Origin: Zymobacter sp. IVIA_12111.31 C1
GTDB lineage: Bacteria > Pseudomonadota > Gammaproteobacteria > Pseudomonadales > Halomonadaceae
Direction: 5' to 3'
DNA length: 64,000 nt
NCBI RefSeq assembly: GCF_047495495.1
Contig: NZ_CP179930.1
Coordinates: forward strand, 1,595,077-1,659,076
The notes below the pieces were generated by a model that searched no databases, was not told the DNA's origin, and saw nothing but the letters and a program-made list of their open reading frames with translations. Made by a program: the position numbers and the translations under genes. Positions 1-64,000 of this stretch are shown piece after piece. The stretch's first letter is position 1; every line of letters starts with the position of its first letter.

Positions 1-71
1 GCTGTGCTAAAAAAGGCGTAGGGCTCTTCATTTCATATGGAAAAGATCACTCAATGTGTTAGGAGCATGGC

Positions 72-1910
72 ATGTCGGCATTGTCCTCTGAGCGACCTCC
101 CGTTTTCCCGTTTACTGCTGTAGTAGGGCAGGCACCGTTGAAGACGGCGCTATTGCTGGCGGTCATCGAGCCTCGTTTGGGAGGCGTATTGCTCAGTGGT
201 CCTCGCGGCATTGCTAAAACGACACTGGCACGTGCCCTTTCTGCGCTGCTTCCTCGTGGGGGCGATGCGTTCGTGGAACTGCCGTTGGGGTGCAGTACGG
301 CTCAGTTGACCGGTTCGCTCGACATTGATAGCGCGCTATCGCGACAGGAGGTGCGCTTTCGCCCCGGCCTGTTGGCAAAAGCACACCGTGGCATTCTATA
401 TGTCGATGAGGTCAATCTGCTGCCGGACGTACTGGTGGATCAGCTGCTTGACGCCGCGGCCTCTGGGCACCATCGGGTGGAACGAGATGGCATCAGTCAC
501 GTTCACCCCGCTAGCTTTATTCTGATCGGGTCGATGAATCCGGAAGAAGGTGAGCTGAGACCGCAGTTGAGTGATCGCTTTGGGTTGGCGGTACAGCTGA
601 GCGACATACCATCATGCGAAGAGCGGGTGGCCATCGTGCGAGCACGTCGCCGGTTCGATGCGGACCCAGAAGGGTTTTGTCAGCGGCATGAAGAAGCCAT
701 GCAGGCTCTTTCACAGCGACTAGAGCAAGCGCGCCAACGACTGCCCTATGTTCATCTTCCTGAGCAGATCGAATATGCCATCGCGGAACGTTGCGCCAAC
801 GCGGGGATAGAAGGCGTCCGCGCAGATATTGCCTGGCAACGCGCCGCGCTGGCTCATGCCGCACTGCAACAGCAAGAGGCGGTCACCGAAGACGACCTTG
901 CCACCGTTGAAGCACTGGTACTAAACCATCGCCAAACGGCGCCGCATGAACCGTGCGCGTCGCCAGCATCATCTTCTGACTCTGCGCCCACCTTTATGCC
1001 TCCCTCGCCGTTCTCTGGTTCAACAACTTGCCCGGCACCGGCGAGCGGGACAGCCCAAGAATTATTTCCGTCATCACCGAACGCGCCCACGTCAGATTCC
1101 GCCTCGGCTCCAATCGGCGACTCAGGTGATATTCCGCCCCCCTTGCCGGCTTCCGCAATCGCTCAGCCTTCCTCCTCTCTCAGCAGTGACCATCAGCTGC
1201 TAAAGAGGCCAGAGCCGCCTTCATCGAAAGCATCCGCGACTGAGATGCCTGCCATCGCACAGGGCAGAACATGGCTTTCCGCATCCACACATGGACGATG
1301 CTGCGGTCAAGGTCAGCACACTGCTGACGACATTGATTGGGAGCGCTCTTTATCTCTCGCTGAAAACCTGACACCTCAGGGGCTCAAAAAAGTGCTGCGA
1401 CGCACGTTGCACCCAAGCGCTCATGATGCGGTATTGATTCTGCTGGATTCATCAGCATCACAACGCCAGCCAGAGGCGTTCCATCAGACGCGGCAAGTGG
1501 TGCAGCAGCTGATTGCCCAAGCTCAGCAGGAACAGCGCTACGTCGCGCTACTGTATTTTCAAGGCAACAGTGCCAAGTGGCTACTACGAGGCAAGGAAAA
1601 GATCCGCAATGTGACGCGAACACTGGAAAGCCTTCAGCCGGGAGGTGGCACCCCACTGTCACTGGCCTTGCAGGAAGGCCGTCGCTGGATCGCTCGCTGG
1701 CGACGCAATTTTCCTGCCGCACACATTGATAGCTGGTTGATTACGGATGCACGCTGTCAGTGGAATTCAGCGGATCCGTGGCCATCACCGCTTACCGTAG
1801 TCGACAGTGAAGTGGGCGAGCAGCGATTGGGGCGCAGCCATCTGCTTGCCACACAGCTTGGCGGTGAGCATGTCGCTGCGACAGCGCTGCATACGTACGC
1901 CGCAGGCTAA
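72..1910 (+). CDS. Fused ChlI/ChlD-type AAA+ chelatase subunit (N-terminal AAA+ ATPase, Pro/Ser-rich acidic linker, C-terminal vWA/MIDAS domain); likely the ATPase partner of CobN cobaltochelatase
   Basis: Walker A GPRGIAKTT; ChlI-like N-terminal AAA+ sequence (FPFTAVVGQ...); long P/S-rich linker; C-terminal DxSxS MIDAS motif (LLDSSAS); sits in a cob cluster with cobN. Confidence 0.8.
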   Translation: MSALSSERPPVFPFTAVVGQAPLKTALLLAVIEPRLGGVLLSGPRGIAKTTLARALSALLPRGGDAFVELPLGCSTAQLTGSLDIDSALSRQEVRFRPGLLAKAHRGILYVDEVNLLPDVLVDQLLDAAASGHHRVERDGISHVHPASFILIGSMNPEEGELRPQLSDRFGLAVQLSDIPSCEERVAIVRARRRFDADPEGFCQRHEEAMQALSQRLEQARQRLPYVHLPEQIEYAIAERCANAGIEGVRADIAWQRAALAHAALQQQEAVTEDDLATVEALVLNHRQTAPHEPCASPASSSDSAPTFMPPSPFSGSTTCPAPASGTAQELFPSSPNAPTSDSASAPIGDSGDIPPPLPASAIAQPSSSLSSDHQLLKRPEPPSSKASATEMPAIAQGRTWLSASTHGRCCGQGQHTADDIDWERSLSLAENLTPQGLKKVLRRTLHPSAHDAVLILLDSSASQRQPEAFHQTRQVVQQLIAQAQQEQRYVALLYFQGNSAKWLLRGKEKIRNVTRTLESLQPGGGTPLSLALQEGRRWIARWRRNFPAAHIDSWLITDARCQWNSADPWPSPLTVVDSEVGEQRLGRSHLLATQLGGEHVAATALHTYAAG

Positions 1911-1972
1911 ATTTAAGCGGGCATCGTGAACGCTATGGCACAATTACCATTCTGTTTACTCAAGTTATTGGA

Positions 1973-2623
1973 ATGCGCAACGATGCGGGGCAGCAATACG
2001 CTATGACGGCACCAGAAGAGTCTTATCAACGTCGCATGCTGAAGAAGAAGCAGATCATTGATGAGCGCATCGCTCAGGCCGCTACCGAGCGTGGCGTACT
2101 GATCCTGCTGAAAGGCAACGGCAAGGGTAAAAGCAGTTCAGCGTTCGGCACCATGGCGCGGGCACTGGGCCACGGCCAGCGGGCAGCCGTCATCCAGTTC
2201 ATCAAGGGGACACGGGAAACGGGGGAACATCTGTTCTTCAAGGATCACCCGAACGTCGATTTCCACGTAATGGGCCATGGGTTCAGCTGGGAGACGCGAG
2301 ATCCAGAGCGTGAAGCCGAAGCAGCTCGGCAGGCATGGCAGATGGCCTGCCGCTATCTGATCCCGTCAACGGCTTCCGATGCGCCATATCCGGTGCAGCT
2401 CATCATACTTGATGAGCTGTCGTATATGCTCAAGTACGGCTATCTGGACGCTCAGGAAGTGGCCGATGTCCTGGCAGCACGCCCTCCCACCCTCAACGTC
2501 ATCGTCACGGGACGTACCATGGCGCTTCCGCTGCAGGAGATAGCCGATACTATTAGCGTCATTCAGGATGAGCGCCACGCCTTTAGGCTCGGTGTGAAGG
2601 CACAGGCAGGGATTGAGTTTTGA
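1973..2623 (+). CDS. cobO: Cob(I)yrinic acid a,c-diamide adenosyltransferase (CobO/BtuR family); alternative start at Met 2003
   Basis: P-loop GNGKGKSSSAFG characteristic of CobO/BtuR; size about 200 aa; stop overlaps the next gene's start (TGATG). Confidence 0.85.
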   Translation: MRNDAGQQYAMTAPEESYQRRMLKKKQIIDERIAQAATERGVLILLKGNGKGKSSSAFGTMARALGHGQRAAVIQFIKGTRETGEHLFFKDHPNVDFHVMGHGFSWETRDPEREAEAARQAWQMACRYLIPSTASDAPYPVQLIILDELSYMLKYGYLDAQEVADVLAARPPTLNVIVTGRTMALPLQEIADTISVIQDERHAFRLGVKAQAGIEF

Positions 2624-3954
2624 TGACAACAACGCGCGAATGTCCGGCACTGATGATTTCCGCTTTAGCATCAGGTCAGGGCAAGACGACGGTAACCGCC
2701 GCACTGGCAGCTTGGCATCGGCGCCAAGGCAAGCGAGTGACGGTTTTCAAGACCGGTCCTGACTACCTTGACCCTCTTCTGCTGGCCCGCGCCAGCGGCG
2801 GATCAGCCGAACCACTCGACCTATGGATGATGGGTGAGGAAGCCTGCCGCCGCGCCCTATACGAAGCAGCGGCTGAATCCGACCTGATTCTTGTCGAAGG
2901 GGCAATGGGGCTGTTTGACGGTGATCCTTCCAGCGCGGATCTGGCCGAGCACTTCGGTTTGCCCGTCGTCACGGTTATTCACGCCCGCGGCATGGCCCAG
3001 ACCGTGGCCGCAGTGGCACTCGGACTCGCGCACTACCGTCCCTCCCTAAACACGCTGGGCATCGTAGCCAATGCGCTCGGTAGCGAGCGCCACCGCCAGC
3101 TGATCGACTCCGCATTGGCGCCCGAAACACCCTTATTGGCATCGCTACTGCGCAAGGACGACATGGCACTGCCCAGCCGCCACCTAGGGCTGGTCATGCC
3201 GGATGAACAGCAAGATGTAGACGAACGCATCGCCCTAGCTGCAGATCAGCTTGAAGGAAGCACGCTGTCCACATTGCTGCCCAACGTCAGCTTTCCGGCG
3301 CCCGAGTACGATACAGCACCGATAGCGACGCTGGAGGGCTGTAGGATTGCTGTTGCTCGTGATGCCGCCTTCAGCTTTATCTATTCCGCCAACCTTCGGC
3401 TATTGGAAGCTCTGGGCGCTGACATCGCGTTCTTCTCTCCGCTGACGGACAGTACGCTGCCCGAGGGCTATACCGCCGTATGGCTGCCGGGCGGCTATCC
3501 CGAGCTTCACGCCGACACACTGGCATGCAATACCGCCATGCATCAGGCGCTGCGCAATGCCCATGATCGTGGCTGCCCGATTCTGGCCGAGTGCGGAGGC
3601 ATGCTGTACCTGATGGCCTCGTTAGTCTCACTAGAGGGCGATACCTTCCCCATGGCTAGCGTGCTGCCGGGGCAAGGACGCATGCAGGGACGTTCGGGGT
3701 GTCAGGGCATGCAGAGCGTCGAGCTGCCAGAAGGCACACTACGCGGCCACTCTCATCATCATTCGCGTGCGTTTGATACACTGCCGCCGCTGACTCATTG
3801 CCAGCGTGCGCGCCACTCGGCGCCGGGCGAGGCCGTCTATCGGCAGGGCAATACCACCGCGAGCTATCTGCACCTGTATTTTCCTTCGAACCCCAGTGCC
3901 TGCGCAGCGTTGTTCACTGCACCGCGCAAAGCAACATTGCCGGTACAGCCATGA
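2623..3954 (+). CDS. cobB: Cobyrinic acid a,c-diamide synthase (CobB/CbiA). The ORF track starts at TTG 2620; the ATG at 2623 is the likely start
   Basis: N-terminal ATP-binding motif ALASGQGKTTVT; C-terminal glutamine amidotransferase-like region (ECGGMLYL); about 440 aa. Confidence 0.85.
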   Translation: MTTTRECPALMISALASGQGKTTVTAALAAWHRRQGKRVTVFKTGPDYLDPLLLARASGGSAEPLDLWMMGEEACRRALYEAAAESDLILVEGAMGLFDGDPSSADLAEHFGLPVVTVIHARGMAQTVAAVALGLAHYRPSLNTLGIVANALGSERHRQLIDSALAPETPLLASLLRKDDMALPSRHLGLVMPDEQQDVDERIALAADQLEGSTLSTLLPNVSFPAPEYDTAPIATLEGCRIAVARDAAFSFIYSANLRLLEALGADIAFFSPLTDSTLPEGYTAVWLPGGYPELHADTLACNTAMHQALRNAHDRGCPILAECGGMLYLMASLVSLEGDTFPMASVLPGQGRMQGRSGCQGMQSVELPEGTLRGHSHHHSRAFDTLPPLTHCQRARHSAPGEAVYRQGNTTASYLHLYFPSNPSACAALFTAPRKATLPVQP

Positions 3955-4349
3955 GAGGCTTCGTAATGGGAATCGGCTGCAAAGCCGCGTGTTCACTCGA
4001 CACCCTACTCTCGCTGTTTCGCCAGATGGAACAGAGGCTCGCCCCCCCTGTCGGGCCTCTGTGCGCCATTGCGTGCTGGGCCCCTCGCCAGCATCATGCA
4101 GCGCTTACAGCCTTTGCGCACACATTGAATGTGCCGCTTGAGGCATGGTCGACGACAGCGCTGGTAGCTTACGCCCCAGACCTGAGCCACCGTTCAGCGT
4201 CGCTCTACGAACGCACGGGACTTTGGGGCATCGCGGAAGCCGCAGCCTTGGCCAGCGCACAAGTACGATCAGCGCAGCCGCCACGCCTATGGATTAGTCG
4301 CTGCGTATCGTCAATGCACGATGCCACCGGGGCCATCGCGCGATGCTGA
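3951..4349 (+). CDS. cobE: Cobalamin biosynthesis protein CobE (CbiG C-terminal-domain-like). The in-frame ATG at 3951 overlaps the cobB stop (ATGA)
   Basis: Small protein MRGFVMGIGCKAA... typical of CobE/CbiG-C; the upstream part of track ORF 3798..4349 overlaps cobB and is probably spurious. Confidence 0.6.
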   Translation: MRGFVMGIGCKAACSLDTLLSLFRQMEQRLAPPVGPLCAIACWAPRQHHAALTAFAHTLNVPLEAWSTTALVAYAPDLSHRSASLYERTGLWGIAEAAALASAQVRSAQPPRLWISRCVSSMHDATGAIARC

Positions 4350-4456
4350 CCTGACCCATCGGGCCCTTTCATCTGCTCACGCAGGCGCTACCATGGCCGC
4401 ATCGCAGGCCCGATTTCTGCACACCATCATCACACTGACGATTAAGGAGTGTCCGA

Positions 4457-5536
4457 ATGACCCTTCGCTCACCCGCTCTGGACAAGATTCCGGCTACGGT
4501 TGTGACCGGCTTTCTCGGCAGCGGCAAGACCACTCTCATTTCAAGCCTGCTGCGTCAGGCCAATGGCAAACGGATCGCTGTTATCGTCAATGAGTTTGGA
4601 GATCTAGACGTTGATGCCGAACTGATCAGAGGCTGCGCACTAGAAAACTGCCCTGCCGATGAAAACAATGGCATCTATGAGCTGGCCAACGGCTGCATCT
4701 GCTGCACCGTCGAGGAAGAGTTTCTGCCGGTGATGAAAGAGCTCGTCAAGCGACGCCATGAGCTGGATCATATCCTCATCGAAACGTCAGGGCTGGCACT
4801 GCCCAAGCCGCTAGTGCAAGCCTTCAACTGGCCTGAGATTAAGCAGTTCTGTACCGTGGATGCGGTGATCACCGTTGTCGATGGCCCGGCACTGGCCGTT
4901 GGCGAAGTTGCCCAGTCTACAGCGCGCATCGAGGCACAACGTCAAGCGGACAGTAGCCTTGATCATGATCCCTCGCTGCATGAACTGCTGGAAGACCAGC
5001 TGGCGGCGGCAGATATGGTTGTCGTCAGCAAGGCCGATCAGATGAGCGAAGAGGACCGACTGCGCGTCAGCGATCAGCTACACGCCGTACTGCCGTCCAG
5101 CGTTCAAACCCTGTTTGTGCGCCAAGGAGGCGCGGAGGCGTCGCTACTGATGGGACTGGGGCTTGAGTCCGAACAGCGCGTCGATCACGTGCATACGCAC
5201 CATGACCATCATCATGCCGCTGGCCGAGAGCATCATCACGCCCACGATGACTTCGATCACTACGTAGCGACGCTGGGCGTAGTGGATACGCTGCAGCTGT
5301 TGGACGCACTGCGCCATCTGGTAGCGACTCAAGGCATCTTCCGCATCAAAGGCTTCGCAGACACCGGCAAACCCATGCGTCAGGTACTTCACGTGGTCGG
5401 TGACCGCGTTGGGCTCCACTTTGATCGACTGTGGCATGCCGATGAACCGCGCCAGACTCGGCTGATCTTCATCGGTCGTCAACTGGATACCCAAGCGATC
5501 GCCTCACGTCTGTCGCAGGCCCATTTGCCACACTGA
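4457..5536 (+). CDS. cobW: CobW, a COG0523 GTPase metallochaperone with a His-rich stretch
   Basis: P-loop GFLGSGKTT; CxCC motif (GCICCTVEEE); His-rich segment HVHTHHDHHHAAGREHHHAHDD; located between cobE and cobN. Confidence 0.85.
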   Translation: MTLRSPALDKIPATVVTGFLGSGKTTLISSLLRQANGKRIAVIVNEFGDLDVDAELIRGCALENCPADENNGIYELANGCICCTVEEEFLPVMKELVKRRHELDHILIETSGLALPKPLVQAFNWPEIKQFCTVDAVITVVDGPALAVGEVAQSTARIEAQRQADSSLDHDPSLHELLEDQLAAADMVVVSKADQMSEEDRLRVSDQLHAVLPSSVQTLFVRQGGAEASLLMGLGLESEQRVDHVHTHHDHHHAAGREHHHAHDDFDHYVATLGVVDTLQLLDALRHLVATQGIFRIKGFADTGKPMRQVLHVVGDRVGLHFDRLWHADEPRQTRLIFIGRQLDTQAIASRLSQAHLPH

Positions 5537-5542
5537 CGCCCC

Positions 5543-8500
5543 ATGCATCTTTTCGCCGCTCAACCCGGTGCCGCATTCGACGACGGCGCGGGCATCATCG
5601 ACCTTGACCAGACGCCCGCCGAGCTGATCATTATGTCGGGAGCCGATAGTGTGCTGAGCTTGCTGGCTCACACCAGCGATCGACTGCCCGAGGGGTATCC
5701 GTCTCTGCGCTTGGTCAATACGCTGCATCTGAACAAGCCTGCGGCATTTGACCTATGGCAGGACAAGGTACTCGACCGCACGTCGCCCTCTCTGCCGCAC
5801 GGCACCAAAGTGGTGGTGGTGTCGCTACTGGGAGGAATCCGTTACTGGCGCTATGGACTGGAAGCCCTACAGCAATGGGCCGCGCGCAAACGCGCCACGC
5901 TTGTTGTGGTACCCGGTGAGGATGTCGAAGATCAGGACGTTCTGTCTTCGGGCACGGTGAGTGCAGAAGATGCCCATCGTCTATGGCGCTATCTGCGTGA
6001 AGGTGGCCCGTGCAACGCGCAGCGGCTGTTTGACTATGTGCTGCATCGCTGGCTGCGTCCCGACAATGACGCTGCGCAGGCGGTAGGCCATGCCCAAGTA
6101 GTGCCTAGTGCCATACGTCATGCCGATCGCCCTGCCGCCCAACACTCTTCTCTTGTCTGTGGGCAAAGCGCTGCGGCCACGCTGATACTGGTGATCTATC
6201 GCAGCCATGTGCAGGCCGCTAATAGCGCAGTATTCGATCATTTTGCAGAGGTACTTGCAGCGGTGGGGTTCCGCGTCATCACACTAGCGGTGACCTCTCT
6301 CAAGCAGCCCGACTGTCTAACCTTACTGGAGCGGGCCATAGAGGAAGAAGCGGCGTCACTGGTCATCAATATGACCGGGTTTGCCATCGCCCGCAGCGCC
6401 AACGATGCCCTTTCCTCTCGCCCAACGATACCCTCATGGCCTCTGCGCCAGCGCATTCCTGTCCTGCAAGCAACGCTGGCCAGCACCCGCGAAGAAGACT
6501 GGCAGGCCAACGACATGGGGTTATGCGCGCGCGATATTGCCATGCAGGTCGCACTGCCAGAGCTGGATGGGCGCATCATTACACGTGCGGTGGGTTTCAA
6601 GGCGGCTCTGCAACGTCATGAACGCAGCCAGTACGACAGCGTACGTTTCGAACTGCAACCCGATCGAGCGCAGTTCGTAGCCGAGCTGGCGGCGCATTGG
6701 CATCGTCTGCAACAAACGCCTCGCTGCGAGCGTCGCCTAATGCTGGTGCTGGCCAACTATCCTGCCGACGAGGCATCACTGGGCAATGGCATTGGACTGG
6801 ATACACCCGCATCGACGGTCAGTGTGATGAAGGTACTGGCAGCGGCGGGCTACCAGATCGACGATGTTCCCGCTGATGGCGATACGCTAATGGCTTTGCT
6901 GCGCGCAGGCGTGACCAATACCGCCAGCAGCCTGTTTAATCCCGTCGTCCACGGGTTGCTGCTCAGCGATTACCTTCGCCATTACGCTCGACTGCCGTTG
7001 ACTGCACGTGAAGCCCTTGAAGAACGCTGGGGACAGCCTGCACAGGACCCTCGCCTGCTGATGACACCGCAAGGCCCCGCATTCCCGATAGCGGGGCTGC
7101 CTTTTGGACACCTATTCATCGGCATCCAGCCCATGCGCGGCTACGACATTGATCAGGCTGCGCTGTACCACGATGCCGCCCTGGTGCCGACGCACAGCTA
7201 TCTAGCATTTCATTTCTGGATGCGCCATCACTGGCAGGCCGATGCGGTCATCCATATGGGGACCCACGGCAATCTTGAATGGCTGCCGGGCAAAAGCCTC
7301 GCGCTATCGCAACATTGCTGGCCGGAAATCGCACTGGGACCGCTGCCCAATATCTACTCATTCATCGTCAACGATCCCGGCGAAGGCGCGCAGGCTAAGC
7401 GGCGGGCACAGGCCGTCTTGATCAGCCATCTGACGCCACCATTGATGCAGGCCGACATTCACGGTCATCTGGCTGAGCTTGAGCAGTTGATGGATGAATA
7501 CTATCAAGCGATGAACGTCGATCAGCAGCGTGAACGCTATCTACGCCAGCAGATACTGACGCGTGCGCGTGAAACACATGTCTTGGAAGAACTGACGACA
7601 GCACGTGCGCTGGCGGGCAGCGATGACGATACGCTGCTGCAAGCCTTGGACGCATGGCTGTGCGACATCAAGGAAAGTCAGGTACGCAGCGGTCTGCATG
7701 TTCTGGGTGAGCTGCCGTGCGGTACGCTGCTGGTCGATCAACTGCTCTCACTGCTGCGCATTCCCCGCACGCTAGCGGCGACCCGCGGCAGTGTGCCGTA
7801 TGATGAGGCTGCCAACGATCAGGGGCTGCTGCATGCCATGGCCGATGATCTGGGGCTGCCTCAGGAATTCGATCCGCTGGCCCACGGTACGGCCGCATGG
7901 ACAGGCCCGTTTCCCACCACTCTAAACGCGTGTTCATCCGCACTTTGGCGTACGGAAGCCGATACACGAGAGCGCCTCGAACAGTGCGCGCGCCAGCTCA
8001 TCCGTCACCACGTCATTGAGGGCCACCCTGAATCGCTGTCAGGATGGCCTGCAACACGCGCCGTGCTCACGCTGGCACATGACACACTGCTACCCTCGCT
8101 GCGGGACAGCGTCCGGTGTGAACATCTTTCGATTCTGGATGCACTGGACGGCCGTGCCGTGCCCGCCGGTGCGAGCGGCTCCCCCGCCCGCGGGCGCTGG
8201 GACATTCTGCCCACCGGACGCAACATGCACACTCTCGACAGCCGCGCCATTCCATCGCCTACGGCATGGGTGCTTGGCCAGCAGGCCGCCGAGCAGGTCA
8301 TCGAACGCCACCTGCAGGAACACGGGGATTACCCGCAGTGGATCGGCATGACGCTGTGGGGATCGGCCACGCTGCGCACGGGTGGAGACGACGTGGCGCA
8401 GGCCTTGGCGCTAATGGGCGTTCGCCCTCGCTGGGCCCCGGGCTCCTCTCGGGTGGCGGATATCGAGATCATCCCCGCATTCCGTCTGGGACGGCCGCGC

Positions 8501-9430
8501 GTCGATGTGACCTTGCGCGTTTCCGGCTTCTTTCGCGATGCCTTTCCCAATCTGATCCTACTGTTCAACAAGGCCGTCCACGCACTGGCCCACTATGAAG
8601 AGCCGGGGAATGGCAACACCATCCGCCAGCACGTTATGACGCGACAGCAGACGTTACTCGACGAAGGACATTCGGATGCCTCAGCGCTGCAACAGGCCTG
8701 TCAGCGCGTATTTGGCAGTGCTGCCGGCCAGTATGGTAGCGGGTTGGCCCCCTTGCTGGAGCACGGCCACTGGCAGGACCGTGAGGCGCTGGCCGAAGCC
8801 TATGTGCGCTGGGGTGGACATGCTTGGCAAGCCTCGGGCGACGATCAGCTAGAGCAGCACGACGCCCATGCGGGGTTTGCCGATCAGCTGTGCCAGCTGG
8901 ATGCGGTGCTTCACAACCGTGACCTGATCGAGCAGGACCTACTAGATGCCACTGACCACGCACAGTTTCAGGGCGGCATGGCCAATGCCACCTATGTGTT
9001 ACGTCAGGCAATGCCCGCGCTCTACGTTGGCGATCATACCCAACCGACTGCACTGCGTATTCAAAGTCTCAGCGAGTCGCTCGTACAGAGCCTGCACGCC
9101 CGCGTGCTCAATCCTCGCTGGCAACAGGCCATGCGCGTTCACGGCTATAAAGGGGCCAGCGAGATGACACGCAGCATCGACAGCATGATTGCCTACGATG
9201 CTACGACCCGCGTGATGGCCGACCATCACTATGCACAAGTCGGCGCATCGCTGCTCCAGCCCGAGAATCAGCAGTTTATGCAACAGCATAATCCCGATGC
9301 ACTGAAGCGGTTGGTTCAGCAACTGATGACCGCCATTCAGCAGGGCCTCTGGCAGGCTTCCCCTGAATGGACAACCTACCTTGAATCGCTACTGATTCAT
9401 CTTGAACAACAGCAGGAAGAACGGACATGA
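5543..9430 (+). CDS. cobN: Aerobic cobaltochelatase large subunit CobN
   Basis: 1295 aa; CobN/Mg-chelatase H-family sequence; cob cluster context. Confidence 0.9.
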   Translation: MHLFAAQPGAAFDDGAGIIDLDQTPAELIIMSGADSVLSLLAHTSDRLPEGYPSLRLVNTLHLNKPAAFDLWQDKVLDRTSPSLPHGTKVVVVSLLGGIRYWRYGLEALQQWAARKRATLVVVPGEDVEDQDVLSSGTVSAEDAHRLWRYLREGGPCNAQRLFDYVLHRWLRPDNDAAQAVGHAQVVPSAIRHADRPAAQHSSLVCGQSAAATLILVIYRSHVQAANSAVFDHFAEVLAAVGFRVITLAVTSLKQPDCLTLLERAIEEEAASLVINMTGFAIARSANDALSSRPTIPSWPLRQRIPVLQATLASTREEDWQANDMGLCARDIAMQVALPELDGRIITRAVGFKAALQRHERSQYDSVRFELQPDRAQFVAELAAHWHRLQQTPRCERRLMLVLANYPADEASLGNGIGLDTPASTVSVMKVLAAAGYQIDDVPADGDTLMALLRAGVTNTASSLFNPVVHGLLLSDYLRHYARLPLTAREALEERWGQPAQDPRLLMTPQGPAFPIAGLPFGHLFIGIQPMRGYDIDQAALYHDAALVPTHSYLAFHFWMRHHWQADAVIHMGTHGNLEWLPGKSLALSQHCWPEIALGPLPNIYSFIVNDPGEGAQAKRRAQAVLISHLTPPLMQADIHGHLAELEQLMDEYYQAMNVDQQRERYLRQQILTRARETHVLEELTTARALAGSDDDTLLQALDAWLCDIKESQVRSGLHVLGELPCGTLLVDQLLSLLRIPRTLAATRGSVPYDEAANDQGLLHAMADDLGLPQEFDPLAHGTAAWTGPFPTTLNACSSALWRTEADTRERLEQCARQLIRHHVIEGHPESLSGWPATRAVLTLAHDTLLPSLRDSVRCEHLSILDALDGRAVPAGASGSPARGRWDILPTGRNMHTLDSRAIPSPTAWVLGQQAAEQVIERHLQEHGDYPQWIGMTLWGSATLRTGGDDVAQALALMGVRPRWAPGSSRVADIEIIPAFRLGRPRVDVTLRVSGFFRDAFPNLILLFNKAVHALAHYEEPGNGNTIRQHVMTRQQTLLDEGHSDASALQQACQRVFGSAAGQYGSGLAPLLEHGHWQDREALAEAYVRWGGHAWQASGDDQLEQHDAHAGFADQLCQLDAVLHNRDLIEQDLLDATDHAQFQGGMANATYVLRQAMPALYVGDHTQPTALRIQSLSESLVQSLHARVLNPRWQQAMRVHGYKGASEMTRSIDSMIAYDATTRVMADHHYAQVGASLLQPENQQFMQQHNPDALKRLVQQLMTAIQQGLWQASPEWTTYLESLLIHLEQQQEERT

Positions 9431-11010
9431 CGACAGCCACCGACTTCGACCCGCGCCTGTTGATGGTGCAAGGCACGACGTCAGATGCAGGCAAGAGCGC
9501 ACTGATCACCGCACTGTGTCGTTTACTTGCGCGCCAAGGCCATGCTGTGGCCCCCTTCAAGTCGCAAAACATGGCACTCAACAGCGCCGTTAGTGTGGAA
9601 GGCGGTGAAATCGGTCGCGCGCAGGCCGTGCAGGCACTGGCATGCGGCCTCGCTCCCTCGGTCCGCTTCAATCCCATTCTGCTCAAACCCACCGGGGAAC
9701 GCTGCTCGCAGGTCATCGTGGACGGTCAACCGATCAGCCATATGAGCGCGCGCGATTACCATGCACTCAAACCACGACTGCGCCAGCAGGTCGTCGACCG
9801 CCTGCAACAGCTGGCCGACGATATGAAGTTCGTGATGATCGAGGGAGCGGGAAGCCCAGCAGAAATCAATCTACGCCAGCACGATCTGGTCAACATGGGG
9901 CTGGCCCTTCCGGCCCGCGCGCCGGTCATTCTGATCGCCGATATCGATCGCGGTGGCGTGTTCGCGCACCTAGTCGGCACACTAGAACTGCTAAGCGCCC
10001 AAGAACGACAGCAAGTGATCGGGCTGGTTATTAATCGCTTTCGAGGCGACCCCGCCTTGCTGCAGCCCGGTATCGACTGGCTGGAGGCGCGCACCGGGCT
10101 GCCTGTGCTGGCCGTTATTCCATGGATTGAGCGGCTATACCTTGATGCCGAAGACAGCCTGTCATCGGGCCAATCCTCGACCGCGCAATCCTCAGCCCCC
10201 GCCAACATCCACGTCACGGTCATCCAGCTGCCCGGTATCAGCAACCAGACCGACATTGACGCGCTGCGCCTGCACCCCGATGTTGCTCTGACACTTGCCC
10301 GTACGCCTGCCGAGGCCGGTCCTAGCGACCTGTGCATCCTTCCCGGCAGCAAGCGCACCCTCGACGACCTTGACTGGCTACGCCAACAAGGCTGGCCAGC
10401 GTGGCTGACGCGCCACCTACGCTATGGCGGCAAGGTGCTGGGTATTTGTGGGGGGTACCAGATGTTGGGGACCTGGCTCGAAGACCCCGACGGGCACGAC
10501 AGCCCTCGCCGCCCAGAGCGAGCCGCACGCGTTGCCGGGCTGGGCTGGCTCAGCCACACCACACGCTACACCGCACACAAGACGCTGCGCCAGAGCAAGT
10601 GTCGCGGCAGCTTTACGGGAGAGCTATCGCTAACGCTGTCGGGTTACGAAATTCACATGGGAAGCAGTACGCCACCCGATGCTAATCACGGGGAAACACC
10701 GCTGGCCATGCGCGCGGAGGCAGAACACGCTCCGGAAGGCTGCCGCTCAGCGGATGGTCACATCATCGGTACCTATCTACACGGCTTACTAGACAATGCG
10801 GAGGCGCTCGACGACCTGCTGCGCTGGGTAATGCCATCTCGCAAAAAGCACGAAGAAGCACCCTTCGATATGGCAACGTTTCGACTGAAGGAAATGGATC
10901 GATTGGCGGAGGGTGTGGCGCGTGCGCTGCGCTTCGAGCGCTGGCCGGATGGCCCGCTAAAAGAGGCGCTGCGCACAGCGGCGGACACCATCAAAGGCAG
11001 GCAGAACTAA
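9427..11010 (+). CDS. cobQ: Cobyric acid synthase (CobQ/CbiP)
   Basis: N-terminal motif GTTSDAGKS; C-terminal GATase-1 domain (GICGGYQMLG); ATGA overlap with the cobN stop. Confidence 0.9.
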   Translation: MTTATDFDPRLLMVQGTTSDAGKSALITALCRLLARQGHAVAPFKSQNMALNSAVSVEGGEIGRAQAVQALACGLAPSVRFNPILLKPTGERCSQVIVDGQPISHMSARDYHALKPRLRQQVVDRLQQLADDMKFVMIEGAGSPAEINLRQHDLVNMGLALPARAPVILIADIDRGGVFAHLVGTLELLSAQERQQVIGLVINRFRGDPALLQPGIDWLEARTGLPVLAVIPWIERLYLDAEDSLSSGQSSTAQSSAPANIHVTVIQLPGISNQTDIDALRLHPDVALTLARTPAEAGPSDLCILPGSKRTLDDLDWLRQQGWPAWLTRHLRYGGKVLGICGGYQMLGTWLEDPDGHDSPRRPERAARVAGLGWLSHTTRYTAHKTLRQSKCRGSFTGELSLTLSGYEIHMGSSTPPDANHGETPLAMRAEAEHAPEGCRSADGHIIGTYLHGLLDNAEALDDLLRWVMPSRKKHEEAPFDMATFRLKEMDRLAEGVARALRFERWPDGPLKEALRTAADTIKGRQN

Positions 11011-11092
11011 CGAAGGCTAGCAGGCAGAAAGAAAAACGATTGAGGCGGCACGAACGCTATACCGCCTCGCATAACATCGGGTGATGCCGTGT

Positions 11093-11659
11093 TCAGGAGG
11101 AACGCATGCGCGCATCGCGCCCCGACGTTGCAGAACGCTGCTGCGCCTCGGCGTTCACTAAGCACGACTGAATGGCGTTGGTCTTTTCTACCAGCGCACT
11201 GTGCAGCGCTTTCGGCTGCTGATGATCCCAGGCAGGCACCGGTGTCCACATTTCTTGCCCCTGCGCATCGCGATGCGGCTGCCCCAGCTGATCGAACAGG
11301 TAGTAGTTCTGATCTTTCAGGCGCTGCAGAGACAGACGGTAATGCACGGTCTGTCCATCGACGTCCAGCTCGCCGGGGCGCTGCCAGACTGACGCTTCCG
11401 GCTGCACGATATCCGTGGCCGGCTCACTACTGGCCGGTACGACATTGCTCAACAGACAATCACGCAGCGCCAGATCGTTCACGCGAGTAGCATCGCGACG
11501 CATGGTGATGATGTCGACGACATTGCCCTGCGCCGTGCGCACGACATTGATGCCCGGCGCCACTTCAATCGAATGTGAAATGACATGTGGCAATGTCGAG
11601 GCACACCCAGCCAACAGTGCGCACCCGACAATACTTCCCATCCAGCGAATCCCAGCCAT
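11093..11659 (-). CDS. Putative lipoprotein (hypothetical)
   Basis: N-terminal signal peptide with lipobox LLAGC; no recognisable catalytic motifs. Confidence 0.45.
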   Translation of the reverse strand: MAGIRWMGSIVGCALLAGCASTLPHVISHSIEVAPGINVVRTAQGNVVDIITMRRDATRVNDLALRDCLLSNVVPASSEPATDIVQPEASVWQRPGELDVDGQTVHYRLSLQRLKDQNYYLFDQLGQPHRDAQGQEMWTPVPAWDHQQPKALHSALVEKTNAIQSCLVNAEAQQRSATSGRDARMRSS

Positions 11660-11796
11660 GGTGTCACGACTCCTTGGTTATTCTTTATGCCGATGCGTTG
11701 GCATCGTGGGCAATCAGGCTACACATTCAATGCCATAGAGAATTCAGTATAGCCCGCCCCTCCAAAGTTGCCGCATGAGGGCAGCCCTGTGAATCG

Positions 11797-13407
11797 TCAC
11801 TTATCTTCCGTCATCACGCCTTCACGATGAACGCTATTCGTTGTGCCCGTTACGCCGTGTCGAGCCGGCGGCAGTACGCCCACGCACACCGAGAAGGAGG
11901 CCCGCGGCATGCTGCTCTGGTGGAAGACCAGCGTGTGATACTCAATGCGCTGGCGCAGCAATGCACTCAGCGACGGGTCAAGCTCCAGCACATTTGGCGC
12001 GCTACACGGCGAATTGGCCTCACCGACCCACATAGCGCCATCACGCGATAGCTGCTCGTCAGTCAGCCCTGGCGTGTAGATGTTCGGATAGGGCGAATGA
12101 TCAACCGGGGTCAGCGCCCGCACGGCAGCCGAGGGCCAACGTGTCGGTACGCGGGGATGATCAGGAGCGTAGATTCCCATCCAGTCACCCATCCGGCTTC
12201 CTCCGGCATAGACCAGCGGCTGCTCATAGCGTTCCCGCCACCAGCTGTTGAGTGCGGCTGACAGTGCCGCCACGTGCTCGCGCGGTCGCTCCGAATACAT
12301 CGCCTGCCATGCCTTTGATGCGCCAAATCCACACAGCATTAGCACGGCCAAAACATAACTACAGTAGAGCGGCAACCGATAGCGTCCGCACTCGCCCGGC
12401 ACCATGCACATCACCACAGCTAACCCTAGCGGCACAGCAAACGGCATCATCCATTCTGTGCGCACGCCTCCACGCAATGCGAAGTAGCCCCCCAATAACA
12501 CGACCGGCACCACCGCCATGATCACGAATGCCTGTGTTTCGGGTCGCTCAGGCATCTTCCAGCGCCAGCGGGCCAGCAGCAGTATGCCTACCATCAACAG
12601 CGCATTGTAGAAGACGGCCAGGTAGACCCGCACAACGTCCCATGCACTATTACCGCCCACCCGCGTACTGAACCAACGGAAGGCGGCATAGTCATGCTGA
12701 GAAAGCCAATACAGGTTAGGCGCGATCAGCGCCAGTCCTACCAGCACACCACCCCATAGCCAAGGCTGAGTCAGCGTGGCCCTGAGTCGCCCTTGCACAA
12801 GGACGATCGCAAGCATAAACGGCAGATACAACACGGTGGTGTATTTAGCCATACCGGCTAAAGCCATGACGGCGCCCAGCATCAGCCAGTAACGCCCATC
12901 GTCATACAGTGCACGAATAAAGCCGTACCACATCCACGGCCACAGCATCATCAACAGGTAATTGTCGTTGTACGGCAACATATCGATGCTGATGGTGGCG
13001 GAAAAGCTCATCATCAGTACCGCTAACACGGCACGGCGGGTATCAGGGATGAGCCGTTCACACAGTTTCCAGCAGCCCCACGCGCCTATTACTACCGCTA
13101 CAACATGGCTGGCATACCAGAACGCAGGCCATGACAGCGGCCAGAAGCGCCCCAGCGCCGCCACGCTGCCTACGAGCCAAGGGTTCTTGGGCGATCCGGC
13201 TTCCAGCCCTTGTCCCCAGTGCCACGCTTCCACCGCGTCATAAGGCACGATGGGCGACAGCAGTACGGTCAACAGGATCCACAGCGCACCGTAGATCCCG
13301 ATAACCCGCGCCACGGTACGCCAGGGTGATTCGGTATCGAGCAGCGTCAGCTCATCATGAATATCCGCCGGAGGCGTTTGGGCCGTTCTTGAATCGGGCA
13401 TCGTCAC
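11797..13407 (-). CDS. Polytopic membrane protein, probably a GT-C fold glycosyltransferase (ArnT/PMT-like, GT39/GT83-like) with a C-terminal soluble domain
   Basis: Short cytoplasmic N-terminus, many predicted TM helices, periplasmic-loop acidic motif YDAVEAW, about 150-aa C-terminal soluble domain; same topology as ArnT-type transferases. Confidence 0.5.
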   Translation of the reverse strand: MTMPDSRTAQTPPADIHDELTLLDTESPWRTVARVIGIYGALWILLTVLLSPIVPYDAVEAWHWGQGLEAGSPKNPWLVGSVAALGRFWPLSWPAFWYASHVVAVVIGAWGCWKLCERLIPDTRRAVLAVLMMSFSATISIDMLPYNDNYLLMMLWPWMWYGFIRALYDDGRYWLMLGAVMALAGMAKYTTVLYLPFMLAIVLVQGRLRATLTQPWLWGGVLVGLALIAPNLYWLSQHDYAAFRWFSTRVGGNSAWDVVRVYLAVFYNALLMVGILLLARWRWKMPERPETQAFVIMAVVPVVLLGGYFALRGGVRTEWMMPFAVPLGLAVVMCMVPGECGRYRLPLYCSYVLAVLMLCGFGASKAWQAMYSERPREHVAALSAALNSWWRERYEQPLVYAGGSRMGDWMGIYAPDHPRVPTRWPSAAVRALTPVDHSPYPNIYTPGLTDEQLSRDGAMWVGEANSPCSAPNVLELDPSLSALLRQRIEYHTLVFHQSSMPRASFSVCVGVLPPARHGVTGTTNSVHREGVMTEDK

Positions 13408-13589
13408 GTTTCGTCCTCACTACATGTACAGCACACGGGGGCCGCCACTTCTATACGGTGTCCTAACGCGCTAGGTACGTCACACAATAGACATCCCTGC
13501 ACCTGGAACCTTCCAGCGTAGACATTGCACTGGCGTTTGGCTGGCTTTTTGCCCATCATGACAACACTTCAATATTCACAGGGAGTTAA

Positions 13590-14111
13590 GTGATGTCCAC
13601 GAAGACCAGTCCCGACAGCCTTCTGCAACACTACAAGCACTGGCAACGCTTTCTGCGCCAAGATCGTCTTGACCGCGAACACAAAGGCGCAGTGCAAAAA
13701 ATGGCCGCGGCCGGCGTCAGTGCCAATAAGGTCGTCGAGGCCTACCGCAGCATGGCCACGCGCGGCGCAACGGAAGGCGCGTGCTACCGCACCTTGTTCG
13801 ATCGCCGCTACGACGATCAGACCACACTGGCCTGCGAAGGTTGGCTGTTCATTCGCCGCATCATTCAGGAAGGTGGTTCGACACGCGTACGCGCCAGTCT
13901 GGTGGAGTCCTTCACCCTTACAGACGGAATCATCACGCCGGAACAGATGGCACCTCAGGACGTTACGCTGGAGCTATTCGATGAAATCGCCGTCGACCGC
14001 GGCATGGCCGTCAGCTGCCGCGTTGACCGCCGCGATGACGACGCCGACAGTCGCTTTGTGACCTTTACCGATGCTGTCCGCAACTACCGTACGCTGCTGA
14101 ACAAAGATTGA
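13590..14111 (+). CDS. Hypothetical protein; 3-bp gap to ansA, probably co-transcribed
   Basis: Clean 173-aa ORF with typical codon usage; no motif I recognise. Confidence 0.4.
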   Translation: MMSTKTSPDSLLQHYKHWQRFLRQDRLDREHKGAVQKMAAAGVSANKVVEAYRSMATRGATEGACYRTLFDRRYDDQTTLACEGWLFIRRIIQEGGSTRVRASLVESFTLTDGIITPEQMAPQDVTLELFDEIAVDRGMAVSCRVDRRDDDADSRFVTFTDAVRNYRTLLNKD

Positions 14112-14114
14112 ACC

Positions 14115-15131
14115 ATGACGCGTAGACTGCTGATTCTCTATACCGGAGGCACGCTGGGCATGGTGCCTAGCCCTGACGGGCTGGTGCCGGGTCACCAACT
14201 GGATGAACGCCTTCGCACACAGCTGGCATGCCTGCCCCACCCGCGCCGGAGTGCCCTGCCCGAGTGGCAGCTGGAGGCAACAGGCACCCCTATCGACTCC
14301 AGCAGTGCCACGCCACACGACTGGCTGCGCCTCGTCACTCAGATACGCGATCACGCCCATGACGATGACCTGAGCGGCATTGTCGTGCTGCACGGCACGG
14401 ATACCATGGCGTGGTGCAGCGCCATGCTGAGCGTCTGGCTGGGCGATACATGCCGCTGCCCTGTGGTCGTGACCGGCGCGCAGCTGCCGCTAGAAACCGA
14501 TGGCAGCGATGCCGCGCACAATATCGAGCTGGCCATGCGCTATGCCGCTGCCCCCAACGCACAGGGCGTGATGCTGGCCTTCGGCGGACGACTACTGCAG
14601 GGCGATGCCGCGCGCAAGTGGTATACCGAAGATCATCAAGGTTTCGAAACACCCAACGCTCCGTTGCTCGCCTACTGGCCTATCAACCAGCGTGACGATC
14701 ATCCACTGCCCGCACTGCATCACTTGCCGCTGCCTAATAATGATGCCCGCCAGCGAGTAATGAGGGCGCTGCATATTGCGGCAGCCCCACTTGCTGTGCC
14801 GGAAACACTGCCGCGGCTTGCACGCATCGTACTCTGGCCAGGCATTGCGGCGACACAGGTGAGCGCACAACTGGCGCTCGCCGATGTGGCCGTGCTGGAA
14901 GTCTGGGGAAGCGGCAACCTGCCCGATGACACCGATCTACATCAGGTACTGGAACAGGCGGCCCGTCAGGGCAAGCGCCTGATCGCCATCAGTCAGTGCC
15001 CTCATGGCAGCACTCATATTGGGGTATACGCGGCGGGCAAGGCACTGAAAGATGCGGGCATCATCGAAGGTGAAACGCTGACGCCCGAACTGGCCTCAGC
15101 GCTGCTGCTTGCCTCATCCGCACAGGGGTGA
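14115..15131 (+). CDS. ansA: L-asparaginase, type I (cytoplasmic)
   Basis: N-terminal ILYTGGTLGM threonine-containing active-site motif and HGTDTM motif of asparaginases. Confidence 0.85.
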   Translation: MTRRLLILYTGGTLGMVPSPDGLVPGHQLDERLRTQLACLPHPRRSALPEWQLEATGTPIDSSSATPHDWLRLVTQIRDHAHDDDLSGIVVLHGTDTMAWCSAMLSVWLGDTCRCPVVVTGAQLPLETDGSDAAHNIELAMRYAAAPNAQGVMLAFGGRLLQGDAARKWYTEDHQGFETPNAPLLAYWPINQRDDHPLPALHHLPLPNNDARQRVMRALHIAAAPLAVPETLPRLARIVLWPGIAATQVSAQLALADVAVLEVWGSGNLPDDTDLHQVLEQAARQGKRLIAISQCPHGSTHIGVYAAGKALKDAGIIEGETLTPELASALLLASSAQG

Positions 15132-15305
15132 CATAAACGTCATTGCAGCCATCAACACTGCGCTGCAATGACGCGTCACGACAGTAACGATCGCCATGCC
15201 TTTCGCCGCCATCACGCACAGCGTTCATGGATATATCCCATCACGCCCTCGACACCGCGTGAGGAATGGTGCCGCTCATTCAACCGAACAAGAAGAGAAC
15301 GCAAG

Positions 15306-15941
15306 ATGACACTACACACGTGGTGGATGTTCATTGGTGCTGTATTTCTACTGTCGGCCATCCCGGGTCCCAACATGCTGCTGATTCTCTCACGCAGTAT
15401 AGAAGCGGGCTTTACCCGCAGCATTGCCGCAATGATGGGCAGCCTGTCTGCCGTTATTATCGTTCTGCTGGCGGCCATGGCCGGGCTGACAACCCTCTTC
15501 ATGGCAATCCCCGGCGCATTCGAAACGCTTCGCTATGTGGGCGTGGCCTATCTGTTCTACCTCGGCCTTAAGGCATGGCGTACCGCCCCAGCAGCAACTG
15601 ATGGCGAAGACCCACTGCATGCAGCCAAGGCGGTGCAGTCGCTACCGCGCCTGTTCCGCAGCGGGTTCGTCACCAGCATCAGCAATCCCAAGCTGATTCT
15701 GTTTACCGCCGCCTTCTTCCCTCAGTTCATCGCACCGGAACAGCCTCAGCTGCCCCAGTTCGCGATCCTGATCACCACTTTTGCGGTTATCGAAACCTTC
15801 TGGTATTTCATGTATGCGCTGGGGGGCCGCACACTGGCCAGCTACCTGCGCCGCCCAACCATTAAGACACTGTTCAACCGTGCCACGGGGATCATTTTCT
15901 GGGGGTTCGGTGTGATGCTGCTGCGCGTCAGCGCAAAATAG
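15306..15941 (+). CDS. LysE/RhtB-family amino-acid exporter. Start moved to the Met of MTLHTWWMF; the track ORF begins upstream at 15168
   Basis: About 210 aa, 6 TM segments, LysE/RhtB-type N-terminal sequence (FLLSAIPGPNMLLIL). Confidence 0.75.
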   Translation: MTLHTWWMFIGAVFLLSAIPGPNMLLILSRSIEAGFTRSIAAMMGSLSAVIIVLLAAMAGLTTLFMAIPGAFETLRYVGVAYLFYLGLKAWRTAPAATDGEDPLHAAKAVQSLPRLFRSGFVTSISNPKLILFTAAFFPQFIAPEQPQLPQFAILITTFAVIETFWYFMYALGGRTLASYLRRPTIKTLFNRATGIIFWGFGVMLLRVSAK

Positions 15942-15997
15942 CGCGCTGCCAAACGCTGTCACCCTGCGCGTTCGTCTCTGCAGACTTGTATACACGA

Positions 15998-16031
15998 AAG
16001 GCCTCTATTCCATTACGAATAGAGGCCTTTC
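15998..16031. terminator. Candidate bidirectional hairpin terminator between convergent LysE-family and LysR-family genes
   Basis: Near-perfect inverted repeat aaaggcctctattc...gaatagaggccttt; weak U-tracts. Confidence 0.4.
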
Positions 16032-16061
16032 CATTATGCACACCACTGCCAGACAGGGTGC

Positions 16062-16997
16062 CTACAGCGTCCCCATCTCGTTGGCTGTCGGCGGTAGGTT
16101 CTCAGGCTGGCTGTAGAGTGTCGTACGGCGTGCATCACGGTAATCGTTCAGCAGCTGCTCATAGCGCTTCGGCAGATCGATATCCTGTCGCGTGACCAGA
16201 TACAGCTCCTCGTACACGCTGCGCGGCAGGATCAGTTCACGTACCTGACGCTGCCACGGCGAACTTTCCAAAATCGTTGTCGGCACCACCGTGAAGCCCA
16301 TGCCACGCGCGACGGGGTCAAGCACCTGCGTAACTTCGCTGATATAGCCCTTCTGAGGAATGCTGTTCATCGAGCGAAATTCACCGGGGAAGTTTTCACG
16401 CAGCAGCTGGTTGGCATGACTTACGCCATCGAAATAGTTGATGAAGCCCAGCATCTGCAGCTCACCGAGCGAGCTGCCGTGGAAATCGGCAGGCACCACC
16501 AGACTAAGCGGCTCGTGGTGCCATAGCTCGGAGCGCAGCTCGCTGTGACGCGACGTTTCGGTCACGATACCCAAGTCGTAGCGGCCCGCTTCAACATCCT
16601 TGATGATGTCACTGCTGTAGGCAAAGCGATAGTGGATCGACAGCCCTAAGTGAAGCTGCTGATAGCCCAGCACAAACGGATAGAACATCACCCCGACACT
16701 GGCAGGACTGGCGATACGGCACTCACCGCTGTGCTCGGCATCGTTGTCGAGCGAGTGGCGGAACTGCTCATGTTCGGTGAAAAGCTTCAGCGCATAGTCA
16801 TAGGCCCGTCGCCCTGCTTCCGTCAGCGCAAAGCGGCGCCCCTGGCGATGCAGCAGCTCGTGGCCCAGATAGTGTTCGAGCTTTCGAACGTGCTGGCTGA
16901 CGCCCGGCTGCGTCATATCCAATCGTCGAGCGGTCTGAGTGAAACTGCCGGTTTCCACCAGAGTGATGAAGGTACGGAAATACAGTGCATTGAACAT
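16062..16997 (-). CDS. LysR-family transcriptional regulator. Start at the Met of MFNALYFRTF; the track ORF extends to 17111
   Basis: N-terminal HTH (FITLVETGSFTQTARRLDMTQPGVSQHVRKLE) followed by a LysR substrate-binding domain. Confidence 0.85.
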   Translation of the reverse strand: MFNALYFRTFITLVETGSFTQTARRLDMTQPGVSQHVRKLEHYLGHELLHRQGRRFALTEAGRRAYDYALKLFTEHEQFRHSLDNDAEHSGECRIASPASVGVMFYPFVLGYQQLHLGLSIHYRFAYSSDIIKDVEAGRYDLGIVTETSRHSELRSELWHHEPLSLVVPADFHGSSLGELQMLGFINYFDGVSHANQLLRENFPGEFRSMNSIPQKGYISEVTQVLDPVARGMGFTVVPTTILESSPWQRQVRELILPRSVYEELYLVTRQDIDLPKRYEQLLNDYRDARRTTLYSQPENLPPTANEMGTL

Positions 16998-17205
16998 GAG
17001 GCAGTGATGGTCCAGCTGAGGCCAGAAGAAAGGCGCTATCATAGCAAAGCTACACCGCTGTGGCATTGCGCCTTTGCCACCAGCGCATGATAGGATCGTC
17101 GCCAAGCGCACAGTGAACCGCTTTCGAGCGACACCGTTTCGGCATTCAATACAGCCCGTTAGCGTTGAAGACGCCGTCTCCTTTCACCCTCGTCACGGAT
17201 ATACC

Positions 17206-17493
17206 ATGTCAGACCCTTTCATCGCCCGCGGAGAAACACTGCGCCAACGCCTGCTCAATCGAGAGCTGAACGCTGACGATCACGAACTGTTTCCGCTAGG
17301 CTACTTGATTCCGCAGGTCGAGCTAGTACTCGACCGCGCCGAATACGACCCCGCCACCATTACCGCCGAGGCGTTCGATGCCACCTGCTGGCAGCTGATC
17401 GAATGCTCGATTGGTGAAGATGCGATGAGCGTTGATGACATTAATGCCATCACCGCCCTATGGACGTCGATCTGCGCCGATAACGCCGTATGA
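17206..17493 (+). CDS. Small acidic hypothetical protein (95 aa), divergent from the LysR gene
   Basis: ORF with internal ATG start at 17206; no recognised domain. Confidence 0.35.
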   Translation: MSDPFIARGETLRQRLLNRELNADDHELFPLGYLIPQVELVLDRAEYDPATITAEAFDATCWQLIECSIGEDAMSVDDINAITALWTSICADNAV

Positions 17494-17703
17494 TGCCCAC
17501 ATCCTCGGCCCACTGAATGGCTGCCGAGCGCTGTCCATAAGGAGCCTGAAGGCACGCAGCGCTTGATCCCTCTGGCAAGAATGCCGTAGTAAAGAGTAAG
17601 CATTTATCGCTGAGAGATGAGCTTGTCGACATTCTGGCCCTTTAAAAGGGAATCGACTATTTGTGTCTTCTTTCAACAGCCGTCTTCAATACGAGGAATT
17701 CTG

Positions 17704-19128
17704 ATGAGTAGTTCGTCCACTTCGGCGCGATCACTGCCCCACACGTCTACACACGAGGGTGCCGCCTACCCCACCGTATCGACCATGATCTCTCCCGAAG
17801 GCAGCCTTGAGGTCCTTTCCCAGTTCGAAGTGAACCGGCTGCGCGACACCTCATCGACAGGGCTTCATGAAACGCTGCGCTGCTGTGCATTGGCCATCCT
17901 GACCGCCGGGGCGCTGTCAGACAATGCCGCCAGCATGCAGGCCTGCTATCCCGACTTTGATATCGAGCTGCAGCAGGAAGATAAAGGGCTGCGCCTGAAG
18001 CTGGACAATGCTCCTGCAAACGCTTTCGTCGATGGTGAAATGATCCACGGCATACGGGAGCAGCTCTCGGCCATGCTGCGCGATCTGGCGTATGTTTCCA
18101 ATGAGCTAATTTCACAGGGCGTTGAGTCGATGGGTCCCAGCGAAGCCATCACCAATACGGTCTTCCAGATCCTGCGCAACGCCAATGCACTGAATGCTCA
18201 CCGTCCACCCAATATGGTGGTGTGCTGGGGCGGCCACTCGATCTCTCGCGTTGAATACGACTATTCCAAGGTCGTCGGCTACCGGCTGGGGCTGCGCAAG
18301 CGCGATATCTGCACCGGCTGTGGCCCAGGTGCCATGAAAGGCCCTATGAAAGGAGCCAATGTCGCACACGCAAAACAGCGCTACGACAACAGTCGTTACG
18401 TCGGCATTTCAGAACCCGGCATTATCGCGGCCGAATCACCGAACCCGATCGTCAACGAACTGATCATCATGCCGGATATCGAAAAGCGCCTCGAAGCTTT
18501 CGTGCGCCTTGGACACGGCATCATCGTCTTTCCGGGCGGCGTAGGCACCGCAGAGGAAATTCTGTATTTGCTGGGTATTCTGCTGCACCCCGCCAACCAG
18601 CACATTCCATTCCCGGTCATTCTGACCGGCCCAGAAGAAAGCGCTGACTACTTCCGTCAGTTGGACGACTTCATCGCCGTCACACTGGGTGAAACCGCAC
18701 AGCAGCGTTATCAGATCATCATCGACGACCCGGAAGCCGTCGCCAAGGCCATGCAGAAAGGGGTTGATGCCGTCGCACGGTTCCGTCACGAGAATCACGA
18801 CGCCTCTTACTTCAATTGGCGCCTGCATATTCCCTATGATTTCCAGCAGCCGTTCGAGCCAACGCACGAGGCGATGGCATCTCTTGCGCTGCACGCCAAC
18901 CAGCCCGTCCACGAATTGGCAGCCAATCTGCGCCGAGCGTTCTCGGGCATCGTAGCGGGCAACGTCAAGCCGAACAGCATGGCGGCCATTGCCGAAAGAG
19001 GTCGCTTCAAACTGCACGCAGCGCCGGACATCATGACGCATCTCGACGCACTGCTGAATGCCTTCGTTGAACAGCAACGCATGAAGCTGCCCGGCACCGC
19101 CTACGAACCGTGCTACACGCTGGCCTGA
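17704..19128 (+). CDS. ppnN: Nucleotide 5'-monophosphate nucleosidase PpnN (YgdH, LOG family)
   Basis: Strong resemblance along its length to E. coli PpnN, including MVVCWGGHSI, ICTGCGPGAM.PMKGA, LIIMPDIEKRLEAFVR, GGVGTAEE.LYLLGIL and the C-terminal RRAFSGIVAGNVK...KLPG motifs. Confidence 0.9.
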   Translation: MSSSSTSARSLPHTSTHEGAAYPTVSTMISPEGSLEVLSQFEVNRLRDTSSTGLHETLRCCALAILTAGALSDNAASMQACYPDFDIELQQEDKGLRLKLDNAPANAFVDGEMIHGIREQLSAMLRDLAYVSNELISQGVESMGPSEAITNTVFQILRNANALNAHRPPNMVVCWGGHSISRVEYDYSKVVGYRLGLRKRDICTGCGPGAMKGPMKGANVAHAKQRYDNSRYVGISEPGIIAAESPNPIVNELIIMPDIEKRLEAFVRLGHGIIVFPGGVGTAEEILYLLGILLHPANQHIPFPVILTGPEESADYFRQLDDFIAVTLGETAQQRYQIIIDDPEAVAKAMQKGVDAVARFRHENHDASYFNWRLHIPYDFQQPFEPTHEAMASLALHANQPVHELAANLRRAFSGIVAGNVKPNSMAAIAERGRFKLHAAPDIMTHLDALLNAFVEQQRMKLPGTAYEPCYTLA

Positions 19129-19811
19129 TCCTCGCAGAGTATCGCCCACGGCATGGCGCAGTATCACCGCGCCATGCCATGCATCCCCCCTAACCGCCCA
19201 GCTTCTGCCAAAAGCGTGTAGAGGCACCTGGCCTATTCCTACAGACCTTTTCCGCTGGCAGTGCCTCTCGATGAACGGCTAAAAAAGCCAGCCAGTCACC
19301 GTATACTTCGACAGCGCAATGGGGCAACCGTCTGCCCGCATTACGTGCTTCGCCATAACCGTACCTCATGTTCGATACTCACCGGTCGTCATTCACTCCC
19401 CCGTATCGTTGCCCCACCGATAAAGACAGCACTCAAAGAACTCGCTCTCACATTGCTCACCGAGGGGGCACTATGCGCTGTTATAAGAATGTTTCGTTCC
19501 GTTTAAATAAAAACACCCTCTCTTATTTACTTATGTAAACAGCGTTCACCAAGGTAATAACGTCTGAAAGTGTGCATCCAGCGAACCAATATGCACCATG
19601 GCAAAGCGTGCAATCCCCGCGATCTCACATCACGGCGCTTTATTGATCCAGCACCGATATAAGACTGCGATTTATTATCATTAATAAACACACCAATTAT
19701 TTGATTTTAAAAACAAAAATATAAAATGGACTCGGACTTGCCCTGTATGACGTACTGCCTCACGAATAATGTGCATGGCCATTATTCTCGGTGTGATTAT
19801 ATGGAGTCACT

Positions 19812-21248
19812 ATGTCAGCCCACCCCGTTCATCTGCGTAACTTTATCGACGGCCGCTATATCGATGCTCACGGCCAGAACACTTTTGAATGCATCAATCC
19901 AGCCAATGAACACGTCGTCGCGCTGTCCCCTGTTTCAGATCAACACGATGTCGAAGCCGCCTATGCCGCAGCAGGACGCGCTTTTCTTGACTGGCGCAAA
20001 AGCACGCCCGCCCAGCGCCAGCAGGCCCTGCTGGCTATCGCCAATGCACTGGAAGAGCATGCGGATCGCTTAGTAGAGGCGCAGTGCCGCAACACCGGCC
20101 AGCCCAAGCATCTGATCAAAGCGGAAGAAGTTAATGTCTGCGCCGATCAACTGCGCTTCTTTGCTGGAGCCGCTCGCCTATTAGAGGGCAAGGCGGCGAT
20201 GGAATATGTCGAAGGCATGACATCGACCATTCGCCGCGAGCCACTGGGCGTCGTAGGTCAGGTCGCACCGTGGAACTTCCCCTTGATGATGGCCGTATGG
20301 AAGATCGCGCCCGCACTGGCCGCCGGCAACACCATTGTGCTGAAGCCCAGCGATACCACACCGGAAAGTACCCTGCTGCTGGCCGAACTTGCCGCGCCAT
20401 TCCTGCCGACAGGAGCCTTCAATGTTGTGCTGGGCGATGCCAGCACGGGCAACCTGATCGTCAGTCATCCTGATGCATCGCTGGTGTCCATTACCGGCTC
20501 CGTTGCAGCGGGCATTGAAGTCGCCAAGAGCGCGGCAGAGAACGTCACTCGCGCTCACCTCGAACTGGGCGGCAAAGCCCCCGTGCTGGTGTTTGCCGAT
20601 GCCGATCTCGAACGGGCGGCCGAGCACATTGCGCTGGCCGGTCTGTTCAACGCGGGCCAAGACTGCACATCGGCGACACGCATTCTGGTCGATGCCCTCG
20701 TGCACGACGACTTTGTGGCCTTGCTGACCGCAGCCGTGAAAGCGACGCGCTACGGTGACCCCGACGACAAGGATATCCTGTTTGGGCCACTCAATAATGC
20801 GAAGCAGCTTGCACGTATGCAGGACATCATCGCTCACCTTCCCCCTCACGCGCGTGTCGAAACGGGAGGCAAGCGGGCACCACGCCCCGGCTTCTTCTTC
20901 GAGCCAACGGTGGTCTCTCAGTTGCAGCAGGAAGACGACATCGTCCAGAACGAGACCTTCGGCCCGATCCTGACCGTACAGTCGTTCCAAAATGAAGAGG
21001 ATGCGCTTCATAAGGCCAACGACGTCCAGTACGGCCTGGCCTCCAGCGTTTGGACGTGCGATCACGGTCGCGCTCAGCGCCTTAGCGCCGCGCTCGATTT
21101 CGGCACAGTGTGGGTCAACACGCACATCATACTGACCGCCGAAATGCCGCACGGTGGATTCAAGTATTCGGGCTATGGCAAGGACCTATCGGCCTACAGC
21201 CTCGAAGACTACACGCGCGTCAAACATGTTATGAGCGCACACGCCTGA
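19812..21248 (+). CDS. patD: Gamma-aminobutyraldehyde dehydrogenase (PatD/Prr-like NAD-dependent aldehyde dehydrogenase)
   Basis: ALDH catalytic motifs ELGGKAP and GQDCTSATR; high similarity to E. coli PatD throughout (VAPWNFPLMMA.WK, LASSVWT.D..RA.R.S, WVNTH..L..EMPHGG.K.SGYGKD). Confidence 0.85.
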   Translation: MSAHPVHLRNFIDGRYIDAHGQNTFECINPANEHVVALSPVSDQHDVEAAYAAAGRAFLDWRKSTPAQRQQALLAIANALEEHADRLVEAQCRNTGQPKHLIKAEEVNVCADQLRFFAGAARLLEGKAAMEYVEGMTSTIRREPLGVVGQVAPWNFPLMMAVWKIAPALAAGNTIVLKPSDTTPESTLLLAELAAPFLPTGAFNVVLGDASTGNLIVSHPDASLVSITGSVAAGIEVAKSAAENVTRAHLELGGKAPVLVFADADLERAAEHIALAGLFNAGQDCTSATRILVDALVHDDFVALLTAAVKATRYGDPDDKDILFGPLNNAKQLARMQDIIAHLPPHARVETGGKRAPRPGFFFEPTVVSQLQQEDDIVQNETFGPILTVQSFQNEEDALHKANDVQYGLASSVWTCDHGRAQRLSAALDFGTVWVNTHIILTAEMPHGGFKYSGYGKDLSAYSLEDYTRVKHVMSAHA

Positions 21249-21555
21249 GCGGCTCATCCCAATGCGCGTCGCTTCTAGCACGCCAAGGTCCTCGCCAGAA
21301 TAAGGCCTGCACTATGGCGCATCATTCGACATTATTGCACCTGCAGATCTTGTCTTTATCTTGAGCGAAGGCCATGCTGGAAAGCAGCGTTATGCTATTG
21401 CCGAACGGTGACGGACACCCGCTAACATGCGGCGATCACACCCCATCATAAGCGGGCATCGGAACGTCCCATCAATGGTAGGGGTGCGCCCGACATCGTT
21501 GGGCCCAGGCTTCTGACTCGGCTTTAAGCACTATCTTGTTTGTCTTTGGAAAAGG

Positions 21556-22839
21556 ATGACATTCTTCATGAATAACAATGAACTTGAAGAGCTCAAGCAA
21601 CGCTATGTCGTACGTGGAGCTGCCAGCAGTGCCAAACAATTTGCAGCCCGCGCAGAAAATGCAGAGATATGGGATGAAGATGGCCAGCGCCTGATCGATT
21701 TCGCTGGCGGGATCGGCGTGCTCAATCTTGGGCATCGCCACCCTGACGTCGTTAAGGCGGTCAAGGATCAGCTGGACAAGGTGATGCACACCGCTGCCGG
21801 TGTCATCACCTATGCGCCGTACGTGAAGCTAGCAGAACGGCTGTGCCAGTTGACCCCGACACGCGGGCCAGATCGCAAAGCGCTGTTGGTCAACTCTGGT
21901 GCAGAAGCGCTGGAAAACGCGGTCAAGATTGCACGTGCCGCCACTGGCCGTAGCGGCGTCATCACCTTCGAAGGTGGCTTCCACGGCCGTACGCTGCTGA
22001 CACTGGCCATGACCGGCAAGGTGTGGCCCTACAAGGGCGAATTCGGCCCGATGCCGGGTGAGGTATTCCACGTACCGTTCCCCAATGCGTGGTACGGCGT
22101 CAGCGAAGACGACGCTATCGCGGCCATTAACGCTCGCTTCCGCACTGACATTCCTGCCGAACGCGTAGCGGCCATTGTCATCGAACCGGTACAAGGGGAA
22201 GGTGGCTTCTATCCAGCCCCGGCGACGTTCCTGCGCAAACTGCGTGAGCTGTGCGACCAGCACGGCATCATGATGATCGTCGACGAAGTCCAATCCGGCT
22301 TCGCGCGCACCGGTCGCCTGTTCGCTATCGAACACAGTGGCGTTCAGCCCGATATCATGACGATGGCCAAAAGTCTTGCCGATGGCATGCCACTGGCTGC
22401 CGTCGTGGGCAGTGCCAAGGTCATGGATGCTTCCGGCCCGGGATCGCTGGGCGGCACATACGGCGGCAACCCGCTGTCCTGCGCGGCCGCACTGGCGGTG
22501 TTGGACGTCATCCAGCGTGACGGCATCCTTGAGAAGAGCGTTCTGCTGGGCGATGCCTTGATCGCTCGTTTCCGCGAATGGGAAAACCGATTTACCTGCG
22601 TAGCACACGGCCGCCACCTCGGGGCCATGGCCGCCTTCGAACTGGTCGACGATAACGGCAAACCCTGTGCCGAACGAGCCAAGGCCCTAACGGCCTACGC
22701 TCGTGAGCACGGCCTGATCCTGCTGTCGTGCGGGGTATTCGCCAACACTATTCGCATTCTGGTACCGCTGACCGTACAGAAAGAGGTACTGGAAGAAGGC
22801 TTGACCATTATCGAAAACGGGCTTGCTACCCTCGGGTAA
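21556..22839 (+). CDS. gabT: 4-aminobutyrate aminotransferase (class III PLP aminotransferase); alternative start at 21568 (MNNNELEE)
   Basis: Near-colinear similarity to E. coli GabT (AIVIEPVQGEGGF, DEVQSGFARTG, LLSCG...N.IRILVPLT); adjacent to patD, forming a GABA-producing and GABA-consuming pair. Confidence 0.88.
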   Translation: MTFFMNNNELEELKQRYVVRGAASSAKQFAARAENAEIWDEDGQRLIDFAGGIGVLNLGHRHPDVVKAVKDQLDKVMHTAAGVITYAPYVKLAERLCQLTPTRGPDRKALLVNSGAEALENAVKIARAATGRSGVITFEGGFHGRTLLTLAMTGKVWPYKGEFGPMPGEVFHVPFPNAWYGVSEDDAIAAINARFRTDIPAERVAAIVIEPVQGEGGFYPAPATFLRKLRELCDQHGIMMIVDEVQSGFARTGRLFAIEHSGVQPDIMTMAKSLADGMPLAAVVGSAKVMDASGPGSLGGTYGGNPLSCAAALAVLDVIQRDGILEKSVLLGDALIARFREWENRFTCVAHGRHLGAMAAFELVDDNGKPCAERAKALTAYAREHGLILLSCGVFANTIRILVPLTVQKEVLEEGLTIIENGLATLG

Positions 22840-22934
22840 TTCGCCTTATCGGAGCAGGCACACGCCTGCTCCACCCCCTCGCCAGCACTGCACGGCCCTC
22901 GGACCACCATCAGGTCTTACATATATAAGTGCTA

Positions 22935-23060
22935 AGAGCATGTTTCATAATCCTGATACCCTTGTCATTGAAGGAGCTTCAAACCTCAAAATTGCAGTAG
23001 AAACCGTCTATTTTAGAATGGGCAAAAAATCACTCAGGTTATTAAACAATCTCCTAATAC
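22935..23060 (+). repeat. Copy A of a roughly 130-bp repeated intergenic element (second copy at 35569..35696); lies at the left border of the low-GC island
   Basis: About 80% identity to 35569..35696 in the same orientation; both copies begin agagcatgtttcataa and end caggttat.aaac..tctcctaa. Confidence 0.7.
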
Positions 23061-23500
23061 CTTACCGTTAGCCATTATTAACTCCTGAAACAACACTTCA
23101 TGCAGAAGGTGAATTCAACGTCCAGCTCACCGCAAATAATTAGCTCAACGTTATCTCTGTCGCCAGTTTTTTTCAACTTCCAAAGACGTTTACGAGGATG
23201 AGTTATTCAGCATTCGTTACTATCAAAAAAGCACCGCGCACTTGACCTTCAAATTCCTGGAGTTGATTGAGTGCATAAACAACATCATTGCGAAGCACTA
23301 TCCAGTAATATTGGGACAATAGCAGTAATTTTAAAGCCGTTGAAAGTCGAGCTGAGCATTTTGTAGAGTAACTTACTAAATTTATTGAAACACCTTTAAC
23401 TCATTTTTTGTTGAATTCTCTGAACAGTTAGTGACTAAATTAAGATTAATCCGATAAGATGCAGGTATCCCATTTCTAAATCGCCTTACACACGGAGTAT

Positions 23501-25567
23501 GTGATGGTTCAGGATTCCTCCGCATTAGCCCTTTTCTTTCATTCTCATATCGCAAAAAATAATCAATACAACCCTGACTGGGGCAAACACTATCATCAGC
23601 TTGTAGAACAGATTCAAGCCGAAAAACCTAACTTTTCTACGGATACAATTCGACAGATTTGGTACGAGCGCAGCAATGGCATCTCCAGCCTCCGACAGGG
23701 CGGTATGTCGCTGTTTGAATTCGAAACGGCGCAAAAACAGCTGCTCGCTCTCACTCGCATGATGGCAGAAGAGTGTACGCAGGAGAATTACGACCGGGTG
23801 ATTAATCGCCTCATTCAACTTAAAACGGATGGAATATTGAACAAGGCGTACAGGGCTCTCTGCCATCGCGCCTTTGCCGCTCTCTATCCGTCTAAAATTA
23901 CGAATGTCGTAAATATCAGCAATTTTTTTAGCAGTTATAACTACTGTAATAACCGTTTTCAACTTGGTCTTTCAGAGGATCAGAAGTGGTTCGCTCGCAA
24001 CCTTGATCTTAAGAAAACATTGCACCGCGCACTAGGTGATGATGTCGATCCTATCGAACTGAATATGTCACTCTGGCATCTTTATACGCAGGTTATTCAG
24101 AAGAAGAACGATATTGGATTAATTGGGAACGAGTCTACCTGGCCGGAAGACGATCAAGACGAGGAAATTACCACTCCGCAACTGCCAAAAAATACTATCC
24201 TCTATGGTCCGCCAGGCACTGGTAAAACTTACCGCACAATAGATCTGGCCGTACGCGCTTGTGAACCGGCAGCCTACTTGCTTCAAGAAGGTAAGGTGGA
24301 GCATGAAAAACGCCGTGAGCTGAAAAAAATTTATGACCGCCTGATTGCTGAAAAGCGGGTGCGCTTTATCACCTTCCATCAGAGTGTTGGCTATGAAGAG
24401 TTCATCGAAGGGCTAAGAGCAGAGACCACCGACGATGGTGGTGTGCACTACGAAATCAAAGCGGGCATTTTTAAGCAAATTTGTGAAGATGCTGCTTTTG
24501 GTAACGCAGGTGTCCAGCAGAAGCTAGACGAGGCACTTGCCCGCCTGCAAGAACGTTTATCTGAAACTGGAAGCATTACCCTTGAAACGCGACAAGGCAA
24601 AGCCTTCCAACTGGCTTACAAGAGCCAGACCACCTTTAGTATCTTCCCGTCACAATCGAAAAAAGAGGATTTAGAACAGGGTTACAATGCTTATCTCAAG
24701 AATATCAGTCTGGCTTACCAAAACCCTCAGGCGAAGGTACATAATCCGTCATATGTGCGTAGCATCCTTAATCACTTGATTAAACAGGAAGGTTTGCCTC
24801 CCAGTCCACAGGATTCTATATCTGAAAAACGGCAAAACTACGTTTTGATTATTGACGAAATTAACCGAGGCAATATCTCCAAAATCTTTGGCGAACTGAT
24901 CACCCTGATAGAAACCTCTAAACGTGCCGGAGAACCGGAGGCTCTTAGTGTAATGCTTCCCTATTCTTCCACCCCATTTAGCGTGCCGAATAATCTCTAT
25001 TTAATTGGCACCATGAATACCGCTGATCATTCGCTCACGGCATTGGATACTGCCTTGCGCCGCAGATTCGAGTTTGAAGCGATGCTGCCGGATATCGATG
25101 TCTTGAACGATACGGTAATCAAAGGGATTGATTTGCCACGTCTTCTGCAGACTTTGAATGACCGCATTCAGGTGCTGTACGATAGAGAACATACATTAGG
25201 CCATGCCTTTTTCATCCCAGTTGTTCAGGTAAAAAAGGACGAAGAGCTTGCCTTTGAAAGGCTCAAGCGGATTATGCGAAACAAGGTGCTGCCACTGCTG
25301 GAGGAGTACTTCTACAACGACTGGCAAAAAATCCGTATGGTGCTGGGCGACAATCAAAAAAGCGGAAACCCGCACCTACAATTCGTGCGTGAGGTGAAAG
25401 ACCAGAAACAGTTTGCGGATCTTTTTGGCAATAGTGGAACTGAAGATCTGCATGATATCGGTGCCAGTTTCCATTTGGCCTCTGAGATCGACGATGTCTG
25501 GAATAATCCACTCGCCTGGCAACAAATTTATGCGCCCAAAAATAGTAATCCTGGGAGCAGGGAATGA
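23501..25567 (+). CDS. mcrB: McrB-like AAA+ GTPase subunit of a type IV (modification-dependent) restriction system, with an uncharacterised 225-aa N-terminal domain and an extra insertion between Walker A and Walker B
   Basis: GPPGTGKT Walker A; FHQSVGYEEFIEG (McrB signature FHPSYSYEDFIQG); Walker B VLIIDEINRGNISKIFGE; LYLIGTMNTADHSL...ALRRRF; low GC; ATGA overlap with the downstream McrC-like gene. Confidence 0.8.
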   Translation: MMVQDSSALALFFHSHIAKNNQYNPDWGKHYHQLVEQIQAEKPNFSTDTIRQIWYERSNGISSLRQGGMSLFEFETAQKQLLALTRMMAEECTQENYDRVINRLIQLKTDGILNKAYRALCHRAFAALYPSKITNVVNISNFFSSYNYCNNRFQLGLSEDQKWFARNLDLKKTLHRALGDDVDPIELNMSLWHLYTQVIQKKNDIGLIGNESTWPEDDQDEEITTPQLPKNTILYGPPGTGKTYRTIDLAVRACEPAAYLLQEGKVEHEKRRELKKIYDRLIAEKRVRFITFHQSVGYEEFIEGLRAETTDDGGVHYEIKAGIFKQICEDAAFGNAGVQQKLDEALARLQERLSETGSITLETRQGKAFQLAYKSQTTFSIFPSQSKKEDLEQGYNAYLKNISLAYQNPQAKVHNPSYVRSILNHLIKQEGLPPSPQDSISEKRQNYVLIIDEINRGNISKIFGELITLIETSKRAGEPEALSVMLPYSSTPFSVPNNLYLIGTMNTADHSLTALDTALRRRFEFEAMLPDIDVLNDTVIKGIDLPRLLQTLNDRIQVLYDREHTLGHAFFIPVVQVKKDEELAFERLKRIMRNKVLPLLEEYFYNDWQKIRMVLGDNQKSGNPHLQFVREVKDQKQFADLFGNSGTEDLHDIGASFHLASEIDDVWNNPLAWQQIYAPKNSNPGSRE

Positions 25568-26880
25568 CGTCTCATCAAAACTTTACCGTCTTCGAATACG
25601 GGCTTCTGGTTGATGAGAAAGATAGGGGCCGCATAAATAATGCGGTCGTTCTGCCCTCCAAGCTGTTTGAGTGGCTTGAGCAACGGTGCCTGAAAGATGA
25701 CGCGGATAACACTCATCGTCTGCTAACTCTGCGCAGTCGGGGGAATGTAAAAACTCTACAAGTAAAAAATTATGCGGGCGTTATCTCTCTTCCGGGAAAT
25801 GCGTTTATTGAAGTGTTGCCAAAAACGGGGCGGCGTAATGAGAACATTGATATTGCACGTCAGCAGCTTTTGATGATGCTACGTACGCTAAAATCTTTTC
25901 GCCATATTGCCACTTCAGCATCCAGAGTTCGAACCTCGAAGATGCCGCTGATGGATATATTTATTCAGCAATTTATCGATAGCGTACAGCTGATTGTGCG
26001 CCAAGGTCTAAAGCGTGACTATCTACGTCAACAGGACAATTTGTCCTGGATGAAAGGAAAGTTACGGGTCTCTGCTCAATTAAGCAAAAACTGCGTGCGT
26101 CGGGATCGCTTTCAAGTGGAATTTGACGCTTACAGCGCTGAACATCCGGAAAACCGGATACTGAGAACTGCTATCGATAAAATTCGCCGTCAGATCAGCA
26201 ATCCGCAGCTACAACTACAAGTCAATGCGTTACAGGCTCACTTTGACGATATTGCGCCCGTCGGTGATTTTCGCATCGCCTTCGACCTAGTGTGTCTCGA
26301 CCGGCATATGCGTCACTATGAACGTGCCTTGGCGTGGGCGCGACTGATTTTGATGGGGCAGTCTCCCCACTGTATGCAGGGTGACACCAACGCGATTTCA
26401 CTGCTTTTCCCAATGGAAGCTGTGTTTGAATCATTCGTGACTGCATGGATGCGTCATCGTTATAACGATAACTGGCACGTGAAGGCACAGGTGGATTCGC
26501 ACACCTTGGTTCGTCTCAATGGCAAAGGAGTATTTAAGCTTAGGCCCGATATCTGTCTACAACCTCGTGGGAAGTATGGGAAGCAGACGATGATTTGTGA
26601 TGTTAAATGGAAAATGGTGGAGGGTGGAAAGGCAACACTCGAACAGTCGCAGGCTGACCTTTATCAGATGCTAGCCTACGGTGTGAACTATCAGGAGGGA
26701 ACAGGGGATATGCTGCTGATTTATCCTTCACATGAGGGTTTTAGTCAGCCATTACCTCATCCCTATGAATTCAGCCATCAAAAGGAAAACCCACTGCGTT
26801 TATGGGTTGTGCCATTTTTCATTGGTGACAGTTTGCAAAGTTCTGGCCTGCATTTCCCTGATGGGAAAAAATTGATTTAA
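25564..26880 (+). CDS. mcrC: McrC-like nuclease subunit (PD-(D/E)xK) of the McrBC-type restriction system
   Basis: Translationally coupled to the mcrB-like gene; C-terminal nuclease motif RPDICLQ...MICDVKWK (PD..D.K); size 438 aa. Confidence 0.7.
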   Translation: MTSHQNFTVFEYGLLVDEKDRGRINNAVVLPSKLFEWLEQRCLKDDADNTHRLLTLRSRGNVKTLQVKNYAGVISLPGNAFIEVLPKTGRRNENIDIARQQLLMMLRTLKSFRHIATSASRVRTSKMPLMDIFIQQFIDSVQLIVRQGLKRDYLRQQDNLSWMKGKLRVSAQLSKNCVRRDRFQVEFDAYSAEHPENRILRTAIDKIRRQISNPQLQLQVNALQAHFDDIAPVGDFRIAFDLVCLDRHMRHYERALAWARLILMGQSPHCMQGDTNAISLLFPMEAVFESFVTAWMRHRYNDNWHVKAQVDSHTLVRLNGKGVFKLRPDICLQPRGKYGKQTMICDVKWKMVEGGKATLEQSQADLYQMLAYGVNYQEGTGDMLLIYPSHEGFSQPLPHPYEFSHQKENPLRLWVVPFFIGDSLQSSGLHFPDGKKLI

Positions 26881-26948
26881 AATCCCTACTATTCTCTTTC
26901 CCACGGTTAGCCATATCATTGATGGGTAATCCCCTCCCAACACCAAAG

Positions 26949-26990
26949 CGATGTTCACTTTTTGATTAAGTGGACATCGCTGTGCATTTC
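26949..26990. terminator. Bidirectional rho-independent terminator between convergent mcrC-like and membrane-protein genes
   Basis: 10-bp stem cgatgttcac / gtggacatcg with an 11-nt loop, followed by T-rich tracts on both strands. Confidence 0.5.
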
Positions 26991-26994
26991 TTGT

Positions 26995-28179
26995 TTACTT
27001 TTTGGTTTCCACCTGTGGTAACTTTTCAAGTGTAAGCAGTTCCTGATTCTTTACCCTACGGCATTGAGAAACTGCATCCTGAAGTTTGCCACGAACGCTA
27101 TTATCATAGTCAGTATCCAATAGTTGGTATTGAAGACTATCTTTATATGATTGAATGATATTGAGTGGGCAGATAAGACGTATATCTCCGAGTGAATAAA
27201 TTTTTACTGCCTTAAGTAAATAGTATTTGTCATCTGAAGAGCGTACGCCCTGCCAGGCTGAGTCTCTAAAATATTCAGCAGGATATGAGGCGGTCGGCAC
27301 TCCATAAACATAAGGAGTCAGGTCCATTATTCCTGACATCTTAAGGAACATCGTCAGTATCAGAGCCGGCACCATATGCACAAACGTAAAAATGATAAAT
27401 ACTATTCCAGCCATAATTCCACCAGTCATAGTCACCTGATTTAACAAGCTGGTTTGGGTTCTTAACCTGAGGAAAACAATGCTTGGAATAAGTGAAAAAA
27501 TAATCAGAAACATTGATAGTGCTATAACAGTCAATACCTGCCTGATCTCGCCGGTTCCTTCCGGAAACTTCAATGTACGAAGAAATAAATCAAGAGGAAA
27601 AATATATATGCAGGCTGCCAGGGAGAGGAACGTTGGCTGTAAAACATGCATGGAAAGAATATTTTTTATCTTCTTCCCCTCTGTGCTTATCTGTTTACAA
27701 GTAATAGATCTATTGAACCACAGGGCAAGTGTAAAACTACAAAGCCAGATAATACTTAATTGAAGTAACACATTCTGTGCAACTTCTTTTCCTGCGTTGT
27801 GCACGAGGAAAAAATAACCAAAAAATATCAATGTTGATAATAGCGAGGTCAGAAAAACGATTTTGATATTGTTTTCTATCAACTCGTCCCGAAAACTATT
27901 TTCCCTTTTATAGTTAAAAAGAAAGAGTCCCGTCAGTAGAGATGGCATAAACAGCACAATGCAAAAAAGGAGCATGCTGACACAAGCAAAGACCATCAGA
28001 TAACTGAAAAATGATGAAAAGGAGATACTGTCAAGAAAAAGTCCTGTTTGTCCAATACGCGCAAGATGCGACCATACAAACAATACTGCAATAGAAGTTG
28101 ACGCGAACGCAGGTGTAAAAATTGTTAAAAACCAAGTCTGTAGTTTTATAAAGCGTTTATTTATCTCTTTATTTCCCAT
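26995..28179 (-). CDS. Very AT-rich polytopic membrane protein of unknown function (about 8 TM helices plus a 110-aa C-terminal soluble tail)
   Basis: 394-aa ORF, GC about 33%, multiple hydrophobic segments; no motif I recognise; convergent with mcrBC inside the island. Confidence 0.55.
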   Translation of the reverse strand: MGNKEINKRFIKLQTWFLTIFTPAFASTSIAVLFVWSHLARIGQTGLFLDSISFSSFFSYLMVFACVSMLLFCIVLFMPSLLTGLFLFNYKRENSFRDELIENNIKIVFLTSLLSTLIFFGYFFLVHNAGKEVAQNVLLQLSIIWLCSFTLALWFNRSITCKQISTEGKKIKNILSMHVLQPTFLSLAACIYIFPLDLFLRTLKFPEGTGEIRQVLTVIALSMFLIIFSLIPSIVFLRLRTQTSLLNQVTMTGGIMAGIVFIIFTFVHMVPALILTMFLKMSGIMDLTPYVYGVPTASYPAEYFRDSAWQGVRSSDDKYYLLKAVKIYSLGDIRLICPLNIIQSYKDSLQYQLLDTDYDNSVRGKLQDAVSQCRRVKNQELLTLEKLPQVETKK

Positions 28180-28554
28180 ATTCTAGTATCCATCCCAAGT
28201 TTGACACATGGTCTAGCTAATGACTTTATTTTAGGTTATGGCTCACCAACTACTACCTTTCTGATGATTACGTTCAGTTGTTGTCCTTGAGGAAAGTAGC
28301 TCTTCCTACCAGAATCTTACATTCAAACCTATGTAGGTGTTCTATCAATGTGGCCTTATGCCCACTTTAAATGTCTATTTTTTGTACGAATTTTAACTTG
28401 TGGGTACAAGTGCGGGTATAACCCTTTATCCCTAATTTTAAACAACATTGATATCAGTCTATTGGGTGTGAAATTCGAATCCGGCCTTCGCCTCGCTCGA
28501 ACAGGTCAGCGATACCGGATATCAAATAACACAGTGATCACGAGGCCTTTGTGA

Positions 28555-29148
28555 TCAGCCGAACAGTCGACGGTGCATACCGCTGATGATCTCGCGCTCT
28601 TCTTCGAATGATAGATCCAGTGCCATCTGTACCAGAGCCATCTGACGCATTTTCATATAACCAATGTTCTGGTCCTGCGGGATGCCGAAGCTGGTATCGT
28701 TGGGGTCATCGTTGGAACGCTTGCACAGCGAATCATCGCATGAGTTGTAACCAGCACAGGACATGGGGCGCACCGGATAGATGCTGCACTGGCTGTCGAT
28801 CAGGAAAGGACAGCGAACGTTGATGCTGCGCTGTTCCTGATCCCCGAGATCCTTCACGATCGGATAACGCTCGACGATAGCCTCTTTGATCTTCGCCTGC
28901 TGCTCACTGTTCAACTCACGCAGGTAGTAGGCATGGATACTATCCAGTTCGAACTCGTAGGCTTCGATACGCAGGTGGCAACAGTGATCGCAGCCCTTGC
29001 AGCACGCGATCATCTTCGAGTCACTGGCTTCGTCTTCAATAGGCTCCAGCAGCATGCGACTCAGTTCGAAGCGGGCGTCATAGTCCTGCTGCCCGGCCTC
29101 TGCCAACGCACATACCTCGTCAACCTCTTCTCTGTCGATCGTATCCAT
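28555..29148 (-). CDS. YkgJ/UPF0153-family putative zinc/iron-chelating protein. Start at the Met of MDTIDREE; the track ORF extends to 29319
   Basis: CxxCxxCC motif (CKGCDHCC) plus additional C-terminal Cys residues (CPF...C..YP.RP..C). Confidence 0.6.
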   Translation of the reverse strand: MDTIDREEVDEVCALAEAGQQDYDARFELSRMLLEPIEDEASDSKMIACCKGCDHCCHLRIEAYEFELDSIHAYYLRELNSEQQAKIKEAIVERYPIVKDLGDQEQRSINVRCPFLIDSQCSIYPVRPMSCAGYNSCDDSLCKRSNDDPNDTSFGIPQDQNIGYMKMRQMALVQMALDLSFEEEREIISGMHRRLFG

Positions 29149-29788
29149 CGCTTGTCCTGTCCATTTACAGTGGGAAATGACCCTGACCAACCAACAAGCG
29201 CCGCGCTGGGGCAAATCCAACGTGGCGCTTGGCGTCAATGCAGTAGAATGGCGGCAGTATACGACCGACGACCCCAGCCGCGGTGCAGGTGCTGCGTTAC
29301 GACGCACCCTACCGCGCATTTCAGTGCGGCATCCTCCTGCTGCTGCTACAAGCGTGTCACTTCCTCATGGGCACCTAATCTGCGAGACAAGAATATCTAT
29401 TCGGTTAAATCAGAACAGTGATATCAGTGAAACAGGCCAAGATAAACAACTTTGGCCACCGTCCGGGTCTTATTGAGAGCATCCCGCGTGTACGGCATCG
29501 TGAAAATGTGGGTTGATTTTGCCCTGATGCACAACCAACCTGTCATTTTGCAAAGAACCCTTTATTTATCACCCTTTCAGAGTGACGACATCACTTCAAA
29601 GCTACTCGCTTGATATTGGAACCAAAGGTAATCCACCCCCATCTTTGATAGCATCCTATCGGTTATTCTTCTCTTAGATCTACGCAGTTCCCCCCTTCTT
29701 TCTAGGTGCTATAGTCAAAGGATAAGCCTTCCTTTACAGGCATAGGGCCACCCTGTTTCCCCCACTTTCTGCGACTACAGGAGTCACC

Positions 29789-30910
29789 ATGTCCACTCCC
29801 GTACTATTCCAGCCCAACCGCATTGGCGCGCTAGCGCTCGACAACCGTATCGTCATTCCCCCCATGTGCCAGTACTCCGCCCATGACGGTAAGCCCACCG
29901 ACTGGCACACCCAGCACTGGGGCAACATGCTGCAGTCAGGTGCAGGCCTGTTCATCGTTGAGGGCACCGCGGTCAGCCCCGAGGGCCGTATCAGCGCTCA
30001 CGATCTTGGGCTGTGGGACGATCATACCGAAGCGGCGTTCGCTGATATCCTCGGTCGCGTGCGCCGCTACAGTGAGATGCCCGTAGGTATCCAGCTGGCC
30101 CATGCGGGCCGCAAGGCGTCCTGCCATCGTTCATGGGTCAAGAAAGGCGCGCAGATTGCCCCGCATCAGCCCGAGGGCTGGCAGACCATCGCACCGTCTG
30201 CACTGCCTTATGCCGAGGGGTATCAGACACCGCGTGAAATGAGCCTGGACGACATTGGTCACATCAAGCAGGCCTTTGTCGATGCCGCACGACGCGCGGT
30301 CAATCTGGGCTTCAACCTGATCGAACTGCACGCCGCACACGGTTACTTGCTGCACGAGTTCCTGTCCCCCTTGTCCAACCAGCGCACCGATCAGTACGGC
30401 GGCAATTTGCAGAAACGTATGCGCTTTCCACTGGAAGTCTTCGCCGCCGTGCGTGACGTTGTACCGTCGAACATTCCGGTAGGTGTGCGCATTTCCGCCA
30501 CAGACTGGGTAGAAGGTGGCTGGGACATCGAACAGTCTCAGGCATTCTGCCGCGAGATCGAAGCCCACAAGGGCAGCTTTATCGACGTCACCTCAGGCGG
30601 GTTGGACCCACGCCAAGCGCTGGACGACTATCCGGCCTATCAGATCCCATTGGCACGCGCGATAAAGGCCGCCATTGATGACATTCCGGTGATGGGCGTA
30701 GGTCTGATTACGACGCCCGAACTGGCCGAAGCCACCGTGGCGGTCGGCGATGTCGACCTGGTCGGTATCGGGCGCGGCATGCTGTATGACCCCCGCTGGC
30801 CGTGGCATGCCGCTGCTAAGCTCGGCGCCACCATCGAAGTAAGCCCGCAGTACTGGCGTGGCCGCCCATCGGCATTGAACGACACATTTAAGATGCGTGG
30901 GCAGCGCTGA
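29789..30910 (+). CDS. Old Yellow Enzyme-family NADH:flavin oxidoreductase (NemA/OYE-like ene-reductase)
   Basis: N-terminal FQPNRIGALALDNRIVIPPMCQY and HAAHGYLLHEFLSP active-site region typical of the OYE family. Confidence 0.85.
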   Translation: MSTPVLFQPNRIGALALDNRIVIPPMCQYSAHDGKPTDWHTQHWGNMLQSGAGLFIVEGTAVSPEGRISAHDLGLWDDHTEAAFADILGRVRRYSEMPVGIQLAHAGRKASCHRSWVKKGAQIAPHQPEGWQTIAPSALPYAEGYQTPREMSLDDIGHIKQAFVDAARRAVNLGFNLIELHAAHGYLLHEFLSPLSNQRTDQYGGNLQKRMRFPLEVFAAVRDVVPSNIPVGVRISATDWVEGGWDIEQSQAFCREIEAHKGSFIDVTSGGLDPRQALDDYPAYQIPLARAIKAAIDDIPVMGVGLITTPELAEATVAVGDVDLVGIGRGMLYDPRWPWHAAAKLGATIEVSPQYWRGRPSALNDTFKMRGQR

Positions 30911-31186
30911 AGGCAAATGCGAAAGGTCGCTAAAACCTCACAGGAAAGCCTGCGCAAGAGCACAGACAGGTCATTACGACCATAGGAGTGAAACCTATAG
31001 CCGCAGCATGCACATCATGCGGCAATGCGGTTGGATGAAGGGTCTTTAGCAAAAAAGACGCAATAAGCGTCAGCGCCCTTCTCTTTGTGCCGAGGATGAC
31101 CAAGAAACAAGCTCATAGGTCATCGCTTTTTCACAGCGGCATTGTTGCCAGCGCTACTGCACGCTACAGAGGCGCTCCCCACCATA

Positions 31187-31212
31187 AGAAAAGGCCCCGA
31201 AGGGCCTTTTCT
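31187..31212. terminator. Bidirectional rho-independent terminator downstream of the flotillin gene
   Basis: aaaaggccccgaagggcctttt: GC-rich stem-loop with A-run upstream and T-run downstream. Confidence 0.6.
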
Positions 31213-31271
31213 CAATCACATCTCTACCGGTACGGTCACCGTTGATCCGTCGGATACGGCAACGTTACCGC

Positions 31272-32729
31272 TTATAGCGATTCGTCAGTAGCAACGCCAC
31301 TCTCTTTGGGCTGCTTCTCGACGATATACTTTGGCAGTTCGTAACCCATAGTGTTGAGGAAGTTGCTGGTCAGCGGTACGGAGCCGACGTAGTCCTTCAG
31401 CAGGCTCGTCAGCGCCCCACTGCCTTCCTTCTCGCCATTGCCGCCGCCCAATACGTTCAGGCTGTCGATCTTGAGGTTCTTGATCGCTTCCGCCTGAATG
31501 GCCGCCAGTGATTCGGACTTGTCCAGCAACAGCAACTGAATGACCTTCTCGCTGTCACCACCGAACGCATCCACCAGCTTGGCGATACCTTCAGAGCGAG
31601 CACGGTACTGCTGCTCAATGCTGTAGGCTTCTGCTTCGGCCTTGATGCGAATGCCTTCGGCTTCACCTTGGGCGGCAATGCGAACCTGAGCTGCCGACGC
31701 TTCGGATGCGATTTCCAGCTTGCGCTTGTCAACGTTGGCCGTCGGAATCGCTTCCTTCTCAATGCGTGCCTGCTCCGCTTTCTGGCGCTCCATGGCTACA
31801 CGCGTATCGGCTTCGGCCGCGGCAATCTCACTGATGCGACGTGCATCGGCCATCTTGACCGCCAGCTCGGACTCGGACTGAGCAATCAGGCTCTTCGATT
31901 CGTTTTCTTTGGAAACCTGTTCCGCCTGAATTTCAGCCTGACGGATGGTCGAGTCGCGGTGCGCTTCCTGAACCCCGATGGTCTTCTGCGCTTCAGCACG
32001 CGCGATACCAATCTCACGCTCTTTCTCGTTCTCAGCGATGCCCATCGCACTAATGCGCTGCTGCTGCGACACGTCGATACGCGCGCTTTCGATGGTACGC
32101 GCCGTCTCACGCTGCCCCAGCGAGTTGATCACGTCGTTGTTATCAAGGATGTCCTTGATGTTGACGTTGATGATGGTCAGACCGATTTTGTTCAGCTCAA
32201 GCTCAACGCTCTCGTTGACCAGCTCCAAGAACTTATCGCGGTCGCTGATAATATCGTCGATCTTCATGCGCGAAATGACATGGCGCAGCTGACCGATGAT
32301 GATGTTGTTACCCTGCTCAATGATCTGCGCACTGGTCATGCCCAGCAGACGATTGATGGCATTGTTCAGAATCGACGGCTTGTCGGTCGGAATCGCGACG
32401 GTGAAGGTCGCCGGAATATCAACACGCGTCTTCTGGATGGTCAGCGCTTCTTTCAGATCAACGGAGACCGTCAGCGGCGCTAGACTCATCTGACGGTAGT
32501 CCTGCAGGAACGGAATGACGAAAATACCGCCACCCTGACATACTTTCTGCGGTGCTTGGCCCACACTGTCGACGTTCTTGTTCTTCTTGCGTCCGAAAAC
32601 ACCGTACACAACCATCAATACGTTGTTGGGGACCTTCTTATAGGACTTGGAAATGAAAAGGCAGATCGACAGCAACAGTACCACGCAGATAGCGGGGATC
32701 ATCATTGCCGACAATGAGGGTGTATCCAT
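31272..32729 (-). CDS. Flotillin / SPFH (band-7) family protein, YqiK-like
   Basis: N-terminal TM segment, SPFH domain, long Ala/Glu/Gln-rich coiled-coil (flotillin repeats AEAQ.., AEAEA..). Confidence 0.8.
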   Translation of the reverse strand: MDTPSLSAMMIPAICVVLLLSICLFISKSYKKVPNNVLMVVYGVFGRKKNKNVDSVGQAPQKVCQGGGIFVIPFLQDYRQMSLAPLTVSVDLKEALTIQKTRVDIPATFTVAIPTDKPSILNNAINRLLGMTSAQIIEQGNNIIIGQLRHVISRMKIDDIISDRDKFLELVNESVELELNKIGLTIINVNIKDILDNNDVINSLGQRETARTIESARIDVSQQQRISAMGIAENEKEREIGIARAEAQKTIGVQEAHRDSTIRQAEIQAEQVSKENESKSLIAQSESELAVKMADARRISEIAAAEADTRVAMERQKAEQARIEKEAIPTANVDKRKLEIASEASAAQVRIAAQGEAEGIRIKAEAEAYSIEQQYRARSEGIAKLVDAFGGDSEKVIQLLLLDKSESLAAIQAEAIKNLKIDSLNVLGGGNGEKEGSGALTSLLKDYVGSVPLTSNFLNTMGYELPKYIVEKQPKESGVATDESL

Positions 32730-32742
32730 TGAAACGTTTCCC

Positions 32743-33315
32743 TTATGAATGTGTTTTTACTTTGATGATGGGGTTGTCCGATGCCTCACCGATAACATCC
32801 ACCACGGTAACACGCGTGGATGACGGTATAGGCTGATCTTCTTCTGTAATCGCATCGAACGTACGACGCTGATGATGCTTATCGAAGTAAGCCTGGCCCC
32901 CTTTCTGTCCATTGGCGTGGACCCTGATATATACCACCCCTACATCCCCCCTTTCGACGATGAGGGCTTCAGGCACACCCGGCCTATCAAGCTGTCTTAT
33001 CCATTTTCGCAGACCACCATATACCACGAACGTGGCTACACCGGCCGCCAGTGCGATCAGCATGGCGCGATAGGAAGCATCATCAAACAGCAGATAAGTC
33101 CAGAGCGTAATGGAAATACCGGAAAGCAGTCCGGAGAGCGTGAACAGCGAGAAGATGGAAAATCCTCCGGCCATGGAATCTAGACTCTCCAGCCCCGCTG
33201 ACACGGCATCGTCATGTCCATCGCCAAGGAACAGGCTCACGATGAAATGCAGGAAGAACAAGGCAGTGCACACCAACGCGAATACCAGCAGGGTGCTGCA
33301 ATGCAGATTGGCCAA
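32743..33315 (-). CDS. NfeD/YqiJ-like membrane protein, the usual partner of a flotillin
   Basis: Two-part architecture of hydrophobic N-terminal half and C-terminal beta-rich OB-like domain; immediately upstream of the flotillin gene, as in yqiJK. Confidence 0.65.
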   Translation of the reverse strand: MANLHCSTLLVFALVCTALFFLHFIVSLFLGDGHDDAVSAGLESLDSMAGGFSIFSLFTLSGLLSGISITLWTYLLFDDASYRAMLIALAAGVATFVVYGGLRKWIRQLDRPGVPEALIVERGDVGVVYIRVHANGQKGGQAYFDKHHQRRTFDAITEEDQPIPSSTRVTVVDVIGEASDNPIIKVKTHS

Positions 33316-33703
33316 GCGCTATTTCCTCCTCTGAAAACAGAGCGCTCATCTTAAGGAAAATCCATACATCGCACAAGAAAACCATAATATTATCATGACC
33401 CAATGTTTACCATTGCGTCGCTCTCTTTTATTGCCCTTTCTAATAAATAATTTACAACCAATAATAAATAACACCCATATTATTATATATAAAGTATATG
33501 TATGTGCACGGCGGAAGATGTTTAGTTTAGAAACGACACCTCTTCATTTTAACAGTGCGCTTATTATTTCTTCTAGAAGTCGCTTGTATGGCGTAGTTGT
33601 TGCATGAACCATTCAAGCGAATTCTAGCCGCTACATTGCGTATGCATGGTCCTTGGCACAAGCGCGCCTTTTACTCATCTGCCTATCATGAAGAGGTCCT
33701 CTG

Positions 33704-34405
33704 ATGCATGACACTGTCAATCTATGGCCGCTGATCGGTATCGCGGTCATTTCGCTCGGCTTCCTGCTGAAATTCAACCCCGTGCTGGTGGTGGTGACCT
33801 CTGGGGTCGTCACGGGGCTGGCCGCTCACATGTCGCTGGCGGATATCCTCGATAAGCTGGGCTCAGGCTTTCTGAGCACACGAAATCTGGCGCTGATCCT
33901 GCTGCTGCCGCTGGTCGTCATCGGCCTACTGGAGCGCTACGGGCTGAAGGAACGCTCACAGGACTGGATTGCCGGTATCCGCAGCGCCACTGCTGGGCGA
34001 CTACTGATCATCTATCTACTGGCTCGCCAGATGACCGCGGCGCTGGGGCTGACCAGCCTTGGCGGACACCCACAGATGGTGCGTCCGCTGCTGGCCCCAA
34101 TGGCAGAAGGTGCTGCCGAAAGCCGCTACGAGGCGCTCTCGGACACGGTACGTTTTAAGCTGCGCGCCATGGCTGCCGCCACGGACAACGTGGGCGTGTT
34201 CTTCGGTGAAGATATCTTCGTGGCCTTCGGTGCGATCATGTTCATGCACAACTTCATCCAGCAGGCCAGTGGCATCACGCTGGAACCGCTGCACATTGCG
34301 CTGTGGGGCATTCCGACCGCGCTCTGTGCATTTGTGATCCATGCATGGCGCCTGCACCGTCTTGACCATACGCTTGCACCACTGCGGACCACGAGGGAGG
34401 GATAG
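33704..34405 (+). CDS. DUF969-family membrane protein (putative 5-oxoproline/pyroglutamate transporter subunit)
   Basis: Polytopic membrane protein paired head-to-tail with the DUF979-like ORF; family assignment from remembered sequence character, not from a search. Confidence 0.45.
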   Translation: MHDTVNLWPLIGIAVISLGFLLKFNPVLVVVTSGVVTGLAAHMSLADILDKLGSGFLSTRNLALILLLPLVVIGLLERYGLKERSQDWIAGIRSATAGRLLIIYLLARQMTAALGLTSLGGHPQMVRPLLAPMAEGAAESRYEALSDTVRFKLRAMAAATDNVGVFFGEDIFVAFGAIMFMHNFIQQASGITLEPLHIALWGIPTALCAFVIHAWRLHRLDHTLAPLRTTREG

Positions 34406-34407
34406 GC

Positions 34408-35424
34408 ATGTTCAAGCAACAGTATCTCTTTACCCTAGCGGGCTTGCTGCTACTCGTCATCGCCGTCATGTCGTGCCGCGACAAAGGCAACCCGCGCCGC
34501 TGGTTCACCGGCCTGTTCTGGGGACTGTACGGACTGATATTCCTCGTCGATGACTGGGCGATTCCGCTGTTGGAACCCATCGCACCGCTTGGCTCGACCG
34601 GGGTACGAACGCTGCATGTCGGCGTGGGTGTGGTGGTGGTCGTGATGGCACTGATCGCTGGCTTCGGCGGTGTGCGACTGGGTCGCTATCATGCCCGCAG
34701 CGACGCACAGCGCCAGCAGAGTGCGCGAACGCTCAAGAACCGTCTGTTCATTCCCACGCTGATGATTCCCGTGATGACAGCCGGCGGCGTAGTGGCCTTC
34801 ACCTATGTGCCGGGGCTACAGCGGGCCGTGTTTGGCGAAGGCAACCATTCTACGCTGATCACCCTGACGTCCATGACGCTGGGCTGCTTACTGGGCTGGC
34901 TAATCGCGCTGCGCATGACCCGCGAAAAACCGCAGCAATCGCTGCAGGAAGCAAGGCGTCTGCTGGATTCGATCGGCTGGGCCTTCATTCTGCCCCAGAT
35001 ACTGGCAACGCTAGGACTGGTGTTCGTTGCCGCGGGCATCGACACCGATATCGCCTACCTGACCCAGCACTATCTGGCCCTGGACAGCCGTTTTGCGATG
35101 GTGGCGCTGTATGCCGTTGCCATGGCCCTGCTGTCTATGATCATGGGCAACGCCTTTGCGGCCTTCCCGATTGCCACGGCAGGCATCGGCCTACCGATTC
35201 TGGTCGGCCACTACGGTGGTGATCCCTCCGTCATGGCGGCAATCGGGATGTTCTGCGGCTACTGCGGCACACTGATGACCCCCATGGCCGCTAACTACAA
35301 CATCGTGCCCGCTGCCCTGCTGGAGCTGCCGGATAGGAATGGGGTTATCAAGGCACAGCTGCCCACCGGCATCGTGCTGCTCGGGGTGAACATCCTGCTG
35401 CTGTACTACCTGATGTTCCTGTAA
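34408..35424 (+). CDS. DUF979-family membrane protein (partner of DUF969)
   Basis: 338-aa polytopic membrane protein with a 3-bp gap to the upstream gene. Confidence 0.45.
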   Translation: MFKQQYLFTLAGLLLLVIAVMSCRDKGNPRRWFTGLFWGLYGLIFLVDDWAIPLLEPIAPLGSTGVRTLHVGVGVVVVVMALIAGFGGVRLGRYHARSDAQRQQSARTLKNRLFIPTLMIPVMTAGGVVAFTYVPGLQRAVFGEGNHSTLITLTSMTLGCLLGWLIALRMTREKPQQSLQEARRLLDSIGWAFILPQILATLGLVFVAAGIDTDIAYLTQHYLALDSRFAMVALYAVAMALLSMIMGNAFAAFPIATAGIGLPILVGHYGGDPSVMAAIGMFCGYCGTLMTPMAANYNIVPAALLELPDRNGVIKAQLPTGIVLLGVNILLLYYLMFL

Positions 35425-35451
35425 CCCTCGCATTTCGCCGACGCCATGATG

Positions 35452-35490
35452 AAAAGGGATGGACACTATCGTGCCATCCCTTTCTATTAA
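35452..35490 (+). terminator. Rho-independent terminator after the DUF979 gene
   Basis: gggatgg...ccatccc stem followed by tttctatta. Confidence 0.5.
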
Positions 35491-35568
35491 GTTAGTGAAC
35501 CAGCACGAGCATCAAGACCCTTCGGCTATTTGCCTCGCAACGCGCCGCATAGCCATGACGCCGCCCTC

Positions 35569-35696
35569 AGAGCATGTTTCATAACCCCAATACCCATGTC
35601 ATTGAAGGGACGTCAAACCCCAAATTGCGGTAGAAGCCTTCTATTGTAGAAAGGGTAAAAGCCCATCACTCAGGTTATAAAACTGTCTCCTAAGAG
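35569..35696 (+). repeat. Copy B of the roughly 130-bp repeated element; its end overlaps the stop codon of the aminotransferase gene on the opposite strand
   Basis: Aligned by eye to 22935..23060; mostly third-position-like AT-to-GC differences in the first 40 bp. Confidence 0.7.
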
Positions 35697-36994
35697 GCAC
35701 GTAGATACTTTTCGATAGCAGCCACCCCATGCGCCATCGGTACGTCGATATCATCGTCCTCGAATACCGCGCCAAGCGCACGGCGTGCATAGGCCTTGCG
35801 CTGCTCACTGACGATACGTGTACCGACCAGCCCGTCGGCGGCACCTGAAACCACGACCTCCCGCAATGCCTGAGCAAAGGCGGCCACCGCATGATCCTTT
35901 TCGCGCTCACCGAACGCGAAGTTGATCATATGCGTGCCGTTGCACTCCAGAAACAGTCCATGCTCGTAACAAGCCTGACCTACGGCGTCTCCCAGAGACT
36001 CGCTGCCAAATACCGTCTTGAACATCAGCGGGGCTCCCGTCACCCAGAGCGGGATACCCGCTTCATCGGCTTGCTGCTGCAGCTCGTTCATAAGCGCGGT
36101 TCCTATCGCCTGCGCGGATCGGTGCAGGGTTCCGTCTTCCAGCAGGTCGAGCGCTGTTAATGCCGCCGCCATCGGTGTGACCTCCTTATTGTATGTACCG
36201 GCCAACCCCGCAGAGTCATAGGCGTCGATGATATCGGCTTTCCCTGCCACGCTCGACAGCGCCATTCCATTAGCGAGCCCTTTGCAAATCACCAACAGGT
36301 CGGCCGGAACACCGGCACCGTTGAGGCCCGCGGGCCCATAGCGCAGCCCCGACATCACTTCGTCCAGAATGAACGGCACGCCCGCCCGCGCACAGAGCCG
36401 TGACATCGCCCTGAAATCGTCTGCGGAATACCAACCCGGTTCAGGCGTCACGATGACACCCGCAATCGCACCGCGGCCCTGTTCGAGCAAGTAAGCCAGC
36501 GCCTCAAGGCTATAGCCGAAGTGGAACACCTCGTTTTGAGCATCCCAGCACACCTGCCGGAACCCCCGATGCCAATCGTGCCAACCGTGATAGCCGCTGG
36601 AGAGAATGACACGCCGCCCGGTATAGGCCCGTACCAGCCTAATGGCCGCGCTGGTGCCTTCTGAACCCGTGCGGAAAAACAGCGCCTTTTCTGCTGAGGC
36701 ATAGCGGTCGACAAGACGCTCAGCCAGCGCGATGCGCTGTGGGGACAGCGTGGTCGGAAACATAAGGCCACGCTGGGTAACCTGCTCCTCAATCGCTTTG
36801 TCGATCTCGGCTCGGCGATAACCGAACAGCGTTGTACCGTTCGACGAAGTCATATCCAGCAGCGTGCGCCCGTCACAATCTTCCAGCCAGGCCCCCTGCG
36901 CTTTCTGCACGATGAACGGCGGCCGGGCGTCGATATCATAGTGGCGTGCGGCCGTAACGGCTTCCGCCTTCACCAACAGACTACGGTTATCCAT
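35690..36994 (-). CDS. Class III PLP-dependent aminotransferase (glutamate-1-semialdehyde aminomutase-like)
   Basis: HemL-like sequence (GTTLFGY, SGYHGWHDWH, DEVMSGLRYG); 434 aa. Confidence 0.8.
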   Translation of the reverse strand: MDNRSLLVKAEAVTAARHYDIDARPPFIVQKAQGAWLEDCDGRTLLDMTSSNGTTLFGYRRAEIDKAIEEQVTQRGLMFPTTLSPQRIALAERLVDRYASAEKALFFRTGSEGTSAAIRLVRAYTGRRVILSSGYHGWHDWHRGFRQVCWDAQNEVFHFGYSLEALAYLLEQGRGAIAGVIVTPEPGWYSADDFRAMSRLCARAGVPFILDEVMSGLRYGPAGLNGAGVPADLLVICKGLANGMALSSVAGKADIIDAYDSAGLAGTYNKEVTPMAAALTALDLLEDGTLHRSAQAIGTALMNELQQQADEAGIPLWVTGAPLMFKTVFGSESLGDAVGQACYEHGLFLECNGTHMINFAFGEREKDHAVAAFAQALREVVVSGAADGLVGTRIVSEQRKAYARRALGAVFEDDDIDVPMAHGVAAIEKYLRAS

Positions 36995-37027
36995 AACGGT
37001 TCTCCCTAGTGATGATGCTTCGCGCGG

Positions 37028-38503
37028 TCAGCGCAGTGCCAGTGCCATGCGTCGTGCATTGGCCATGATGGTGTGGGTCGGGTTCCAGTTGCCGGCAAAG
37101 TTCATTACCGATGCGTCCATGACATAGACGTTGTCATAACCGTGTACCTTGCCCAGCGGGTCAACGACCGACTGAGTGGGGTCAACACCCGCACGCGCCG
37201 TGCCATGCAGGTGCGAAGCGCCTTTCCTGTGCATGGGGCGGTCATGCCGGATCGTCACCGCTCCCGCCTCACGCAAGATCTCGTCGGCCCGCGCGGTGAG
37301 ATAGGCCAAGCGCGCTTCGTCGTTAGCCGTGTTGCGGTACTGAACGCGGAGAATCGGCATACCGAACTCATCTTCCTTGTCCTCTAGGGTGATGCGGTTG
37401 TGGGACCACGGTTCGTCACCTGCCAGGTAGTGGATTCTCAGATGACCGATGTTCTCTTCGGGGACCGGCGATGCCACTTCGTAGATCAGTCCGCCAAAGC
37501 GGGTCGGCATGTCCGGGGCCTGATAGAAATCATCGGTATAGACCGTAGCGGGTGCGCCTCGATGAGGCGCAGCAAGATCTGCCTCTTTCAACCAGCGCCG
37601 ATTCGACCCAATGGAATACCCACTGACCTTGAGCGACAGCCCCCGCCCGACCAGATCATGCTCGTTGCCGATACCACGTGGGGCGAAAGACGATCGGGAA
37701 CGCAGCAGCAAGGCGCTGGACTGAATGGCATTGCTACAGCACACGACCTTCGCCACCGGTATGCGCAGCCGCTGGGACGAGAACGGGATATAGCACTCCA
37801 CACCGCTGGCCTGCCCTTCGCTTTCTTGCAGGATGCGCTTGACCAGACAGCCGTACAGCACCGTGATACTGCCCGGCAGACCGTCATCATTGATGACCGA
37901 GCGCGTGATGACCGATGCCTTGGCCCCCATTGGGCAGCAGCGACTGTCACAGGCGGCACAGTAGCCACACCCGTGTGGGTGTTGTGGAGGAAGAATGGCC
38001 AGCGGCATGGGATGCGGGTGGTAACCCAACGAGGACATGGCGGCGGCTATGCGGGTCGCACGGGCACTCAGCGGGTAATCCCCCATATGCTCAATACCAA
38101 GCAGCGCTTCGATATACGCATAGTGTTCGTTCAGTTCCTGAATCTCGATCGGCCAGTCAATGGCCATGTCAGATTCTAGAAACTGACTGGCGCGCAGGTC
38201 CGCGGCCCGGTAGCGAAAGGTAATGGCGGAATAGAACTGCATGCCACCCCCAACACAGCAGGCGGTCCACGGGTTGCCATCCATTTGCTCGGTGTAGGTC
38301 ACGGCCTTGGTGAACGTAGCTTGGTGAGGTGTTAGTGCTGCCCCAGGGGATGGCAGACCTCCGAACTCTAGAATCAGTACAGCCTTGCCTTGCTCGGCAA
38401 GGGTGCGCGCTACCGTGGCTCCGGAAGGACCGGATCCCACAACCACAACATCGAAGGCATCCAGCGGTTTTTTATAGGCCGCAATATGCTGAATGGTTGT
38501 CAT
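37028..38503 (-). CDS. GMC-family FAD-dependent oxidoreductase
   Basis: N-terminal GxGxxG (VVVGSGPSG) and C-terminal GMC signature (HLHGTARAGVDP...VVD.LGKVHGYDNVYVMDASVM). Confidence 0.8.
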   Translation of the reverse strand: MTTIQHIAAYKKPLDAFDVVVVGSGPSGATVARTLAEQGKAVLILEFGGLPSPGAALTPHQATFTKAVTYTEQMDGNPWTACCVGGGMQFYSAITFRYRAADLRASQFLESDMAIDWPIEIQELNEHYAYIEALLGIEHMGDYPLSARATRIAAAMSSLGYHPHPMPLAILPPQHPHGCGYCAACDSRCCPMGAKASVITRSVINDDGLPGSITVLYGCLVKRILQESEGQASGVECYIPFSSQRLRIPVAKVVCCSNAIQSSALLLRSRSSFAPRGIGNEHDLVGRGLSLKVSGYSIGSNRRWLKEADLAAPHRGAPATVYTDDFYQAPDMPTRFGGLIYEVASPVPEENIGHLRIHYLAGDEPWSHNRITLEDKEDEFGMPILRVQYRNTANDEARLAYLTARADEILREAGAVTIRHDRPMHRKGASHLHGTARAGVDPTQSVVDPLGKVHGYDNVYVMDASVMNFAGNWNPTHTIMANARRMALALR

Positions 38504-38848
38504 TGCACGACTCCTTTATATAAGGAATACCGATACGTTGCGGTATATCAAACGTCATTTGAATGACCGCAGGCACGCTATAATGTGGGTTTGAAATCCT
38601 TGGTTTAAGGTCGCTGATTCAACGTTGTTGGTTTAAACACACTGGTTTAAAAACGTCTCCCTTAAACACAGGGATACAAATCCTCTCAGTTAAAGACAGA
38701 GTTAAGTCGCATTGCTTAAAGTCTCTGCGCATCACCATAACGAGCATGCAAGAACTGTGCGTGATGGTAATTTCAGCGCCAGCGTTACCCTCCCGAGCTA
38801 TATTGCAGGAATAATCAAACGTATTTTTTTCTCTATCGTTGATATTGT

Positions 38849-48468: not shown

Positions 48469-48903
48469 CTAATGATGAGGTGATGCGGTGCTGCAGCGGC
48501 TAATGACGACCACGCCGATCAAAATCATCGCAATCCCGATCAGATGCTGAACCTTAAACGCTTCATGCAGGATCGGTGTGACCACCGCCACCGCATATAC
48601 TGTCACGTAACTAATGCTCAACAGCGGGTAGGCACGGCTCAGCGGCAGGTGCCGCAGCGCATTCAGCCAACACCACATTGAGATACCGTACGCCAGAATG
48701 CCGCCGCCGATCAGAGCCAGCCACGGCCAGTAGCCCAGCAGGACATTCACGGCCAGCGCCTGCACATCACTCCAGATCGCCATCAGGTTCGGCAGATGGC
48801 TCATGCCGATCTTCATCCCCAGCTGCGCCAGCGTGACCAGTACGATGCTGCCACCGATCCAGGCATAGCCCAGCCGATAGCGCCCCGTTACAGCAGTTGA
48901 CAT
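48469..48903 (-). CDS. arnF: Undecaprenyl-phosphate-L-Ara4N flippase subunit ArnF (SMR-like)
   Basis: 4-TM small protein similar to E. coli ArnF; last gene of the arn operon. Confidence 0.7.
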   Translation of the reverse strand: MSTAVTGRYRLGYAWIGGSIVLVTLAQLGMKIGMSHLPNLMAIWSDVQALAVNVLLGYWPWLALIGGGILAYGISMWCWLNALRHLPLSRAYPLLSISYVTVYAVAVVTPILHEAFKVQHLIGIAMILIGVVVISRCSTASPHH

Positions 48904-48980
48904 ACAGGCTCCTCACTCAATGAAGAAAGCGGCGGCTTCCCTGACGGAAAGCAGCCGCGTATCGGTAATGCCACTGTTGG

Positions 48981-49340
48981 CTACCACTCTGACCCCAGCA
49001 CGACGATGCCCGCCATGATCAACGCCAGACCGCCCAGATAGCGCCATGAGAGCGTTTCTCCGAACAGCCAGCGTGCCGCAACGGCCACCAGCACGAAATT
49101 CAGGCTAAGCATGGGATACGCCAGGCTAAGCGGCACTGTATGCAACACACCAAGCCAGCACAGCATGCCGCAGCCCAGTGCACCGATACCTGCAATCAAC
49201 CAAGGGTTAAGCAGCCGACGCAGCAGACCGGCCTGTTGCAGTTCGGGGCGAGCCGCCCACCAATGCACGGCCTGCTTCTGCATCAACTGACCACTACAGG
49301 CCAGCAGACTGGACACCACCAGCAATATCAGACTCAGCAT
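48981..49340 (-). CDS. arnE: Undecaprenyl-phosphate-L-Ara4N flippase subunit ArnE. Start at the Met of MLSLILLVV; the track ORF extends to 49457
   Basis: Similarity to E. coli ArnE (SVAGQL.QKQA, YPMLSLNFV.V, GIVILGS). Confidence 0.75.
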   Translation of the reverse strand: MLSLILLVVSSLLACSGQLMQKQAVHWWAARPELQQAGLLRRLLNPWLIAGIGALGCGMLCWLGVLHTVPLSLAYPMLSLNFVLVAVAARWLFGETLSWRYLGGLALIMAGIVVLGSEW

Positions 49341-49489
49341 ACGTTCTCTCTTGAGGCTCGATGCCACACCAGCGACCTGCCAACGGCCTGTAAAGAAAAG
49401 AATGGGGACGGCCCTACCACCGCACGGTCGTGAGACAACAAAGCCGTCCAGCGTCATTCTTTTCAGAAACGCGACCTTCTCTGGAAACC

Positions 49490-50374
49490 CTACAGGCCGC
49501 GACCCACCCAGCCTTCACGCCCGGGCAACGGCCCAGTCGTCAGATGCCCGGTCGGCAACGTCGATAGATCATCCGGCAGCAACGCACTCTGCGGCACAAA
49601 ATCCATGCCGTTCTGACGCATAGAATGGATCAACGCCGAAAACTCGCTGGCCATCAGGATGCCTTCCACTTCAGCATGGATCGTGTAGACCCCCAGTGCC
49701 GAACTGCGCAATTTCTCAAGGATATAGCCATTGAAATTGGCCGCATCCGTTTCGCGCCCGATCACCTCGTCAAACGTCGGCAGATCAACGGGAATCTGCG
49801 GCGTGCCGATCGTACCGTCAGTCAGCAGCGGCCGGAACATGCGCCCGCCGCGGCAATCACTGTTATAGCGAAAACCGAAGCGTTCCTTGGCATCCACCGT
49901 CGCCTGACTGCCCCGCCAGCCGGGCACGGCCGAACAGGTGATCCTTTCTCCGATGATCTGCTCCAGAACATCGACACCACGCTTGATCTCGTGATACTGG
50001 CGCTCAACGTCCCAATGTCCCGACCACGCCTGCCACGCATGGTGATCCCACGCGTGCAGACCGACTTCATGCCCCGCCTCAACGATGCGTCGCATCACGG
50101 GTGCCAGCCCTTTTCCCATCTGACGCCCGGGCCATGCCGTACCTGCAAACAGGATGTCCCAGCCGTACAGACTGGCGGCGTTGGACCGCAGCATTTTCAT
50201 CAGGAATTTGGGCTTGAGCAGGCGCCAGAGATGACGCCCCATATTGTCGGGTCCGACAGAGAGAAAGAACGTCGCGCGAATGCCTTCGCGCGCCAGAATA
50301 TCGAGCAGACGGGGCACGCCTTCACGCGTGCCCCGGTAGGTGTCGACGTCAATGCGAAGAGCGATGGGCTTCAT
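49490..50374 (-). CDS. arnD: 4-deoxy-4-formamido-L-arabinose-phosphoundecaprenol deformylase ArnD; alternative upstream start at 50422
   Basis: Colinear with E. coli ArnD from [18 protein letters not shown]..., through [17 protein letters not shown] and [18 protein letters not shown]. Confidence 0.85.
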
Positions 50375-50436
50375 GCCATCAAGAGCGAGACCACGTCGTT
50401 GCAGAGCAACTCCTTCGCACATGCCGCGTTCCTCAC

Positions 50437-52416
50437 TCAGGATTCAAGTGCATCGACCGCCTGCTGCAGGAAGAAGTCGAGGGTGTCCTCGATCGTCTTC
50501 TCCATCGGAATGGACGGCGTCCAGTCCAGCAGGCGCTTGGCGTTTTCGATGCTCGGACGACGATGGCTGACATCCTGATAGCCTTCGCCGTAGAACGCAC
50601 GGTTATCGACAACCTTGAAGCCTGCAAACGCCGGGAAGTGCTTACGCAGCGGATGTTTCTCGAATTTTTCGAGCAGCACTTCCGCCATGTGCTTGATGCT
50701 GGCTTCGTTATCGGGATTACCAATGTTGATGATCTGCTTGTGGCACGTGTGATTCTTGTCTTCCACGATGCGGAACAGCGCGTCGGCCCCTTCATCGATG
50801 TCGGTGAAGCAGCGTTTCTGCTCGCCACCGTCGATCAGCTTGATCGGCGTACCTTCCACCAAGTTGAGGATCAGCTGGGTGATGGCGCGCGAGCTACCGA
50901 TGCGTGCGGAATCGAGGCTGTCGAGACGCGGGCCCATCCAGTTGAACGGACGGAACAGCGTGAAGTCCAGCTCGCCACGCATGCCGTAGGCCCAGATGAC
51001 GCGGTCCAGCAGCTGCTTGGAAGACGAGTAGATCCAGCGCGGCTTGTTGATCGGACCTACGATCAAGCGCGATGTTTCTTCGTCGAAGTAATCGTCATCG
51101 CACATGCCGTACACTTCAGACGTGGACGGGAAAATCACGCGTTTGTTGTACTTCACGCAGTAGCGAATGATGCGCAGGTTTTCTTCGAAGTCGAGCTCGA
51201 AGACGCGCAGCGGGTTGCGGGTGTACTCGATCGGCGTCGCGATGGCGACCAGCGGCAGCACCACGTCGCATTTCTTGACGTGATATTCGATCCATTCGGC
51301 GTGAATAGAGATGTCGCCTTCCACGAAGTGGAAATCAGGATTGCTGATGAACGGCTGGATGGCATCGGTGCTGATGTCGAGACCGTAAACTTCATAGCCA
51401 CCATCTTCGAGCAGACGCTTGGACAGGTGGTAGCCGATGAAACCATTGACCCCCAGAATCAGCACGCGCGTTTTGCGTTGCTTGCCTTTCGGCATGTTGC
51501 CCAGACGCAGACCGCTGACCAATCCCATTTCCTGCACGACTTGGCGCGCCGGTGCGATCAGGCCGGTTTCGGTCTGTGCGGTCAGGATGCGCAGCGCACC
51601 TTCACCACAGGCCACTTCAAGCGGCTCAGCAGACAGCACCGTGCCCGGTGCCGCATTCGTATCCGTGGAAGCTACCGGTTCGGATGACCAGATCGTGACG
51701 CGACGCGTACCGCTGTGCGTGAAGGCCCCCGGATAAGGCTGGGTCAGCGCGCGCACCATGTTGTGGACATCACGGGCCGGTTTGCTCCAGTCCAGCTCGC
51801 CGTCTGCTGGCGTGCGGCGACCAAAGTAGCTCGCCTGAGATTCGTCCTGCGGCGTCGCCTTGGCCTGACCGTTCTTGATCATCGGCAGAGCGCGGTCCAG
51901 CAACGTGCGGGCCGCCTGAACCATGCGCGGATGCATGGTGCCTGCGGTGTCCTCATCCGCGATGGCGACTTTTTCAGCGTCGATGATGTCGCCCGCATCA
52001 GCCTTGGCCACCATCGTATGCAGTGTCAGTCCGGCTTCCTTCTCACCGTGGATGATCGCCCAGTTGAGCGGTGCACGACCACGGTAGCGCGGCAGCAGCG
52101 AGCCGTGCAGGTTGTAGGCACCCTTCGGCGGAATGTCGAGGATCGCCTGACTCAACAGCTTGCGGTAATAGAACGAGAAGATGACATCAGGGGCCATGGC
52201 GCGCATACGGCCGACCCAGAGAGGATCATTGACATCTTCCGGTGCGAATACCGCAATGCCGTGCTGAGCACACAGGGCAGCGACGGAACCGAAGAACTGC
52301 TGCTCGTTGGGGTCATCACGCAGCGTGAACACTGCTTCGATCTGATAACCCGCTGCCAGCAGGGCTTCGATGCCCTGACATCCGAAGTCCTGGTACGCAA
52401 AGACTATGGCTTTCAT
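50437..52416 (-). CDS. arnA: Bifunctional UDP-GlcA decarboxylase / UDP-L-Ara4N formyltransferase ArnA. ATG at 52416; the track begins at TTG 52425
   Basis: [22 protein letters not shown] matches the E. coli ArnA N-terminus; formyltransferase plus SDR decarboxylase halves; ATGA overlap with the arnC stop. Confidence 0.9.
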
Positions 52417-53465
52417 TGTGTGCAATCTCCAGCATCCTTGGAAATAGTGGAAGTCGATGCGTCTTCGGTAGGCGCATCGGAAGAAGTCGGCGCTGAGGCC
52501 GCGTCAGAACGCAGCAAAGCGCTCTCATAGGTGTCTTCGACGAAATAGCGTGGACGGGCGCGTACATCGTTGTACATGCGGCCAAGGTATTCCCCGACCA
52601 GCCCGATACCAATCATCTGTACACCGATGAAAATAAATAGGATCGCAAACAGCGGAAATACGCCGTTGAGCCCCCATGCGGATCCCAAAGCAATGCGCAG
52701 CACGATCAGCAGCAGTGCGAATACAAAACCGGCGGCCGCGATCAACGCCCCAGCCAGACTGGCCAGCCGCAGCGGCTGCGTCGTCATGCAGGTGACCAGA
52801 TCAAACATCAGGCTGATCAGACGCATCAGGCTGTAACGAGATTCACCGTGCTCGCGTTCGGCGTGATCCACTTCGAACTCGATGGTGTTGCGCGCGAAGC
52901 TGTTAGCCAGAATCGGAATGAAGGTGCTGCGCTCATGGCACTGCAGCATCGCGTCGATGATGCGACGATGATAACCGCGCAGCATACAGCCGTAGTCGGT
53001 CATCATAACGCCCGTCGCGCGGCGCACGGCACCGTTGATCAGCCGTGACGATAGGCGACGGAAGAAGGAGTCCTGACGGTTGCGACGCACGGTGGCAACG
53101 ACGTCATACCCTTTCAGCCCCGCCTCAACCAAACGCGGAATCTCTTCCGGCGGGTTCTGAAGGTCGGCATCCAGCGTGATCACGAAATCGCCGCGCGAGG
53201 CTTCGAACCCCGCCATGATGGCCGCATGCTGTCCATAGTTGCGATTCAGCACGACAACGCGGATCGCACTGCCTTCACGGTCGGCGGCCTGTTTCAGCAG
53301 CGCCACACTGTCATCGTGGCTGCCATCGTCGACGAAAATGATTTCATAGGGCCTGTCCAACTGACGGCAGGCCTTGTCGGTACGTTCGAGCAGCTCCGGC
53401 AGACTGGCCTGCTCGTTGAAAACAGGAATAACGATGGAGATCAAAGCAAAGGAAGTGGGTGTCAC
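52413..53465 (-). CDS. arnC: Undecaprenyl-phosphate 4-deoxy-4-formamido-L-arabinose transferase ArnC (GT2)
   Basis: [16 protein letters not shown]...[10 protein letters not shown], similar to the E. coli ArnC GT2 motifs; C-terminal TM segments. Confidence 0.88.
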
Positions 53466-53468
53466 CCG

Positions 53469-54620
53469 TCAGTCCTCCAGGATTCGGGTCAGGGATGCCA
53501 CCACACGGTCGACATCGTCAAAAGAAAGGTCGGGGAACAGCGGCAGGCTGAACAGCCGGTCATTGTTCCACTCGGTGTTGGGCAGCGCGTGCGGTAGCGT
53601 GCCGGCTGGGAAGCGTTCGCGGTAGTATTTCTGCTGATGGATGGCCTTGAAGTGAATGCCACTGCCGATGTCATCGTCTTTCAGCTTCTGCATGATGGCA
53701 TCACGCGTCAGCGATGTACGGGTATCGTCTACGCGCACGATGAACAGATGGTGAGCATGGCGGTGATCCCATTCGGGGGCCGAAAGCGGAATGAGCGGCA
53801 GCCCTTTCAACCCATCGCGATAGCGCTCGCACAGTACACGGCGACGCTCGTTGATCTCGACAAGGCGCGGCCACTGGGTCAACGCGATGACGGCGTTCAT
53901 ATCGGCTAGGTTGCACTTGAAGCCCGGCGACAACACCTCGGCCTGTGGGCGACGCCCATTGGCTTGGCGATCGAAAGCGTCGACACCCAGCCCGTGGAAC
54001 TTGAGCATGGCCAGTGTTTCAGCCAACGCATCGTCATCGGTCACGATCATGCCGCCTTCGGCCGACGTGATGTTCTTGATCGCATGCAGCGAGAAGATGG
54101 CCGTGCCTTCACGTCCTACCGGAACACCCTTGTACAGCGTGCCCACGGCATGCGCAGCGTCTTCAATCAACGTCACATCGTGACGACGGGCAACGGCACG
54201 GACCGCGTCTAGGTCGATGGGCGCGCCCGCATAGTGCACGGGGATGATCGCTTTGGTACGCGGTGTAATGGCCGCCTCGATGGCATCGGGCGTCACCATC
54301 AGCGTATCGCGGTCGACATCAATGAATACCGGTGTCGCACCGGCCAGCATGATCAGGTTGACGGTCGACACCCAGGTCTGGGACGGCGTGATAACTTCAT
54401 CGCCCGGCCCAATACCCAGTGCTTGCAGCATGATGTGCATGCCGGCCGTCGCCGAACTGACTGCAATGGCGTGTTTGCATCCGAGCGTGTCGCAGAATGC
54501 CTGCTCTAGCTCATGGCACTTCGCGCCGGTCGTAATCCAGCCCGAACGCAGCACCTCGACAACGGCGTCGATTTCACGCTCACCAATGGCGGGACGGCAC
54601 AACGGAATAAACGCAGACAT
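53469..54620 (-). CDS. arnB: UDP-4-amino-4-deoxy-L-arabinose--oxoglutarate aminotransferase ArnB. Start at the Met of [10 protein letters not shown]; the track ORF extends to 54842
   Basis: Near-colinear with E. coli ArnB (FLPFSRPAMG / [41 protein letters not shown]). Confidence 0.88.
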
Positions 54621-55054
54621 TTGACTTAACTCCTTCCATTGCATATGACGCAATAATGGACAGACGCCGAATCGTTGCTGACACATGCAAGGGATGCGCC
54701 GACACCCCGTCATGCGGTTATAGCCTTGTGCAACGCGTCTCGACGCGCGGATTTGCACAATGTTAGGCCTCAACTTCCAGCAATACAGCACTGAATTGTA
54801 GGGATAAGTAGCGATGCCGTATCCACGCGTTACGGCGTCCATACTCTATGCCGCATCGCCACTACTTTCCACTTGGATAGCCGCAGTAAACACCTACTGC
54901 CGTAGCAAAACTACTGCACTTTCAAGCGTTTTACCTCGTGCACAACTATATGATATGTGCAGGTGCCGAAGGTTCATTCCGTGCACAATTTCACTCGCAA
55001 CGTATCGCTATCCATTACGCGGGCAGAATGAAGCAAGGCGGGCCTTTGAGCGCG

Positions 55055-56770
55055 TCACTGCGGCTTCTGTCGCGCCACAGGACAACGTTCATCCGTTCCC
55101 GGGCGTGCGGCAAAACTCAGCAGGCTATAGGTGCCCCGCGTATCGATGATGTCGGGGTTAAGCGCCAGTGTGGGTGCGAAGCTGTCCTGATCATTGTCCA
55201 GCATCATGGTCACGCGTCCGCAGTGTCTCGCCTGCTCAAGCCAGCCAGGAAGCGCATCAACGCTCACCCAGCGCTCGGGGTGATCCTGAAGCCCGAACGC
55301 CAGCTCACCCACCGCATCGTAGATCACAATGTCATCGCGTCGTGTCAGCCAGCTCAGCGCCGCAGCATCACTGATGCCATTACTGACCAGTACAGCGCTG
55401 CGTGCCACCAGATCATCATGCTGCTGAGCGAACACCACTGGGGCCTTGTCATAGAGGCGCTCTACGGGCATACAGAACGGTATACCCCAAGCCAATGCGG
55501 TAGGAATAAGCGCCAGCGACATGACCCAGCGAGGCCGCCACACCACGCCTAATCCCAACAGGGTAACAGCACTCAGCATGGCAATGGCCGTTACATAAGC
55601 GAACATATCAACACGCAAATCGAAGTGATGACCGCTGCCGCAAAGCAGTAGCATCAGCCCTGCCGCGCCCCCCAGTGCGGCCCACAGGCCGTGCCACCGT
55701 AGCGCGCTTAAATACAGCGCATAGAGTGTATAGCCCACCAACAGCGCCACTGCAGGAAAACACGGCAGAATATAGGGTGCCAATTTGCCGCGGGCACAGC
55801 TGAAAAACAGAAACGGCATCACGCACCACAGCAGCAGATAGCGTCGAGTGGCGGGGGCCATGCCCCGTGACTGGTCGCGCATGTGGAACACGCTGCCCCA
55901 CCAAGGGAAGAGTCCCAGCAGCGCGATGGGCACAAAGAAATAGCAAGGGGCGGCATGCTGAGCCTCCGTCTGACTGAAGAAACGCTGGATATGTTCATGC
56001 CAGAAGAAGAAAGACCAGAACTGCGGGTCACGCTGATGAACGATCAGCCCCCACGGCAGTACCGTCAGCACGGCCGCCAGTACGGCCAGCGGCCCGTATG
56101 TCCATAAATGACGCGTCCGCTGTGTTACCATCAGCCACGGCACCATCACCAGCACCGGAATCGCCAGCGCCAGGAAGCCTTTGGTCATGACCCCTGCCCC
56201 ACTGGCCACCCCAATCCACAGATACCCCCAAACACGCGATGAACGGCTATCACGGGTATAAGCCCATACACCGCTCAGCATGATCGCGGTCATCCACAGC
56301 GACAGCGGCGCGTCGATGGAAATGTAGGTTCCCGTACAGAACACCATCAGCATCGACAGGTATACCAGCGCGCAACAGGCTGCACAGCGCGCGTCGCGCC
56401 ACAGCAGCTGCGCCATCCGATACACCATGAGCCCACTTGCCCCCGCGGCCAGCGCACAGCTGAGACGTGCTGAGAAATTGCTGCTGCCAAACAGCCACTG
56501 TGCACCGGCATTAAGCCAATAACCTAAAATGGGCTTTTCGAAGTAACGCAGACCCAGAAAATGCGGCACGACCAGATCGCCCGAACGCATCATCAGGCTG
56601 CCGATCTGCGCATAGCGGGTTTCATCCGGGGCCAGCAACGGCCGCCAGCCCAGTGGTACGATATAGGTTACGAGATAGAACAGCACGATGCCCCAGCCAT
56701 AGCGCCGAGCACCGCGCCGTGCGGCATCGCGAGTTAAGCAATCGTTTGTGAAACAGTGAAGAGCGGCCAT
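55055..56770 (-). CDS. arnT: Lipid A 4-amino-4-deoxy-L-arabinose transferase ArnT. Start at the Met of MAALH; the track begins at 56839
   Basis: PDETRYAQIG...VVPHFLGLRYFEKPILGYWLN and MTKGFLALAIPVL match E. coli ArnT closely. Confidence 0.88.
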   Translation of the reverse strand: MAALHCFTNDCLTRDAARRGARRYGWGIVLFYLVTYIVPLGWRPLLAPDETRYAQIGSLMMRSGDLVVPHFLGLRYFEKPILGYWLNAGAQWLFGSSNFSARLSCALAAGASGLMVYRMAQLLWRDARCAACCALVYLSMLMVFCTGTYISIDAPLSLWMTAIMLSGVWAYTRDSRSSRVWGYLWIGVASGAGVMTKGFLALAIPVLVMVPWLMVTQRTRHLWTYGPLAVLAAVLTVLPWGLIVHQRDPQFWSFFFWHEHIQRFFSQTEAQHAAPCYFFVPIALLGLFPWWGSVFHMRDQSRGMAPATRRYLLLWCVMPFLFFSCARGKLAPYILPCFPAVALLVGYTLYALYLSALRWHGLWAALGGAAGLMLLLCGSGHHFDLRVDMFAYVTAIAMLSAVTLLGLGVVWRPRWVMSLALIPTALAWGIPFCMPVERLYDKAPVVFAQQHDDLVARSAVLVSNGISDAAALSWLTRRDDIVIYDAVGELAFGLQDHPERWVSVDALPGWLEQARHCGRVTMMLDNDQDSFAPTLALNPDIIDTRGTYSLLSFAARPGTDERCPVARQKPQ

Positions 56771-57445
56771 GCCATTGCGGACTCCGTCAGCATTGCCACG
56801 GGGTGCCCCACGATCCAAGGCGAAGTCTATCCACACCATGAATCAACGATCACCCTGCGAGGGTTAAGGACACACCCATGGCTGCACCCACAGGCACAGC
56901 ATCAATGCATATAAAGGAATAATCAGGCGGAGAGATACCGCTACTGAAGGTTACCGATAGGACTATGCCGCTGCCGTCTACAGCCCATATTAATGAATGT
57001 TGAAGATAGGATTAACAAAGATTTTAACGGGGAATCTACAGCGCGCACATAAAAATAAAAATCCACAAATACAGTGCATTACACGGCATTAATGTAAAAA
57101 ACCGATATCCAATCAAGAATAACGTTGCAGTTGATATGAAAATAACGCGCGTTCTACGTATTCAATAAAGCACATCGCACTACCCCACCCTATTCATATA
57201 CTCAACGTTGCAGTGCTGACCTGATTACGGTCAAGAATGGATAAAAGAAAGCGTTATCGCCGTCTACCAAAATATGCCGTAGTGCATACGGTGATGATTT
57301 GAGTCCTGCCTACCGCCAGCAAACCCTTCTGCAAGGCGCCCTACCCGTGCCGCATTACGCATCGGCTCGCATAGCGCGCCTCTTTCATGCTCGCTCGAAG
57401 CGGCATGCCCGCTTGATTACGTTAAGTGAAACAGCACTGTCTTTA

Positions 57446-57748
57446 TTATCGTGGCGAATGCTCGGTCTGCGCTTGAATGGTCGCCAGTGCCCTTGCGGCC
57501 TGTGCGATCTGCTCGGGGCTGTCGGCAAGCTCAGGCCAGATCAGTGGCCAGTCCTGCGGGCGCAGCTGCTGCCGCGTGACGGCCCCTTCTGTGGCCCGCT
57601 CAATACCTGCCGCCACCGAGGCCGAGGGGTGCTTGTGACCATAGGCGATCAGGCGCAGGTAGCTGCGCGAGGCCCCGGCCATATTGACCTGTTCATCGGT
57701 CGCGGTCTTGATCCAGTTCAACAGCTGCGTGTTTCTTTTCTTTGTCAT
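57446..57748 (-). CDS. Cro/YdaS-like small HTH DNA-binding protein
   Basis: 100-aa protein with ...KGAVTRQQLRPQDWP... resembling YdaS/Cro-type prophage regulators; divergent from two CI-like HTH genes. Confidence 0.5.
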   Translation of the reverse strand: MTKKRNTQLLNWIKTATDEQVNMAGASRSYLRLIAYGHKHPSASVAAGIERATEGAVTRQQLRPQDWPLIWPELADSPEQIAQAARALATIQAQTEHSPR

Positions 57749-57916
57749 GCTTCTGTTCCTCTTACTCCATATTAGTGCAGGTCGACATAGAAGGTGAGCA
57801 CGGCTCCTCCCGTTGCTGTTACCATAAAGGTCACGCCCATTATGACCTCAAGGTTATTTTAACATCAACACCCTGCGGTTATTTACCCGAAGGAAACGTT
57901 ACGCGATGATAGCGTC

Positions 57917-58396
57917 ATGGATATCAACACGCTATACGATCGGCGACGCATTCACCTGCAACGCTTGATTCGCGAACGGTTCAAGGGAAATCAGACTGCC
58001 CTCGCAAAGGCGGTCGAACGCAGTGCAGGTGAAATATCCCGTTGGCTATCACCGCCGCGGGATGGCAAGTCGTGGACGCGCAATATGAGTGAGATCAGTG
58101 CGCGTCGTATCGAAAACCATCTTGGTCTGGAAACGGGTTATCTGGACCGCCCTCTTTCCGATGGTGCCGCCCAAACCGTCGGCGAGCCGATGGAGGCCTA
58201 CGACACGACGCGTGATGATTCTGGTCGAACACCGACTTCTCCGTCCTCTACCCCGGGCTGCTGTCACGGTGATACTGAGACACAATGTCGCCATTGTGCG
58301 CGTATCCAATACATCATGAATATGCTGCCTTTCATGTCCTTGGAGGAGGTCGAAACCCTAAGCAAGGTAATAGACGTACTCCGTGCTCACAAGTGA
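57917..58396 (+). CDS. XRE/CI-like HTH regulator, paralog 1 (Cys-rich C-terminal half)
   Basis: N-terminal HTH-like segment GNQTALAKAVERSAGEISRWLS; paralogous to the next ORF over about 80 N-terminal aa. Confidence 0.5.
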   Translation: MDINTLYDRRRIHLQRLIRERFKGNQTALAKAVERSAGEISRWLSPPRDGKSWTRNMSEISARRIENHLGLETGYLDRPLSDGAAQTVGEPMEAYDTTRDDSGRTPTSPSSTPGCCHGDTETQCRHCARIQYIMNMLPFMSLEEVETLSKVIDVLRAHK

Positions 58397-58500
58397 GCGT
58401 CGTTCGCGGTAGACACCGCATGACATAATGACCTTAAAGGCATATCCGAATTATCCCGCGGGAAATTTATCTTTGAATAAGCTCCCGCGATGATAGCGGT

Positions 58501-58929
58501 ATGACGATCTATGACATCCGCCGTAAGAACTTACGTAATCTGATGAACGACCTGTTCGAGGGTAGGCAGGTAGAACTCGCCAATGCGTTGGAGCGTTCGC
58601 CCAGCTATATCTCCCGGATACTGTCGACGCACGGTTCCACTTCATCACAGTCCAATCGCAATATCGGCGAGGAACTGGCACGCGACATCGAAGCGCGCCT
58701 TAATCTACCTCGCTATTCGCTGGACTATGAACCTAACCAGCCGCAGCCGGTTGGGATCGAAGAGCCGCGTCGTGCCTATCAGACTCGCGTCTACGAGAAT
58801 GCCTCAGAAGAGCATCGCCGCTGCGTGGACAGCGTGGCGAATACCTTGTTGCAACTCGATGCCGATCAAGCACATATCATCGAGCGTGCGTTGCGCATGC
58901 TATTGCGCGTACGCAAGGACAGGGACTAG
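58501..58929 (+). CDS. XRE/CI-like HTH regulator, paralog 2
   Basis: GRQVELANALERSPSYISRILS HTH-like segment; same conserved 13-mer cgcgatgatagcg immediately upstream of the start as in paralog 1. Confidence 0.5.
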   Translation: MTIYDIRRKNLRNLMNDLFEGRQVELANALERSPSYISRILSTHGSTSSQSNRNIGEELARDIEARLNLPRYSLDYEPNQPQPVGIEEPRRAYQTRVYENASEEHRRCVDSVANTLLQLDADQAHIIERALRMLLRVRKDRD

Positions 58930-59380
58930 CGATACCTTTCGAGCGGCCATTCAGGATGTCTGCCGCTCGAATCCGCTTCCTTTATAAACAGAACCTATAA
59001 ACAGAACCGTCATGAACAGGGCGGTGGCAGACAGGACAGCATACCGTCATGTCATCTGTCGACCTCCTTAAGGTAAACCCGCGCACTGACCCTCGTCGTC
59101 GTTATCACACCCAGCGTATCCTTGCGCTCCTCTCCTTTCATGCTTTTCCATTTGCTGTTTTGCGCTATCACGTCCCTCCAGAGCGTATGGTTAGCACGCA
59201 TCAAGATAACGGTATACTTGTACTTCGTGAGCACCGATAGCCACCGGAGCCGTCTCTAGCCTACCGGAAAGTGGTGCGGGAAGGTGGGATTGCGGTATCT
59301 TTTGTGACAAGGCCCTGTACCGAAGGCCATTTCATTCATGATTGCGATTACCGCTTGGTTTGATATTCAGGAGCGCTCCG

Positions 59381-59605
59381 ATGCCGACTTCCCTTTCCTC
59401 TCTCCCTGAAGGGTATGACGTTTACATGCTGTTGACCTCGGTCAACAAGGAAGAGCTCAATCACAAGGTGTGCGCGGCGCTGCGGATGGGGTATCGGCTC
59501 CAAGGGTCGCCCGTTATCAATCAGTCAACGAACCGTCGTGTCTATTTCGCGCAGGCCGTGTACTGGCCCGGCGTCTACGACGCATTCGCCGCGGACAATG
59601 CCTAA
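59381..59605 (+). CDS. Small hypothetical protein (74 aa, DUF1737-like)
   Basis: Good RBS caggagcg 7 nt upstream of ATG 59381; no known function. Confidence 0.4.
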   Translation: MPTSLSSLPEGYDVYMLLTSVNKEELNHKVCAALRMGYRLQGSPVINQSTNRRVYFAQAVYWPGVYDAFAADNA

Positions 59606-59727
59606 CCACGAAGCACAGGCCTAACGACCGACATCCTCTTAAAGCGATCAGCTTACGGTATCCGCGATGCCGTTTTATCGTCTTTATGGGCATAGGCCGC
59701 ACCTAACCGTCATCGGAAATGCAAAGG

Positions 59728-59770
59728 CCCCCGTCGATATCGCTATCGGCGGGGGCCTTTTGTCGTTATA
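59728..59770. terminator. Bidirectional rho-independent terminator serving the small + gene and the NRPS gene end
   Basis: aaaggcccccgtcgatatcgctatcggcgggggccttttgtcg: 9-bp GC stem with flanking A/T runs. Confidence 0.65.
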
Positions 59771-59889
59771 TCAAAGCAGTGATGAGCACATAAAGGGCGA
59801 GCGCGAGGTATTCACTGCACAGCACCCTGTCACGAACATGGCCGCATCAGCACCTTTTGCTTCTGGTGCCAACGTGGCCATGGTGCATG

Positions 59890-64000: not shown

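What the first reader, a model, noticed from the sequence alone, without database searches (positions are those of the whole stretch)
22900..28560. Low-GC genomic island carrying an atypical McrBC-like module plus an orphan AT-rich membrane protein
GC content drops from about 62% to about 35-42% immediately after the gabT stop and recovers at about 28.55 kb. The island encodes a translationally coupled McrB-like GTPase and McrC-like PD-(D/E)xK nuclease pair, then a convergent 394-aa 8-TM protein whose GC (about 33%) is lower still, which suggests a separate or older acquisition. No integrase, transposase or flanking tRNA gene is visible, so the insertion mechanism is unclear. The left border coincides with one copy of a repeated 130-bp element, and a tRNA 3'-end-like fragment lies at the right border.
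Basis: partly seen in the sequence, partly recalled or inferred. Interest (0 to 1): 0.7.

Follow-up and report, generated by a model that had tools for sequence, protein, structure and literature searches.

The report
Captured enterobacterial McrBC defence island fragment
A 5.5-kb low-GC insert in a Zymobacter chromosome is the broken-off end of an enterobacterial genomic island. It carries an intact McrBC-type restriction system and an uncharacterised membrane-protein gene: a clear but fairly ordinary case of horizontally acquired defence DNA.

Summary
Window 22930-28482 (5,553 bp, 43% GC against 58.1±1.6% elsewhere, z = -9.6) is an insertion between gabT and ykgJ of Zymobacter sp. IVIA_12111.31 C1. 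Zymobacter palmae has the empty site, with the two genes 164 bp apart.

The insert matches a Klebsiella pneumoniae island segment at 91% nucleotide identity over 5.1 kb. In order, it contains:
- a 66-codon remnant of a DUF4942 gene;
- overlapping mcrB and mcrC with all catalytic motifs intact (dN/dS 0.13-0.15);
- a convergent 394-aa 8-TM gene (dN/dS 0.22-0.29);
- a 190-bp island terminus ending in a 16/17 match to the 3' end of tRNA-Leu (leuX), which I read as an attR remnant.

So it is the distal cargo end of a leuX-type enterobacterial island that arrived without its integrase. The "130-bp repeat" is a 119-bp MITE with inverted-repeat ends and a TAA target duplication, most likely inserted later.

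The 8-TM protein matches no annotated family and moves independently of McrBC in other genomes. The three genes entered this genome together, not separately. This is a new member of a known kind, of modest interest.

The parts
22930..28482 (.). Inserted DNA (5,553 bp, 43% GC), absent from Zymobacter palmae
   Evidence: BLAST of the Z. palmae locus L097 against the window: homology stops at 22929 and resumes at 28483. GC z = -9.6. The same insert is present in Zymobacter sp. IVIA_5232.4 C2 at 99.2% identity.
22933..23057 (.). 119-bp MITE (22936-23054) flanked by a TAA target-site duplication (22933-22935 and 23055-23057)
   Evidence: Terminal inverted repeats are GAGCATGTTTCATAAYC and GGTTATKAAACARYCTC. 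The six copies aligned carry TWA on both sides. Presence or absence differs between the window and Z. palmae at four sites.
23122..23319 (+). Pseudogene remnant: the C-terminal 66 codons of a DUF4942 gene, with an in-frame stop
   Evidence: tblastn with E. coli and Klebsiella DUF4942 proteins: residues 211-276, 45-48% identity, E = 2e-18. A weak PF13708 hit falls on the same ORF in L098.
23504..25567 (+). mcrB: 687 aa. All-helical N-terminal domain (about residues 1-205), a disordered linker, then the AAA+ GTPase (Walker A 235-242, Walker B 451-455, MNTAD 504-508)
   Evidence: Pfam AAA_5 and McrB_lid. PDB 6UT3, T. gammatolerans McrB, E = 8e-53. Motifs. AlphaFold model with pLDDT about 90 over residues 10-200. 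dN/dS 0.13 against Klebsiella.
25564..26880 (+). mcrC: 438 aa, PD-(D/E)xK nuclease partner. Its start overlaps the mcrB stop (ATGA)
   Evidence: PF10117 E = 4e-104. PDB 6UT5_G E = 5e-11. RPD at 327-329 and D346-V-K348. Overlap. dN/dS 0.15.
26995..28179 (-). Gene for a 394-aa protein with 8 predicted TM helices and a C-terminal alpha/beta domain of about 110 aa. Function unknown
28302..28491 (+). Conserved 190-bp terminal segment of enterobacterial leuX-type islands (attR arm)
   Evidence: 80-81% identical to K. pneumoniae L084/L085 and to E. coli ET151. Single copy in 50 E. coli genomes, at the end of a CP4-like island.
28474..28490 (+). Remnant of the tRNA-Leu (leuX) 3' end: the att core repeat
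   Evidence: TTCGAATCCGGCCTTCG matches E. coli K-12 leuX TTCGAGTCCGGCCTTCG at 16/17. The Klebsiella copy matches 17/17.
28483..28491 (.). Right junction: GGCCTTCGC is shared between the island terminus and the Zymobacter target (GGCCATCGC in Z. palmae)
   Evidence: Junction sequences, with the Klebsiella sequence. Klebsiella homology runs to 28491-28494, while Z. palmae homology starts at 28483.

Best explanation
**What it is.** Window 22930-28482 is the distal cargo end of an Enterobacterales integrative island. Such islands insert at tRNA-Leu (leuX) and have the backbone ...DUF932-RadC-CbeA/CbtA-DUF4942-[variable cargo]-attR.

**How it got here (inferred).**
- The fragment was transferred into an ancestor of several Zymobacter (Halomonadaceae) lineages.
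- It joined the chromosome between gabT and ykgJ without its integrase.
- The right junction lies in the att core, at a 9-nt microhomology with one mismatch. The left junction lies inside a truncated DUF4942 gene and shows no homology.
- A resident 119-bp MITE later inserted 3-6 nt inside the left border.

**McrBC (shown: intact and conserved; inferred: mechanism).** The cargo that has stayed intact under purifying selection includes a two-gene type IV, modification-dependent restriction system.
- McrB is expected to form GTP-driven AAA+ hexamers. Its N-terminal all-helical domain would bind the target DNA.
- That domain may be an inactivated HhH-glycosylase-like base sensor.
- McrC would then dock and cut with its PD-(D/E)xK site.

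**The 8-TM gene.** This is an independently mobile single gene for an 8-TM inner-membrane protein with a cytoplasmic C-terminal domain. From the company it keeps, it most likely serves defence or exclusion against other mobile elements. Its mechanism is unknown.
For: **Organism and empty site**
- Exact-protein look-ups name Zymobacter sp. IVIA_12111.31 C1.
- Z. palmae AP018933 and a Logan contig have gabT and ykgJ 164 bp apart.
- The junctions are mapped to the base.

**Foreign origin**
- Window 23182-28284 is 91% identical over 5,114 bp to K. pneumoniae CP163084. There the same mcrB-mcrC-8TM block follows YfjT, DUF932, RadC, CbeA/CbtA and DUF4942.
- The 90%-identity cluster of McrC spans Duffyella, Hafnia, Citrobacter, Klebsiella, Serratia, Yersinia and others.
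- A DUF4942 remnant lies at 23122-23319.
- The 190-bp terminus carries the leuX 3' repeat. In E. coli A33 it closes a CP4-like island.
- In E. coli a related McrBC sits after DUF4942 in islands lying beside nanS/nanC and fim, the chromosomal neighbourhood of leuX.

**Function retained**
- Walker A, Walker B, NxxD and PD...DxK motifs are present.
- Pfam and PDB homology support the assignments.
- dN/dS is 0.13-0.29 for all three genes.
- The island is kept at the same site in Zymobacter lineages whose flanks differ by 6-8%.

**MITE**
- Inverted-repeat ends, the TAA duplication and polymorphic copies are documented.

**N-terminal domain**
- The model is confident and all-alpha.
- PMC12191111 reports inactivated EndoIII sensors fused to McrB-like GTPases.

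**8-TM gene is independent**
- It occurs without McrBC in a Pectobacterium ICE, in Pantoea, in Xenorhabdus and elsewhere. Only the ORF itself aligns at the DNA level.
Against: - No experiment shows that the McrBC restricts anything, or what it targets.
- The joining mechanism is inferred from two junctions. A 9-nt match with one mismatch could be chance.
- Some island-bearing Zymobacter lineages share a MITE copy with the island-free Z. palmae. The history therefore includes either recombination between lineages or loss of that MITE.
- A defence role for the 8-TM protein is guilt by association only. PADLOC has no model for it, and in some genomes it sits among ordinary metabolic genes.
Confidence: 0.8

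Rival explanations
1. A whole leuX-type island, integrase included, integrated by site-specific recombination into a pseudo-att site (GGCCATCGCC) between gabT and ykgJ. A later deletion then removed everything from attL to codon 210 of DUF4942.
For: The right junction falls exactly in the att core, and the target resembles that core in 8 of 9 bases. This is what an integrase would produce. Islands of this type are known to decay.
Against: No trace of an attL core copy or of any backbone gene remains at the left junction. The deletion would have had to end within 1-2 nt of the original target boundary. No Zymobacter contig recovered here carries a longer version.
Confidence: 0.25
2. mcrB, mcrC and the 8-TM gene form one three-component system. 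The membrane protein would be an obligate partner, for example an effector or anchor.
For: The three genes are adjacent and colinear in Zymobacter and in K. pneumoniae at 86-93% protein identity. All three are under purifying selection.
Against: The 8-TM gene is convergent, not co-transcribed. Related E. coli McrBC pairs (290 genomes) lack it; the two loci examined have an SBD-HNH gene there instead. The 8-TM gene occurs without McrBC in Pectobacterium, Pantoea, Xenorhabdus and on plasmids. Its GC is 8-9 points lower than that of mcrBC.
Confidence: 0.07
3. The region is ancestral to Zymobacter and was precisely deleted in Z. palmae, so it is not an acquired island.
For: Several Zymobacter lineages with 6-8% flank divergence carry it at the same site.
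Against: GC is 15 points below the genome. The block is 91% identical to Klebsiella DNA. It holds a truncated enterobacterial backbone gene and a leuX att remnant. The empty site shows no scar.
Confidence: 0.03
4. The module is a decaying, non-functional remnant that is merely hitch-hiking.
For: It is a fragment of a larger element with a pseudogene at one end. No promoter stands out: 5 promoter-like sites were found against 11 expected by chance.
Against: All three ORFs are full length with catalytic motifs intact. dN/dS is 0.09-0.29 even between Zymobacter strains. The ORFs are intact in both Zymobacter genome copies, and the 8-TM ORF also in two diverged metagenome lineages.
Confidence: 0.1

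Closest known systems
McrBC type IV restriction system: E. coli K-12 EcoKMcrBC and Thermococcus gammatolerans McrBC (PDB 6UT3-6UT8, 6HZ4)
   Same: Two overlapping genes with mcrB first. McrB has an AAA+ GTPase with Walker A, Walker B and the MNTAD (NxxD) signature plus the McrB lid. McrC has the DUF2357 + PD-(D/E)xK architecture. Best PDB match is TgMcrB at E = 8e-53.
   Different: The N-terminal DNA-binding domain is neither DUF3578/ADAM (EcoK) nor YTH-like (Tg); it is predicted to be all-helical. There are about 50 extra residues between the Walker motifs relative to TgMcrB. Scores lie far below the NCBIfam equivalog cut-offs: 119 against 637 for McrB, 98 against 338 for McrC. The target modification is unknown.
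'McrB family / McrC family' pair in islands beside nanS/fim (the leuX neighbourhood) of E. coli, e.g. EPEC E2348/69 WP_000249522 and WP_000842795
   Same: Same subfamily: 78% (McrB) and 72% (McrC) protein identity, with the same N-terminal domain. It sits directly after a DUF4942 gene at the distal end of the island.
   Different: In the two E. coli loci examined, a phosphorothioate-DNA-binding HNH endonuclease gene follows McrC, not the 8-TM gene. The E. coli copies lie in intact enterobacterial islands, not in a Halomonadaceae chromosome.
END nucleases and other fusions of an inactivated EndoIII/Ogg sensor (PMC12191111, bioRxiv 2025)
   Different: No sequence-level link could be shown, and Foldseek found nothing. 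The paper gives no accession for its McrB fusions, so identity with that group could not be tested.
CP4-57/CP4-6-like tRNA-targeting integrative islands of Enterobacterales (P4-type integrase ... YfjT, DUF932, RadC, CbeA/CbtA, DUF4942, cargo, attR)
   Same: The insert keeps the last backbone gene as a remnant, then the variable cargo slot, then the terminal segment with the tRNA 3' repeat.
   Different: There is no integrase, no attL, no adjacent tRNA gene and no other backbone gene. It is a fragment in a host of a different order.
MITEs derived from IS5-family elements that make 3-bp TNA target duplications (family assignment is from memory, not tested)
   Same: 119 bp, non-coding, 17-bp imperfect inverted-repeat ends, TWA duplications, insertion polymorphism between close relatives.
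   Different: No parent transposase gene was looked for. The family is not named in any library searched here.

Membership tests
McrBC (type IV restriction, McrB GTPase + McrC nuclease) | McrB AAA+ domain with Walker A, Walker B and the GTPase signature NxxD | tested here: met
   GPPGTGKT at 235-242, DEINR at 451-455, MNTAD at 504-508. AAA_5 E = 1e-12 and McrB_lid. 6UT3 E = 8e-53.
McrBC (type IV restriction, McrB GTPase + McrC nuclease) | McrC with the McrBC/DUF2357 region and a PD-(D/E)xK active site | tested here: met
   PF10117 E = 4e-104 over 318/318 model positions. RPD at 327-329 and DVK at 346-348. 6UT5_G E = 5e-11.
McrBC (type IV restriction, McrB GTPase + McrC nuclease) | Operon with mcrB directly upstream of mcrC | tested here: met
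   4-nt ATGA overlap at 25564-25567.
McrBC (type IV restriction, McrB GTPase + McrC nuclease) | GTP-dependent cleavage of modified DNA | not testable with these tools
   Needs biochemistry or phage and plasmid restriction assays.
EcoKMcrBC orthologue (NCBIfam equivalogs PRK11331 and PRK09736; DUF3578/ADAM reader) | Score above the equivalog cut-off, and a DUF3578 N-terminal 5mC-binding domain | tested here: not met
   McrB 119 bits against a cut-off of 637; McrC 98 against 338. No DUF3578 hit. The N-terminal domain is predicted all-alpha.
Inactivated EndoIII / HhH-GPD glycosylase-like sensor domain | HhH-GPD two-lobed helical fold | tested here: inconclusive
Inactivated EndoIII / HhH-GPD glycosylase-like sensor domain | Loss of the catalytic Asp/Lys (sensor, not enzyme) | not tested
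   No residue-level structural superposition was available. Family-invariant residues are W26, W53, R122, W162 and N187, with no invariant Asp.
tRNA-targeting integrative island (P4-type integrase, leuX) | Tyrosine integrase next to a tRNA gene (attL) | tested here: not met
   No tRNA in the 64 kb. No integrase among the island ORFs.
tRNA-targeting integrative island (P4-type integrase, leuX) | Direct repeat of the tRNA 3' end at the distal border (attR) | tested here: met
   16/17 match to leuX at 28474-28490, exactly at the junction. The Klebsiella counterpart matches 17/17.
tRNA-targeting integrative island (P4-type integrase, leuX) | Conserved backbone genes (DUF932, RadC, CbeA/CbtA, DUF4942) | tested here: not met
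   Only the last 66 codons of DUF4942 survive. The full set is present in the Klebsiella and E. coli counterparts.
MITE | Short non-coding element with terminal inverted repeats, target-site duplication and insertion polymorphism | tested here: met
   119 bp, 17-bp inverted repeats matching at 15/17, TWA duplications at six copies, four sites differing in presence or absence between the window and Z. palmae.
Known anti-phage defence families (PADLOC-DB v2) | Profile match of the 8-TM protein or its distant relatives | tested here: not met
   No PADLOC hit for the window protein or for six distant family members. Also none in Pfam, NCBIfam or PHROGs.

The most novel reading that the evidence does not exclude
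The 8-TM protein may represent an undescribed family of single-gene, membrane-embedded defence or exclusion determinants.
- The family has about 127 clusters at 50% identity and distant homologues on more than 1,200 plasmids, mostly conjugative Escherichia plasmids.
- It has no model in Pfam, NCBIfam, PADLOC or PHROGs.
- It moves as an ORF-sized cassette into defence hot spots.
- On two plasmids examined it is paired head-to-head with a XerC-like tyrosine recombinase.

Second strand: the McrB here may use an inactivated glycosylase fold to sense hypermodified phage bases.
Probability: 0.25. Interest if true: 0.6.

Novelty: new member of a known kind. Interest (0 to 1): 0.3.

Why it matters
This is a base-resolved example of defence DNA crossing between bacterial orders, Enterobacterales to Halomonadaceae. 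It moved as a fragment of an integrative island, without the island's own integration machinery, and was then kept under purifying selection.

That shows defence cargo can outlive and outrun its vehicle. It also explains why 'orphan' low-GC islets lacking mobility genes exist.

The work flags two things worth testing:
- A widespread McrBC subfamily (present in EPEC E2348/69 and about 5% of complete E. coli genomes) whose DNA-reading domain is unassigned.
- A widespread uncharacterised membrane-protein family carried on mobile elements.

In itself the locus is an ordinary defence islet.

Tried and rejected
It was useless for the empty site. The empty site came instead from an exact-protein look-up of ykgJ.
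2. The exact look-up of the 427-aa gabT ORF failed because the real start is 4 codons downstream.
3. A homologue search with the McrB N-terminal domain alone gave only 10 fragments. The full-length search was needed.
4. The AlphaFold database library (afdb50) was not available for fold search.
6. Foldseek, a profile search of PDB sequences, relaxed Pfam thresholds and hhalign against E. coli Nth all failed to corroborate the glycosylase-like fold.
7. Rfam found nothing in the island at gathering or E ≤ 1 thresholds. The tRNA-like piece is too short for ARAGORN.
8. The promoter and terminator scan was uninformative, with fewer promoter-like sites than in shuffled sequence.
9. I considered whether the MITE mediated the insertion and rejected it. 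It is a single copy with an intact duplication on both sides, so it looks like an ordinary transposition into AT-rich foreign DNA.
10. The supplement of PMC12191111 is not held, so the accessions of its EndoIII-McrB fusions could not be compared.
Full report
**Observation**

GC falls from about 60% to 36-50% just after the gabT stop and recovers near 28.5 kb.
- Over the exact insert (22930-28482, 5,553 bp) GC is 42.95%.
- The 190 other windows of equal size average 58.1% (sd 1.6, minimum 54.4), so z = -9.6.
- Per gene: mcrB 45.8%, mcrC 47.0%, the 8-TM gene 37.7%, intergenic stretches 40-43%, and flanking genes 54-61% with GC3 of 68-72%.
- The ORFs are as described. mcrB and mcrC overlap by ATGA.
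- No tRNA gene and no Rfam family is found in the window.

**Organism and empty site**

- Exact-sequence look-ups name the source as Zymobacter sp. IVIA_12111.31 C1, family Halomonadaceae.
- The ykgJ product is identical in Zymobacter palmae. Its locus (AP018933, L097) and a Logan contig (L100) have ykgJ and gabT only 164 bp apart.
- BLAST places the break at window 22929|22930 and 28482|28483.
- The insert is present, 99.2% identical, in Zymobacter sp. IVIA_5232.4 C2 (L098).
- It is also present at the same ykgJ junction in metagenome-derived lineages whose flanks are 92-94% identical to the window. In those lineages the island parts are 90-97% identical.
- The gain therefore predates the split of those lineages, or the island has spread among them by flank recombination.

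**Where the DNA came from**

- The 8-TM protein has 36 close clusters; all those with organism names are Enterobacterales.
- In K. pneumoniae CP163084 the same mcrB-mcrC-8TM block occurs. Window 23182-28284 aligns to it at 91% identity over 5,114 bp.
- There it lies at the end of an island with YfjT, DUF932, RadC, CbeA/CbtA and DUF4942, a CP4-like backbone.
- The 90%-identity cluster of McrC includes Duffyella, Hafnia, Citrobacter, Klebsiella, Enterobacter, Pectobacterium, Serratia, Yersinia, Lelliottia and Buttiauxella.
- In E. coli, a related pair (74% nucleotide, 72-78% protein identity) is present in 290 of 5,426 complete genomes. In the loci examined it again lies directly after DUF4942, in islands beside nanS/nanC and fim, the chromosomal neighbourhood of leuX.

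**The two ends of the insert**

*Left end*
- Window 23122-23319 encodes the last 66 residues of a DUF4942 protein with an in-frame stop. The fragment therefore begins inside a truncated backbone gene.

*Right end*
- Window 28302-28491 is 80-81% identical to a 190-bp segment of the Klebsiella island and of E. coli ET151.
- That segment is single copy in 50 E. coli genomes.
- In E. coli A33 it closes a CP4-like island, directly after CbtA and a restriction-endonuclease gene.
- Its last 17 nt, TTCGAATCCGGCCTTCG, match the 3' end of E. coli tRNA-Leu leuX at 16/17. The Klebsiella copy matches 17/17.

*Junction*
- Klebsiella homology runs to 28491-28494, whereas Z. palmae homology starts at 28483.
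- The two share GGCCTTCGC (GGCCATCGC in Z. palmae).
- The right junction therefore sits in the att core at a 9-nt, one-mismatch microhomology. The left junction shows no homology.
- I infer capture of a fragment, with one junction site-specific or microhomology-mediated and the other illegitimate.
- The alternative is integration of a whole island at a pseudo-att site followed by deletion. It is less parsimonious because no attL core or backbone remains.

**The 130-bp repeat**

- It is a MITE: a 119-bp core at 22936-23054.
- Its inverted-repeat ends are GAGCATGTTTCATAAYC and GGTTATKAAACARYCTC.
- TAA is duplicated on both sides.
- A second copy lies at about 35.57-35.69 kb.
- Z. palmae has three more copies at sites that are empty in the window (window 15987/15992, 29476/29480, 31054/31067). 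Each is flanked by TWA.
- The copy at the island border has an intact duplication within foreign sequence. I read it as a later, independent transposition into AT-rich DNA, not as the agent of island insertion.

**McrBC**

*McrC*
- It matches PF10117 end to end (E = 4e-104) and PDB 6UT5_G.
- It has RPD(327-329)...D346-V-K348.

*McrB*
- It has AAA_5 and McrB_lid hits, and Walker A (235-242), Walker B (451-455) and MNTAD (504-508) motifs.
- It is closest to T. gammatolerans McrB (6UT3, E = 8e-53), with about 50 extra residues between the Walker motifs.
- Such GTPase-domain insertions are reported as frequent in the McrBC census of PMC11090510.

*Relation to EcoKMcrBC*
- Both proteins score far below the NCBIfam equivalog cut-offs. 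They are family members, not EcoKMcrBC orthologues.
- PADLOC v2 has no matching McrC model.

*Selection*
- dN/dS against Klebsiella is 0.13 for mcrB and 0.15 for mcrC.

**The McrB N-terminal domain**

- Residues 1-205 hit no Pfam family.
- They are conserved across the subfamily down to about 25-30% identity in Vibrio, Photobacterium and Aeromonas. W26, W53, R122, W162 and N187 are invariant.
- AlphaFold2 predicts a confident all-helical domain (pLDDT about 90) followed by a disordered linker.
- Foldseek, a profile search of PDB sequences and hhalign against E. coli Nth give no support.
- A 2025 preprint reports inactivated EndoIII/Ogg domains as sensors of hypermodified phage bases and mentions fusions to McrB-like GTPases (PMC12191111).
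- I therefore rate a glycosylase-derived base sensor as plausible, roughly even odds, but unproven.

**The 8-TM protein**

- It has eight long helices and a C-terminal alpha/beta domain of about 110 residues (model pLDDT 73).
- The distribution of K/R residues in the loops suggests that both termini, and the C-terminal domain, are cytoplasmic. This is an inference.
- The family is not small: 127 clusters at 50% identity, and homologues of 24-26% identity on 1,271 plasmids, mostly conjugative Escherichia plasmids. There are none in phage genomes.
- It is a real gene under purifying selection (dN/dS 0.22-0.29).
- It occurs without McrBC in several settings:
  - in a Pectobacterium ICE next to a CHAT protein;
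  - in Pantoea near a KAP NTPase, a deaminase-domain protein, HEPN and ORC/Cdc6-like genes and an integrase;
  - between IS630 fragments in Xenorhabdus;
  - among metabolic genes elsewhere.
- Against Pectobacterium, only the ORF plus 32 upstream bases aligns.
- On an Enterobacter mcr-10 plasmid and a Vibrio plasmid, the distant homologue is divergently paired with a tyrosine recombinase and followed by defence-like genes.
- It is therefore an independently mobile cargo gene that was already next to McrBC in the donor. It entered Zymobacter in the same event, not separately.
- Its function is unknown. Defence or exclusion is the best guess from context.

**Verdict**

The finding is correct in substance and now has a mechanism-level explanation for its odd features: no integrase, a tRNA-like scrap at one end and a repeat at the other. 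It is a new member of known kinds, namely a McrBC type IV system on a fragment of a known island type. Interest is modest. The unassigned McrB reader domain and the uncharacterised membrane-protein family are the parts worth experimental follow-up.

Noticed in passing
window 35566-35693. Also sites 15987/15992, 29476/29480 and 31054/31067, which are empty here but occupied in Z. palmae L097.: The 119-bp MITE family is active in Zymobacter. There is a second copy in the window, and Z. palmae has three extra copies within the 20 kb compared, each with a TWA duplication. That is a high local density of insertion polymorphism between close relatives.
   Followed up: partly
window 45301-45458: A perfect heptanucleotide tandem repeat, (GAAGCCA) x 22.6, with 100% matches. 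It lies between ORFs 44018-45226 and 45894-47012. The period is not a multiple of three, so it could act as a slippage or phase-variation tract.
   Followed up: no
L112 5747-8140 (E. kobei mcr-10 plasmid CP083829); L113 3772-6158 (V. parahaemolyticus pLH214-1); L111 1263-3771 (E. coli IncF plasmid): Distant homologues of the 8-TM protein sit head-to-head with a tyrosine recombinase on plasmids; the gap is 249-250 bp on the Enterobacter and Vibrio plasmids. In those two plasmids they are followed by defence-like genes (DUF4411/XRE, TIR, CBASS; WYL, metallohydrolase). Homologues occur on 1,271 PLSDB plasmids.
   Followed up: partly
P0172, P0183, P0204, P0206 (Vibrio, Photobacterium and Motilimonas McrB homologues, 830-846 aa): These relatives carry about 130 extra residues ahead of the helical N-terminal domain, with no Pfam match. 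If that is a second reader domain, the helical domain may not be the only specificity determinant in the subfamily.
   Followed up: partly
L084 2430-4117; L095 21040-22699; L096 18490-20149: In Klebsiella and E. coli the McrBC block neighbours a phosphorothioate-DNA-binding (SBD) HNH endonuclease gene and a second HNH gene. Several modification-dependent nucleases are stacked there. In Klebsiella three unannotated genes (341, 425 and 104 aa) lie between the 8-TM gene and the att segment.
   Followed up: no
window 28555-29319 (-): The mechanical ORF for ykgJ is 254 aa. The product on record, identical in Z. palmae, is 197 aa (28555-29148). The longer N-terminal extension is probably not translated.
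   Followed up: partly
window 19400-19800 and 41000-42000: Two further short GC dips, 42% and 45.5%. The second falls in the ORF-free gap 41029-41523. Neither was examined.
   Followed up: no
L101 and L104 (Logan contigs): Two Zymobacter lineages carry the island. L104 also has the MITE copy at window position 29480 that Z. palmae has and the window lacks; the L101 contig ends at that same position. This implies either recombination of the island between lineages or precise loss of that MITE copy.
   Followed up: no
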